Shown: piece by piece, positions 1 through 64,000 of the stretch
Layout: each line of letters begins with the position of its first letter
Numbering within the stretch: position 1 is the stretch's first letter
Assembly: GCA_050273025.1 (NCBI GenBank)
Contig: CP158635.1
Coordinates: 6,076,001-6,140,000, forward strand
Source of the DNA: Cenococcum geophilum
Taxonomy: Eukaryota
Length of the DNA: 64,000 nt
Reading direction: 5' to 3'
The notes under the pieces: generated by a model
Databases searched by the model: none
The model's input: only the letters and a program-made list of their open reading frames with translations
What the model was told of the DNA's origin: nothing
Position numbers and translations under genes: made by a program

Positions 1-1
1 A

Positions 2-121
2 CGGCCTTGGCTGAAGCTTAACTCTACTTGCCCGCTCGATCGCAAGGTTTTGACCAAGAAGGAGCCACCTGTGCTGGAGAAGGATGATGATGATGGCGAG
101 TGGGACGATATGTATGCCTGA
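2..121 (+). CDS. 3' end of a RING-H2 finger (E3 ligase-type) protein, truncated by the window start
   Basis: Frame 2 reads RPWLKLNSTCPLDRKVLTKKEPPVLEKDDDDGEWDDMYA*. W-L-x4-CP-x-D-R matches the end of a RING-H2 domain, followed by an acidic tail. Stop TGA at 119-121. Confidence 0.75.
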   Translation, partial: RPWLKLNSTCPLDRKVLTKKEPPVLEKDDDDGEWDDMYA

Positions 122-3100
122 TTTGAGGTGATAGAATTTACGAGTTGGCATTGCTTTGGAGTTTGGGGGTTGATTTTGGTCTGCATGATGATACTCACCA
201 TCTTGGCTCGTGAACAGATCTTTGGAGGTCTTGCGATGGAGAGTTGGGTTGTTTTGTATTTTGAAAACAAGAAAAAATACTCCTCCTTTACAGAGAGAAC
301 ACTTTTCAACATGGCAAATTCGCATTGTCACAAATGATGTATGCTCCCTGACTCTCACTATTGATACTATCAGCCTGGCCTTTTTTTGCTAATGTTGCTA
401 TGACTAAATTTTCGCCCTTTCTCGTTTCATACCCTTTTCGTATGAGCAAACGGTATATCTGGCTGTTTAACTGTTGTGGAGAGACTTAAATGTTTTGATA
501 TCTTCTGGGCATTATCTGGGGGTAAGTATTTGAGTGTTGGAAGTTTTGAGGTTTACTAAATTAAGAAGCTGCCGGCGTCAATTTCAATATTAATATGTCT
601 GCTGGAAGCGCGGCTTCTCCCAGGAGCAACACCCCGCTTGTCAGAGAATCTTACCTACTTTCTTGATGCGGAGGCAGTGGCCTTCTGTGCCTTCATTGTG
701 CGATATTGTGAAACAGTTCCCCCCGGGCGAGCATAATCAACTAATAGATTTATTTGAGTATACTGCTGCCACTGGAAGGCCCAACAGTCACACCGACCTT
801 TGGTTCGCCTCCGAAACTTGCCTATCTTTGGATGAATGCCAAACGCATTGCGTACATTTTGTGCTCCAAATGTCCAATGAAGACGCGGCGTCAGGCGGGC
901 GTCCGAGACTCCCAGCATCCGAGTCATCGGCAGCCATGCTCGCTTAAAATGGCCGCTCTCTTACCTTGTTAGGCGGCTGCTGCGACGCGACGACGCCGCC
1001 CCCTTGCAGCAATTGGCGAGAGGGTCGTTGGCTTGTCCCATATGAGACTCACGAATCTGCTCGGTTTCCTACTTCCCAGCTTTTGGTCTTTCAGATTATC
1101 GGCTCAATTATAGCGGCACTTCCATATCTGGATTACTTCAAGAACAACCGAGAGCACATTCCTTAAACATGTTTGCAACAACCCATTTTTCGAAACCTAT
1201 CTCCTTCTCTCGCTTTCAGCGCTTCTTCCTTATCGTCGCATTAATCCTCAACGGCATCGTCCTTCTCTACAAATTCGGCCCGAGAGGCTGGCTGCTACCG
1301 ACTTCAGTAAGTAAAGCAACTCTTCGCCTCGCTAAATCACGTGCGCTAAACGGTTCCAAAAGCAATTCGAAGCCTTCGTGCCAGCCGCGAGAGTTGTGGC
1401 CTGGGAGCAGTGATGGAATGATGTGCTTGCTCCGAGGAGTTGCTACTTTAGCTTAACTCCTCCTGTACCTAGAGCCGCATGAGTGACGGCTCGTAGGTCT
1501 GAGGCGTGTTGAGCGCCTATGGATCCAAGTGATGGAAAACTGAGAATATCAGATTCTCAATTGGGGTGGTTGACCGTTTGGCCCACCCCGCGCTTCGATC
1601 CATGGAGTTGTCTTTTATATCATCATTCCATCTGTCAACTGCGAAATCCACGATCTCTACCGCAAGTTCCTCGCAGTTACGCGTGTTGGACCGGAATTTG
1701 TCGCAGATCGGATTGGTCGCCTTGGAAGAAAGGAGTTGGGCCACGTTGGATGTTGTCCTGGAGGTTCGATTGCCGAATCTTTACCAGGAGATAAGCGGTT
1801 GGGCAGGGAATCCTAGTCGAAGTTTGAGGGCCTCCAGACTAGGATACAGGGAATTGTATGCTATTGGACTGAGTAAAACGTACTCGCTGATTCAGGAGCT
1901 GATAAATGAGTTAGAATAGCAATTCTTTTGCCATTGTGTATGTCTAGAAGAGGCAATCAACCCACAGGTACTGCTCCCCAAAAGCCTCAACAAAATCCAT
2001 AGCATCTTCAATCACCTGCGGCGCCTGTTCCTTTCGCAGAGAGTTATCACACTCGAAACGTTTCGCGTTGCTTTTCGTTGCTTGAAAGACTGGGACTCCA
2101 CCCCAGACATGGGACAAGGCCATGTAGCACAGTTTGAGCGAATTTTAGCCAGACACCTTGTAGTGACGTAATGCTGATTGGATCGAGATGTCTCATGCCT
2201 GCTTGATGGATGTCCCGTTCGTCACAGTGGTTGCTATCGCATTCACGTGTGCAGGCGTGAATGTGTTTGATATGGATTTGTGCGGAGTCACGAGTATCCT
2301 TGGAATTTCGAGAACTAGTATAAACAACAGACTGGTAACCCAAATGCGGCTTGCTAGCCCTCAAGACAAATATATCCGTGCTTCTGGAACGAAGATCCGT
2401 GTATCAGGAGATGATGCAATTGCCTAAGATTGGACCTCGGGAGAGGGCGGGGGGAGACATTTAGTTTCACCTGCGAAAGGTGGAGTATGAGCCTTTGTGG
2501 ACGCGGAGCTTTTGGACAGCATGTCGTAGACCATGCTGTATATTAAACATGTATGCTGTCTTTGAGATATATCATCGATAGAACCGAACACTATTGGGTT
2601 GATATCACGAAGACCAGCATTAAGAAATGCAAAGATTTCTACTGGATTATTGCAAATATGGTCGCAGCTCTATGACTTTTCTCTGATCGTTTCCCTAGTT
2701 TTATGGAATCGCTTGAAAACCTTAAGACGTGGAGAAATAAAAATGACGATATAATCTTTTGAGAAGCGATCAGACCTAGCTTCTTGAGCAGGCAGAGGAG
2801 AAGCGCATCGTCTAGTCGAAGGGAGTAGGGATGTCTGCCAATATTCAAAGGCTCCGGACTTGTTTGGGAGAATTACATGACTGAAATTTTGCAGGTGATT
2901 GAAAAGGGGAGACAGAAAAATGTATGAATACAAAGAGGCCGAGCGCCTTATATGCTGAAGGCTATCCTGTTCCCTGCGCCAGACTTGATAAACCCAAAGC
3001 TTTCTCAACTAACCTGTGGTTGGAACCATGAACTTCAGTGTGGCTCGGCTTAATGCCTTTACCTACCATTGCCGCCTTAACAATCCCAATAGACATTTCT

Positions 3101-3422
3101 GTAAGACCTCCTCAGCGAAATTCCATACGGCTTCATTGGAGCTGATGATAGGCTTGGCTACAGCTTGAGATTGACTCGTGTTTCGGAGTGGAAGACCTCG
3201 TGACGGATTTAGCTATTGTCGTTGGCGGCGAAGCCAGGCGTCGCGGGCCCTCACCGCCAAACGAACCACATGTTTTTTCTGGGGCACCACAACTTGGCCT
3301 CTCTGCTCTTGTCCCAACCCTCTGTCACCGAATTCCCTCTCCAAGCCGAACACCTTTAGGAGACCAACCGCCTGAACACCCAACATTTTGTCGTTCGAAC
3401 TACTATTGACACCAATTCAACC

Positions 3423-4930
3423 ATGAGTCTCCAACCTCCAAGTCTCAGGCCCAAAGGAGGTAATGTCCCTTCCACCAAAGCAGTTATTTTGGTATAGCAG
3501 CTCTTCGATAACCCACTACTCTACCATGTCTAACACAAGCAGGTGGGCGGACCTTCTCGAGGCACGAGGTTTAGGCCTTTGTCCATGGAATTGCCCAAGG
3601 TACAATTTTTTTTTGCTGGGAAGCATATGCCTTTTAAGTGCCAGCTAAATAAACCCTAGCCACTATTCCCTGTTGCGGGCCACCCTATAATTGAGCACTG
3701 CTTTGCAGCAATTTCCAAAGTCCCCGAGATCAAGGAAGTTTTCATCGTTGGCTACTACGACGAGTCCGTCTTCCGGGACTTCATTAAGGACGCCTCGAAA
3801 GATTTCCCCCACATCAGTGTTAAATACCTCCGAGAATACCAAGCGCTGGGCACGGCAGGCGGTCTATACCATTTCCGAGATGTCATACTGAAGGGCAGAC
3901 CGGAGCGATTCTTCGTGCTGAATGCCGACGTCTGCTGTTCTTTCCCCCTCAACGAAATGCTCAAGCTGTTCGAGGACAAGGACGCAGAAGCGGTGATGCT
4001 TGGCACGAGGGTTCCCAACGAGTCGGCAACAAACTTCGGCTGCATCGTGTCGGACGCGCATACCAAGCGGGTGCTCCACTACGTCGAGAAGCCCGAGTCA
4101 CACATCTCCAACCTCATCAACTGCGGCGTCTACCTGTTCTCCACGGAATGCATATTCCCCGCCATCCGCAGCGCCATCAAACGCCGCACGGAGCGTCCCA
4201 GGCTGCTCTCGTATCCCTCCTCGGAGAATCTCGAGTCCTCGTTCTACCAGGGCGAAGAAGAGGAGACAGAGAAGACGGAGGTGATCCGCTTGGAGCAGGA
4301 CGTGCTGTCAGATATCGCGGACAGCAAGCAGTTTTTCGTGCTGGAAACAAAGGACTTCTGGCGTCAGATCAAGACGGCTGGCTCCGCCGTGCCAGCTAAT
4401 GCTCTGTACCTCATGAAGGCTTACCAGTCCGGCTCGGAGGAGCTAGCAGCTCCCTCGGCCAACATCATCCCTCCAGTTTACATTCATCCGACTGCGACTG
4501 TTGACCCTACTGCGAAGCTTGGTCCTAACGTCTCAATTGGCCCGCGAAGCACTATTGGAGCGGGTGTGCGTATCAAGGAGTCAATTGTCCTGGAAGACTG
4601 TGAAATCAAGCATGATGCGTGCATTTTGTACACCATCGTTGGCTGGCACAGCAAGATTGGATGCTGGGCTCGTGTTGAGGGAACGCCAACGCCAATCAAT
4701 AGCTACACGACCACCATCGTGAAGAACGGTGTCAAGGTCCAGAGCATTACAATTCTTGGAAAAGAATGTGGTGTGGGCGATGAAGTGCGGGTGCAGAATT
4801 GCGTGTGTCTGCCATACAAGGAGTTGAAGAGGGTTAGTATTCTCGCAATCCTTTCGATCTTTTGTCGTCTGGTGCGAGGAATATTTACTTACTTGAGATA
4901 CAGGATGTCGCTAACGAAGTCATTATGTGA
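3423..4930 (+). CDS. Mannose-1-phosphate guanylyltransferase (GDP-mannose pyrophosphorylase), GMPPA/alpha-like; 4 exons
   Basis: Exons 3423-3491, 3543-3599, 3660-4832 and 4904-4930 with GT..AG introns. The splice gives [33 protein letters not shown] (nucleotidyltransferase signature), LGTAGG, YVEKP, hexapeptide repeats (VYIHPTATVDPTAKLGPNVSIG) and a C-terminal DVANEVIM*. Confidence 0.93.
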
Positions 4931-6013
4931 GTAATGTTATTTTGGGAATGATACCATGGCATACGAATAGCATTGTATGCTTGGGACGACATGGTTAGCA
5001 ATGATTCAGGGTGGGTTATGTAGTTTGGAAGATGGTGGGTCAAAGATGGATCGGCCTGAAAAGTTCCCGGCACGTCAGAATTCATTAAGGCAGGAATGGT
5101 AGAAGCATTAATTGGCGTTCAACCTCTCGATAACTCTTCTTCACTCAAGACATGATCTGGACAATAAAGTGCCTATCACCGAATTTGATTGAGGCGGTTC
5201 TCTTCTTCAAACTTGTCAGACAACTTGCCCAGCTGGAATACCGTCTTAGCCTACAATACGTACTGGCCAGTCGATTGGCTTGCTGCATCGTTAGAATCGT
5301 TTTGAGGTATACTAGCTCAAACAAGGATTGTCGCAACCCTCGGCAAAATTGGTTCAGTTTTTTTTTCCTAATAGGCACCTCCAGCCTTACCTCAACAGGC
5401 ATATCTACCCGAACGTTAATGGTTTGTATGTTCATAAAAGAAAAGCTGACTGCATCACCGTGATCCTCTATATAAACGAGGGCGATCGGTTTGGCGATTA
5501 AAGTCTTGAGCCCAAAGAGGTATAAAGCAGAGGCTGGATTCTACCAAGGACTAATAATCTCATGGCGATACTACAACCTCTATCTAAAGTAGCCGTCTTC
5601 TCTTGGGCGTTGTCCTCCCGCGTCTCCTACTTCTCCCACGTCCTCTCTCTGTAAAACAGCTCAATCCAGTCAGCTGGTGTAGTTGGCTCACCCGGACTCC
5701 AAGGTACCAATTCCTCTCGGCTCGATTGATTTGTCCAATGTTACTAAACACCAAGCTTGTTTGTTTGCTTGTCCATCAAGACCCTCCACTTATAAAATCA
5801 CTCAGTTTCACTCTCCTCACACCTTCACTGTCACCTAAAACCTCTACTCCCTTCACTTCTCTCAGCTATCTCAGCTTCTCCACACTCTAACTTCTCCAAC
5901 TCGCGCTCACGAAAACCCAGCAACAGGTACACACCAATCCTCACTCTCAACCATCCTCTCTCTGCTCACATGGACCTCACAAGCCCACCACTACCACCAC
6001 TGCCACCCTCACA

Positions 6014-7120
6014 ATGACCAACTCCACCCCAACCCCCCTCCCGTCTCTCCCCCTCATCTCCCTCGCCCCCTTCCTCACCCCCTCTTCTCCCCCCTCCGCC
6101 CGCCTCGCCGCCGCCACCGCCCTCGCCGCCGCCTGCACCAACTACGGCTTCTTCTACCTAACCGACCACGGCATCCCCGCCTCCACGACGTCGCGCGTGC
6201 TCTCCCTCGCGACCCAATTCTTCCAGCTCCCCACCGCCGAAAAGACGCGCATCGCCCGCCACGACGCCGGCGGCCCCGAGCACGGCGACGGCGCGCGCGG
6301 CTACCAGCCGCTTGGCGACAACGTCACCAAGGGCCGCAGGGACCGGCAGGAGGCGGTGGATTGGTATCGGGAGGTGCCGAGCGCCGGACCGCCGTATCCG
6401 TTGCTGCGGGGGCCGAACCTATGGCCAGAGAGGCCGGCGGAGCTGAGGGGGGTGTATGAGGCGTATGTCGGGGAGGTGCTGAGGGTTGGGGAAGTGCTGG
6501 TGAGGGCGATGGGGGTGGCGTTGGGGCTGGGGCCTGCGGCGGGGGCGGCGGGGGATGGGGAGGAGCGGGGGCGGGAGGACGAGGAGGTGTTTGTGCGGCG
6601 GACGCGGGAGGCGTTCTGGGTCATGCGCATGATCGGGTATCCGGCGCTGGAGCCTGCCTCTCGGCCGGGCGGCGCGGACCGGGTGGGCGGTGGTGAGGCT
6701 GCGGCGGGGGACGACGGCGTCGAGCAGTTGTCGTGCGGCGAGCACACGGATTACGGCTGCGTGACGCTGCTGCTGGCGGATGCGACGGTCGGCGCGCTGC
6801 AGGTCCAGCTCAAGGACGGGGCGTGGATCAATGCGGACCCGGTGCCTGGAGCCTTTGTCGTCAATATCGGCGATATGATGGAGACGTGGACGAATGGGCT
6901 GTGGAAGAGCACGATGCATCGCGTCATTCATCGCGGTGAGGGGTTTAGGGTCAGCGTGCCGTTCTTCTATGAGCCGGATTGGGATGCGGTGGTTAGGCCG
7001 TTGAGGAAGTGTGTGGAGAGGACTGGAGGGGTGGAGCTGTATCCTCCGGTTAAGTATGGGGATCACTTGACGCTGAAGGCGCTGAATAACTTCTATGCGG
7101 AGGAGAAAGGGGATGATTGA
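6014..7120 (+). CDS. 2-oxoglutarate/Fe(II)-dependent dioxygenase (IPNS/DIOX_N family), intronless
   Basis: 368-aa ORF with N-terminal LPLISL...ACTNYGFFYLTDHGI, the HTD..H facial triad (GEHTDYGCVTLL; STMHRV), VVNIGDMMETWTNG and the RxS motif (RVSVPFF). Confidence 0.92.
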   Translation: MTNSTPTPLPSLPLISLAPFLTPSSPPSARLAAATALAAACTNYGFFYLTDHGIPASTTSRVLSLATQFFQLPTAEKTRIARHDAGGPEHGDGARGYQPLGDNVTKGRRDRQEAVDWYREVPSAGPPYPLLRGPNLWPERPAELRGVYEAYVGEVLRVGEVLVRAMGVALGLGPAAGAAGDGEERGREDEEVFVRRTREAFWVMRMIGYPALEPASRPGGADRVGGGEAAAGDDGVEQLSCGEHTDYGCVTLLLADATVGALQVQLKDGAWINADPVPGAFVVNIGDMMETWTNGLWKSTMHRVIHRGEGFRVSVPFFYEPDWDAVVRPLRKCVERTGGVELYPPVKYGDHLTLKALNNFYAEEKGDD

Positions 7121-7453
7121 TGTTTGGACGGGTTCTCGGGTCGGGATATGGGCGTAAGGATATCAGCTCAAACAAAAAGCTCTGGGGTGTTTGATGGCAC
7201 TCAAAATACTCTTCGGTGGTAAATTTGCATTCGGAATGGGCATTGTGGCAGGCATGGCCTTGGGTGGAGATGGTTCATAGTTTTGGGACTCATGGTGGCA
7301 GTACTGAGATGTGACTGATGCCTCTTTCAAAGGCTAGGAAAAGGCTGGAACCTCAAGGTAGAATTCCAGTCTACTAAATACCGCACTTTTATAATAAAAG
7401 CCAATAGCCTTGAGCATTTACCTGTAGTCCACTAACCGTGCTTGATCCACCAC

Positions 7454-8092
7454 TTAACGCCCTTCCTCTTCCGATCCCAGCTCCCACAACCTCACCTCCG
7501 CCCTCAACCCCTCCTCCCGCGCCTGACCCGGCCTCGCCGCATACGCTCCAACCCCAACCTCCCACCCCTCCTCCACCGCAAAAAACCACGCCACCTCCCG
7601 CAACGGCGTACGCTTCACCACCGCCCCTTCTGAGTCCAGCTCGAGAGCATACACCCACAGGCTCGTCCCATGCGCATCCGTCTCGCGGCGCGCCTCAACA
7701 GTCGCGGCGACGGGAGCAGCGGCGGCGGCAGCGGGCAGAGGCGTAACGCTCCAGTCGGCCCAGCTGTCGCACGCAACGGTGCTGAGCCAGGGGACGCTGT
7801 CGGCGAACTCGACGCCGGTTTTCAGCCACTTGTCTGGCGCGGCGTCGGTGGCTTCAGTGGCTGTGGTGGGAGTGGGAGTGCGGCGGAGGTGGAGGAGCAG
7901 GCCGGCTTGGTCGTATTGTGTTAGGGATGAGGTTGGTGGGAGGGTGAGGGTGAGGCGGGCACGCTGGAAGGAGCGGAGGGGTTGGAAGAGGAGGGGGGAA
8001 GGGTGCGTGGGCGCGTTGAGGATGTTGGTGTTCGGTGGTTTGCGCCAAATGTCGGTGCCGGGGGGTGCGGTGAGAGTAGTGGTGGTGGACAT
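7454..8092 (-). CDS. DUF1349 / Ree1-like concanavalin-fold protein
   Basis: 212-aa ORF with APPGTDIWRKPP, QYDQAGL, KWLKTGVEF, DSWADWS, PLREVAWFF and VGAYAARP, which are typical of fungal DUF1349 proteins. Confidence 0.8.
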   Translation of the reverse strand: MSTTTTLTAPPGTDIWRKPPNTNILNAPTHPSPLLFQPLRSFQRARLTLTLPPTSSLTQYDQAGLLLHLRRTPTPTTATEATDAAPDKWLKTGVEFADSVPWLSTVACDSWADWSVTPLPAAAAAAPVAATVEARRETDAHGTSLWVYALELDSEGAVVKRTPLREVAWFFAVEEGWEVGVGAYAARPGQAREEGLRAEVRLWELGSEEEGR

Positions 8093-8680
8093 GTTTGGTT
8101 TTCTGGAGAGGTGGGATGGAGTGGATGAGAAGGTATTAATTGGGACTGAAGTGGTAGAGTGAGGCGGAGTTGAACGAAAGAATGTGACTTGACAAGATTG
8201 CCGTGGCTTTGTAGATTTGTGTATAAATAGCGTGTAACAATGAGTGATGGTAATGTTTTTCGGCGGGGTGAGAAAATTGAGGTCTTATATATCAAAGGCT
8301 GCGTTTGAAGGGTGAATGTAACTATGACTCTAAACTCGGCTGACGGGATATTTTTCCGTAATCCAGTAACTGCAACACGGTGCGGGGGTTTCTTGGCGGC
8401 AGATGACCTGTTTAATTTGTCAAAAGTTGCGAGAATACCATTCTAGAAGATTATGCAACTGTTTATGTGGTAGGTTGAGATCGTGAGGTTGCAGAAATAC
8501 GCAAAATGTAAGGGTACTAATTAGCGAAAAGCTTAGAATGTGCATATGAAATCTCAGAATCTGTATTTGGTCCTTGACACATAGATTTTCATAGGCAAAT
8601 CTAGAAGCCGCGGTTTAATAAAGAAACAGACAGCTCTTGTTTTACGGATATATATATACACTGTACATGCTGTGGGGTGT

Positions 8681-9730
8681 CTATTTCTTTCCCTCCTCCT
8701 TAGGCGATTCCGGCTTAGGTGTAGGCAATTTGAACTGAATAAAGTCAGAAATTTGTTTCGCTTATAAGCACTTGTGAATCGGAAATGGCAAAGGATTGAA
8801 TATACCTGGTCTGGTTGCCTGTCCTCTCCTGGTCCAACTGGTTCCCAGGCAGTAGAACCACCCCGGAAATTCCTAAAAGCCTGGGTCATCTCCAGTGGTT
8901 CCACAACAATTCGCTTCTTCTCCTCATCATATCTTATCTCAGTGTATCCAGTCATCGGGAAATCTTTCCTCAATGGATGACCGTCAAATCCGTAGTCAGT
9001 CATGATTCGTCTCAGATCGGGATGTCCAACGAAGAATACACCGAAAAGGTCATACACCTCCCGCTCATACCAGTTCGCTCCATCGTATAGATCGCATATG
9101 CTGGGAACCGGGGTGGCTTCGTCAGCATATGTCTTGACCCTTATGCGAGAATTGTGCCGGATGCTGAGCATGTTGTAGACAATTTCGAAGCGTTGGTCCT
9201 TCGTCGGGTAGTCAACGGCAGTGATATCACTAACTTGAGTGAACTCTGCAGCGGTGTGATATTTGAGGAAGGTGAACACGGGGATGACACCAGATGGTGC
9301 GATGCAGATGCTCAGCTCGTCCTTCCAGACGGTAAATCTGCAGTGCTTTTGTTAAAGAGGCTCTCTAACGACATTTTGGCACACGCACTGCTGGATATAT
9401 TTTGGCAAGCAGGACATCAAATATTGTCCATATTTATGGAGAGCTTGTCCCTTCTCTTCGTATCTGTCGGCTGGATTGACGATCGGAGCCTTGAGCTTGC
9501 TTGGCGTCGGGTCTCGCGGTGCAAACTGCATTCCAGCTTAGGATGGTGAGGAGAAAGCATGAGTATCAATTGAGGATTACCCGTAGATTCGGTGTCTCAG
9601 ACGTATCTGAAGCCACCTGCTTAGATCGAAGAGTTGTAGTTGCGAAAGCTCGAATACAGAGGGAGCTGGAGCTGGCGGCGCAGCGGACGGCGGAGGCCAA
9701 TGGCCTGCTCACAGACAGCCTGAGAGCCAT
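8681..9730 (-). CDS. NDUFS3: NADH:ubiquinone oxidoreductase 30 kDa subunit (complex I, NDUFS3/NuoC homolog), mitochondrial precursor; 4 exons
   Basis: ATG at 9730 begins an Arg/Ser-rich presequence. Introns are 9580-9526, 9388-9338 and 8805-8735. Motifs: [59 protein letters not shown]. Stop at 8683-8681. Confidence 0.95.
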
Positions 9731-10125
9731 TTGTAGAGTGGAGGGAAGAAGGGAGTGCTGCAGTGGTTTGGCAGCCCGGATGGACTGTGTGGTAGAGGCC
9801 AATGGATTCGCTCAACACCATGATATTCACCAACCGAGAAGCGTCGGGTTTGGGATGGCGGCTTGTTCCGTTGGGCACGTGATGGGTCGAGGACTTGGCG
9901 TCGCATCGGCTGTTGTCTCGACTTTCTTCTCTCCCTGTCATCCAAACTCACCAACCCCATCTCTTTATGATCTTTCACGTCTCACGGCCGGCGTTTGTCT
10001 CTTTCTTTGCCGCTCCCCTTGTATTATTTTGGTAGCGACAGCCCGTCTCATACCCGTATCCCTTCTTTGGGCATCATCTCCTTTTGACCGCCACCGCTCC
10101 ACTTTGAACAGCTCACCACATCACC
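9731..10125. promoter_or_regulatory. Compact divergent (bidirectional) promoter/5'UTR region shared by NDUFS3 and NOT4
   Basis: The start codons of the two head-to-head genes are only 395 bp apart, and a pyrimidine-rich tract precedes NOT4. Confidence 0.55.
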
Positions 10126-12782
10126 ATGTCTCGCGCACAACAAGACCAGTTCGTCGATGATGACGAAGAAGAAGTCTGCCCATTATGCGTCGAAGAGTTC
10201 GATCTATCGGACAAGAACTTCCGTCCGTGTCCTTGCGGCTACCAGGTACGAGTTTTTCCAAAAGCTGCGACGGCCTCTTTTCGAGTCGGGCCTCCGCCAC
10301 TAACGCTTTTATCACTTAGATATGTCAATTCTGCTACAACAACATTAAGACAACGATGAATGGGCTATGTCCCGCTTGCCGAAGACCTTATGACGAAAAG
10401 AGCATCGAGTTTAAGGGAATTACCGCCGAAGAGTGAGCCCCGCCTTCTCGCCTTATATTCTTGCTTAATGTGATTTAACACTGTACAGACTGGCGATGCA
10501 CAGAGCCGAGATAGCTCAGAAGGCAAAAAAGAATGCTGCGCTACGGCAGAAAGAGGCGCAGAAGCGCGAAGCAGATTCGCTAAGTCGAAAACACCTCGCT
10601 GGGCTTCGAGTTGTTCAGAAAAACCTCGTTTATGTCACTGGACTTACTCCAACAATACGAGAAGACCGCCTCCTTGAGACTTTACGCGGCAATGATTACT
10701 TTGGCCAATATGGGAAAATCATTAAAATAGTCGTCAGCAAGGCAAAGGACACCTCTCATGCACAACAGTCGGTAGGGGTATATGTCACGTTTGCCCGTAA
10801 GGAGGACGCTGCCACTTGTATTGCAGCTGTGGACGGGTCGCCAAATGGAGACAGGACACTAAGGTATGGTCATCCGCTCAACTCACATCGCAAATTAACA
10901 TTCATGCAGGGCGCAATACGGAACAACGAAATACTGCTCGGCGTATCTGCGGAACGAAACATGTAACAATCGCAACTGCATGTTCCTCCACGAACCCGGA
11001 GAAGAGAATGATAGCTTCACACGCCAAGATCTTTCTTCCATGAACGTCATATCGACACAACAACCGGCTCAATCCCTTGCTCCTCACCCAACATCTCATC
11101 CTCTTCAATCCCAACCGCCGCCGCAACGAGCGCCACATAATATCGCTGCCGCTACTCAGCCTATGAATAGGCAAGAAAGTAATGATAGTCCTGCTAGTCC
11201 GACACAGAGCAATGGGGATGGGTCCGCTCTGCCATCAACAGCGAACTGGGGTAGCAAGACGACTCAAGATCGGCGAGCGAGTCGATCAACGAATGTCTCT
11301 AGTTCTAGTCCAATGGGTTCTCATGCCGTCCCGGAGACTCAGACACCCGAGGTAATCAGCTCTGAGCCGGAGTCCAAAAAGGAAAAGGAAACGGAAAAAG
11401 ACAAGGAGGTTTCTCAAAAGTCATCACAACCTTCGACATCTTCAACCCCTCAACCACCATCATCATCCCCTTCGCCTATCTCGCGTGTTCAGAAGCCCCG
11501 CGTACCCCACCTGGATGGACTACTGAAGGCGATTTCGAACCCAGATTTCAAATTTGTATTCTCTACCACTGCGATGAGTCCTGGTGACTTCGAAGTTGTT
11601 ACCCATTTCCCTCAAATGCTTGATCCAAATGGTGGTGCAAAACGACGTGCGATGAAGGACAAAGAGAAAGATCTGGAACATCAAAGACAAGAGGCTGAAA
11701 CCCAAGCTGCATTACAAGCCGCTTCTACGACTGAACCAGAAGAAAACCCTGAAGGCGGTAGCTTGCAGCTTGGAGGGGAGCCTGAAGAAACGCAAGAGAC
11801 AGGTGGTGGTCACGGTCAGCAGCTTGCCATAGCACCACCTTCACAACATAATCTTGGAGTTGGTCTAGGATTTGGGCAGAATTCTTCGCTAGCAGATGAC
11901 TTTGCAAATCTTGGTATCAGCAGCAGAGGCCTAACTGCTCAACAACAGCAGCAGCTCCTCCTATTCAAAGGCGCAGCACCTCAATCTTCTGCTCTCTTGA
12001 GTGCATTCCAAGGCAACCAAGGCCAACAGCAAAGTCACATACTGCAAACTAGCGCCTCGGGTCATGCAAGACACACCTCTAGGTTCAGTTTCGCAAATGA
12101 CAACGCTTCAGCTTCAGCAGCTATCCAGCCGGTCGCGAACGCAAAACTTATGAACCAACAGTCCTCCATGATGCCTAAGAATACCAACCATTTCAACCAG
12201 CTTTCTCAGCATCAACAGCTAGGGAACCAATTCTACACGAGTGGTGTCCAAGGTCCGCCGCCAGGCTTGAAGGCAACAGGAACGCCTCCAGTTAGTGGAG
12301 GAGGCATGTTCGGCCAAGGCCATGGATTTGCTACTGGAGGCTTAGGCTATGGTGCAAATGCGGCGGGCAGGAACGCAAATGATGCGATGTATCAAGAGTT
12401 GTTTCGTAACCGAGGCGGTGATGCCGGTCGGATGCCTGATGCTGGAAAGCGTGAGTCAATGTTTCCTTCTTTTCTTCATCAACACCCCACGACCTCCACG
12501 CCAGCCCCTACCCCTGGCATTTTGACCTTCCCTTACGGTGGACCCTCGCCTGGTGCATACCAGGAATCTGGTTCACAAAAGCAAAAGAAAAAGGGAAAGA
12601 AGCACAGGCATGCTAACACTTCCTCCTCCGGGGGAGGTGGTGTAGTTGATGTTGCAGACCCGAGTATCTTACAGGCGAGGTTGCATCAGGGAGGAGCCAT
12701 GGTTGGGCAGGGACTGTACGCTGGCCAAGGTCAAGGTGGGTTTTCTTCCATGTATGCCAATAATTACGTCGGGAGGTGGTAG
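10126..12782 (+). CDS. NOT4: CCR4-NOT E3 ubiquitin ligase Not4, short isoform (826 aa)
   Basis: Exons 10126-10245, 10320-10432, 10489-10863 and 10910-12782. C4C4 RING (CPLCVEEFDLSDKNFRPCPCGYQICQFC...CPACR), RRM (HLAGLRVVQKNLVYVTGL...YFGQYGKIIKIVV) and CCCH (YGTTKYCSAYLRNETCNNRNCMFLHE). Stop TAG at 12780-12782. Confidence 0.85.
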
Positions 12783-15700
12783 CCGGCTTCCCTTTCCACA
12801 CATTCTATCTTTGACCACTGGTCGTTTTCTGTGTTTTTAAATTCTACTTCACGATGGTTGCATGGCGTTTTCTCGGAACTGGGCAAAGCGAAGCATCGGC
12901 AAATACCAAAGTAAATTGGCTACTGGGACTGCCTGAGGCGTTTTTAATGGCTCTTTGTCTTTCATGGGGGATTTCTGGTCCTTGGCATCTCGGCATGGTA
13001 CTTGCTGCTTTTCAATACCTTGATCTGTTTTTTTCTGTTGAGCTTATGGGCAAGCGATGCTGCCTTCGCCAGGTCCGTACGCCACACTCTCTCGTCGTCT
13101 TCGTCATGGCCATCATATGTACGTAAAATCCCCTTCCAGCCGATCTCGTAGAGACGGCAGTTACTCACGATTTAATTAGATTAGATGGCCCCATTCGTTT
13201 TTCTGCTTTATTCACGTGACGAGACGGCTGAGAGAGGTTGTAGCGATAGACACCGTTGCACCTATGCCGTTATTCTTGCTCCTTTGTAGTCTAGGAGATT
13301 CTCTTCTGTTGCCCATCGCCATCGTCTGCACCTTCGCTCAACTTCCGAGCCATTCGCTTCAGTATAGCAGTATTCGCTGACGTTCTTGATTATTTAGATG
13401 AACAAGAATTCGCACTATCAGAGCAAGCCTCACGCAGCGTAGATGCCCTCGTCAACGATATAGACACTGACTCCCTAATGGGTCTGCCAACCTCGGGAAG
13501 CCGTATCCTCGAGCAACCACGCCGCTCGACGCCCACGATACCGCCCGGGTTTTCAGCCCCAGCTACCCCGAGGCTTCCAGCTGACCAACCCCTTCGCCCA
13601 ATTTCGCGAACTGCAATGACCACTATTACTCCCGCTGTCCCTGTAATCCCAGCTACTCCACTTAGAATAGCTACACCCGTGAAGCCTAGGAAAGACAAGA
13701 AACCTGCAGACATATCTGAAGATCATACTGGTATAGGTGCTAGTGGCAAGACTTATGTATCAGACAGTCCGGCAAGCCTTGACAGGAACAAAGCAGGACA
13801 GAGATCCACTGCCTCAAAATCAGATCAGCCTACTGCTAAGACACCCATGGGCACTCCAGACAAGACTAACCAACTGAAGAAAGATATTAAGCTCACGGGT
13901 GATAGTTCGATTCCATCAGAAGTTATGAATCTGAAGTTACCATCGAAGGTTGAGAGTAGATCGAAGAGGATGATTTCAGATTCTACACCAATTACAAAGA
14001 TAAGCTCTACCCCGAGTGCAGAGTTGAGTCCCCAGAAGGGGACGAAATCAACATCGAAGACTGCCTCTGGCTCGACGAAGCGTCAGCCTCCTGGCAGACT
14101 CGATATTTCCGCAGCTACTAAACTATCTGACAAGTATGTGAATGAGTCTCCAGCTACCTCAACGGCTATAAAGTTGGACACGCAAGCCAAAAACCCTCGC
14201 GCTGTCTCGCTTGCTTCAACAGCTTCACATCCGCCGAGTCCAGCTATTCCATCGACAGGTTCACCCGTGAAACGAACAGCGCCGAGGACTATTCGTGTCT
14301 TACCTATGCCTAAGTCGGAGAATCCGCCTCCGCTGTCCGCTTCATCTGCTGCATCCGTACCACCGCTCCCTACCGTTGGTAAGCTGCGCTCAAGACAAGC
14401 GAGTGTCACGTCCATCAATCAACCTGGCACTCCGGCTAGTGAATTCGTATCAGACAATGCATCTGTAACCTCGACTTCTATCTCACGAGCCAACTCGCCG
14501 CCAGCTGGAGGTAAAGTTGGCTCAGCACCTATCAGAAAGAAGACAAAGACACAAGCAAAGAAGGAGCGCCAGGAGCGCGCGAAGCAAATCGCCGAAGAGA
14601 AAATAATGGTAATGGAGGATTTTGTGAAATCATCTGACCCAGAGCCCGTGCAAGCTCCTATTATTGGGCGTAAGAAGAAAGCCAAGAAGCAAGTCGGCGG
14701 CAGTGCGACTGTTGCATCTACACCAACCCTCAGCCGTCCATCTTCATCCAAATCCACCAAACGTGAGAAGGCAGAAGAGGAACGTGAGGCAGCTGAATCG
14801 TCAAGTTCCGCTCCAGCGCCTGCTGTGAAGTCGTCCGCCCCTACGGCGAAGAAGTCGTCGCCAGTCAAACCTTCATCACCACGCAAATCCTCGCCGGCGC
14901 CCGATGACCCGTCCAGCTCCAACAAGCCAACCCAACCTCAACCCCAACCGACCGCCGCGTCTATCCTCGCAGACCTCCAGCGCACAGGCGAACTCCTCGC
15001 CTCAACCCTCGAGTTCTTCAAACCGCTCTCCTCGTCCCTCTCCCACCGTACTGCCTCCCCGGTCTCTCCCTGCACAGACGCGAACGGCATGCCCTCGCCA
15101 CCGGACTTAAAGATCCACTTCTCAGAAGCGGACCTCGACGCGCTCACGAAGAAACTCCCCGTCCACCTCGGCGGCGACGACGGCAAAACCTCCTCGCGCA
15201 CGCTCATCACGCCGCAAGGCAAGTTCCTGTGGGGCCTAAGCAAAGAGCTCGAAGAGCGGGTCCTCGAGCTCGAGAAGCGCGTCGAAGAAGTCCGCGGCGT
15301 CGGGCGCTGGCGGCCGCGCAACGCGAGCGGCCGCAAGCCCGCAGCAGACACGCAAGGCACGCTTGGCGGGCGCAAAGCCAAGAGGGGCGGAGGAGGCGGC
15401 AGCAACGGAGGCGACTTCCGCACCGATGTGCTCCCCGCTATCGCCACGGCGCTGAAAGAGGCCGGCGCGAAGCTCGGCAAACAACAACAGCAGCAGCAGC
15501 AAGCATCCGCCACCCCCACCTCTGGCTCCGGCTCTGGCGCTGGCGCTGGCTCCTCGGCCTCCGCCGCCGCCGCCGCCACCGCCAAGTCCGCCGCCGCCCA
15601 GAAACACCACATGTCCTTCGACGACGCCCTAGGCTACCTGAACCAATGGGTCCTGCCGGCCACTGACCCGGCTTCCAGCGGCGGGCTGCCCAGCGCCCAC

Positions 15701-16228
15701 CACCATCACCACCATCACCATCACCATCAGCCGCAGCAACCCAGCGTCGGCCCCCCGCCACCCACTTCCACCGCCTCCCTCCTCAGCGCCGCCAAACTCG
15801 CCGCCGGCAGCGGCAGCGGCGGTGCAACCGCGCTTCCGATCCCGGACCTGGAAAACCTGGGCGTGTTCGCGGCGGAGGTGCTGGGGGGTTATGTCGTGCA
15901 AGGGCTCGAGGCGCTGGTGGGGGTCGGGGCGGGGGTGGGCGGGACGACGTTCGGGCCTGCGTCCACGGGCACGGGCACGGGATCCGGGGCCGGTGGGGAG
16001 GGTGGTGGTGGAGGCAGGGGTGGAGGGGGCGCGGGCGGGGTGTTGGGGGTTGAGGAGGCGGAGCAGGCGATGCTACAGAGTCGGCGCGAGGCGGAGCAGT
16101 TGGAGAAGAAGGTTAATGCGCTCGTGAAGCGGAATCGGCGCGTTTTGTCCGGGGCGGTAGGGGGGGGTAGGTTGGGGTTGGGGGTTCGTTTGGTGGATTT
16201 GGAGGAGGGTGAGAGAATGAGAGGCTAA
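10126..16228 (+). CDS. NOT4: Not4 long isoform (~1659 aa) formed by splicing into the 13398-16228 terminal exon
   Basis: A phase-1 donor GTGAGT at 12451 (alternative GTGGGT at 12736), a branch site GCTGAC at ~13376 and the acceptor TTTAG at 13397 join in frame to the 916-aa ORF 13478-16228. Total exon length of 4980 nt is a multiple of 3. Confidence 0.7.
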
Positions 16229-16728
16229 GAAGATTTTAAAATGGTATATATACTTTTTTGACTCTACGTGGCGGGTTTCGGGGTCGTCTATGCGTTTTGC
16301 TGGTGCTGGACTGGCCGGCGTAAAAACGGAGGGGAACGGATCGAAATATCATGGCTTTGGTGCCGTGGTTTGTATTACTATCCAACGCTTGCTCTACAGC
16401 GCCTGCGGCATGTACTTTTAGGTCCGAAACCAGGGCCACTTGGGAGAATGGGCATATCTCAAACAAGATATGGCGAAGTACATACAAATATACGTACATA
16501 CAGAAAAATCTTTCAAGAATATAAGACCTGTGGATGAACTATGGGATCTTGAATTACAGGTCACCAAATCCTCAGTTGCCAGTGTCTTAGAATTATATTA
16601 TTGCTCAGGCTGAGGTGATTAAGTCGCGAGACTCGAACGCGCATCTTACTGCTCTAAGGTGTCCGCCAAATATGTACGGAGGGAATACATATACAAGAAA
16701 CGTTCGATAATCAATCCAAAGCAACGCA

Positions 16729-19700
16729 TCAAGACGCTTGCCCCTGTCCTGCCACAGCAGCCGCATTCCCTTCCCTCGCATGCGCCGGCGCTCTACCACC
16801 TCTATTGCCACCACCACCCCTACCACCCCGCGCCCCCTTACTCTTGCCCTTCCCACCCCTCTCCCCCCCATCCTGCCTCACACTCGCAAGGCTCGCCACA
16901 GCCTCTCCCTCAGCTGACACAGCCGCAGCGGCGCCATTACCGCTTTCGCCATCGCCCTTCTTCCCGCGGCCCCGTCCACCGCGGCGGCCTCCTCTGCCAC
17001 CCCTGCCGTGTCCGCGACCAGTCTTCTCGCGGTCCTCGGCTCGCCTCCTCACCTCTTCCTCTTGCATGACGCGCCGGCTCTCCTGGTCCCACCATTCCTG
17101 GAACTCCTGCTCCTGCTGAATCTCGTGCAGGCTGCGCTTGGCGACCGCGTCGCGGATGACGTCCTTCTCGGCCTGCTGCTGCGACAGGATAGCCGGGATG
17201 GAGAGGTGCTGTGTCGGCGAGGTTGTGGAGTGCGCGTGGGCGGGCGGGGGAGTGTGACGGATCGAGTGGAGGGTTGGGATGGGCTTGGTTGTTGAGACGG
17301 CGGAGGCTGAAGAGGAGCCTGGCCGTTGCGGAGTGCTGCCGCTGGGGTTCGAGACGCTGCGGGTTTGCTGAGGCGGCTGTGGCGTCTTCTGTCTGGATGG
17401 CGGCCCGCTGTTGGCGACGGTCTGGCGCATCGTGAGTTGTGGCGTGCTGGCCGGACAGGAGCTTTGTGGTGTTGAAGACAAAGCGGGACTGCTGCTTAGG
17501 CCTCCCCTGCGTTCGGAAGAGACTGCATGCCATGGTGATACTGTAGGTGGAGTGGGCTGTGGTTTCTCAGTGCTACTTGGTGTACCTGGCTGCCCGAGCT
17601 GCTGAGTTTGCTGCAGGCGCTTCCGTTCTTTCTGTGACATCTTCGTTGTGAAATACCCTACCGGTCGTTCTGTTATTTTGGCTTCGGTTGAGAACCCGAT
17701 GCTGAGATTAGACGGTCGGTCTGAAGATGTCTGAGCCATAATATCCCTCATATCCAGTTTTGTCGGATTCAAAAGTGTCGCACCCCATGGTCGTCCTGGA
17801 GCCTTCGCTTCTTGGACTGTTCCTGAGCGACCTGATGTAATCGAGTGGCGTAGGGATAAATTGTCGATACCAAGACCTTGAGAAGAGGACCGTCTTTTCC
17901 TTTTAATTTCTAACCAGGACTCATTCGGAGAACCTACAGTCGAAACCTGCCCATCAAGTCCATCAAACAGAGTGTCATTCTCGCCAGGCGTTTGACTTCC
18001 AGATCGTTTTGCAGGTGAATCACCCTCTTCGTCGGACATCTCAAATATGAGATCTGCCAAAGAATTCCCCTTCAAAACAGGGGTAAGACCAGGGCTGATG
18101 GGTTCCGGCTTTGATTCCTTGGAGGCTTTCCTGCGAGCTCGTTGTCGTAGAGGGGAGGCAGACATTTCTTCCAGGCTTTGAGCTTTAAATGAGGTTAACG
18201 CAGCCCCATCTCCTTCAGAAAACTTGTTCGAAAGCACAATCGAATCGATCTTGGCACGTCTCCCTCGGTCTATTTTCTCTGCAAGCTCCGGGTGCTTTTC
18301 CAAAAGAAGGGTTTCCGCTCTCCCACTCCTAGCAAATGGTAAGAACGCAAGTTGATTATCTCGTACGACTTGATTGAGCTCAAGTAGAAGATCTTCATCA
18401 AGTTCGTCCAGCGATCTATAGATTTGGTGTTAGATACAATTTCAGAGGGCGTTGGCATCACATACCCATTCTGCAAGACCGCCTCCAGGCTAAGACAGAC
18501 GTACTCCAAGCCGGCATCTTTGAATTCAGCTACGGAACTAGGAGCGATGGCATTAAGAAGTTGGCAAACATTACGAGCGTTCACTAAATGGTCAGCATAT
18601 ACAGTCTGCAGAGCAAGAGTTTACTCCTACCATAACGCCCTATCATCTTCTGGCATATTCGAGACAGCCGGCCTAACATCAACTCATTTGCTACTCCCAT
18701 GACATCCATGATATGATCTAGCAGCTCATCCAAAGCAAGGTAGTCGTTGAGGTCCTCGCTAACAACGTCGTCAAACAACTCCTCCCCAGCATCCGCGTAA
18801 ATATGTCGTACGACCAGTTGGAAAATATCTCGGTCAATATGCTTGAGGTCTACGGTGATGATATCGGAGGGTTCTTCAAGTAGATTGCGCCGGCCTGCAA
18901 GCCACTGACCTCCTGCTCGGCCTTTGAAAAGACCTTGGAAGAAAGGGCATCTTTGGCAGATGAGAGTAGAATGGACTTGAAACTCGTCGCCATTTGCAAG
19001 TTCTACTACGACGTCACCATCATCGAAGAAAGTAGGGTCGTTAATGGCAAGGCCCATATCCAGGTTCAGAGATCGCCTTGGGCTGATCATCTGTCGTACG
19101 GCAGACTCCAGTTGTCGTAGCTCAAGCCGGGAAGCCAACCTCATGAGCTCAGTCCGAACTTGGCGGTATCGGAAAGCCATCTTAGGGAATTGCCGAATGA
19201 CATGCCAGAAATCAATAACAGAATCCGTGTAGACATACAAGACCAGGTTGAATATTGTGAGGAAATCAAAACCTTGGAAGATGAGTGATGCTCGTCCATC
19301 GCCATCACGATTAACAGTAAGAACATCCGGGATATTAAAATTACCACCTTCATGAAGTTTAGTCCACCCTTGCCTTAGAACGGGGCTACGACCGGAAAAG
19401 ATGAACTGATGAGCAGGCATGCGCACATCTGAAACGCTGGTCCCTATATCTATGTCGTATGCAATGTCGTCGCTGTTGAGAGTTCGACGAATAATGTCTG
19501 CAACTTCAGTCTCAAGATGTTTGGATTTAAAAACTCGCTTTCTAAGCGACTCGGCCTGTGAAGGTTTTAGCCAGAAACGGGGACTCGGGTTTTCATCAGA
19601 GCCCTCTTCGTAATTTGCGAGATCACGGAATGGCAGAAGTGGTGTTAAATCTTTCCAGAGAGTTGGCTCATCCACAGCGATCTGGGTTCTTGTCACATCG

Positions 19701-21766
19701 CAATCTTTGCGGACCGCGGCATACGCTCCATAAGCGGACGCTCTTACAGCAACCACTCTAGTGAGACCTGGTATTCTTGAGAATTTATAGTCCTTTGGCT
19801 TGTACTCCCCGGTTCCCGCAGCGCTTGCATCCTTGATGGTTGCTCTCTTCGTCCTCCTCCAGACGCTTCCTGCTTCTGTCGTCAGAACAATAGATCCGTC
19901 CTGGTCAACATCCACATCCCTGGCGGCCATATGGCATTTCTTAGCAGACCATATTCGATGCGGTTGAGACAGCGCACCACGAATTTTGCTTGGGTTAGTT
20001 GTGGACATGTTCGCATCCTGACTAGGTTCAGATCGTTTGCTTAAAGCCACGGTAAAGACTTCGCCAGAGCTGGACAGTGCACAAATAGTGTCACCTCCCG
20101 ACGTGATTTTACATATCCTGTTCGGCGTAGTGTCATACTTAGTTGTGAGGAAGCTAGCCTTCAAGAAATAATTGGTGAATCCATCCAATGGGAAGACCAG
20201 CTTAGCATAACCGTAGTTTGCAAAGACCCAGACTTCGTAGTTTTCAAGCAAACAGATAGTAGCTCCATCAATTGCTGAAGCGGAAGTGATGGGTGATGAA
20301 AAGAGCGATGCAGCGATTTTACGCGGTGTAACTTGAACTTCAAGAGAACGAGCGTCCGAGTCCACAATACCGAGCTGGCCTTCATTCTTGCCAAAAGTGT
20401 AGAGTGAGTTGGTTGTATACGCAACAGAATGGATGCGGGATGCCGCGATGCCGATCACAAGTTCCCTCTTTAGGGGCCCAAATATTTGACGCGGCAGAGT
20501 CTGGATAGGATCTTCGTCCTTCAGGTTCGATTTTGGCAGGCTATATCCAAGCTGTCCGAATGCATTGTTTCCCCATGAGAAAATATCTCCTTCATCTGAT
20601 ATAGCCAAAGAGTGATTTTGACCTAGCGCAACTGCAACTACCTTCTTCTGTGCTAGGGCACCACCTTCAATACACACAAACTGATATCGGGTGGTTTCGT
20701 TGCCGATCCCAAGTCGACCTCCAGGCCCGTGTCCGCACATGTACAGATTGGACTCAGGATCAGTTGTCAGAACTGCCGTATGAAGTTTCGACATCTGTAT
20801 GTCCTGTATTGCCAATGGTGTGTTTCGGATAATGGTCGGGAGTGAGGTGATGGCCTTTGGCTGAAGCGACGCTGATTCGGTAAGAGGCAAATTCATAGAA
20901 GCCCACATCCGAATTTGGTTTTCCCGATGTTCTCTGTAAAATCTTTGCACAAGATGGTCAGGTCTTCGAATCGTAATGCGCTCGGGAAACTGCCGGTCAT
21001 CCTCATCGCCGAAACCAAGAGTGACATTCTTATTGCTCCCGAAAGTGAACACCTCGTCACCTTCAAGATTAACCAGGGGTCGTATCAACCTCCTTTTGGT
21101 TGTCCCATCGTCTCTATCCCCGCTGTCACCATGCGCGACGCCGTCGTCATTGTTCTCCGAATCCGAGTCATGAGTCTGAGTTTCATCCGGTCTGAGAGGC
21201 CGATCTTTAATTGTCATGGAAAATAGATCTAGAGGGCCATATCCCTCCTTGTCTTTGATCTTTACGAGACCTCTAGCGTGATGATTTATTCCGCCTGTCC
21301 CATGACCAAGGATATCCTGAGTGTCTCGGTTTAGAATTAGGCGTGCGATTGCTACGTTGCCAAAATAGAAAGCCCTATGAAGTGCAGTCCATCCATTTTC
21401 TAAGTCTGGAATATACAGATCAGTCAGTGGATGTTCCAAGAGAGCTTGCGCAAAGCCGATTGCGTTGTGAGATGTAGAAGATGCGGCATGATGTAAAATC
21501 GTAAGACCGGTAGCATCCCTACTGTTGACGTCTGATCGGGTTAAAGATACATTAAAGAAACCCATGCTCTTCCGCCCTTTGCTGGTCAGCGTTGGAGAGG
21601 TCCCAAAACTGCCAGGGCTGTTTAGGCCGGCTCCAAAACTTCCTCCCTGCCAGCCCACAAAGCCTTTCTGTGTTCCCAGACGCGTATTATGACCGGCATT
21701 TTCCACAACTTGTCGGAAATTGTCGACGTCATCTTCGAGGAAGTATTTCCAAAGATATCCGCTCAT
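16729..21766 (-). CDS. Ankyrin + RCC1-repeat + tandem BTB protein (IBTK / S. pombe Btb1-like Cul3 adaptor); 3 exons
   Basis: Ankyrin motifs (GLTILHHAA; ENGWTALHRAFYFGN), RCC1 repeats (FTFGSNKNVTLG; CGHGPGGRLG; SWGNNAFGQLG) and BTB motifs (AHQFIFSGRSP; VHSTLICQRCPFF). Introns 18630-18584 and 18465-18416 join the 1060-aa and 524-aa ORFs. The tail has SLHEIQQEQEFQEWWDQE and is RGG-rich. Confidence 0.88.
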
Positions 21767-24700
21767 GTGTTGGAAATGAGCTCGAGTAATCCTGTCGCTC
21801 CGGCAAATTGCACCTCGCTATGACCACGATGAGCCAAAGCCTATTTAAAGGTGCTAGGTGCGAAGCTGAGGAAAACTCCGAGGGAAAAAACACCTGCCAC
21901 CCGCAAGTGCTTGCTGACAAGAACAAGTGGCGAAGTGCGTAGGCTAGCGGGGTTGAGACGTTGAAAGTATACCGCGGGATTCGTGAGATGAGAGCTCAAA
22001 AAGGATCGCAGAGTCGGTATCGCCCTGGCACTCAAAGGCGATATTCCTCGGCTTTTGCGCAGATGAATTAGTTGTGGTTGTTGACTTCGAGTGCTGTTGA
22101 GGACAGTGTCGACGAAACGTGTGCGCTAGATTTCCAACGGGATTTTTGGTCGCAGTGACTCAGTAGATTCAGAATGTAGTCTGAAGTACTGGGGAGTGGC
22201 CAGATATTGCTCGAGTGTCTTGGAGGGGTAGAGTGGTTGGATGCGCGAAAGGAGCTTTGCGAGTAATCATTCCGGAGGTTGGGGTTCCAGCCAATCAAGG
22301 AACGAGTAGCTCCCAGTGGGCTTGTACTTTGGCAGGATTTGTTCTTCCATGACCCTCATGAACAGCACAAAATGAACACAAAGAAGAAAGTTTGGAAACT
22401 TCAATAGCAAGGGAGTAAAGGAGTATTCTATCTCTCCTAACAATGTTGTTGACGCTTCTCCTGTATGCGCACGTTCTCCGCTGCGATTGGCGGTGCGAAT
22501 CATGCTTGGCATCATTCTTCAAAGCTGTCGATCCCATCGCGCAGATTCATTGAGGGGAGCCCGCGGAATATCTTTCGAATATATGATCGGCATGCCCTGG
22601 ACTACAATATACCCAAAGGACCTCGGTAGAGTGTTGCCGAATTCACACTTTCAAGCAGCTATTAGCTATATTTCCTCCACGTTGCTACAGCGTCCACTCA
22701 ATGGGATATGACCTAATATATGCGCTTACGGATACCTTCGGATACTCAAGAGAACGGCAGAGGTCCTCTGTATATGTAGGCTTGGAGTGCTCCGGATACT
22801 CGTCCAAAACTCATGACGCATGGCAACGATGAGAAAAATGGCCCTTCCGGTGAAGCCTTTACCAACAGCGCATGTACTAGTATGATACGGTGAAGAGCTC
22901 CACGACCTATCGGAAGGGCTACTTCCCCGGATTACGTCATATAGAGACCCTTTTTCGTACGTGTACGTATCGTGCTATGGCTACGGACCGCTCAACATGA
23001 ACGACAGGGAACGCTCTGCACAGGACCATCCCTCTACAGCATTGAAGGGATTCCGGGCCTTCCATGTTGTCAGCACGCACCTTAGGAACAAGTAGCTAGT
23101 ACACGAATCACTGAATATCCCGGGAGAATGTGTATAGCATTCGGGAGGGTTTCACCTCGTTTTCACGAGTCAGGCACGATTGGTCTAGAACGTTGAGCGG
23201 GACCTTGAGACCTCCACCAGATCTCTGGAAAGAGCACCATCGGAATAGACACCTCTTCTAAGACAAAACCCACCAAACCCCAGATTATCAATGCTTGAGC
23301 GATTCTTGGGAAGCCTTTGGCAAGCTTCCACGACTACAATTGTCCTGATTGGGGGTAGTGAAGTGCCCCTAGGCCTTGCGCAAATGCAACAAGTTCCATG
23401 GACGTCAACCTCCCCTCGGTGGTCTCTGAGTTGGTTCCATTGACATCTTGCCTTTTGGGTATAGAGTCGAAATCAAAGCCACAGGCCAATATGCAGTGCA
23501 TTAATCAGCAGAAAGCATTGCATGGCATCAATTATCGTCTGAGAGCTGTGGCTAGGGCATTTTATTTGTAGATCCCCATCTGTTTCTTTCTCCCCGTCCA
23601 ATGAGGGTGTGGTGGGCTTTGCGTTCAAGGCAACCAAGGGCTTCACCAATGGGAATTGCAGAGGTTTCCCGCACACTTTATATTAGATGATACTTTCAAG
23701 CCTCCACGACAATTCAATGCGATCTTTGCCGAATGCAGACAGCTACTTTTGCTCGACGAAGGGGCCGTGGTCAAGGCAGCCGCGGTGCAGGAGGGTGAAG
23801 ATGCTGCGATTGGCCCACCAGTAGCGACGTGAGAGGCCAATAGGACGCGGGCAGGGTTGCTCAGTGTTCATGCGGTGCAGCAAGTTTTCACGGGACCGGT
23901 CATGGCTAGGCCATGGCTTCGCTGGCGTTTGATGCACGCATATCATCTCTGGCGGACGTTTTGACTGGTGCTTAAGTTAGTGGAACCGGGGAAGCGTCAA
24001 GTTATGGATGGGCAGGTTGGGTTCTCTCTGTCGTGGCGGCGGTTGGCAGCCTTTCAGCAATTCTCAGTGGTTTTCATCGCTGGCGTTGGGAGCCTTGCCG
24101 CGCCCTTTAGCGTCCTGCGGCGGCTTCAGTGCCGGTCGCCGCCCCAGCTTTTGGAAGCTTTGGAAAGCTCAAGCCCTGTTCACAGCAACCAGACCCAAAT
24201 CTCCTTCGCCTTGCCCACACTGCTAAATTGCCAGCCCTCCGTCAAACCCACTCCTCCTGCATCGTTATCCATCAATTGTCTCTGTGTTTATTGCTACGAA
24301 ACACTTCGCAGCGCCTGTTCCAGCTCTGTCATCCTGCTATCAGTCATCGGCGTCATTCTCGGCGTCATTCGAAGGAGTCACATGGAGCCTTAACCACCTT
24401 CTTGACCCCTTTGACACTCCAACAACCGTAGCGCCACCCCGAGCTACTCCTGCGCCCTTTCCCAGCGACATCCTGCAACCCAACGGCCTTCTCTAACAGG
24501 GTCCTCAACCTTATCTCCCGCCTGAGGCAGGCAGTTTCTCATCGAACTAGGACCTATACAGAGCAGATCATGGCTGTTGCCTGAGCTCCGCACTCAATAA
24601 GACTCACCTCGCGTGTTCTTGTCTGCTGAAGCCATCTATCTGACTTTTCCCGGCTGTGCTGTCTCGATTGGACCCTGGATAGCGACCCGCGACCTGCTGC

Positions 24701-24849
24701 TCTCGTGATGGATTCCATCAGTACTCACACTTTTCATCCGCAACTGCGATAATTGCTCCCTTTTGCACCCACTAGTGGTCTTCTCAACGATAGCCACAGT
24801 AACTTGCTACCCAAAAACATTATAACTACCCTGATCGCCCTGCTGCACC

Positions 24850-27808
24850 ATGCATCAACACCCACGCCCGTCGCCGAGGACGGCCTCGGCAGCCAACTCC
24901 CTACAAACCAACCCCACACGAACGAACAATCAGCGGGATACAACCACAGAACGTACCTCAACGTACCCGGATACAAGCCCATACGGTGACAGAGGCGCCG
25001 AGGAAGGCGACGGCGAGATAATCGATCGTACCGAACAAATGTCAGAAGTAGACCAGAGGGATTACCAAAGGACAAACCAAATAATTCAGGTACGTTTCTA
25101 CTATTGCCAAAAAAAAATTTAATACCTCCTAATCCCACTGAAAATACTTATGCTTCGCTTCAGCAATTCTTCATCAAGTCCGCACTCACAATCATATCCT
25201 CGAGGGCGATGCTTCCTCAAAGCTTCAACAGGAATGGGGAACTTAGGCAGAACAAATGGGTACGTCGGCATACATTACTCATCTGGCTTAAGCACAAGGC
25301 TAATTTGTGTTGCAGTTCAACGTAGTCCTCGATGACACAGATGTTCTTATAGAAGATATGATAGAGTGGAGAACGATGGATGCAATGCAGAAAAGGCCGC
25401 CTTCTCTTTGCATAGAGGTATATCTAGACATGAAGGACCTCACTAATAGTCAGACATTGGTTGTTATTGACGAATTCGGGAAGCGATGGGACGTTGCCGA
25501 AGCACTTAACCCCCCTGCTGAATCTACTGCACGTCCACCGAGTCGTATGGGTAAAACCACACAAGTTATGCTGGAGCGATGGAGGATCCAAATAGGGGAT
25601 AAAAACTCCGTACCATCGTCCGATTTGAAGGATCCGCTTCCCAATGTCTACAAAAAAGCCGTTGTCCTATTTCGATCGCTTTACACCTGTACCCGATTCC
25701 TTCCAGCATGGAAGTATTATCGTCGGATGGCAAAACAACCCGCAAACCACCCATCGTTGAAGCTAAATTATCGCATTTCCAATGACGATTTCAAAAGCCC
25801 ACGGCGAGATACGTTAGATGTACCGCTCTACCTGTCTTCAGAAAATGTTACTGACAGCCAGACTTTTGCGCCGTCAAATTCCCCAATCGGGCCGTTCTGC
25901 ATCTCTGTTACGTACCGTACGAATTGCGACTTCCGAGTAGATGATGCCGAATCCCTCCTAAGCTCGCATTTTATGGGAATGGACGATCACTATTTCGAAC
26001 CGTCGCTGGGCAGTCGTCCGCAAGAGATTGGCCAAGTGCCTGGATCGCTACCTGTGAATAGACTTCATTCTCAGAACACGCCAGACCGAGGTCAAGCGTA
26101 CGGAAGCCTGTCAACATTTCACCAGGTTGGACCAGCCACCGGAACAAGTCCAATGTCAGCCCTTCGAGCCGCTCGGGATATGCCCTTACAGTCACCAACA
26201 GATTCTCCTCTACAGAAGCTTCCTCCAGATCACCGTACTGCGCAAGGGTCCAAATCTTCCCTACGATCTGCTGAGGGTGGACCGGCCTACCAAAGACGGA
26301 CATCTGTGTCATTCCAACCATTTAAAGCGGGCTCATTATCTTCGTCTCCAGCACCTGGCCCCCAGGTTTCGCCATCACCTGGAAGTTCGTTGGGAAGAAC
26401 TTCAAACGTGAATCCTCTCTTGCAGCCTCGAAATCGTACATCTTTGACAGCCCTTCCTCAAGCTGCTCTAAGGGCTCCCTCTTTGCCTAACGAAACTGCT
26501 ATTGCTTCTTCTGCCTCTAGCTCACCCAAGCCAGCACCCATCAACCGATACAGCAGCAGTTTCGGGCATAGGCGAAGCAGGTTCTCCTCCGGTGGTGGAA
26601 GTAAAACTGAAGACGATAACTTGAGCAGTGGGAAAGGAAGCATGGCATCTTCAGCTCAACCAGGTTCGGATATTTTAAATGAAGGGGAAGGGGCTAGCTC
26701 AGGCTCTATCAAGACTGACGATGAAAACATTTCGGACTTCCTGAAGCTTCTCGAGCAAAAGAAAGAACTTAAGAGTTTTAACCGTAGTGACAATGCGTCA
26801 CGTGACGCGTCTATGAAACGGACCACAGCGCAACTCTCAAAATATCAACGCATGCGGGATTCTAATGCTCAGCTTTCCGATTCTCTGTCATCATCACTTC
26901 TACTCCACCGCTCTTCTTCGTCGTCCAGCCGCCAGCTATCGAGTGTCCCTCAAATGATTGCAGGAACTTCCGTGTCTACATCATCCTCGCCAGGAAAGCC
27001 TATCTCACCGCATACGCCTCACACACCCGCAATACCATCGCGCTTAAGTGCAAACAGTATTATCGAATACGAACCTCGCCGAAGTCGCAGTCGCCCGAGT
27101 CATTCACCCCGTCAAGCGCAGGAACCAGCCCAGACAAGAGATTCAACCCAGGGCACGAATAGAGAACAAGCCACCACCGCAATTGACATCCCAACTTCAC
27201 CCCGGCCCTGGAATTATACCCGAAGATCCAATTCGGTAGCTCAACAGAACCGCAACCTCGAGGATGAGCCCGATCTCTTCGGCCTCCGTAGCGCCAGTTT
27301 GCCTGCGGAAGAGAGAGAGAGGCAGAGAGAACGGGATGCCGGTGTGGACTTGAGCCTCAGCGAACTTCTTCAGCATCATGTGCTCCTTGCTGGTGGAACA
27401 ACAGCTGCGCCGCTCAGTGAAGGCGTCATAGAGACAGAGCGAGCTGACGTAATAGCCGATCCCCTCTCTAGCCGGCCAGAATCTGGTGAGGAAGGCGCTC
27501 GTCCTACTTCTACTTCAGAAGTTCCTCGTTCCAGCCGCAGCCGCTTCCCTCGTGATAACGCTAGAGGACGAGGTCTATCATCAGCTCATGGCTCTTCCTC
27601 TAGCCTCGCGGCTACCGTGGCAGCCGGTGAGCGTACCTCCCGGTACAGCTTTAGTTCTCGTGCAGCTACTCTCGATGACGACGAGCCTCTTCTGTTCACT
27701 ATGAGTGAGCTAGGCGCAAATTCCCGCCGCAGCTTAGAAGAGGGTCGAGGCGGTTCCAACGCCGGTAGTGGGGAGCGTAGGCGAGGTAGTAGCTCACCCT
27801 GGCGTTAG
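24850..27808 (+). CDS. ATG13: Autophagy-related protein 13 (N-terminal HORMA domain plus Ser-rich disordered region); 3 exons
   Basis: Exons 24850-25089, 25164-25259 and 25316-27808 give NQIIQQFFIKSALTIISSR..NKWFNVVLDD, LERW, VYKKAVVLFRSLY..RFLPAW, SVTYRTNCDFRVDDAESLLSS, ISDFLKLLE and DDDEPLLFTMSE. Confidence 0.92.
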
Positions 27809-28821
27809 GCGAATCAGGTCTAGTACAAAATAGAACTATGACCTCTATAAGTTCATTATGACGTATTACAAACCGGAAATACGTTTGTTCCTCCCCTGCT
27901 CATCTGTCGAAATATTCTTGTCTCTCTAAAATTTTATTCGCTTTTCCAATTGGTGGTTTATTGTCGGCATGACTGGTGGTATTTATCTTTTTATATTTCC
28001 TCAGAAGTCGGTTGGGTACCGTAAAGATAAATGAGGTTCTTTTTATTGGTATTATTAATTCTCATGTGCGCCTGTTGTTGTTCTCTATCCGCAGCGAGCG
28101 AGTTAGTGCGTCCTCGGATGGTTTAGCTTGGACTTGGATCTGGGATTCTTAGGATTGGATGAGGATGAGATGAGTGCGCCAGGCTGGACCGGAGTAAACT
28201 GGGATCGGTCGTGTAGATAGATTTGGAATGGGAGTATAGGTTTAGGGTTGAATATAGTCCGCAATTCGGTTCTCGCGCGAGCGTTATCCAGACATGACCA
28301 AAATGCTTGATGCTTCTATGTGCAGGCCGTCACAGCATTACACCTCTAAGACCGGAACTAGCACTAGAACTTCAAAGTTGAAAGAATCGGTATCATACGA
28401 CTTAGTTGAGCCTGGTTGTATATATGATCCATAGCCGTTCAAGTACTCTAAAAGGGAATAGCGTAGCTGCGATAGCCACGTGCATTGTTTAGTTATCCCG
28501 ACGTACATCTCATCTCATAAATCAGACCCTCCATTGATCGTTGTGCACGGGCATACTGCTCCTTATTGACCGAGTTTATTGACCGTGTTTACGAGGTCTA
28601 TCCCTTAACCGCTGAAATTCGTCCATTCGTTATCGATAAGAATTAGCCAATTAGATCAACGTAATCGACTGCACGAAGGTGCCTTTCAAAAGTCTTTGCC
28701 GCCAAGAAATTCACCGCCTTAGCTCACCGCCTTCCAAATCTAGGTATCGCAGGTCCGGGTTAGGCTTGGCATAACCTCGGGTTACGCACGACCCCCCAAG
28801 GTCCGCGACATATCGTCCACA

Positions 28822-30155
28822 TATTACCTCCCCCTTAGGTAGTGGCCCCTACTTTTTAGACGCGTTTTTAAGGCCTAGGTTAGTACTAGGTTAGTATAAA
28901 GGGTCTTAGCGCGCCTTTAACCTTGCTATTGCCTTAATAATCTATTTTCTAACTCTTTTCTATTTGACGATAGTTCTAGAAGAGTCCTCTATATACGTCT
29001 ATACGCGTTTCCTACTTATATAAGCAGACTCTCTTTATTCGTATTTTTAGTAATAATTACTTATTAATTAATACTATATAGGCCTATATAGGGCCTATGT
29101 TCTTTATAGTTAGATCTTATTTATTCTAATATTATTTAGTTTATTAAGTTATAAGCACTCGCTGCTACTAAGCTGCGACGGTTTAGCTGCTTAATAGTTT
29201 AGAAAATTAACACCTTACCGTAAGTTGTATTAAGGGTTACTATACCCATACTAGGTTATTTCTTACTATTCTATATTATTTCTTATTATTAAATTTACGC
29301 GTTAAATCTATTTATTTATACGTCGCTATAGGTAAAGACTACCTAGGTATTTAACGCCTTAAAAATAACGGTTTAAATTAGCACCAATATTAGACGTAGC
29401 TTTGTGCGTATCTATATAGTAAGGGCCTTTTATATATTATTTAAGAAGATATAGGCTTACCCCTCTACTTAAAGCTCTAGAAAGAAGAGCCTATAATATC
29501 TATTAATTAAGTACTAGAGGACGTTAATAAGGAGGAGCAAGACGAGATCCTTAAGCGGTTATAGATTATTATAGATACTAATAATTTAATTTATACGGCA
29601 AATAAGACACTCTATAATAAGTACTATAAGGAGTTTAAATAGTATAATAAGGACAACGGTAAAGTCTGTTTAAGTATCCTTGGTATAATTAATAATAAAA
29701 TCCTTACTGCCTTAGAGCATAAGCAGACGATAAAGGACTATATTAATTACCTTAAGCAGACGTTTAAGGCCTATGGTTTAATCCATAAGGCTAATATATA
29801 GGAGAACTTCGTTAAGCTCCCCTTTTAATTAGACTAAGTAATTACTACTTTTTTAAGCCGTTACTAAGAGGCGGTTTAAGGAGTTAAGTAGGTAAAGCAT
29901 GCCCTAGATAATAAGATTATTAACTATTAATTTATTAACGCCGTTAACGAACACTTCCCTATATAGGCTTAAATTCAACGTAATAAGATTTGTAATAGCT
30001 ATATAATTTTACTACTTTAATTAATCGCTGACCTTACTAATAAGGCCTAGTAGAAGGACTTCCCTAAGAGCTTTACCTTAGTTAATAAGCCGCTAGGTAA
30101 CTTACATTTAAATTAATAGTCTAATTAAGGATATAGTAATGGTCGTAGTTATAGT
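28822..30155 (+). mobile_element. 5' part of a degenerate Copia-like LTR element (putative LTR, PBS-like site and gag relic); outermost host of the nest
   Basis: AGTTATAAGC at ~29147 is consistent with a RIP-mutated GGTTATGAGC Copia PBS-like motif. A gag-like relic runs ~29400-30150 and is cut at 30156 by LTR B1. The left boundary is uncertain. Confidence 0.4.
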
Positions 30156-30454
30156 TATAACAGTACTAGAGTGCGTTACCTACTAAGTTCTGCTATATTC
30201 TGCCACCTGTTATATTATCGCATACTACTAGCGCCTTAACGGCTCGCGCTACTTATTTATTTATACCAGCCCTAGCGACCCCCTTTCCTTCTCCTTAGCT
30301 TAGTATCTTCATTAAATAGCAATCTACAAGCTTTGGTTTAAAGGCATATATGCAAGCCGTTATATTATACTAAGCTCTCCTTACATTGCCTAGAAAGGCC
30401 TTAATTAATATCCCACTCTAAAAAGAAACTTCGTCTACAATAACGCGTTAATAT

Positions 30455-30770
30455 TATAACGGAATTCCCCAAAAGGTACATATTAGATAAGATAGAAGGT
30501 CTTATCTATATTCTATTTACGTCCTAGAAGACATAGTTAGACAGATAAGGGGTAAAGGGTTTTACTAGCATCTTAGAAGGATTATATAGGGAGCTAGTTC
30601 TCCTCTAGAGAAGAACTAGTGATTAGTCTCTAAATAAAAGAGGTTAGAAAGCATTTATCCTTTATTACGTGAAGATCGTTCTACCTTAACTTATCTTCTA
30701 CTTACCCATAACTCTTATTCTATACTATTAATTAGATAATTATACGTCTTAGTTAAACTGGCCTTTTATA
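30455..30770 (+). repeat. 5' LTR of element A
   Basis: Direct repeat of 37798-38116. Termini TAT..ATA are consistent with RIP-mutated TGT..ACA. Confidence 0.9.
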
Positions 30771-33700
30771 ATTCTAATTGCTTATAATCCTTTACAGAAG
30801 GAACGTACGGCTATTAATTAACGATAACGGGCTATACCTTCTTACCCCCTAAAACGACGCCCCTACCGTAAAAGGCTTAGAGAGTCTCCCTAGAGGAGCG
30901 CATTCCCTCTTCCTATAAAGAAGCTATAGCTAGTTTATCTAACTTTGCGAGACCCTTAGGAACAATTACCACTAGGGAGTTATTAGAGCGGTCGCTATAT
31001 AAGACCCTATAAAAAATAAAGGAGTTAGAGATATAATTAAGATAAGTATATTAAGACTACTAAGAATAACTATAAGGACAATTAGGGGAAGTATAGATAC
31101 CCTAGACACAAAGCAGGCTTAAAGGGGCAACGCTATACTACGCTATAACGTTAGAAAAACCTAGATTCCGTATAAAAGAACCTAATAAGTATAATAGTAA
31201 TAGTCTCCAAAACTATAATTATTTTATCCGTTAATATAAAACTAAGTTTCAGCTAGATCTAAAACGTTACTCTAATAAGTATAATTAGACACTAATTGCT
31301 TCTACCTTCTTACGTAGCACTATTAAGAGTTTATAGATACGCTATAAGAAGAAACTTACTATACCCCTTAAATTTAGCGAACTTAAGTCCTAGTTAGTTA
31401 ATTAGGTCTAAGACCCTACTAGTTAAGGGATAGATTATAACCGGCGATACCATAACGCTAAATAGCGAGAAGGCTAGAGTGTAGTCCAGTTTATAAACTA
31501 CTTAGAAGAACTAGAAGACAATATACCCTACTTAGACCTATAGAATAACACTATATAACTTTACTAGCTGCTTACTAAGTTACAACCTAAGATTTAATAG
31601 GCTATATAGAAAAAGGGCGAAATTCCTACCTTTTAAGAAAAGCTTATCTCTAAAGCTACTTGGATTAAAAATACTAAAAGAGACTATTTAAGTAAGTAAA
31701 AGAAATAAGACGCTAATAATAAAGAGTATAGGACTAAACCTAGCTTTAATAATAGGGGTAGATTCCAACCTAACTACTCTATAGAAGAATAACGCAAGCA
31801 GGCTTTAAAGCCCTAGAGTAACGCTAGTTAGCCTTAGAATAATAATAGGTAAAAACCTAATCTAAACAAGTAGAACTAAGAGTTATGCGTTTATTATAAC
31901 TACGGCAAAAGGGGCTATATAAAGCGCTTTTACCAGTAAAAGAAATAAGAGTTAAATTAATTAGGAAAAGAGAGAGCCTAGTAGATCTTTACTCCCTTAT
32001 ACTAAGCTAGTAAAAGAAAGAGGGAGTAAGCTACCGTATAGTTATTCATATCTCTATTTAAGTTAATAATAAATAGGTAATATAAAACTGCCTTATAAAC
32101 AGCGGCGCGACCATAGGGTTTATTTCTTAATTACTAGTAAAAGAATTGGATTTGGACCTTAGCGGCTTATAGGTGCGCACCATTTAAAGCATTAAAGGCC
32201 ACCGGATTCCATATTACGGGGAATAGGCTTTTTTTTATAGCCAGCTAGGATCGCAATAATCTATAGAATACGCAGGAGATACACTTCTATGCTATAGAAA
32301 TTAAGGGGTATAACCTTATTTTAGGATACCTATAGCTTCGCCAAGTTAATCTAGACATTAATTGGCCTTTAGCCTTATATTAATATCAGAAGTCTTAACC
32401 GCGCATTAGAGTTAAAGATTAAAAGACTTTCTTAAACTATATATAAGAAGAAGGGTGGGTATATACTATATATGCCACTCTTAACACCAAAAACGGGGAT
32501 ATAGGATATTTATTTTTAGATATCTAGCTATATATAGTTAAGGAACTAGAGATTTTACGGGAATATATAGACTTAGAGGATATTTCTAATAAAAAGGCTG
32601 CATAAACCTTACCTAACCCCATATTAGTTAAGCATAAAATAGATATAGGGGATAAACAACCTCCTTTTAAACTACTATATAACCTATTAGAAAATAAGCT
32701 AGCGGTATTACGTTAATATATAGTAAACAATCTTTAAAAAGAATAGATTTGGCCCTTTATAAGCCTAGTAGGGGTACTAATTATATTTATACCTAAGAAG
32801 GATAAAACCCTTTACCTTTATATTAACTATTAGGCGCTAAACAAGATTACTATAAAAAATTGCTACCCATTACCCTTAATAGAGGAGCTTATTAATAGGC
32901 TATTAGGCGTAAAAATATTTACAAAATTAGATCTAAAAGATGTATACTATTAAATTTAGATTAAGGCCGGTAATAAGTAGAAAACGGCGTTCTAAATATA
33001 GTACGGCTACTTTAAGTACCTAGTAATGCTATTTAGGCTTACTAACATACTAATAATATTTTAGGCCTATATTAATAAGGTATTATTAGGCCTATTAAAC
33101 ACGATATATATAGTCTACTCTAATAACTACAAAGTATATACGTATTATATATAAATAGTACTAGAAAGACTACGGAAATACAAACTCTATATAAACCTAA
33201 AAAAGTGCATATTTTATACTACTAGCATTAATTTTCTAGGCTTTATTGTTAGTGTTAATGGAGTATTAATAGAGAAAAGTCAAGTGGACGCTATTAGGGA
33301 ATAGCCCTACCCTATAATATTTAGAGAAATATAGGTTTTTTTAGGCACGGCGAACTTCTACCAAACGTTTATTATTTATTATTTATAAGTAATACTCCTA
33401 ATTACCAATCTACTAAAAGGATCTAAGAATAGTAAGAAGTTAGGACCCTTTATATTTAGGGAAGCTGCTAAATAGGCTATAGACTAGTTAAAGGATTTAT
33501 TTATATTGGCGCCTATTTTAATATACTTCTGCTAGAAGCTATATATATACCTTAAAATAGATATATCTAGCTTCGCCCTAGAGGCAATTATATCTTAATT
33601 AAAAGACGGAGAATAATATCCTATAGCGTTTTAGTTAAGGAAAATAACCCCTATAAAACAGTATTATATAATATATAACTAGAAGCTACTCGTAATAGTT

Positions 33701-36387
33701 ATAGTAATAAAGTACTAGTAATATTATTATATAGAAAGCAATTACCCTATTAAAGTCCTTACAGACTATAACAACCTAAAATACTTTATAACTATAAAGG
33801 TATTAAGCGGTTAATAAGCTAGATAGGCAAAGGCACTATTATAGTACGACTTTAAAATTATATACCGCTTAGAAAAAACAAATCCCGCTAATAGGTTATT
33901 AAGATATCTAGATTATAAAATAGGAAGGATCTAGGACAGTATAGGGGAAATAATCCCTATATTGCAAAATTTGCTTAGAAAGAAAGAAGACTCTTTTTCT
34001 AGAACTATAGAATTTTGTAATAAGGCAGAGGTCCTAATAATATAACTATAAAACGCTATAATTATAGAGCTGTAGGATATAGTTATAGATTAGGTTATAG
34101 GCCAAGCAGACGTTATAAAGTTAGTATACCCTAGAATTAGCGAGAATTCTATAGAATGTGCTAGGGGTATCGCGGCACCTTTAACTTAACGGCGTATTAG
34201 CTGCAAGTATCCAGATCTAAGGGGAATAGGTAAGATGCCTATCCGCAGCGTAGCATACTATATAATAGTAAGAGAATCTACTAGCACTAATAGTTTAAAA
34301 CGTCTTATGCTACGCCTTATATTTATAATAGTAGTAGGTAAAATAGAAGCAAGCGATCTACACAAAACCTTTTTAGATCTTCTCCTTTAAATATAATAGA
34401 GGGACGCCTTTATTTCTAGAGAGAGGTAAAAAGATATAGTGGAGACTAACTTAGCCAGAGTTACTAAAAAGCTATAGTAGCAAGACTAAAAGGGTCTATT
34501 ATGCTTTAAGGGTGCTATATATGTTCTAAAGGACTAAGCGGTTTAAGATAAAATTCTAAAAGTCTTCTACGACGACCCTTTTAGGGGTCACTATAGTGCT
34601 AATAGAACCCTTAAGGCCGTTTAAAGGAAATACTTTTAGGATAAAATATTTAAAGAGGTTAAGGACTATATATTAAGATATAATATATACTAAAGGGTAT
34701 AGATATCTAGATATTGCCCCTATAGCGAGTTATTAGTGCTTCTTATTCCATAGGGACCTATATTAAAATTAATAATAGATTTTATAATAAGCTTACCCCC
34801 TACTAAAATAAGAACGGGAGAGGTTGCTAACACTATCCTAGTAATTATTAACAGATATACAAAGTTTTTAAGGTACTTTACTGTTATAATAACAATCACG
34901 GCAGTAGAATTGGTAGACCTATTTTTAAAACGGTAGCTCTTATTTAGTATATTAAGGGGAATCGTGTCTAATAAAGGTACTGTATTTAACAGCGTATTCT
35001 AGTCTTTATTTTATCTCTTATTAAAAATATAGTAAAGGATAAGCACTACCTTTTATCCGTAAACAGATGGGCTAATAAAGCGTCTAAATGCGATATTTAG
35101 AACACTACCTCCGCTACTATATTAATTATTAATATGATAATTAGACATTATAGTTGGCTTTAGTGCAATATATATATAATATAAGCATCTATAGTAGTAT
35201 AAAAATAACCCCTTATAAAGTATTATTTAGGGCAAAAGTAAATAACCTATAGAACGTTAAGGACATTATTCCTAAAAGGGAGGTACTAGTAGCGTCTAAG
35301 AGAATTAAGCAAATAAGAATTCGTAGAAAAGAACTTAAAAAGCACTTACTAGACGCCTAGGCCATATAAAAAAGGTACTATAATAAAAAATATATACTAA
35401 AAGAATTTAAGATAGGAGACGAAGTCTTACTATTTATAAAAAATATCTAAATAAAACGTATTAAGAAGAAGCTAGATTACTAGTAGCTCGGACCCTTTAA
35501 AATAGTTAGGAAAACTAAAGGAAATTAAGCCTATAAATTAGAATTGCTAAAATTATACCTAATATATTCCATATTTTATATTTCCTTACTAAAGCTATAT
35601 TAGAGAAGAGATGGTGCGGAACTACTACTACTTAGCGAAATTAATAGGGAACTAGAATAGAATATAGAAGATATTTTAGACTAAAGATAGCGCCAAAAAA
35701 GCGCGAATTTTTAGTTTATTAGGAAGAATACTCTTAGGTATATAATAGTTAGGAACCTAAGAAGTACCTTTAGCCAAAATATAATACGGTAATTAAAACC
35801 TTCCTAAGGACTAAAGGTAAAGATTCGGCAATAGTTCTAGATATGCTACAGATAAAATAATAGGGAAGACCCCGTAAATTAAAACTATAAGGTTAAGTAT
35901 AGGCATTAAGAACGGAAACGTTTCGCTATTATAATAGGGATCCTAAAACCCTATAAGGGGAAGCCTATAGGATCTATAGGAGAACTACTAAGGATACTGT
36001 CTAAAGAAGACGCTATTTAAGAATAAGTAGTAGTAATATAAGAAAAGGCCTTAGGGATTTAGAAGGACCCCCTAGGGATAAAAAGAGAGTATTTGGTCTA
36101 GCACTAGAGATACGTAGTAGAGTTAATAGTACGAAGAGGAGTAAAAGGACAGCCTATAAAGAATTAAAAAAAAATTAAAATTATAAAGCACCTATAGAAA
36201 TATTACTCGTTTATTATATACGGGGATTATAGTAGTGCACTGCCTTTATATAAATTGTTACTAAAGCTTAGAGTAAAGGCATCCCTAAAGTATAAAGTTA
36301 ATTCCTAATAATAGGGCATCCTTAAGGCACCTAAGAAGCACTATATAAAGCTATTCTATAAGAAGAAGGAAAGAGCTAGATAATAAC

Positions 36388-37270
36388 TTAAATACTAGTA
36401 GCAGTAACAGGAGCCTCCTCTTCTATCTTAACATTATTATTAACGATATTATTAGCACCTCTATCCCTAGAAGCATTAGCACTTCTACTAATACTCTTCT
36501 TAAAATAATAAGAACTAGAAGGACTAGCACAGGCAGAAGACTAGCGAGGAGAACGTTTATCTAGACTTTTATCGCTATCCTTAGTATCCCTAGGCTTTAA
36601 ATTAGTATCTAAGTAGGGATCCAAAAGCCGTTAGCTAAGAGAATTAGTATAGTTCCTAAACGTATTACTAGAGAAACTTACCTAGCTAAAAAGGCCCGCG
36701 TAAGAGTATAAATTTTATTATTTATAAGGGTAAGCTGCTTGCATATACGCTCTTAGATACTATATATCCGAAATTATTACGTCTCTATAGTAGTGGAAAC
36801 CCTTATTAAATTAAAAAGCCTATAAGTAAGGGTAGATACCTTCTATCCCTATTTATCGCTATTTAGATATAGGTGGAAATCCTAAATAGCGTAATAGAGC
36901 TTATAAGTCTTACGCGTATAAACAGTAGGGATCTAATATAATTAGTGAAATTTAGAATAGGACAGAATAGAAGATACTAGAACGTAGGTTTTTCTCCTAC
37001 TATAGTAATAGAAATACTTAGATTTATTTTTATTAGAGCGAGGTATCTTATAGGTATAAGACGGGTCCAGCGTAAGCGCGTAAACGCAATAACGGCAGCA
37101 CTTCAGAGAGATTACTATAGGAGTAACAGAGGTAGTCTAGGGTAGCCCTAAAATAACACCGCTACCGGTCTAGGGACGCGCAGTATAACCTTAAGCTATT
37201 ATAAGAGAATACTATGGGAAGTTAGTATTATTAACGAAGATAAAATAGGGATCCTATTACTTATAGACAT
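36388..37270 (-). pseudogene. RIP-inactivated 4-exon antisense accessory gene of element A; ~245 aa with a Zn2Cys6-like cysteine cluster
   Basis: Exons 37270-37265, 37211-36978, 36932-36682 and 36634-36388. The 53-, 45- and 47-nt introns have CTAAC/CTAAT branch sites and TAG acceptors. Spliced length is 738 nt, in frame. Confidence 0.65.
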
Positions 37271-37797
37271 GTTATAAAAAGAGAATAAAGTAGTTATAAA
37301 AGAATAGCTAAAGATACGGAAGCTAAAAGTGGAGATATAGAGAAAATAGTCTACTAAAAGATAAGATAAATAGTGTTATTAATAAAAAGACGCGTAAGAG
37401 GCGACAGCTTATAAACTAAAAGGAAATTAAAATAAAGATGTTATTATTAGAACCCATTTTAGGTAAATGGGGATAATAGCTTATAGACGCGTTATATAGG
37501 ATAACCTCCGGATTAACTTATAACAAACTCTTATAATAAGAAAGGTGAATCCCATCCAATTATTATTATTATTATTATTTTAGTTCTATTATAAAGGCAT
37601 TATAAGGAGCTATAGTAGAAGAAGAGTAGAGGAACTAAAGATAAAGTAAGGTTTTATACTAGTAAAGAACTAGCTATAAGCCGTATTATAGAGTACCTTT
37701 CCACTAAGAATTTTCCCTAGTAGTTTTAGCCGGAACTCTATAAAAGTTTAGTAGAGGCAAAGTTTTAGAGGACTAAAACCCTTAAAGGGGAGGCAAT

Positions 37798-38116
37798 TAT
37801 AACGGAATTCCCTAAAAGGTACATATTAGATAAGATAGAAGGAGGTCTTATCTATATTCCATCTACGTCTTAAAAGATATAGTTAGACAGATAAGGGGTA
37901 AAGGGTTTTGCTAGCGTTTTAAAAGGATTATATAGGGAGCTAGTTCTCCTCTAAAGAAGAACTAGCGATTAGTCTCTAAATAGAAGAGGTTAGAAAGCAT
38001 TTATCCTTTATTACGTAAAGATCGTTCTACCTTAACTTATCTTCTACTTACCCGTAACTCTTATTCTACACTATTAATTAGATAATTATACGTTCTGGTT
38101 AAACTGGCCTTTTATA
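37798..38116 (+). repeat. 3' LTR of element A
   Basis: Direct repeat of 30455-30770 with a 3-bp insertion, preceded by the purine tract AAAGGGGAGG. Confidence 0.9.
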
Positions 38117-41100
38117 AATATATTATACTTAGACACTAAATAACACTATACTACCTAGGAAGGCCTTAATAATATCTACTTTATAAGCTAGACAGGACTA
38201 GACCTATATCCCTAGAATTAAAACTAAAGCGTATAATACTAATAAACCCTAGGAAGTTAATAATAGCACCTAAAATACGCTTATTTAAGAGAGCTATTTC
38301 TACCTAAGAGGAACCTAAGATCCAATTAGGATTAGAAATTAAAGATAATAATAATATTATAGACGTATATAAGTAGATTCGCGCCCTTATAGCTAGCTAA
38401 AAAGCCAATTATCTTAAAGTAAGAAATATATAAGAGACCCTATAAGAGATCCTAGAAAGCCTTACAGCCCTATAAAATAGTCTAGCTTCCCTTTTTTAAA
38501 GCCCTAGCTACCCTATCTACTCTACTAAATACAATATACTAGGGAGTATAGATATAGTAATAAAGTAATTAAAGTCCGTTAAGCTTTTTAACCCCTAACC
38601 TCTATCTAATAGGATAGATTCTACCTTTAAAAATTAGAGGATCTAAGTACGAGGAAAACTCCGCGTTAACTATAACTATTTCCTCTCTAAAGAAGCTAAG
38701 ATACTTTACCTCTTTAGTTAAACTATAGGAGATGCCTAACATTACCTTTAAGCTAAATTTAAGGACGACTCCCCTATCTGCTTTATATCCGTTAGTAAAA
38801 TACTATAGTATTTAGCTGCTATATATATAAACCTAAACAAAGTATAAGATACGCGTTATAACTATAATAGCTTAATAATAAAGTTAAACTAATCCTTTAC
38901 TAAGTTCTAGACTTAATTCTTATACCTAATAGAAGAAGGCTAGGTTCCCCTTAAGAACTACCGTTTAGACCTATATAATAAGCTAACGGTTTAACTATAA
39001 GAGAAGATTACGATAGCCTTAAACAACCTACTAACCTACTAAAGACTTATAGCCTAATATTTATTGCTAGAATTAGAACTAAAGCAAATTAATACCCATT
39101 CTAATTAATAAAAAAAGGCTTATAATAGTTAAAACTCGTTAACTATACTTATAGGAGCTAAAGTAGGAAGACAAGCTCTAGCGGCTCTTGTATTAAAAGT
39201 GGTTATATCTATATACTAGCGAGCCTCGCCTAACTAGCTATATACTATACTATTAACTAGTACTTATTACAATAACCTAATTAACCCTACCTTAGCTATA
39301 TACTATAACTATAATAAAGAGGATTACTTTACCTTATCTTGCCTAGAGCTAAAGGATATAGGCGATATTAAAAAGATAAAGAAAGGAGAAATATCTAATA
39401 AGTTAGGAAAAAAAGAACCCTAGGGAAAACCCCCTCCCTAAAAGTACCCTATCGATCTTAAAGAGATTAATTTTAGTTAGTTAATAGGTAGAAAGTATTT
39501 TACGGTTCTATATATAGTATCTTAAAATAGATATAGAGTTAATATAACTGCCCTTATTAATACTAGAGCAAATAGCTTCGCCTTTATAAATACTACCTAT
39601 ATAAATAATATTACTAAGTTTCTAAATATAAAAGCTACTTAATTAAAGAAGCCTATTAAAAGGCTATAACGGCCAAGCTAGTTAGCCGGTTTCCTATGTT
39701 TTAAAATTATATATTGCTCTTAACAGATAACGCTAATATAGTATTTCTTTTTGTATCCTAGACTTAGGGTCTTATAATATAATCCTTAGCCAAAAATAGA
39801 TGTCCTATTTTAATATTTAGCTAAATATATAATAAAGATAATTTATCTAGCCGGAGGATAGACTGAAAGTTCCCTCCTTTATTAGGGAAATCCGAACTAA
39901 CTGTAAAATACTAGCCATAAGGGCTAACCCTATTTATTAGTAGGACGTCTAGGCCTATAACCTAGCCTTTACCTAAAAAAAACCCGCTGCGAAGCTAGAA
40001 AGAACTCTATATTAATAAAGATACTCTCTTAAAGTGCTATATTTAAAGAGGACTTTATATATAGTAGCGGGACAGATAGTAATATAAATAACGTCTAAAT
40101 TATACAGATCTAACCGGTATAGAAAAGAACGTATTAATAGGATATAAGGGATAACCTCTAAAAGATGCGATAGAAGCTAAAAGGAGTAATAATAATACTA
40201 ATACCCTAAAAGCCCCTAAAGTTATATACGCCCCTATTATTATATAACCCCCCTATAGTAAATATCGCTATAATTAGCGCTATAGCGTTCCACTTTAATA
40301 TATACTAGAAGGATAATAAGGTCTTTATAATAAGCTTATATAAAATTAACTAAATTATTAATAATAGGGAAAAAGAGCTAGCTAAAGAAACTAATAAGGA
40401 ACTAGTTAAACGCCTTCTTTTTACTATCTATATAAACTATAAGGATGTATTTTTAAAAGTAGCTTTAGATAAGTTACCCCCTTACTAGGTATATAATTAT
40501 AAGATTTAATTAAAAGCTAATAACTCGCTAGGCTATAGCCCCCTCTACTAATAATTAATAGATAAGCTAAAAGTAATGAAGTAGTACTTAATTAATAACC
40601 TAGATAAAGGGTTTATTAAGCTAAGTTAAGCCCCTTTTACTTCCCTAATCCTATTTATAAAAAAACTTAATAGAGGTTTTTATTTTTATATTAATTATTA
40701 AAAGCTATATACTATTACTTAAAAGAATTAGTATCCTATTTCTTTAATTAATAAAACCCTTATATATTTAAGTCGGGTAAAGATCTTTACTAAACTTAAT
40801 ATACGTTAAGCTTTCTACCAAATTAGGATAGACCCTATTAGTTATATAAGGTAATATTAAGTATTTACAAGTTATAGGCAGTATGATGGTTGTTAGTTAA
40901 TGTTCTTCTTAGAATAAGGAAGGGCGAGGAGCGTAAGACTCCTCGCCACGCTAGTGCCGCGGCGATACGTGACGACCGCTTACCTTATTCCCGACACTGG
41001 CAACTCTTCTTTTATAGTTGCCATCTATATACAAATACTGCTTAACTAGCGTAGTGTTACAGGACCACCCCGTAATACCTTATATACGCCCACTAATTAA

Positions 41101-41148
41101 GCCCAGTTATAAGACTGTAATTTGCCGCAATCTACTATAATCTGCTAT

Positions 41149-41352
41149 ATTCTGCTAGGCTATAGAATTCTACTAAATTCTGCTAAGCTATAGACTTCTG
41201 CCAAATTCTGCTTAGTTATAGACTTCTACTAAATTCTACTAAGCTATAGACTTCTACCAAATTCTGCTAAGCTATAGACTTCTGCCAAATTCTACTAAGC
41301 TATAGGATTTTACAAAATTCTGCTAGGCTATAGAATTTTACTAAATTCTACT
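41149..41352. repeat. 28-bp tandem array (~7 units) in the 3' UTR of Copia C
   Basis: Unit ATTCTGCTAAGCTATAGACTTCTGCCAA repeated with transition-type variation. Confidence 0.85.
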
Positions 41353-44300
41353 AGAACCGTAATAGCGTATAGTATATACCTGTTAACTATTGCTATTATA
41401 ATATATATCTTGCTCCTACTCCCTTTTAACCTAACCTTTAATTTATATACGTAGAGTATTTATATTAATAAATATCTCTAGAGCCTTATTCGGGTTTACC
41501 TTTATTATTACATTTACTAAATTATCTTAGCTGTTAATCCATTAAATCTTAAAGAGTTTTTGCCGTTTATAGGACTATTAAAGTGCTATAATATTAATTA
41601 TAAGGCGCTTCTTTTTTGTAGTACTAAGCTTAACTAAACACTTATAAAGGGAGTATAAGTCGATATATATAATTGTAGGGATAACGGGAATTTTAAGTCG
41701 ATCTGTAATTATCTTTAGGGTAGTTCCAATTGTAATTGCTATATTAACTCCGCTAACTATTCTATATATCTCTAACGCTAAAACGCTTTAAGTAACGCGC
41801 TTACTTTTAGTTAAGCTCTAATAAATAAGGTTGCCGTAGATTGTGAAGTTATTCTCTCTAATAAATTCGTTTGTAATAATAATCTTATATCCTAGCTAGG
41901 AGCTAAAATCTTTATTATTTATAAACAATCTATTAATAAATATAAAGAGCTTAGCGGTAGGAAGATTAATAGGTATATAGAGTAGTCCCTAAACTAAATA
42001 GTTTATTTGCTAGAAAAGACGTTTATTTAGGGTAAGAACGTTATCCTTAGTTAGTTTCTAATGTTAGGTAGCAATAGAGAGATTAAATAAAGCCTTAAGT
42101 TAACAGATAGAAGTAATATAAGCTTCGCGAGCGCGTTGCTCCACATATTCTTGCTTTAGAGAATTAATATTAATAACGTTAATCTTCTTGCCTTAACCCT
42201 TCTAGCGTAGAGCAATAGAATCCTTGTTTAGGGAGAGGATATATTTATTAAAAAGTAATAGTGTTATTAAATTAAGCTTTTCCTTTAGCTTTGCTATAAG
42301 ATTTACCTTATTAGCTTATCTTCTTTAAGAGCTAAGAATTGGTTGTCTTCTAAGATAATTATATTATTAGTTTATATGCCGATAATTCTAAATAGAGTTC
42401 CTATGGTTATAATAAGGAAGTAGGGGTTAAATATAGAAGTAGTTATTAAAAGCTTCTCTTTGTAGTGCTTACTATAGGTAGCCCACTAATAAGTTCCTAC
42501 CTCTGCAATTCTATATAATGGATTAAGTATAACTATAATTGTATCTTCGGGATATTAGTAGCGAATTTACCCTAAAAGGTATGCTAATATTAAGCGCTAA
42601 AGGTGTATCTCTAATTAGGTATAGGCCTAAGTAATATCTTATAAATAAACCGCCATTCTATTTTTTATTAAGGAGGAAGTTAGCGTAATAATAACTCGCT
42701 AACTAGCTCGTTAAATTATAGGAGATTATATAAAAATTACCTCCTTACTATTGTTATTATAGCCTTAAATTCTTAAATAGGGCGTTAGTAGCTTTGCCCT
42801 TAATCTTATTAACTATTCTTAACTTAAAGATACGAACTCTATTAAACTTAGTAGGGTTATACTTCTTAAATTTAAAGACTCCTTTTATAATAAGACCATT
42901 AATCTCCTACTTATTAGATGCTTAAAAAGGAGCTCCTAAAGTTATAATACGGCCTTCCTTTTAGAGCTATTTTGCGAGTTTAAAGTTATCCTTCTCCTTA
43001 GCTATTATAAAGGCCATTAATAACTTAACTCTATTTTTAATACTGGTAATAAATTGCTCTTTAAACTTAATAAAATATTAGTAATTTTATAATCCCTTTA
43101 GGCAACCTTTACCGCGTTATAGTTACGGCGTATCTACTACAATTATATTAAAATTGTAGTCGCCTTCTAAAGCACGTTAATTGTAGTTCTCCTCTAGGGT
43201 ATCTTCTAGGGCATCCTATAAAGGCTTAATAACAGTTAAATAGAATTAAGTGGGTCCGTAAGGCATCTAAATAGTATAAGTTTAACCATTAATTATAATA
43301 AGTTAATGTGGGCCTAACTATCCTCCCTTTTTACGCTATATATATACCTTAGACTAGAGTAGCAGATTAAGCGTAGTTAAGGTATTTAGGCCATTTCTTA
43401 TTCTAAGTACGTTGTTAACCTAGCGTATAGCGTAGAGACGTTATACCTCCTTTATTATCTTATAAATAGCCTTAGCTTATTATATAATAGAGGGAGATAG
43501 TAGAGAATTATTAGTTATTTAAGGGTAGGCGCTAAAGACTAGTAATATAGGTATAAGTTTATCTGGGCTAGCGGAATTATTAATAGCTTTAACAGCTATT
43601 TATAAGGTAAGTTTTTTACTAGCGTCCTTTAGTTCCAAAGAGATAATCTTATATACGTGGCGTAATGGTATATAATATCGCTCCACTTTTCTAATACTAT
43701 TATATGCCTTAATGGGGACTTTCTTAACCTTAATTACTATTACCTTTATCTATTATTAAAACTTTATAGATAAGAAGTTCTTTCCTATATTATAGACAAT
43801 TTAATTAGGGGGTCCTAGGTAGACATTAATCTAGCATAATTAAAGGGTATTCTATATATTCTTAGCTAATATATCCTTTAATAATTGTGCGGCTTAAAAG
43901 GAGGTTAAAAAGTTAATAACTTAGAGTACTAGCTTACCGCTAAGATATATAACATTAACAATAATATAGAAGTTAAAGTTGTAGTTATCTTTAAGGGTAA
44001 ACTTAAATTGGCTAGGGGACTTCTGGTTTATTTAGTAGTAATAGTAGTACTTTATAAGATGCTTAATTGCCTTAACCTTAACTTTATAGCCTGCTTACTA
44101 AAGAACCCTAAGCAATTAGTAAACGGATGGGTAGCTAAAACAATAGTGTAGTTAACGTAATTCTAACTTAGTTAAGTGGCTTTAAGTAACGCTCTTTTCT
44201 GGTTACTAAAGGAGCAATTAAGGGTAACCCTACTTACGTATAACAGGCATCTAATTATCTCCCTACATAAGCATATTTTTAAGGTTATTAAGCTTAACGC

Positions 44301-45600
44301 CTAATTAATTTATATCCCTAATATAGAATAAAAATGGAGTGTTCGCGGGAATAATATAGAAAGTAATATATCCTAAGGGGGTTTAGACCCTAATTGTGCT
44401 AAAAGAGATTATAGTACCTTTACTAAAACGAATTGTATATTAGCCTGCCGTTAATTAGTTAATCTAAATAGAGCTATTAAGCTGCTAGAGAGCTTAAACT
44501 TAGGGTTCTCCTACTATAGATACTCCTGCGGCTCCTATATCCAGCATAATACTATAAAAGATATTTGCTAAGTATTTATTATTAAAGGAAAATACAGAAC
44601 TCTCTTTTAGCTTATTAAAGATATCTAACTTTATAATAGAATGGAGCGTAGATTAGTTATTAAGAATAGTAACGGTTTATATACTATCTACCTTACCATA
44701 CTTAGTAAAGTATTGGTTAGGAAAGTAGTCCTTAATTTCTATATCTATAAGGAGCTGTTTAACCTTATTAACCTTACCCTTAAGATCTTCTACGCCTTTA
44801 TATTAAACCAGGAAGCTTTAAAAGTAGGCTATAGTAACCTTATAATTTCTAATATTTCTTATACTTTAGCGAAAATTATTATATGCCTCCTTTTGCTTAT
44901 TAAGAGAATACCTAGTTAACTAGTAATTTGGCTTCTTACAAACATAGCACTTCTTCTAGTAATTACTTTAAAATAAACCTCTATAAGGACCTCTATAATT
45001 ACCTTATTATTAACGTTAATTATACCCTTTACTATATTCCTTACTACGGCCACTATATATTTGGCTAGTCTAGTTATAATTATATTAGTTAGGAATACTT
45101 AGTTAGGTAGGGTTTTTGGTATAAAACTATTAAGATTTTTATATTTGTATCGCAATACCTATAGTAGAGCGTAGCTTAGCATATACTCCTTTAAACGTAT
45201 TTATAGGTTTATATAGCGCCAAATTATACTTAGAAATACTACGGCAGGCTAAGATAACCTAGTCCCTTAGACTGTTCTTATTTTAGTAAGTTTCGGTAAG
45301 GCTATATTAGATTTTCTAGAGTTTATTAAAAAGTAGTTAAAGGCACTCTAAATAAGTCTTTATTAAGTTAGAAGTAATAACTCTTTAAAATATAGTCTCC
45401 CGCTATTCGGATATATAAAGTTAGCAATTTTTATTAGTTTTAAAGTGGGCTCTAGTAAGCTAAAGTATTATATTAAAGCTATAGTTTTTACCTATAATAT
45501 AGTTATAATAAAATGTCGCCGCCTGTCCCTTTAATATAACTAAAAAAGTATAATAAAATTAATAGTATTAGATTTTAACCTTACTATAGCAGTTATAAAA

Positions 45601-45836
45601 GACCTATAAGGATTTCTTATTTTTTTTAGAATCTTTTCTATTGTTTTCTTATTACCTAATAGTTATTAGTAACCTAGTATTTTTACTAAGTAGCTATAAA
45701 CTACTAGGACATAGTTACTAGTACATATTAAGCTGCCTGAGAAGGATTTATATATATAGAGCTATAGCGCCATAGCCTAGAGGCTGCATGCGCAGTATTG
45801 TATGTAGTATAATATAATGGACCTAAAAAAAAAAAA
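45601..45836 (+). mobile_element. ~235-bp poly(A)-tailed retroposed fragment (5'-truncated LINE 3' end or SINE) inside the gag of Copia C
   Basis: The Copia gag frame (..LYNILKIKLLVF | YNCYSKV..) is split by an insert ending in the hairpin GCGCCATAGCCTAGAGGCTGCATGCGC and A12, with AAAA flanks as a probable TSD. Confidence 0.6.
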
Positions 45837-45866
45837 TACCAATAGTTTTATTTTAAGTATGTTATA

Positions 45867-48800
45867 TGTAAGGTGAGGATATAGATAGGAAGTCCAATAA
45901 TAGAACAATAGATATATTGTATAGACAGAGACGAATCCTTAAGGGAGAAGGAGAAGTCTAAGGTGCGAGGTAAGGGGTTTCTATAGGCACGTGCAGCGCA
46001 CGTGCCTCACAGACGAGTCGCCTGCGGGTCGCCTGTACCTCGCAGCTATATAGCTATCTACTTAGGTTTTACCTAACAATGCCCCCCCCTTTAAAAAGGG
46101 TCGTCCCCGATCCTTTATATGCTTAGGCCTCGATAAAACCCTATAAAAACCTTTAGAAGAAAAAAATTAGAAGGGAAAGAGCGTCCTAATTTTGCGTATA
46201 GAGAGACAGGTAGTACACTTACGCGGCGTAAAGATATTAAGGAACTTTAACCGCCGGTTAAAGTTATCTGATTAGTTAGATTTAGCTTACTAAAACTTCC
46301 CTACATTTCACCAAGCCAATAGCGATTTTATATACCCGGTATGGAAATTCCTAATTAGTCTATTTAATAGGTAGAGCCAGTAGCTTAATACTATCGCCCG
46401 AATTTGGTAGATATATTCCAAAGGTTTACTTATATAGGTAGGTCGCTGGTACCTTACGGGTAGGTCGTAGGTTATTCACATACAGCTAGATTTAGGACGG
46501 TAAGGCTATATACCCGTTAGATCCGCCACTAACCCTACTTTAGCCTTACACTATACTAGCGTAGCGCTGTGTATACTTTGTGGGTAGGTTATAGGTTACT
46601 TACATACGGCTAGATTTAGGACAATAAGGCTGTATGCCCGTTAAATCCGCTGCTAACCTATGCTTTAGCCTTACGCGTTATCTGTATAGCATATATATAG
46701 AATAGTATATAAGTTATCTATATAGGTTACTACCAATAGGTTACTAGTAGGTCGTAGACCCTAGTTAAAGGACCCTAGTTATGGACGGGTATAGGATAAT
46801 ATATGAGTCGTTAGTATAGGTCACTATTAGTAGGTCACTAGTAGGTTAAAGACTTTAGTTAAAGGACCTCGGTTATAGACAGACCTATCTAGTATAAGTT
46901 ATTAGTATAGGTCACTACTAGTAGGTTACTAGCAGGTTATAAACCCCGGTTAAAGGACCCTAGTCTTAGACGAACTATAAAGTATATAGCGGTGCGATTT
47001 AAGCGTTAGCAGGTATTGTAGTACCTAAGTATTTACGGAGGTCCTTGGTAAGGCCAAACCTTATTATACCTTAAAAGTCCTTAAGTGTTGCCAGCAGAAA
47101 CTTGCCCCTAGGTAGTCACATATAGAGCGTATAAAGGCGTCCCTTATACTCTATAGATGGACTAGTAACTTAGGGGTATTCCATAAAGGCCGTTTCGGCT
47201 AAGGTAGCTACTACTACCACTTGCCATAGCACGAGGCTCTGCGTAAAGCTAGTGCTAGTGAGGTAACGTATAATACATAGGTTACTTATAGGGTTATTAT
47301 AGGGGACCATCGCCTGGGCTAAGGGTCTAGCGCTATAGGTTGGTCGAAGTCTTAGTAAGAATGGCAGGATACTCTGGTCCGCTAGCACTAGGTTATTAGT
47401 ATAGTAGCACCAAGACCGCCCACAAGGTCTATAACCCGCAACTTTTATATAGCATTAAGAGTTAATTTAGCACCTATTATTATATTAAGCATATAGGCGG
47501 ACTTTACCCTAGGGTATATCCATCGCAATATATACCACAATGCGTTCCCTTTCTCCCCATCTAGCGTTAGGTCACGATGCGCCTACGTAAGGTATATATT
47601 TAGGGGTATACGGTATCCGAATCTTTAGGCTTATATATAGGTTATTAGTATAGGTCACTACTAGCGGGTTACCAGCGGGTTATAAACCCCAGTTAAAGGA
47701 CCCTAATTACGGACGGACCTGTCTGCTAATATACGTCATCGGTACAGGTTACTACTAGCAGGTCACTAGCGGGTTAAAGGACCCTGGTTAAAGGACCCCG
47801 GTTATAGACAGACCTATCTAGTATAAGTTATTAGTGCAGATTACTACTAGTAGGTCACTAGCGGGTCAAAGGACCCTAGTTAAAGGACCCTAGTTATAGA
47901 CGGACCTGCTACCTAACAGTTAGGCATTATTTATAGCGGTTTACTACTAGTGTTCTTTATAATTACTATCTACGTTCTTCTTATAATGCGTAGGCGTATC
48001 GCTAGCGTTTGGGAGGTCCTCTAAGCCATCTAGCTGTTAAGTAGTCTCCCCTAAAGCTTAGTTAGGAAAGCGTCGCCTTTTTAGGGTTCCGTTCTCTAAA
48101 CCTAACCCTATAGAGCCTATACTACGACCACACTTCGGGCGCAAAAATCTACTATTACTAGCTACACAGTCTTCCGCGAGCTTTATAGTGTTAAGTAGTT
48201 GCTCTATATAGCAGATTTCTACAAAAAGGTCCTTAGTGGTTTTCACCCGTATAATAAAGTTCTGGCGAAAGAGCTTTGCCTATAGGTAAGTTAGAAGATA
48301 TAAGAACTAAAAGTCTACCTACTAATTAGGGTTAATAAAAGGGGTATATAAGAAGAGGTCCTCTAAGCTACGCATATAGGCTAAGAAGGTGTTAAACTTT
48401 TAGTTCTCCTTTATTACAGTCGTATAGTATACAGTAGCATTTTTAAAGTGTCTTACTATAGGGTTCTTAATCTAGTCTTAAACCATAGTCTTAAGTTCGT
48501 CCCATAGTAGAGGACCCTTATCTTTGGCGCCCAGGCGGTAATATACCAGTTAGGCGACTATCTTCTCTTTTATAAGACCTTTAATGGCCTAGCGCGTACG
48601 TCGCTTGCAGTCATAGTCAGCGTTATTAATCTTAAATTAATTCTCAATTGCGGTAATCCATTAGTTAAACTTCTGTTAAGTAGTGCCACCAATATCAGGC
48701 GGTAACTTCTTAACTAGGGCGTCAAGATTCGTTCGTCGTATACGTTCGCTACGCAACTTATACTCTTCACTAGAGGGGTGATAGGAGGTTAAATCGATAA

Positions 48801-49347
48801 TGCTCCATAAGTTGGCTATTTTCTTGGCCAGCTCATCTAGCTCCTTTAGGTCAGTAGTATTTGGTAGGACGCTGGTAACCTTGCTAAGCTCCTATTAAGC
48901 CTAGGTATATAAGTTAAACTAGTCTCTAGCGTTCGTAGATATCTGGTCGTCTTGAAATTTGGAAGGTCACGTAGATTCTGCTGATGTGCTTCTAGTACTA
49001 GATCCTAAGGCGTTCTGCAGTCGTATCGCTAGCGTGTCGCCGTCGAGTATAGGCGTCGATCTTGTCTTCGGAGGCATTATAGATCGTAGAAAATTAAACC
49101 GGCTATCCTCCTAAAGGGATTGGTAAGGATTCGAATGTGAGGTAAGGATGTAGATAGGGAGTCCAATAATAGAACAATAGGTATATTGTATAGACAGAGA
49201 CGAATCCTTAAGGGAGAAGGAGGAGTCTGAGGTGCGAGGTAAGGGGTTTCCATAGGCACGTGCAGCGCACGTGCCTTACAGGCGAGTTGCCTGCGGGTTG
49301 CCTGTACCTCGCAGCTATATAGCTATCTACTCAGGTTTTATCTAACA
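45867..49347 (-). mobile_element. Non-autonomous gag-only LTR retrotransposon D (3.48 kb) inserted in Copia C
   Basis: 212-bp LTRs at 45867-46078 and 49136-49347 (TGT..ACA), TSD TTATA and a G-run PPT on the minus strand at ~46081-46089. A gag relic starts at ATG 49078 (MPPKTRSTP..., LWDELKTMV...FNTFLAYMRSLEDL). No RT or integrase motifs were seen. Confidence 0.85.
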
Positions 49348-52300
49348 TTATATAGTTCTCCTCTAAACTTCTTCTCTTCGTTTAAATATACCTTTATTAA
49401 ATTTGTAACTTCTTATAATAAAGGCTTACCGGTTAGCTAAAGTAGAGAAGTTAGAGGCGGCGAAGGTGAGGGAAGAGTACCTCTAGGTAGGAAAGCACCT
49501 CTAGGTAGGAGAGCACCTTTAGGTAAAAGATTAGCGTTTTAGGGATTTTAATACGAATTAAAGTTGCCTTTTAAAGAATATAGGTTAGTTTTAGGTTTCC
49601 GTAGTTAACGTATAATTTTAGCTTCCATCTATACCGGTTTTTCTATACTAATAATAACGGCCTAAATATTACTAGCGACTAGGTTACCGTTCTTAGTAAC
49701 GTATACCCTATTTCTATAAAGGAAGTCTTAAAAATCTTAAATAATATTAACATTTCTAAGTGCCTAGGTGTCGGCAGTTTATCCTACAAAATCCTTCTTA
49801 AAATATTCCTATAGTTATAAATCGGTATAGTATCTATCTTAGTAGAATAGAATATAGTATAGGAGAAAACTATTAACTTATTTTACAGTATAAGTTATTA
49901 TATTAAAGGTAAATTCGTCCTAATCTTTATTAATAAGTTTTGCGTATGTAGCTACCCCTAGTAGTAAGGAGTCTTTCCAGTTATTTAGAGTAGCTATGTT
50001 TTTAGAGGAAGGGAAGTATTATTAGGGTAGGGGTTGTCGTTTAGTACGCGTTCGTGACGTATATTTACGATTATAGGGCTTAGGACTAGTTCTAGCCTTA
50101 AATCGCGAAGACTCGTAAAGCGTGTTATTCTGCGTAATAGACGCAAGAATCTGTAATTTAGGAAAGGCTTAGGACCAGTTCTAGCCTTTAAATCCTTAAA
50201 TTCGTAGAAGAGTTCTATTTAAGGTTTAGGACCAGTTCTAACCTTAAAAGACAGCTTCCTTTAGCACGAGTAGCACTGGTATAGTGGCTTATCTCTTCTT
50301 AGTGGAATACCTAGCTATTCTATAGTATAACAGTAAAGTTAACTACTAATTAGTGTTGGTTATATAAGGTGATATCACGTATCTACAAGTTGTAGGCAGT
50401 ATGATGGTTGTTGGTTGATGTTCTTAGAATGAGGAAGGGCGAGGAGCGTAAGACTCCTCGCTACGCTAGTGCCGCGGCGACACGTAACGACCGCTTGCCT
50501 CATTCCCGACAGACCCTATATTTAAAGATTTAATAATATTCTATACCTATTATAGTTTCTATAAATATAAAGTTCTTCCTTTTAGACTAATAAACGGACT
50601 AGCTATATACTAAAGGTATATAAATAACGTTCTCTTTAATTACCTTAATAAATTCTACACAGTATACCTAGATAATATTCTTATATACTTAAACAATAAA
50701 CTTAAGTATTAAGTTTATATTAAGGAGGTCCTAAAGAGACTACAGAGTATAGGCTTATAAGTTAATATTAAGAAATATAAGTTTAGGGTAAAACGTATAA
50801 AATACCTTAGGTTTATTATAACTATAGAAGGAATTAAGGTTAACCCTAAGAAGGTAAAGGCAATCTGTAACTAGAAGCCCCCTTATATAGTAAAAAGGAT
50901 CTAGTCCTTCCTTAGCTTTTATAATTTCTACTACTAATTTATCCGCAATTATAAAATTATAGTAAAGCCCCTTATACGCCTAACTAAAAAGGATACGCCT
51001 TTTATATTTAATAATAGCTATATAGGAGCCTTTAAAGAGATGAAGAATCGGCTTATCTCTTCCCTAATTCTTTATTACTATAGCCTAAGCCTTAAATTAA
51101 TATTAAAAACAAACGCTTCTAATAGGGTTATAGCGGGAATCCTATTATAGCTATACCTAAACAGTAAATAGTACCCTATTACCTTCTTCTTAAAAATAAT
51201 AAAGAAATGCTAGCTATTATCTAATTGCTATCTTAATAGCGTATAGAGCTTAAAGGCACAAACTTTTAGATTAAGATATATATAGATTATAAAGCCCTAG
51301 AGTACTTTATAACTATAAAGCAGCTTACTAAATAATAAGCCCGCTAGGCTAAAATACTCTTCTAGTTCTTCTTTATAATTATATATTGTTTTAGTAAGTA
51401 AAACTCTAAAGCTAATATATTAACCTAAAGGAAACAAGATATATGACCTTAGGATAAGCTAAAGACCTAATACCGGACGCGCGCGCTCCTCTATCCTAAA
51501 TAGCTTAATCTATAGATCTTTAAAGAACTAAACTCTAAATAAAATAACTTAGCACCTATAGAGGGAGAAGTCTTAGATAAATTAATAGGACTAATTAACT
51601 ATATCCTAAATGCAAACTATATAGCTAACTCCCTAAAGGCCCTCCATAACTAAGCCATAAAAGATAACCCTAATTTAGAAATAGAAGAAGGACTACTTTT
51701 ATACTAAAAATGGCTTATAGTTCCGGATATTAATAACCTATAAATAGAGCTAATCTATAAAGCCCACTGCTAAGTCTCTATGGTATACCCTAGTTAAGAT
51801 AAGACCTACTAACTACTAACGCCCCGTTACTACTAGCGAGGACTTCTATCTAATATAGATTGATTTATTAGAAACTGCCACGCCTATAGACGCGTAAATA
51901 CCCCTAAGGATTAAACACCTAGGTAGTTATAACTGCTACTAGTTCTAGAACGCCCTTAGCAATATATTATAATAGACTTTAAGTTGTTTCTAAAGGACGC
52001 CTACGGCCATAATACGGCCTTTATAGTAATTAACCAATTATATAAGTAATCTATCTCCCTCCCTTATTTTAAGACCACAACTATAAAGGATATGGCCCAC
52101 CTCTATATTAATAACATCTATTAATTCTACAGCGCCCCTAAATTAATTATCTCTAACTATAGTCCCTAGTTTATATTAGATTTCTAAAACAAACTCTACT
52201 ATATCCTTAGGATTAAGATTAAGCTCTCTACTATATTTTACCCTTAGATTAACGGCTAAACCAAGATTATAAACTAGTACCTTAACTAGCGACTATATCC

Positions 52301-55300
52301 TTTTATAGACTACTATTAGGATAACTAGTTGGAATTACTGCCTATAATAGACTATGCATAGCTTATACTCCCCTCTAATAGTATAGGGATATTACTATTT
52401 AAACTGCTCTACGGGTATATACCACAAACGTCCTTTAATTAGGATAGGCCTACTAAACCCACTACGGCCCGCGAACGCCTTAGTTGTAAAGAGGCCTAGG
52501 TATTTACTAAGAGAATATACGGAGCCTAGGAGACTGCTTAAATAATTATAAAAAATGTATAAGAGAAGAAGGAGTCTAATATAAATTAATATTGTTATAA
52601 GGTAGACTTCTAAGTAGGAGATAAGATATAAGTGCTAATAAAGAACTAGAAAACCTAGAGGCTAAGCTATAAGCTAGACTATTAAATAGCTAGCCTATAT
52701 AAGATTCTTTAAAAGGTAGAGCACTCTTTTAAGGTTAAGTTACCAGAATCAATAAAGATCTACCCTATTTTCTCCCTAGACCGGCTATAAAAGGCTATAG
52801 ATAATCTACTACTTAGGTAGTATAACGACCCCCTACCACTAATCCAGATTATAAAAGATAAGGAATAGGACGTTAAAGAAATCCTAGTAGTTAAAAAGGA
52901 CTATAATATCTTAAAATACTATATAAGCTAGATAGGCCACTATAACGGTATTAGAGTGCGTTACCTGTTATATTGTCATATACTATCTAGCACTGTATTA
53001 TACTATCTGTTATTGTTTTCTACTATTAGCTTACCTACCACTAGCGACTTGGCGACTTAGCGACTCGCGCTACTTATTTATTTACACTAGCCCTAGCGAC
53101 CCCCTCTCCTTCTCCTTAGCTTAGTATTTTTATTAGATAGTAATTTACAAGGTTTAGTTTAGAGGTATTTATACGAGCCGTTATATTATACTAAGCTCTC
53201 CCTACATTGCCTAGGAAGGCCTTAATAATATCCTACCCTAAAAAAAGACCCTTATCTATAACGATATATTAATGCGTTATACTCAGACACTAAAGTTACT
53301 CTATATTGCCTAGAAAGGCCTTAATAATATCTCACTTTATAAGCTAGATAGGACTAGACCTATACCCCTAGAATTGAAACCGAAGTATATAATACCTTTT
53401 TAGTTAAACTACTAAGGAAGCTAATAATGGTACCTAAAGCTAGCTTATCTAAGAGAGCTGCCTTTACCTAAGAGGAACTGAGATCCAATTGGGATTAAAA
53501 ATTAAAGATAATAATAACGTTATAGACATACGTGAGTAGATCCGTGCCCTTACAGCTAGCTAAAAAGCCAATTATCTTAAGGTAAGAAATATATAAAAGA
53601 CCCTATAAGAGATTCTAAAAAGCCTTACAGCCCTAGCTAATATATTTACTTAACTAAATATAATATACTAGGGAGTATAGATATGATTATAAAGTAATTA
53701 AAGTCCGTTAAGCTCCCTAACCCCTAACTACTATCTAATAGAATAGACCCTACCTTTAAGAATTAGAGGATTTAAGTACGAGGAAAGCTCCGCATTAACT
53801 ATAACTATTTCCTTTCTAAAGAAGCTAAAATACTCTACCTCTTTAGTTAAATTACTAGGGACGCCTAACGGCATCTTTAAGCCAAGTTTAAGGACAAGTC
53901 CCCTATCTAATTTATATCTATTAATAAGATAATACAGCACCTAGCGGCTATTTATATTAACCTAAATAAAGTATAGGATGCCCGGTATAACTATAATCGC
54001 CTAATAATAAAACTAAACTAAACCTTTACCAAATTCTAGACTTAATTTCTATATCTTATAAGAGAAGGCTAGGTCCCCCTTAAGAACTACTAATTAGATT
54101 TATATAATAAGCTAATAATCTAGCTATAAGAGAAGATCGCTATAACCTTAAACAACCTGCTAACCTATAATAAACTTATAACTTATTGCCTATTATTAGA
54201 TTTAGAACTAAAGCGAATTAATACCTACTCTAATTAGCAGAAGCAACCCTATAATAATTAAAACTTATTAGCTATATATATAGGAGCTAAAGTAGGAAGA
54301 TAAGCTATAACCGCTTTTATGCTAAAAGCGGTTATATTTACGCACTAGTGAGCCTTGCCTAACTAGCTATATACTATACCCCTAACTAGTACTTATCGCA
54401 ATATCCTAATTAACCCTACCTTGGTTACGTGCTATAGCTATAATAAGAAGGATTACTTTGCTTTATCTTGCCTAGAGCTAAAGGATATAGGCGATATTAA
54501 GGAGATAGAGGAAGAAGAAATGTCCGATAAGTTAGAAAAAGAAGAACTCTAGGGAAAGACTTCCCCCTACGGTACCCTATTAATCTTAAAAAGATTAATC
54601 TAAGTTAGTTAATAGGTGGGAAATACTTTATAGTTCTATATATAGTATCTTAAAATAGATATAGAGTTAATATAACCGCCTTTATTAACACTAGAGTAAA
54701 TAGCTTTGCCTTTATAAATACTGCCTATATAATTAATGTTGCTAAGTTTCTAAATATAAAAGCCACTCTATTAGAGAAGCCTATCTAGGTAAAAGGCTAT
54801 AATAGCTAAGTAGGTTAACCGGTTACCTATATCTTAAAGTTATATATTTCTCCTAATAGATAACACTAATACGGTATCCCGTTTTATATCCTAGACCTAA
54901 GGTCCTATAATATAATCCTTAGCCAAAAATAGATATCCTACTTTAATATTTAGCTAAATATGCGGTAAGGATAGTTTATCTAGCCGGAGGATAGACTAAA
55001 GATACTCTTCTTTATTAGAGAAATATAAACTAACTATAAAACACTAGCTATAAAGGCTAACCCTACTTACTAATAGAATGTCTAGGCCTATAACTTAGCC
55101 TTTACCTAAGAAGACGCCTACCATAAAGCTAGAAAGAACTCTATATCGATAAAAATACTCTTCTAAAGTACTATATTTAAAGAGGACTCTATATATAGTA
55201 GCGAGATAGATAGTAATATAGATAACGTCTAAATCGCGTAGATCTAACTAGTATAGAAAAGTACGTATTAATAGGATATAAGGGATAACTTTTAAAAGAT

Positions 55301-56117
55301 GCAATAGGAGCTAAAAGGAGTAATAATAACGCTAATATCTTAAAAGCCCCTAAGGTTATATACGCCCCTATTGTTATATAACCCCCTTATAGTAGATATT
55401 GCTATAATTAATGCTATAGCGTTCTACTTTAATATATACTAGAAAGATAATAAGGTCTTTATAATAAGCCTATATAAGATTAACCAAATTATTAATAATA
55501 GGGAAGAAAGGCTAGCTAAGGAAACTAACAAGGAACTAGTTAAACGCCTTTTCCCTACTATCTATATAAATTATAAGGAGGCATTCTCTAAAGCGGCCTT
55601 AGATAGGTTACCCCCTTACTAAATATATAATTATAAGATTTAATTAAAAGCCAATAACTTACTAGGCTATAGCCCCCTTTACTAATAATTAATAGATAAG
55701 CTAAAAGTAATAAAGTAGTACTTAATTAATAACCTAAATAAAGGGGTTATTAAGCTAAGTTAAGCCCCTTTTACTTCCCCTATTTTATTTATAAAAAAGC
55801 TTAATAAAGGCCTTTATTTTTATACTAACTATTAAAAGCTAAACACTATTACTTAAAAGAATTAGTATTCTATTCCTTTAATTAATAAAACCCTTATATA
55901 TTTAAGCCGGGTAAAGATCTTTACCAAACTTAATATCTGCTAAGCTTTCTACCAAATTAGGATAGACCTTATATTTAAAGATTTAATAATATTCCGTACC
56001 TATTATAGGTTCTATAAATATAAAGTTCTTCCTTTTAGACTAATAAATAGACTGGCTATATATTAAAGGTTTATAAATAACGTTCTTTTTAATTACCTTA
56101 ATAAATTCTATACGGTA

Positions 56118-57951
56118 ACGTGTTCCACCACTTATCCGGCCACCCTAGTCATCCGGCTACCCCACCAACACTAAAACGCGTCTTCGTACCAAAACAATAA
56201 TGCTATCAATTTGAAAGTCCAAATCACCCCAGGGGGAGGGTAGACTACTTCTTGCTAAACAAACCATTCAAAATAATAGAATTTTAAGTATTCGTAGGGC
56301 TGCAACGCTATATAATATCCCTCGAACTACCCTATAAGATCGTCTTAATAGAGCAACACAACGGAGTGTGTCTAATTCATAAAAACAAAAGCTAAAGCCA
56401 TCCGAATAGCAGGCTTTAGTTAAATAGATCCTAAGCTTAGATTAACAAGGATTTCTACCCTAGATTATTGATGTACGAAGAATAGCAGACTCTTTACTTG
56501 CGGCGCGCGGCTATAATCCTCCACCTTAACCAGTTAGTAAAAACTGGGTATCTTACTTTATTAACCACTAGCCTAAGCTAAAAACGAAATAAAATTAAAA
56601 GTTTTATTCGCAATGTGCCAAATGCAAGGATCTAGATACGATTAACGCGTGGTTTAAGCACGTTTAAGAGACGCGTCAGTTGTACGATATTCTCGACGAT
56701 GATACCTACAATTTTAATAAGACGGGATTTATAATGGGCGTAATTGCGACATCTAAAGTAGTTATAAGCTCCGATATAATTGGCCGAGCAATTATTATAT
56801 AACCAGGAAACCAGGAGTGGACAACGGCGATTGAGGGAATTAACGCCTTTGGCTGGGCGATTCTACCGTTTATTATCCTTGTAGGAAAGGTCTACTAGTT
56901 AAACTAGTATTGAGGTCTACCAGCTAATTGGGTAATCGCTATAAGCGATAATGGCTAGACAACAGATTAGCTCGGATTTAAATGGATTAAGCACTTTAAT
57001 ACACACACAGAATCTTGTACGAAAGGAACCTACCATCTACTTATCCTTAACGGTCACGGAAGCCACGCAACGCCCGAATTTGACTAATACTATATAGCAA
57101 ATAATATTATTACACTCTGCATGCCTCCGCATATATTATATCTTCTTTAGCCGCTTAATATAAGCTGCTTCTCTCCGCTAAAGCGCTTGTACGGTTAGGA
57201 GGTTTAGGAAATTATCCGCTAAGGAATCCATTATATTAACAAAGAGGACTTTCTCGCGATATATTTAAAAGTGCGACCATTAGTCTTTACGGATCAAAAC
57301 ATTAAAAGTGGATTCTAAGCTACGGGGCTTATACCGTACGACCCACAACGCGTCTTATCGTCACTTACTGTTACTAAGACATCCTCTCCACTAGGTACAG
57401 CCAACGGATAAGCACCTCCATGGACGTCAGAAATACTATATAGTCTAGCCCAGCTAGAGCAGCAGGCTTAACTTATACAAGGTCTTATCTAGCGTTAATC
57501 GCAAAGCCTAATAAGTCAAGCAGTTAATTAACTTATTAAGGGATGTCAGATGGCGATATATTTAGCTGTTATACTTGCAAAGGAGAATTTAGAGCTTTAT
57601 ACGGCTAATTAACGTTAAAAATAAAAACAATAATACCGTCAAAGGTATATTATATAGGGAGGCGTTCTATAGGCTTAGCAAGGGCAGTTCTTAGTTCAAG
57701 GAATAGAGAATAGGGAGGAAGAGGCTAGTTAACGGGAGGCTACAGCTATACGACAACGTGCACCACCAACGTGCAGTAATTGTCATATATAAGGCCATAC
57801 AACTCGTCAATGTTCTAAGATTCAAAGAGTAGTTAGATAGATCTTTTAATTAAATTTAAGGCGTTGTAGTGGAATAACTGTACGAAGACGCGTTTTGGTG
57901 TTGGTGGGGTGGCCGGATGACTGGGGTGGCCGGATGAGTGGTGGAACACGT
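56118..57951 (+). mobile_element. Fot1/pogo-type (Tc1-mariner superfamily) DNA transposon, 1.83 kb, RIP-inactivated
   Basis: 72-bp TIRs at 56118-56189 and 57880-57951 and a TA target duplication. Transposase relic: YNIPRTTL (HTH), YNFNKTGFIMG, GNQEWTTAIEGINA, LLILNGHGSH, MPPHILYLL*PLN and a C-terminal CSNCHI*GHTTRQC. Confidence 0.95.
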
Positions 57952-57971
57952 TATACCTAGACGACATTCTT

Positions 57972-59284
57972 TGTCACGGCACTGACCTGACGCGTTGTTA
58001 TGGCCCGTGTACGCGTATGCATGAGCACGGACCTAACCCCTGAGCGACACGTATATATACCGCCTCACCTCTATATATAGATCCTCACACGACATCGTTT
58101 GTCAATGATATACAGTCACCTCGTACCTCGTACCTTGACAGTCGGCACGTACTGTGATAGTATGTTGTGTTATCTTATACGCCCCTAGTAGGGCTTTGTT
58201 TCTATAGTTCCAAAGCTATAACTTTACCCCGGGCGGGATTCTTACCCTTGCTCCACGTTAATGCGACCCAGTAAAATCTCTGTTAAATCCATTCAAGCCG
58301 ATCTCCTCTTCTCCCTGTCTCTAACGAGCTGATATCCTACTGCTTTATATCCTGAGTTTTATAAGCTGGACTAGCGGGCCGTGGGCTACTGGTCGCGGAG
58401 TATGCCGTTCTATGCCTGCGGGAAGAATAGGAGCTGCTGGCTGCGGGTAGACAAGGACGCTAGGTGTTCCCCTGCGGGCTATATTCCTTATCTTAAAAGC
58501 TATAGGTTACCAATCTCTGTCTTTGTCTGCGAGTCTGTTTCTAGCCATACTTCTGCTTTACGTCCCGAGTTTCCAAGCCGGCTACAGGGAGACACCCTGC
58601 GGGCTATGTTCCTCGTGTTTTGATTACAGTGTAAGACTATGGGTTACGATCTTGTCTCCGTCTCCGTCTCCGTCTTCAAATTCGCATAGATAGTACTTTA
58701 AGTTTACCGCGACAAGAATCTATACGTTAACCTCGATCTCCGCACTCCGAGCCTGTTGAACCTATACATTAACCTCGATCTCCGTAACTTTGAGCCTTTC
58801 GAGAGTTAATATCCGCAATATGCCCCGCGGTTACATTTTTTTTCGTCTCCTTCGTTTTACCCCTTCGCCTTCGGCTTTATTTAGTGCTCGAGACGAGCAC
58901 TAGCGGAGAGCGATGTAGTAGGGATATAGGTAGGAGGGTCCGAGGACTGTAAGGACGAGGACCTTTAAGGACTGGAAGGACGAGAACCTTTAAGGACTGG
59001 AAGGATGAGGATATATATATCTTTTTTTTTTTGCTTCCGTATTTTTACTGCCGTTACTTGGCTCACAGGAGCTCGCCTTGTTAGGAAGGGATGTACTATC
59101 ACAGCACTGACCTAACGCGTTGTTATGGCTCGTGTACGCGTATGCATAAGCACGGACCTACCCCCTGAGCGACACATATATATACCGCCTCACCTCTATA
59201 CATAGATCCTCACACGATATCGTTTGTCAATGATATACAGTCACCTCGTACCTCGTACCTTGACAGTCGGCACGTACTGTGACA
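57972..59284 (+). mobile_element. TRIM-like non-coding miniature LTR retrotransposon (1313 bp)
   Basis: 188-bp LTRs at 57972-58159 and 59097-59284, TSD TTCTT (57967-57971 / 59285-59289) and purine tract AGGAAGGGA before the 3' LTR. The 937-bp interior has no recognisable gag or pol. Confidence 0.9.
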
Positions 59285-59877
59285 TTCTTATATACTTAAA
59301 TAACGAACTTAAGCACTAAGTTTATATTAAGAAGGTCCTAAAGAGATTACGAAACGTAGGCTTATAGGCCAATATTAAGAAATATAAATTTAGGGTAAAA
59401 TGTATAAAGTACTTCAGGTTTATTATAAGTATAAATAGGATTAAAGTTAACCCTAAAATGGTTAAAGTAATTTATAACTAAAAGCCCCCTTATATTATAA
59501 AGGGGATCTAGGTTTTCCTTAGTTTTTATAATTTTTATTACTAGTTTATCCATAACTATAGAGTTATAGTAAGGCCTTTTATATAACTTACCTAGAAAGA
59601 CACCTTTTATCTTTAATAATAACTATATAGAAGCCTTTAGAGAGTTTAAAAAAAACGGCTTATCTCCTCTCTAATTCTTTATTACTATAACCTAGACCTT
59701 AAGTTAATGCTAAAAATAGATGCTTCTAATAGAGTTATAGCGGGAATTCTATTATAGTTACACCCAGACAGTAAATAGTACCCTATTACCTTCTTAAAAA
59801 TAATAGACTTAGCTAAGTATAACTATAAAGTATATAATAAAGAAATGCTAGCTATTATTTAATTGCTATTTTAATAG

Positions 59878-61122
59878 TAATAATAATAATAATTTATTGC
59901 TTAACGTCCGATTCGGATCCCTATTAGGCCTACACGGACTACTCCTTATATATATATAGGGAGAAAACTCTATTTAAGAAAACCCCGTAATCCATCTCCC
60001 TGCCTTTTAGGACTTGCCTATAAGGCGCCTGCAAGGCGCCTACGAGTCACCTATAGTGCTCCTACTACCTTACTTTTTAACCTCCTTAGGAACCACTGCT
60101 ACTATAATAAGCCTATAGACGCGCTAGTATTATAAACTTTACTCTACTACTATAGAGTTATTAGGGGGCGCCCATTACTCGCCCCTCCGCCCTTTATTAC
60201 CATTTCCTTTATAACCTAAAACTGGTTTAGTATATTTTAGCTAATAAGCCACTAGGTAACCGCCTTAAGGCCTTTTTATATCGAGAGTAGTGTATTATAG
60301 TTTTCTATACCAGCTACTAAAAGTATTACTTCTTAGTTAGTATATAAGGGGCATAATAGTATTATATATTTTAGTGTCTATCTTAGCTAGCTATATTTAT
60401 ATCTTAGGCTACCTACTAGGATACCTACCTAGTAGAGCCAGTCTTTTAGTCCTATTATTCCTATTCTTAAGAGTATTACCATTATATTTTCTACCTTTGT
60501 TAGGCCTTCTTAAAGCCCTAGAGTATTTACCCCCTATAGCGTTAACTATGCTACGGCTTAGATTCCTCTTACCTTAGTTAGTTTCTATACCTTTAACTCC
60601 TATACGCCTCTCTAGCGTTAGTCTAGCTAGTATTATATTATAGTAGATAGTTTCCTAGCGTTCTTTTATACTCTACTTTAGCTTCTTTCTCTCTCTTACT
60701 ATTATCTTTACTAGCCTTTTACGCGTTTCCCTTTCTCCTCTATATGGGCCTAGGCCCTAAAGCAGCACTATTCTTCTTCTACTTTCTTTACCTATTTCTC
60801 TAATATATCTTCCCTACTTTAGGGTTATTAGTTTATTCTCCTATAGGGCGCCCTAGGGTCCCTCTATAGTTTATTTAGGCGTATCTTAATATACTTTATA
60901 ACATTAAAGTTACGTTTATTTTACGCCCTTTATATTACAGCGGCTTTAATATATAGTTATAGGGGGGGAATATTAGCTTCCCTCTTAAGTAGTGCTGTAG
61001 CCGTTCGCTTATATCCGCCTATTATACTTTAAAGGTAGGCTATTTAGACCTTTTAAAGTAGTTTAAGGATGTAATAAAGCCTTGTAGCAGGAACTACGGT
61101 AGACTTATTAATGGGCTGGGTA
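59878..61122 (-). mobile_element. LINE (Tad1-like) 3' portion inserted in the RNase H region of B2
   Basis: (TAA)n tail at 59878-59893. Minus-strand ORF2 C-terminal relics: SIIGGYKRTATALLKREA, *TLKYIILLCP (QTPKHV..CP zinc finger) and AVT*WLIS*NILNQF. Confidence 0.75.
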
Positions 61123-64000
61123 TGTAGGTAAATAAGAAGTCGACAACGTAATAATAACTAGTGGAGTAGTTGCCTAACAGATTAACTCTAATTGTATTCT
61201 AAGATTTACTATAAAGGAGAGAACTATCTAAGTAGGGACTGTGGTCCTTTAAATACACAACCGTACTCCTAAGAAATCCCCTTTATACGTAAGGTACGTG
61301 TTATACGTATTATACGTACGTTCCCTTTATACACTACGTACACTGTGTATAACATTATATGACCTTAGTTACCATTCCTTATTATATAGCTCTATTGGCT
61401 CTATTTTAAACCGTGTCTAAATTAACCAACTAGCTTCTTCTAACTCTTCTCTAAGTAGTTATAATATTGTACTTAAAGCGTCTGTAATACTATCTCCCTC
61501 CTCTCTATCTTCGTCCTTAAAGATTCTAAATATCTTTAAGTTATCTACTAGAGGTGTAATATCCATCTAATTAATTTAGTTAATATTGTTACTTATTATA
61601 CCTAAAGATTCTTCTTCTTCGTAAGCGCAACGTCGTGCTCGTACTATTGCTGTGATATTATCTCTTAGTAAGATTATGCTATCTCTATATTCTCGTTATT
61701 TAAAAGAGGGGTTAGTTTATATTACGTTGGTGAACCTATCTTTACGATAACCGTCCTCTTGCTTAAAGTACACTAAAGCGAATATTTATTCGTTCTATAA
61801 CGTTTACTTTATCTCTAATACTAAATATATATAGCCTATTACTCTTAATAGTCGTTTAGTTTCTTAGCTAATTTATCTTAAGGTCTTATATTTAATCTAC
61901 TACTACGCGGCTAGATAGTAAACTGTCTTAAGCCCTTATTAATCTAGAATATTTTTGTAATATAGAGCTAAAGGCCCTAAAGGCCTATATTGCGGCGTCT
62001 ACTTAGTTACTTTGTCTTAAGAAGGTTTATAAGAAGGTCTGTTTTAAAAAGTAAAAACTTATAAAATAAGGTTTATAGGAACTTAGCGATAAAAAAGTAG
62101 ATTCTCTTTTAGCTAAGAAGGAAATAGATCTAAGTAGTTTGGTAACTACTCTTCTTAGGTCCCCCTTAGGTAACTTATTTTTTAGTAATCCTTTTTTATT
62201 AATATTATCTTACCTAATCTCTTCTAATACTCCTATACCTTTCTTATAGTATTCTTTAAATTCTATAGTAGTTCCTAGGTAGTCTTAGTATAGCCTATCC
62301 ACTTAACCTTGTACTATATTTTATTGTTAATATCCTTATAACTAACGATCTTTAAAACTTACTATTTATCTTCTTCCTATCCTCTATATATGTCTACTTT
62401 ATAAACCAGTAGCTTAATATTCCTGTATACTAGCTCTAGCATTACAATATACTATATAGGGTAGATCTTTATTTTAGCTGGTAGGTTTAACTTAAACGTA
62501 ACCAGTAAAATTCTTTAGATAATTTTAAAAGGTCCTAGTCTAACATAGTCTAACTTCTTACTTAGTTATTAACTCTTAAAATTTTTGTATAGTAGCCACA
62601 CTTTATCTCCCTCTTTAATATCTGGTCCCTTAGATCTCTTAGCATTATAGTACTTTTTTATCCTCTCTTATACTTTCTTTATTAATTCTATAAGGTCTAT
62701 ATAAAGATTTATTAACGTCTTTATTCTTTCTTTAGCTATACTACTTATTTTCTTTACTTATTATAGTAATAATGATATTCTTAGCTTATATCCATAATTT
62801 GCCTTAAATAGTAATATACCTATTCCTTCTTATGGTGTTATATTATATATAAACTATATAACTAGTAATAGCGATACCCAATTATTCTATACATAATTGA
62901 TATAATGCCTTAAATACTGTTTTAGTGTCTAATTTAATCTTTTTATTTAACCGTCTATCTACGGATAATATGCGGTGGAAGTTACTGCCTAAACTCCTTA
63001 CTCTGCTAAAAATACTTTTTAAAATGCTGCTATAAATCTTAGATCTCTATCCGATATAATTTTACTTAGTGCTCTATATCTTATAAACACCTCCTTAATA
63101 TAGATTCTAGCGATATCCTCCGCTAAGATTTCTTTTATGCATGCTATAAAGTATCCCCACTTTATAAGCTTATCTACTATTACTAAAATTACGTTATAAT
63201 CTTATTTGGTAATAGGATCTCTTAACTTTAATAACTTAATAATAAAGTCCTATAATATGACCTTCTATAGTCTTTCTAGTATTTTAATAGGTTATAGCCC
63301 TCTATATAGCTTATGCCTTATTAATTTATTCCTTTAGTAATTTAGACACTCTTTTATTACTTTTCTTATAATATTTTAAATTTTGTTAATAATGTATTCT
63401 TTCTAAAGTCTTAATACTAAGCCTATCGCTCTATTATGTCCTTATATTATTCCCTTATAGAAATCTTCTATAAAATGCTCTACTATGCTTTTTAGGATAT
63501 ACTTTACTTCTTAATTTTCGTATATATCCATTTATAGATCTTCTAGCTATACCTTTAGAATTCTTTATACCTAAAAGCTCTTTAGTGTCTTATAGACTTT
63601 TTCTAGTTCGTTATCCTCTTAAGTTGCTATTAGCTTGGGGTGATTATATCTAATCTATCCGTCCTTATCTCTGCGTAGCATTACTCCTAATAGCTTTTTA
63701 TTATTCTATAGTTTAGCCTTTCTACTAAGTGCATCTACTCTTATGTTTTTAGTTCCCTTAGTATACTAAATCTTAAAATAGTATTTTATAAGCATCTCCA
63801 CCTATCTAACTTGTCTTTAATTAAGTTCTTTTATTATTAGGAACCCTATTAGGTTCTTATAATCTATCTTAACTATAAATAGTTTCTCTACGCCTTATAA
63901 GAATGCTCTCTATTTCTTAAGTGCTGTAATTATACCTAATAACTCCTTATTATAGACGTCATAGTTTAACTCTAGTGGTGTTATCTTCTGGCTATAGTAT
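61123..64000 (-). mobile_element. 3' half of Gypsy/chromovirus element G, apparently inserted into the LINE; continues beyond the window
   Basis: Minus-strand relics NIRVDALSRK (RNase H end), STAYYP*IDG (STAYHPQTDGQ integrase) and YKVKWIGYTKTT*EL (chromodomain). A putative LTR at 61123-61354 (TGT..ACA) is single-copy here, so its boundaries are unconfirmed. Confidence 0.75.

Follow-up and report, generated by a model that had tools for sequence, protein, structure and literature searches.

The window, a 64,000-nt stretch of Cenococcum geophilum contig CP158635.1, is AT-rich from about 28 kb on (GC 0.30–0.33 in its right half), where it carries the degenerate retrotransposon that we call element A. 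With stops read as X, Pfam searches of its pol returned RVT_1 (5.6e-12), RT_RNaseH (4.6e-11), Integrase_H2C2 (8.9e-05) and SH3_Tf2-1 (2e-08), where one frame accounts for RVT_1, RT_RNaseH/RT_RNaseH_2 and Integrase_H2C2 and a different one for the SH3 domain, which is of Tf2 type. In the consensus pol described below, a W-rich tail resembling a chromodomain can be seen, with no match to the Pfam chromo domain. Its LTR pair, the order RT, RNase H and integrase, the chromodomain-type tail and a polypurine tract mark element A as a Ty3/Gypsy chromovirus. Each of its six frames contains 212–279 stops per 2559 codons, the signature of heavy RIP.

Since pol ends at 35819 or 35888 and the 3′ LTR starts at ~37796, a spacer of about 1.9 kb separates the two, as the original prediction had stated. 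A second copy of this spacer was sought in the window and none was found, the matches being the LTR pair and the distant (58–64%) pol of other Gypsy elements, and Pfam searches of the six frames of the window's spacer gave no minus-strand match. From this one copy, a gene antisense to pol had been proposed that starts with ATG TCT (37270–37265), continues in exons of 234, 251 and 247 nt and ends with TAA (36390–36388), the four exons being separated by introns of 53 nt (ATAAGT..CATAG), 45 nt (GTATCT..TAG) and 47 nt (GTAAGT..TAG). These coordinates and motifs, and the joined length of 738 nt, all proved exact, and the Cys/Tyr-rich peptide taken for a zinc-cluster domain indeed sits in exon 2 of that model. 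The joined frame of the window copy has 11 internal stops besides its terminal TAA, a stop density roughly half that of the background, but reached after free choice of frame, so that this copy alone proves nothing.

Copies of the element family

The family is very abundant: searches at 80% likeness matched 23,412, 17,866 and 1,552 contig pieces in three DNA runs, with all 30 element bins covered. Depth in these runs was lowest at 36925–37185, at about one-fifth of that in adjacent bins, and transitions accounted for 1233 of the 1294 differing places (95%) in run X1. Metagenome contigs were scanned with a RIP-degenerate 48-mer from exon 2, which yielded 28 loci on long contigs; because these were chosen by the exon-2 pattern, copies lacking exon 2 cannot appear among them. 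They hold about 30 independent RIP-mutated copies of a 7.7-kb Ty3/Gypsy family, all AT-rich and 78–87% identical to element A. The full 7.7 kb could be aligned in one piece at L002, L010, L012, L015 and L028, the other loci being truncated or interrupted.

We aligned 32 pieces and the window over 35400–37850, leaving out two L026 rows as duplicates of L025. Within this set of loci picked by exon 2, which by its selection cannot reveal copies without the segment, all copies covering the spacer (23 complete ones plus fragments) are colinear there, in agreement with the prediction that other members of the family carry it. The copies are independent, nearest neighbours being 82–91% identical, and none of the 23 complete ones is intact, each having 6–14 internal stops. 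That such stops would be of the RIP type was borne out, TAA and TAG making up 207 of the 210 internal stops among family copies.

Two subfamilies can be told apart, B comprising the window, L007, L015, L016 and L027. Copies within subfamily A differ by just 1–3 transversions per ~800 nt, which points to a recent burst of near-identical elements with RIP afterwards, and comparisons with L023 gave 28–31 transversions per ~800 nt between subfamilies. No dataset listed as containing the stretch is recorded as RNA. Of the 32 reads that RNA run X21 (about 12 of every 100 raw reads) gave at 80% likeness, 25 were less than 90% alike; no splice joints were seen and no read fell in 35359–37446, a result that is uninformative for a family that is dead here.

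Predicted structure of the antisense gene

To correct for RIP, the majority base was taken at each position, except that T was changed to C where at least three copies have C, and A to G likewise; GC content of the alignment consensus rose from 0.334 to 0.485. Three stretches of its minus strand are stop-free (37211–36945, 36932–36681 and 36643–36391) and correspond to exons 2, 3 and 4 of the original prediction. Once the two introns between them are removed, 240 continuous codons follow from the first ATG with no stop, whereas the pol tail in the same consensus still has four or five uncorrected stops.

Of what the corrected consensus had been expected to retain, exons 2–4 are thus stop-free and introns 2 and 3 and six Cys are kept, but exon 1 and intron 1 are lost. 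At 37270, ATG is found in one of 29 copies, the window itself, with GCG in 10 and ATA in nine, and 28 of 29 begin the supposed GT donor with A; with neither ATG nor donor conserved, the two-codon first exon is ruled out. The start codon that we propose, at 37199–37197, is the first ATG that the consensus offers once its last upstream stop has been passed; of the 29 copies, 14 have ATG there and another 14 ATA, that of the window included. The acceptor of the former intron 1, at 37212, lies 12 nt upstream of this codon and may belong to a 5′-UTR intron, for which a search of the 29 copies for a conserved GT donor upstream was negative.

Both remaining introns are supported copy by copy. For intron 36635..36681, the 26 copies give GTAAGT 24 times, CTAAC 22 times and TTAG 24 times; for intron 36933..36977, the 28 copies give GTATTT 21 times, CTAAC 18 times and TTAG 19 times, with TTAA, a RIP change, in the rest. 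The TAA inside the CTAAC of the latter is in frame and, as no copy lacks its T, splicing is required to keep the frame open. As a side observation, the GTATTT donor of this intron is without the usual G at +5.

At the level of sequence, the alignment establishes a predicted ancestral gene with three coding exons and two introns, present in every copy examined and killed by RIP in all (Table 1). Comparison of the 29 copies also supports the earlier proposal that it is spliced, lies on the strand opposite gag-pol and is carried family-wide.

Table 1. Features of element A and its predicted antisense gene (window coordinates).
Feature	Position	Strand	Basis
5′ LTR of element A (Ty3/Gypsy chromovirus)	30453..30784	+	~92% identity with direct repeat 37796–38131
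pol remnant: RT, RNase H, integrase zinc-binding, SH3-like (~35415–35600), chromodomain-like tail	32790..35821	+	Pfam; stop TAG 35819–35821
Spacer from pol stop to antisense-gene stop; likely 3′ UTR and terminator region	35822..36387	.	No periodicity, no indels
Last coding exon, Ser-rich mixed-charge tail	36388..36634	-	TAA 36390–36388 in 25/26 copies; consensus stop-free
Intron, 46–47 nt, GTAAGT..GCTAAC..TTAG	36635..36681	-	Copy-by-copy motifs; 1-nt subfamily indel
Middle coding exon, basic, predicted helical	36682..36932	-	Consensus stop-free 36932–36681
Intron, 45 nt, GTATTT (GTATCT in the window)..ACTAAC..TTAG	36933..36977	-	Copy-by-copy motifs
First coding exon: Ala/Pro/Gly-rich N-terminus, Cys-rich domain ~37103–36978	36978..37199	-	Start codon 37199–37197
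TACTAAC..YATAG, possible 5′-UTR intron acceptor (acceptor of intron 1 in the original prediction)	37212..37227	-	CTAAC and YAG in most of 29 copies
~600 bp upstream of antisense start; putative promoter and 5′ UTR	37200..37795	-	Consensus; five 1-nt subfamily indels
Polypurine tract AAAGGGGAGG	37785..37794	+	Consensus; end of ~600-bp region before 3′ LTR
3′ LTR of element A	37796..38131	+	Direct-repeat partner; consensus LTR with TG..CA ends, TATATA motif

Signs of coding constraint and alternative readings

Signs of coding constraint are present between the aligned sequences of the two subfamilies. Nine indels distinguish these over 35400–37850: the three in exons are of 6, 3 and 6 nt (one of 6 nt in exon 36978..37199, one of 6 nt and one of 3 nt in exon 36388..36634), whereas the six in non-coding DNA are of 1 nt each. 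Differences at codon positions 1, 2 and 3 number 56, 31 and 73, and the order 3 > 1 > 2 holds in each exon (21, 9 and 27 in the middle one), in a test whose power is limited, given that the pol tail, used as positive control, yields 19, 18 and 20 with no periodicity. Seven of the 20 transversions between subfamilies are synonymous. Across the 46–47-nt intron the phase of the periodicity shifts, which a continuous plus-strand frame cannot explain.

This shift bears on the possibility that it is the sense strand that codes, as an extension of pol or an ORF3, or that the spacer acts as RNA or DNA only, for example as an antisense non-coding regulator. Plus frame 0, the pol frame, does have the fewest consensus stops (27/817 codons) and is open at 35957–36292, 36392–36644 and 36981–37263, and antisense non-coding regulation is known in other retrotransposons from the account in PMC7264820. 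Yet five stops interrupt frame 0 in the region of exon 3, the ORF of that frame at 35957–36292 lacks periodicity (22, 26, 24), and the splice signals, start and stop are meaningful on the minus strand only. The stops that end pol are, moreover, conserved: TAG 35819 in 18 of 23 copies (AAA in four and GAA in one), and then, in the same frame, TAA 35888 in 23 of 23, TAA 35954 in 21 of 24 and TAA 36293 in 24 of 26, so that pol running on through the spacer is ruled out. We consider that a sense-strand or RNA-only origin of these features is hardly credible.

More sceptically, there may never have been a gene here, the open frames being by-products of RIP correction and the intron motifs chance occurrences in AT-rich DNA. 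By eliminating TA dinucleotides, correction opens every frame, and the same consensus contains six other stop-free stretches of 83–112 codons, of which several overlap the exons from the opposite strand; the 11 internal stops of the window copy would also fit, as would the outcome of searches with RIP-damaged natural sequences, in which no homologue, Pfam family or confident fold was found. Chance accounts poorly for the gene model itself, however, since a single-intron model of at least 150 codons (observed, 164) arose in one of 1000 dinucleotide shuffles, and the real model joins three ORFs through two introns. Nor does it account for the intron motifs: a strict motif (GTAAGT, CTAAC, YAG, 40–100 nt) occurs once on both strands of the 2.45 kb, against a shuffle mean of 0.05, and that single occurrence is exactly intron 36635..36681, at the frame change, while a relaxed motif occurs twice, at the two introns of the gene (shuffle mean, 0.63). 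The conservation of the terminal TAA (Table 1) and of an ATG or ATA start in 28 of 29 copies, the difference in indel length between exons and non-coding DNA, and a periodicity whose phase tracks the splice all argue in the same direction and make the absence of any gene improbable.

If a gene it was, it could have been a host gene or gene fragment, captured in antisense orientation by an ancestor and carried along through one burst without serving the element. The small number of transversions among subfamily A copies indicates such a burst and says little on long-term selection, exons are no more conserved between subfamilies than flanking non-coding DNA (19–24% divergence in exons, and 19–24% also in introns and flanks), and LTR elements are documented to transduce genes (PMC7264820). 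But transduced genes, as PMC7264820 describes them, occur in one or a few copies rather than in all, whereas the present gene is found in both subfamilies, which differ by 28–31 transversions per ~800 nt in the L023 comparisons above. A mere passenger would also not be expected to show frame-keeping lengths in three of three exonic indels against none of six elsewhere, or the codon-position bias, and no host paralogue was found in the window, the 28 loci or protein libraries. Capture without function is, on these grounds, unlikely. The explanation that we consider probable is that the spacer of element A holds the RIP-killed copy of a genuine third gene, antisense to the others, of a high-copy Ty3/Gypsy chromovirus family.

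A predicted basic protein with a Cys cluster

The consensus protein (~240 aa, pI 10.85, 46 K+R and 20 D+E) begins with a short disordered N-terminal segment; a Cys cluster with basic residues on either side comes next, then the 83 residues of the middle exon, which is basic and probably helical, and finally a Ser-rich tail. This four-part layout, with a pI of 10.9, would fit a nucleic acid-binding protein. The tail had been described as Ser-rich and, after correction, acidic; the former holds but in the consensus 13 D+E are offset by 14 K+R (pI 8.1).

In the cluster, the six Cys that had been predicted from Tyr codons were restored at all six positions of the RIP-corrected consensus, C-x2-C-x11-C-x11-C-x2-C-x6-C, and are joined by one extra, adjacent Cys. 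TGY is found at the seven sites in 22/29, 17/29, 17/29, 3/29, 9/28, 3/28 and 9/28 copies, and since natural copies have it at each site, the cluster is not an artefact of the correction rule. An ancestral Arg codon would have left Arg/His variants, as it has at two neighbouring Arg positions. Cys52 and Cys67 are supported by three copies each, and the three copies that retain Cys52 are not mutual nearest relatives.

Canonical Zn2Cys6 clusters have the spacing C-x2-C-x6-C-x5-12-C-x2-C-x6-8-C, hold two Zn ions and recognize CGG-type DNA sites, usually as dimers formed via the coiled coil that follows. Like members of PF00172, the predicted protein has six Cys, of which the second half (C-x11-C-x2-C-x6-C) falls within the canonical range, with basic residues around the last three and a helical region after them; it differs in the seventh Cys and in its first loop of 11 residues instead of six, and 21 RIP-damaged natural copies and two database fragments gave no Pfam match. 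The Zn2Cys6 variant originally suggested is thus right as to the spacing of the six Cys, but on account of that loop the canonical regular expression fails. The LTR consensus has one everted CCG-N19-CGG pair, which is uninformative.

Database searches placed the protein in no known family; those for a family or fold were run with RIP-damaged natural sequences and so do not argue against membership. At E up to 10, neither Pfam Zn_clus (PF00172) nor DUF3716 (PF12511), a Cys-rich domain of proteins associated with fungal transposons (PMC8232023), matched any of 21 natural copies, which are RIP-damaged and have two to six of the seven Cys changed to Tyr, and the two database fragments P0001 and P0002, searched to an E of 0.01, had no Zn_clus match; no other zinc-finger or otherwise plausible Pfam family appeared either. 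No bZIP domain of the kind found in HBZ (see below) was among the Pfam matches of natural copies; PAN_3 and Phage_integr_3 appeared below threshold and were taken as noise. A PDB profile search with the RIP-damaged natural sequences returned nothing at E up to 10, and ESM Atlas gave no usable match to P0001. Among 1.84 billion representatives, a profile search gave four matches, all RIP-mutated fragments of the same family, and a word-indexed search of 5.8 billion proteins (E up to 1) likewise gave four, all fragments of the same family. In tblastn against the 28 loci and the window, the consensus protein found only copies of its own family and no diverged paralogue in other Gypsy families, and no Zn_clus or DUF3716 seed protein was present in the long ORFs examined, 38 from the loci and nine from the window. 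AlphaFold2 modelling of the natural copy L009 with 21 rows gave a mean pLDDT of 40.7, too low for the model to be of use.

Antisense genes in other LTR elements

An antisense gene between pol and the 3′ LTR is an arrangement already published for plant elements and for the fungal element Boty, and the original prediction was correct in its caveat that antisense extra ORFs are known (PMC7264820, for both the plant elements and Boty). The finding therefore overturns nothing. In Boty of Botrytis cinerea and Sclerotinia sclerotiorum, the antisense gene is brtn (Zhao et al. 2011, Virology 417:248, as related in PMC7264820, PMC8365987 and PMC4227169), which PMC8365987 places in BcGypsy1 and reports as absent from the current B05.10 annotation. 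As described in these sources, brtn resembles the gene of element A in being an extra, family-wide gene on the opposite strand, between pol and the 3′ LTR, of a fungal Gypsy element that bears a chromodomain, and in having been missed by genome annotation (PMC8365987). The two have been compared by position and description only, the profile of the element A family matching nothing outside the family.

Plant antisense ORFs (aORFs) between pol and the 3′ LTR include gene23 of Grande and those of RIRE2, Retand and PvRetro13 (PMC7264820). The antisense gene of element A (37199–36388) shares the placement of an aORF-3R, lying on the minus strand between the pol stop at 35819 and the LTR at 37796, and is present in all covering copies of the loci selected via exon 2 (23 complete plus fragments), much as maize Grande gene23 and the aORFs of rice RIRE2 and Silene Retand are found, in the same position and orientation, in most copies of their families according to PMC7264820 and PMC11963269. 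Maize Grande gene23 is reported to have its own promoter upstream of the aORF (PMC7264820), and the Silene Retand aORFs a TRP28 domain with predicted DNA binding (PMC11963269). A nuclear, DNA-binding regulatory role has been proposed for the plant aORFs (PMC7264820, PMC11963269), such as we infer for the gene of element A. They differ from it in belonging to non-chromovirus lineages with spacers of 3–6.5 kb and in having TRP28 or SMC domains, and the passages that deal with them describe no Cys cluster; the word ‘intron’ is absent from the main text of PMC7264820 and PMC11963269. In the literature searched, mostly outside subscription journals, no account was found of a fungal Gypsy element whose antisense gene encodes a Cys cluster.

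Accessory genes of LTR retrotransposons seldom receive annotation, and what they do has yet to be worked out even for the well-studied elements of plants and Botrytis. Element A adds a fungal case with a clear gene model, supported by conservation of two introns, start codon and stop codon across some 30 independent copies, and alignment of family copies with RIP correction can recover genes that are invisible to ORF finders and homology searches.

A further analogue is HBZ of HTLV-1, an antisense, spliced retroviral gene that is transcribed from the 3′ LTR and encodes a bZIP factor. PMC7264820 refers to it by way of Barbeau and Mesnard (2011). The likeness is one of mechanism, HBZ too being an intron-containing antisense gene near the 3′ LTR with a small, basic protein of nuclear type; its bZIP domain sets it apart, the product of the element A gene having none (no Pfam match). 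As HBZ is a vertebrate retrovirus gene, no common ancestry is implied.

Proposed role in the element

In the mechanism that we propose, the antisense gene would be transcribed towards pol, starting either at a promoter of its own within the ~600 bp that separate its ATG from the 3′ LTR or in that LTR, and the transcript would be spliced twice to yield a small basic protein acting in the nucleus on the element. The introns would persist because the genomic RNA of the element, being the plus strand, is complementary to that transcript: minus-strand introns, unrecognized in it, would not be spliced out and would pass through reverse transcription. The same logic underlies antisense-intron retrotransposition reporters. 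By analogy with the plant antisense aORFs and HTLV-1 HBZ, the ancestral product may have been an accessory regulator of the element that bound zinc and nucleic acid, and its Cys cluster and strong basic charge make it a synthesizable candidate for an element-borne DNA-binding regulator.

A bolder proposition, to which we give only tentative and rather doubtful standing, is that a fungal chromovirus lineage encodes, from a spliced antisense gene beside the 3′ LTR, its own sequence-specific DNA-binding protein of zinc-cluster type, a counterpart of HBZ. Were this so, the protein would bind the LTR of the element or the host silencing machinery, tuning transcription or evading genome defence, and may have aided the rise of the family to very high copy number before its destruction by RIP.

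Downstream of the antisense stop, spacer 35822..36387 shows differences between subfamilies of 41, 36 and 32 by codon position; its consensus contains a plus-strand ORF of 112 codons.

The Cys-domain exon and its upstream region

In all three DNA runs, contig depth over element A, the RIP-mutated Ty3/Gypsy element that carries the minus-strand antisense gene, falls to its minimum at 36925–37185, over the Cys-domain exon, where it is about one fifth of that in neighbouring bins. Such a drop would reflect either higher divergence of this segment or the presence, in some of the family, of variants with deletions, and several contigs of run X1, one of the three, skip 67–79 nt here (36993–37073, 36996–37064 and 37142–37218). 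On the minus strand, 12 nt before the start codon of the antisense gene, most copies keep a perfect TACTAAC branch motif followed by YATAG, an arrangement which, judged from sequence, suggests a 5'-UTR intron in the antisense gene, ending near 37212, for which a donor could not be placed.

End of pol and the downstream ORF

The pol stop (region 35819–35890) varies by subfamily: of 23 copies, 18 have TAG and four have AAA, so that some copies would read on for 23 codons to a TAA at 35888, an extension that would include an AT-hook-like GRPRK motif. Further downstream, the RIP-corrected consensus contains an Arg/Lys-rich ORF of 112 codons in the pol frame, flanked by TAA stops that are conserved in 21/24 and 24/26 copies respectively. 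Subfamily differences within this ORF show no codon periodicity (22, 26 and 24 by codon position) and include no indels, and the ORF may have arisen simply through the correction for RIP.

Structural forms of the family and its surroundings

In X1 contigs, sequence flanking the 5' LTR on its left is joined to the terminal part of the 3' LTR (30421/38122 and neighbouring joints), with about 7.7 kb skipped. X1 contigs also lead out of the 3' LTR and return into the 5' LTR. Such joints resemble solo-LTR forms and tandem or nested arrangements of the element A family. The contig shared by metagenome loci L025 and L026 carries two spacer copies 4.9 kb apart (L025 3080–3127 and 8001–8048), one of them truncated; members of the family insert into, or beside, other copies of it. 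No match to the antisense protein was found in the other Gypsy-type elements of the window (Table). The left half of the window has normal GC and holds ordinary fungal host genes.

Table. Features of the window.
Feature	Position	Remarks
GDP-mannose pyrophosphorylase-like nucleotidyl transferase	within 3660–27808	
2OG-Fe(II) oxygenase	within 3660–27808	
DUF1349	within 3660–27808	
NADH dehydrogenase 30-kDa subunit	within 3660–27808	
Ank-RCC1-BTB protein	within 3660–27808	
ATG13	within 3660–27808	
112-codon ORF	35957–36292 (+)	RIP-corrected consensus
TACTAAC..YATAG	37212–37227 (−)	
Other RIP-mutated Gypsy-type elements	40554–40829, 51196–51422, 55688–56083, 62522–62977	58–64% identity to element A RT and integrase regions
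Tandem array (28-nt unit, about 7 overlapping registers); spaced direct repeats (91–94 nt and 124 nt)	41113–41381 and 46450–46971	AT-rich region
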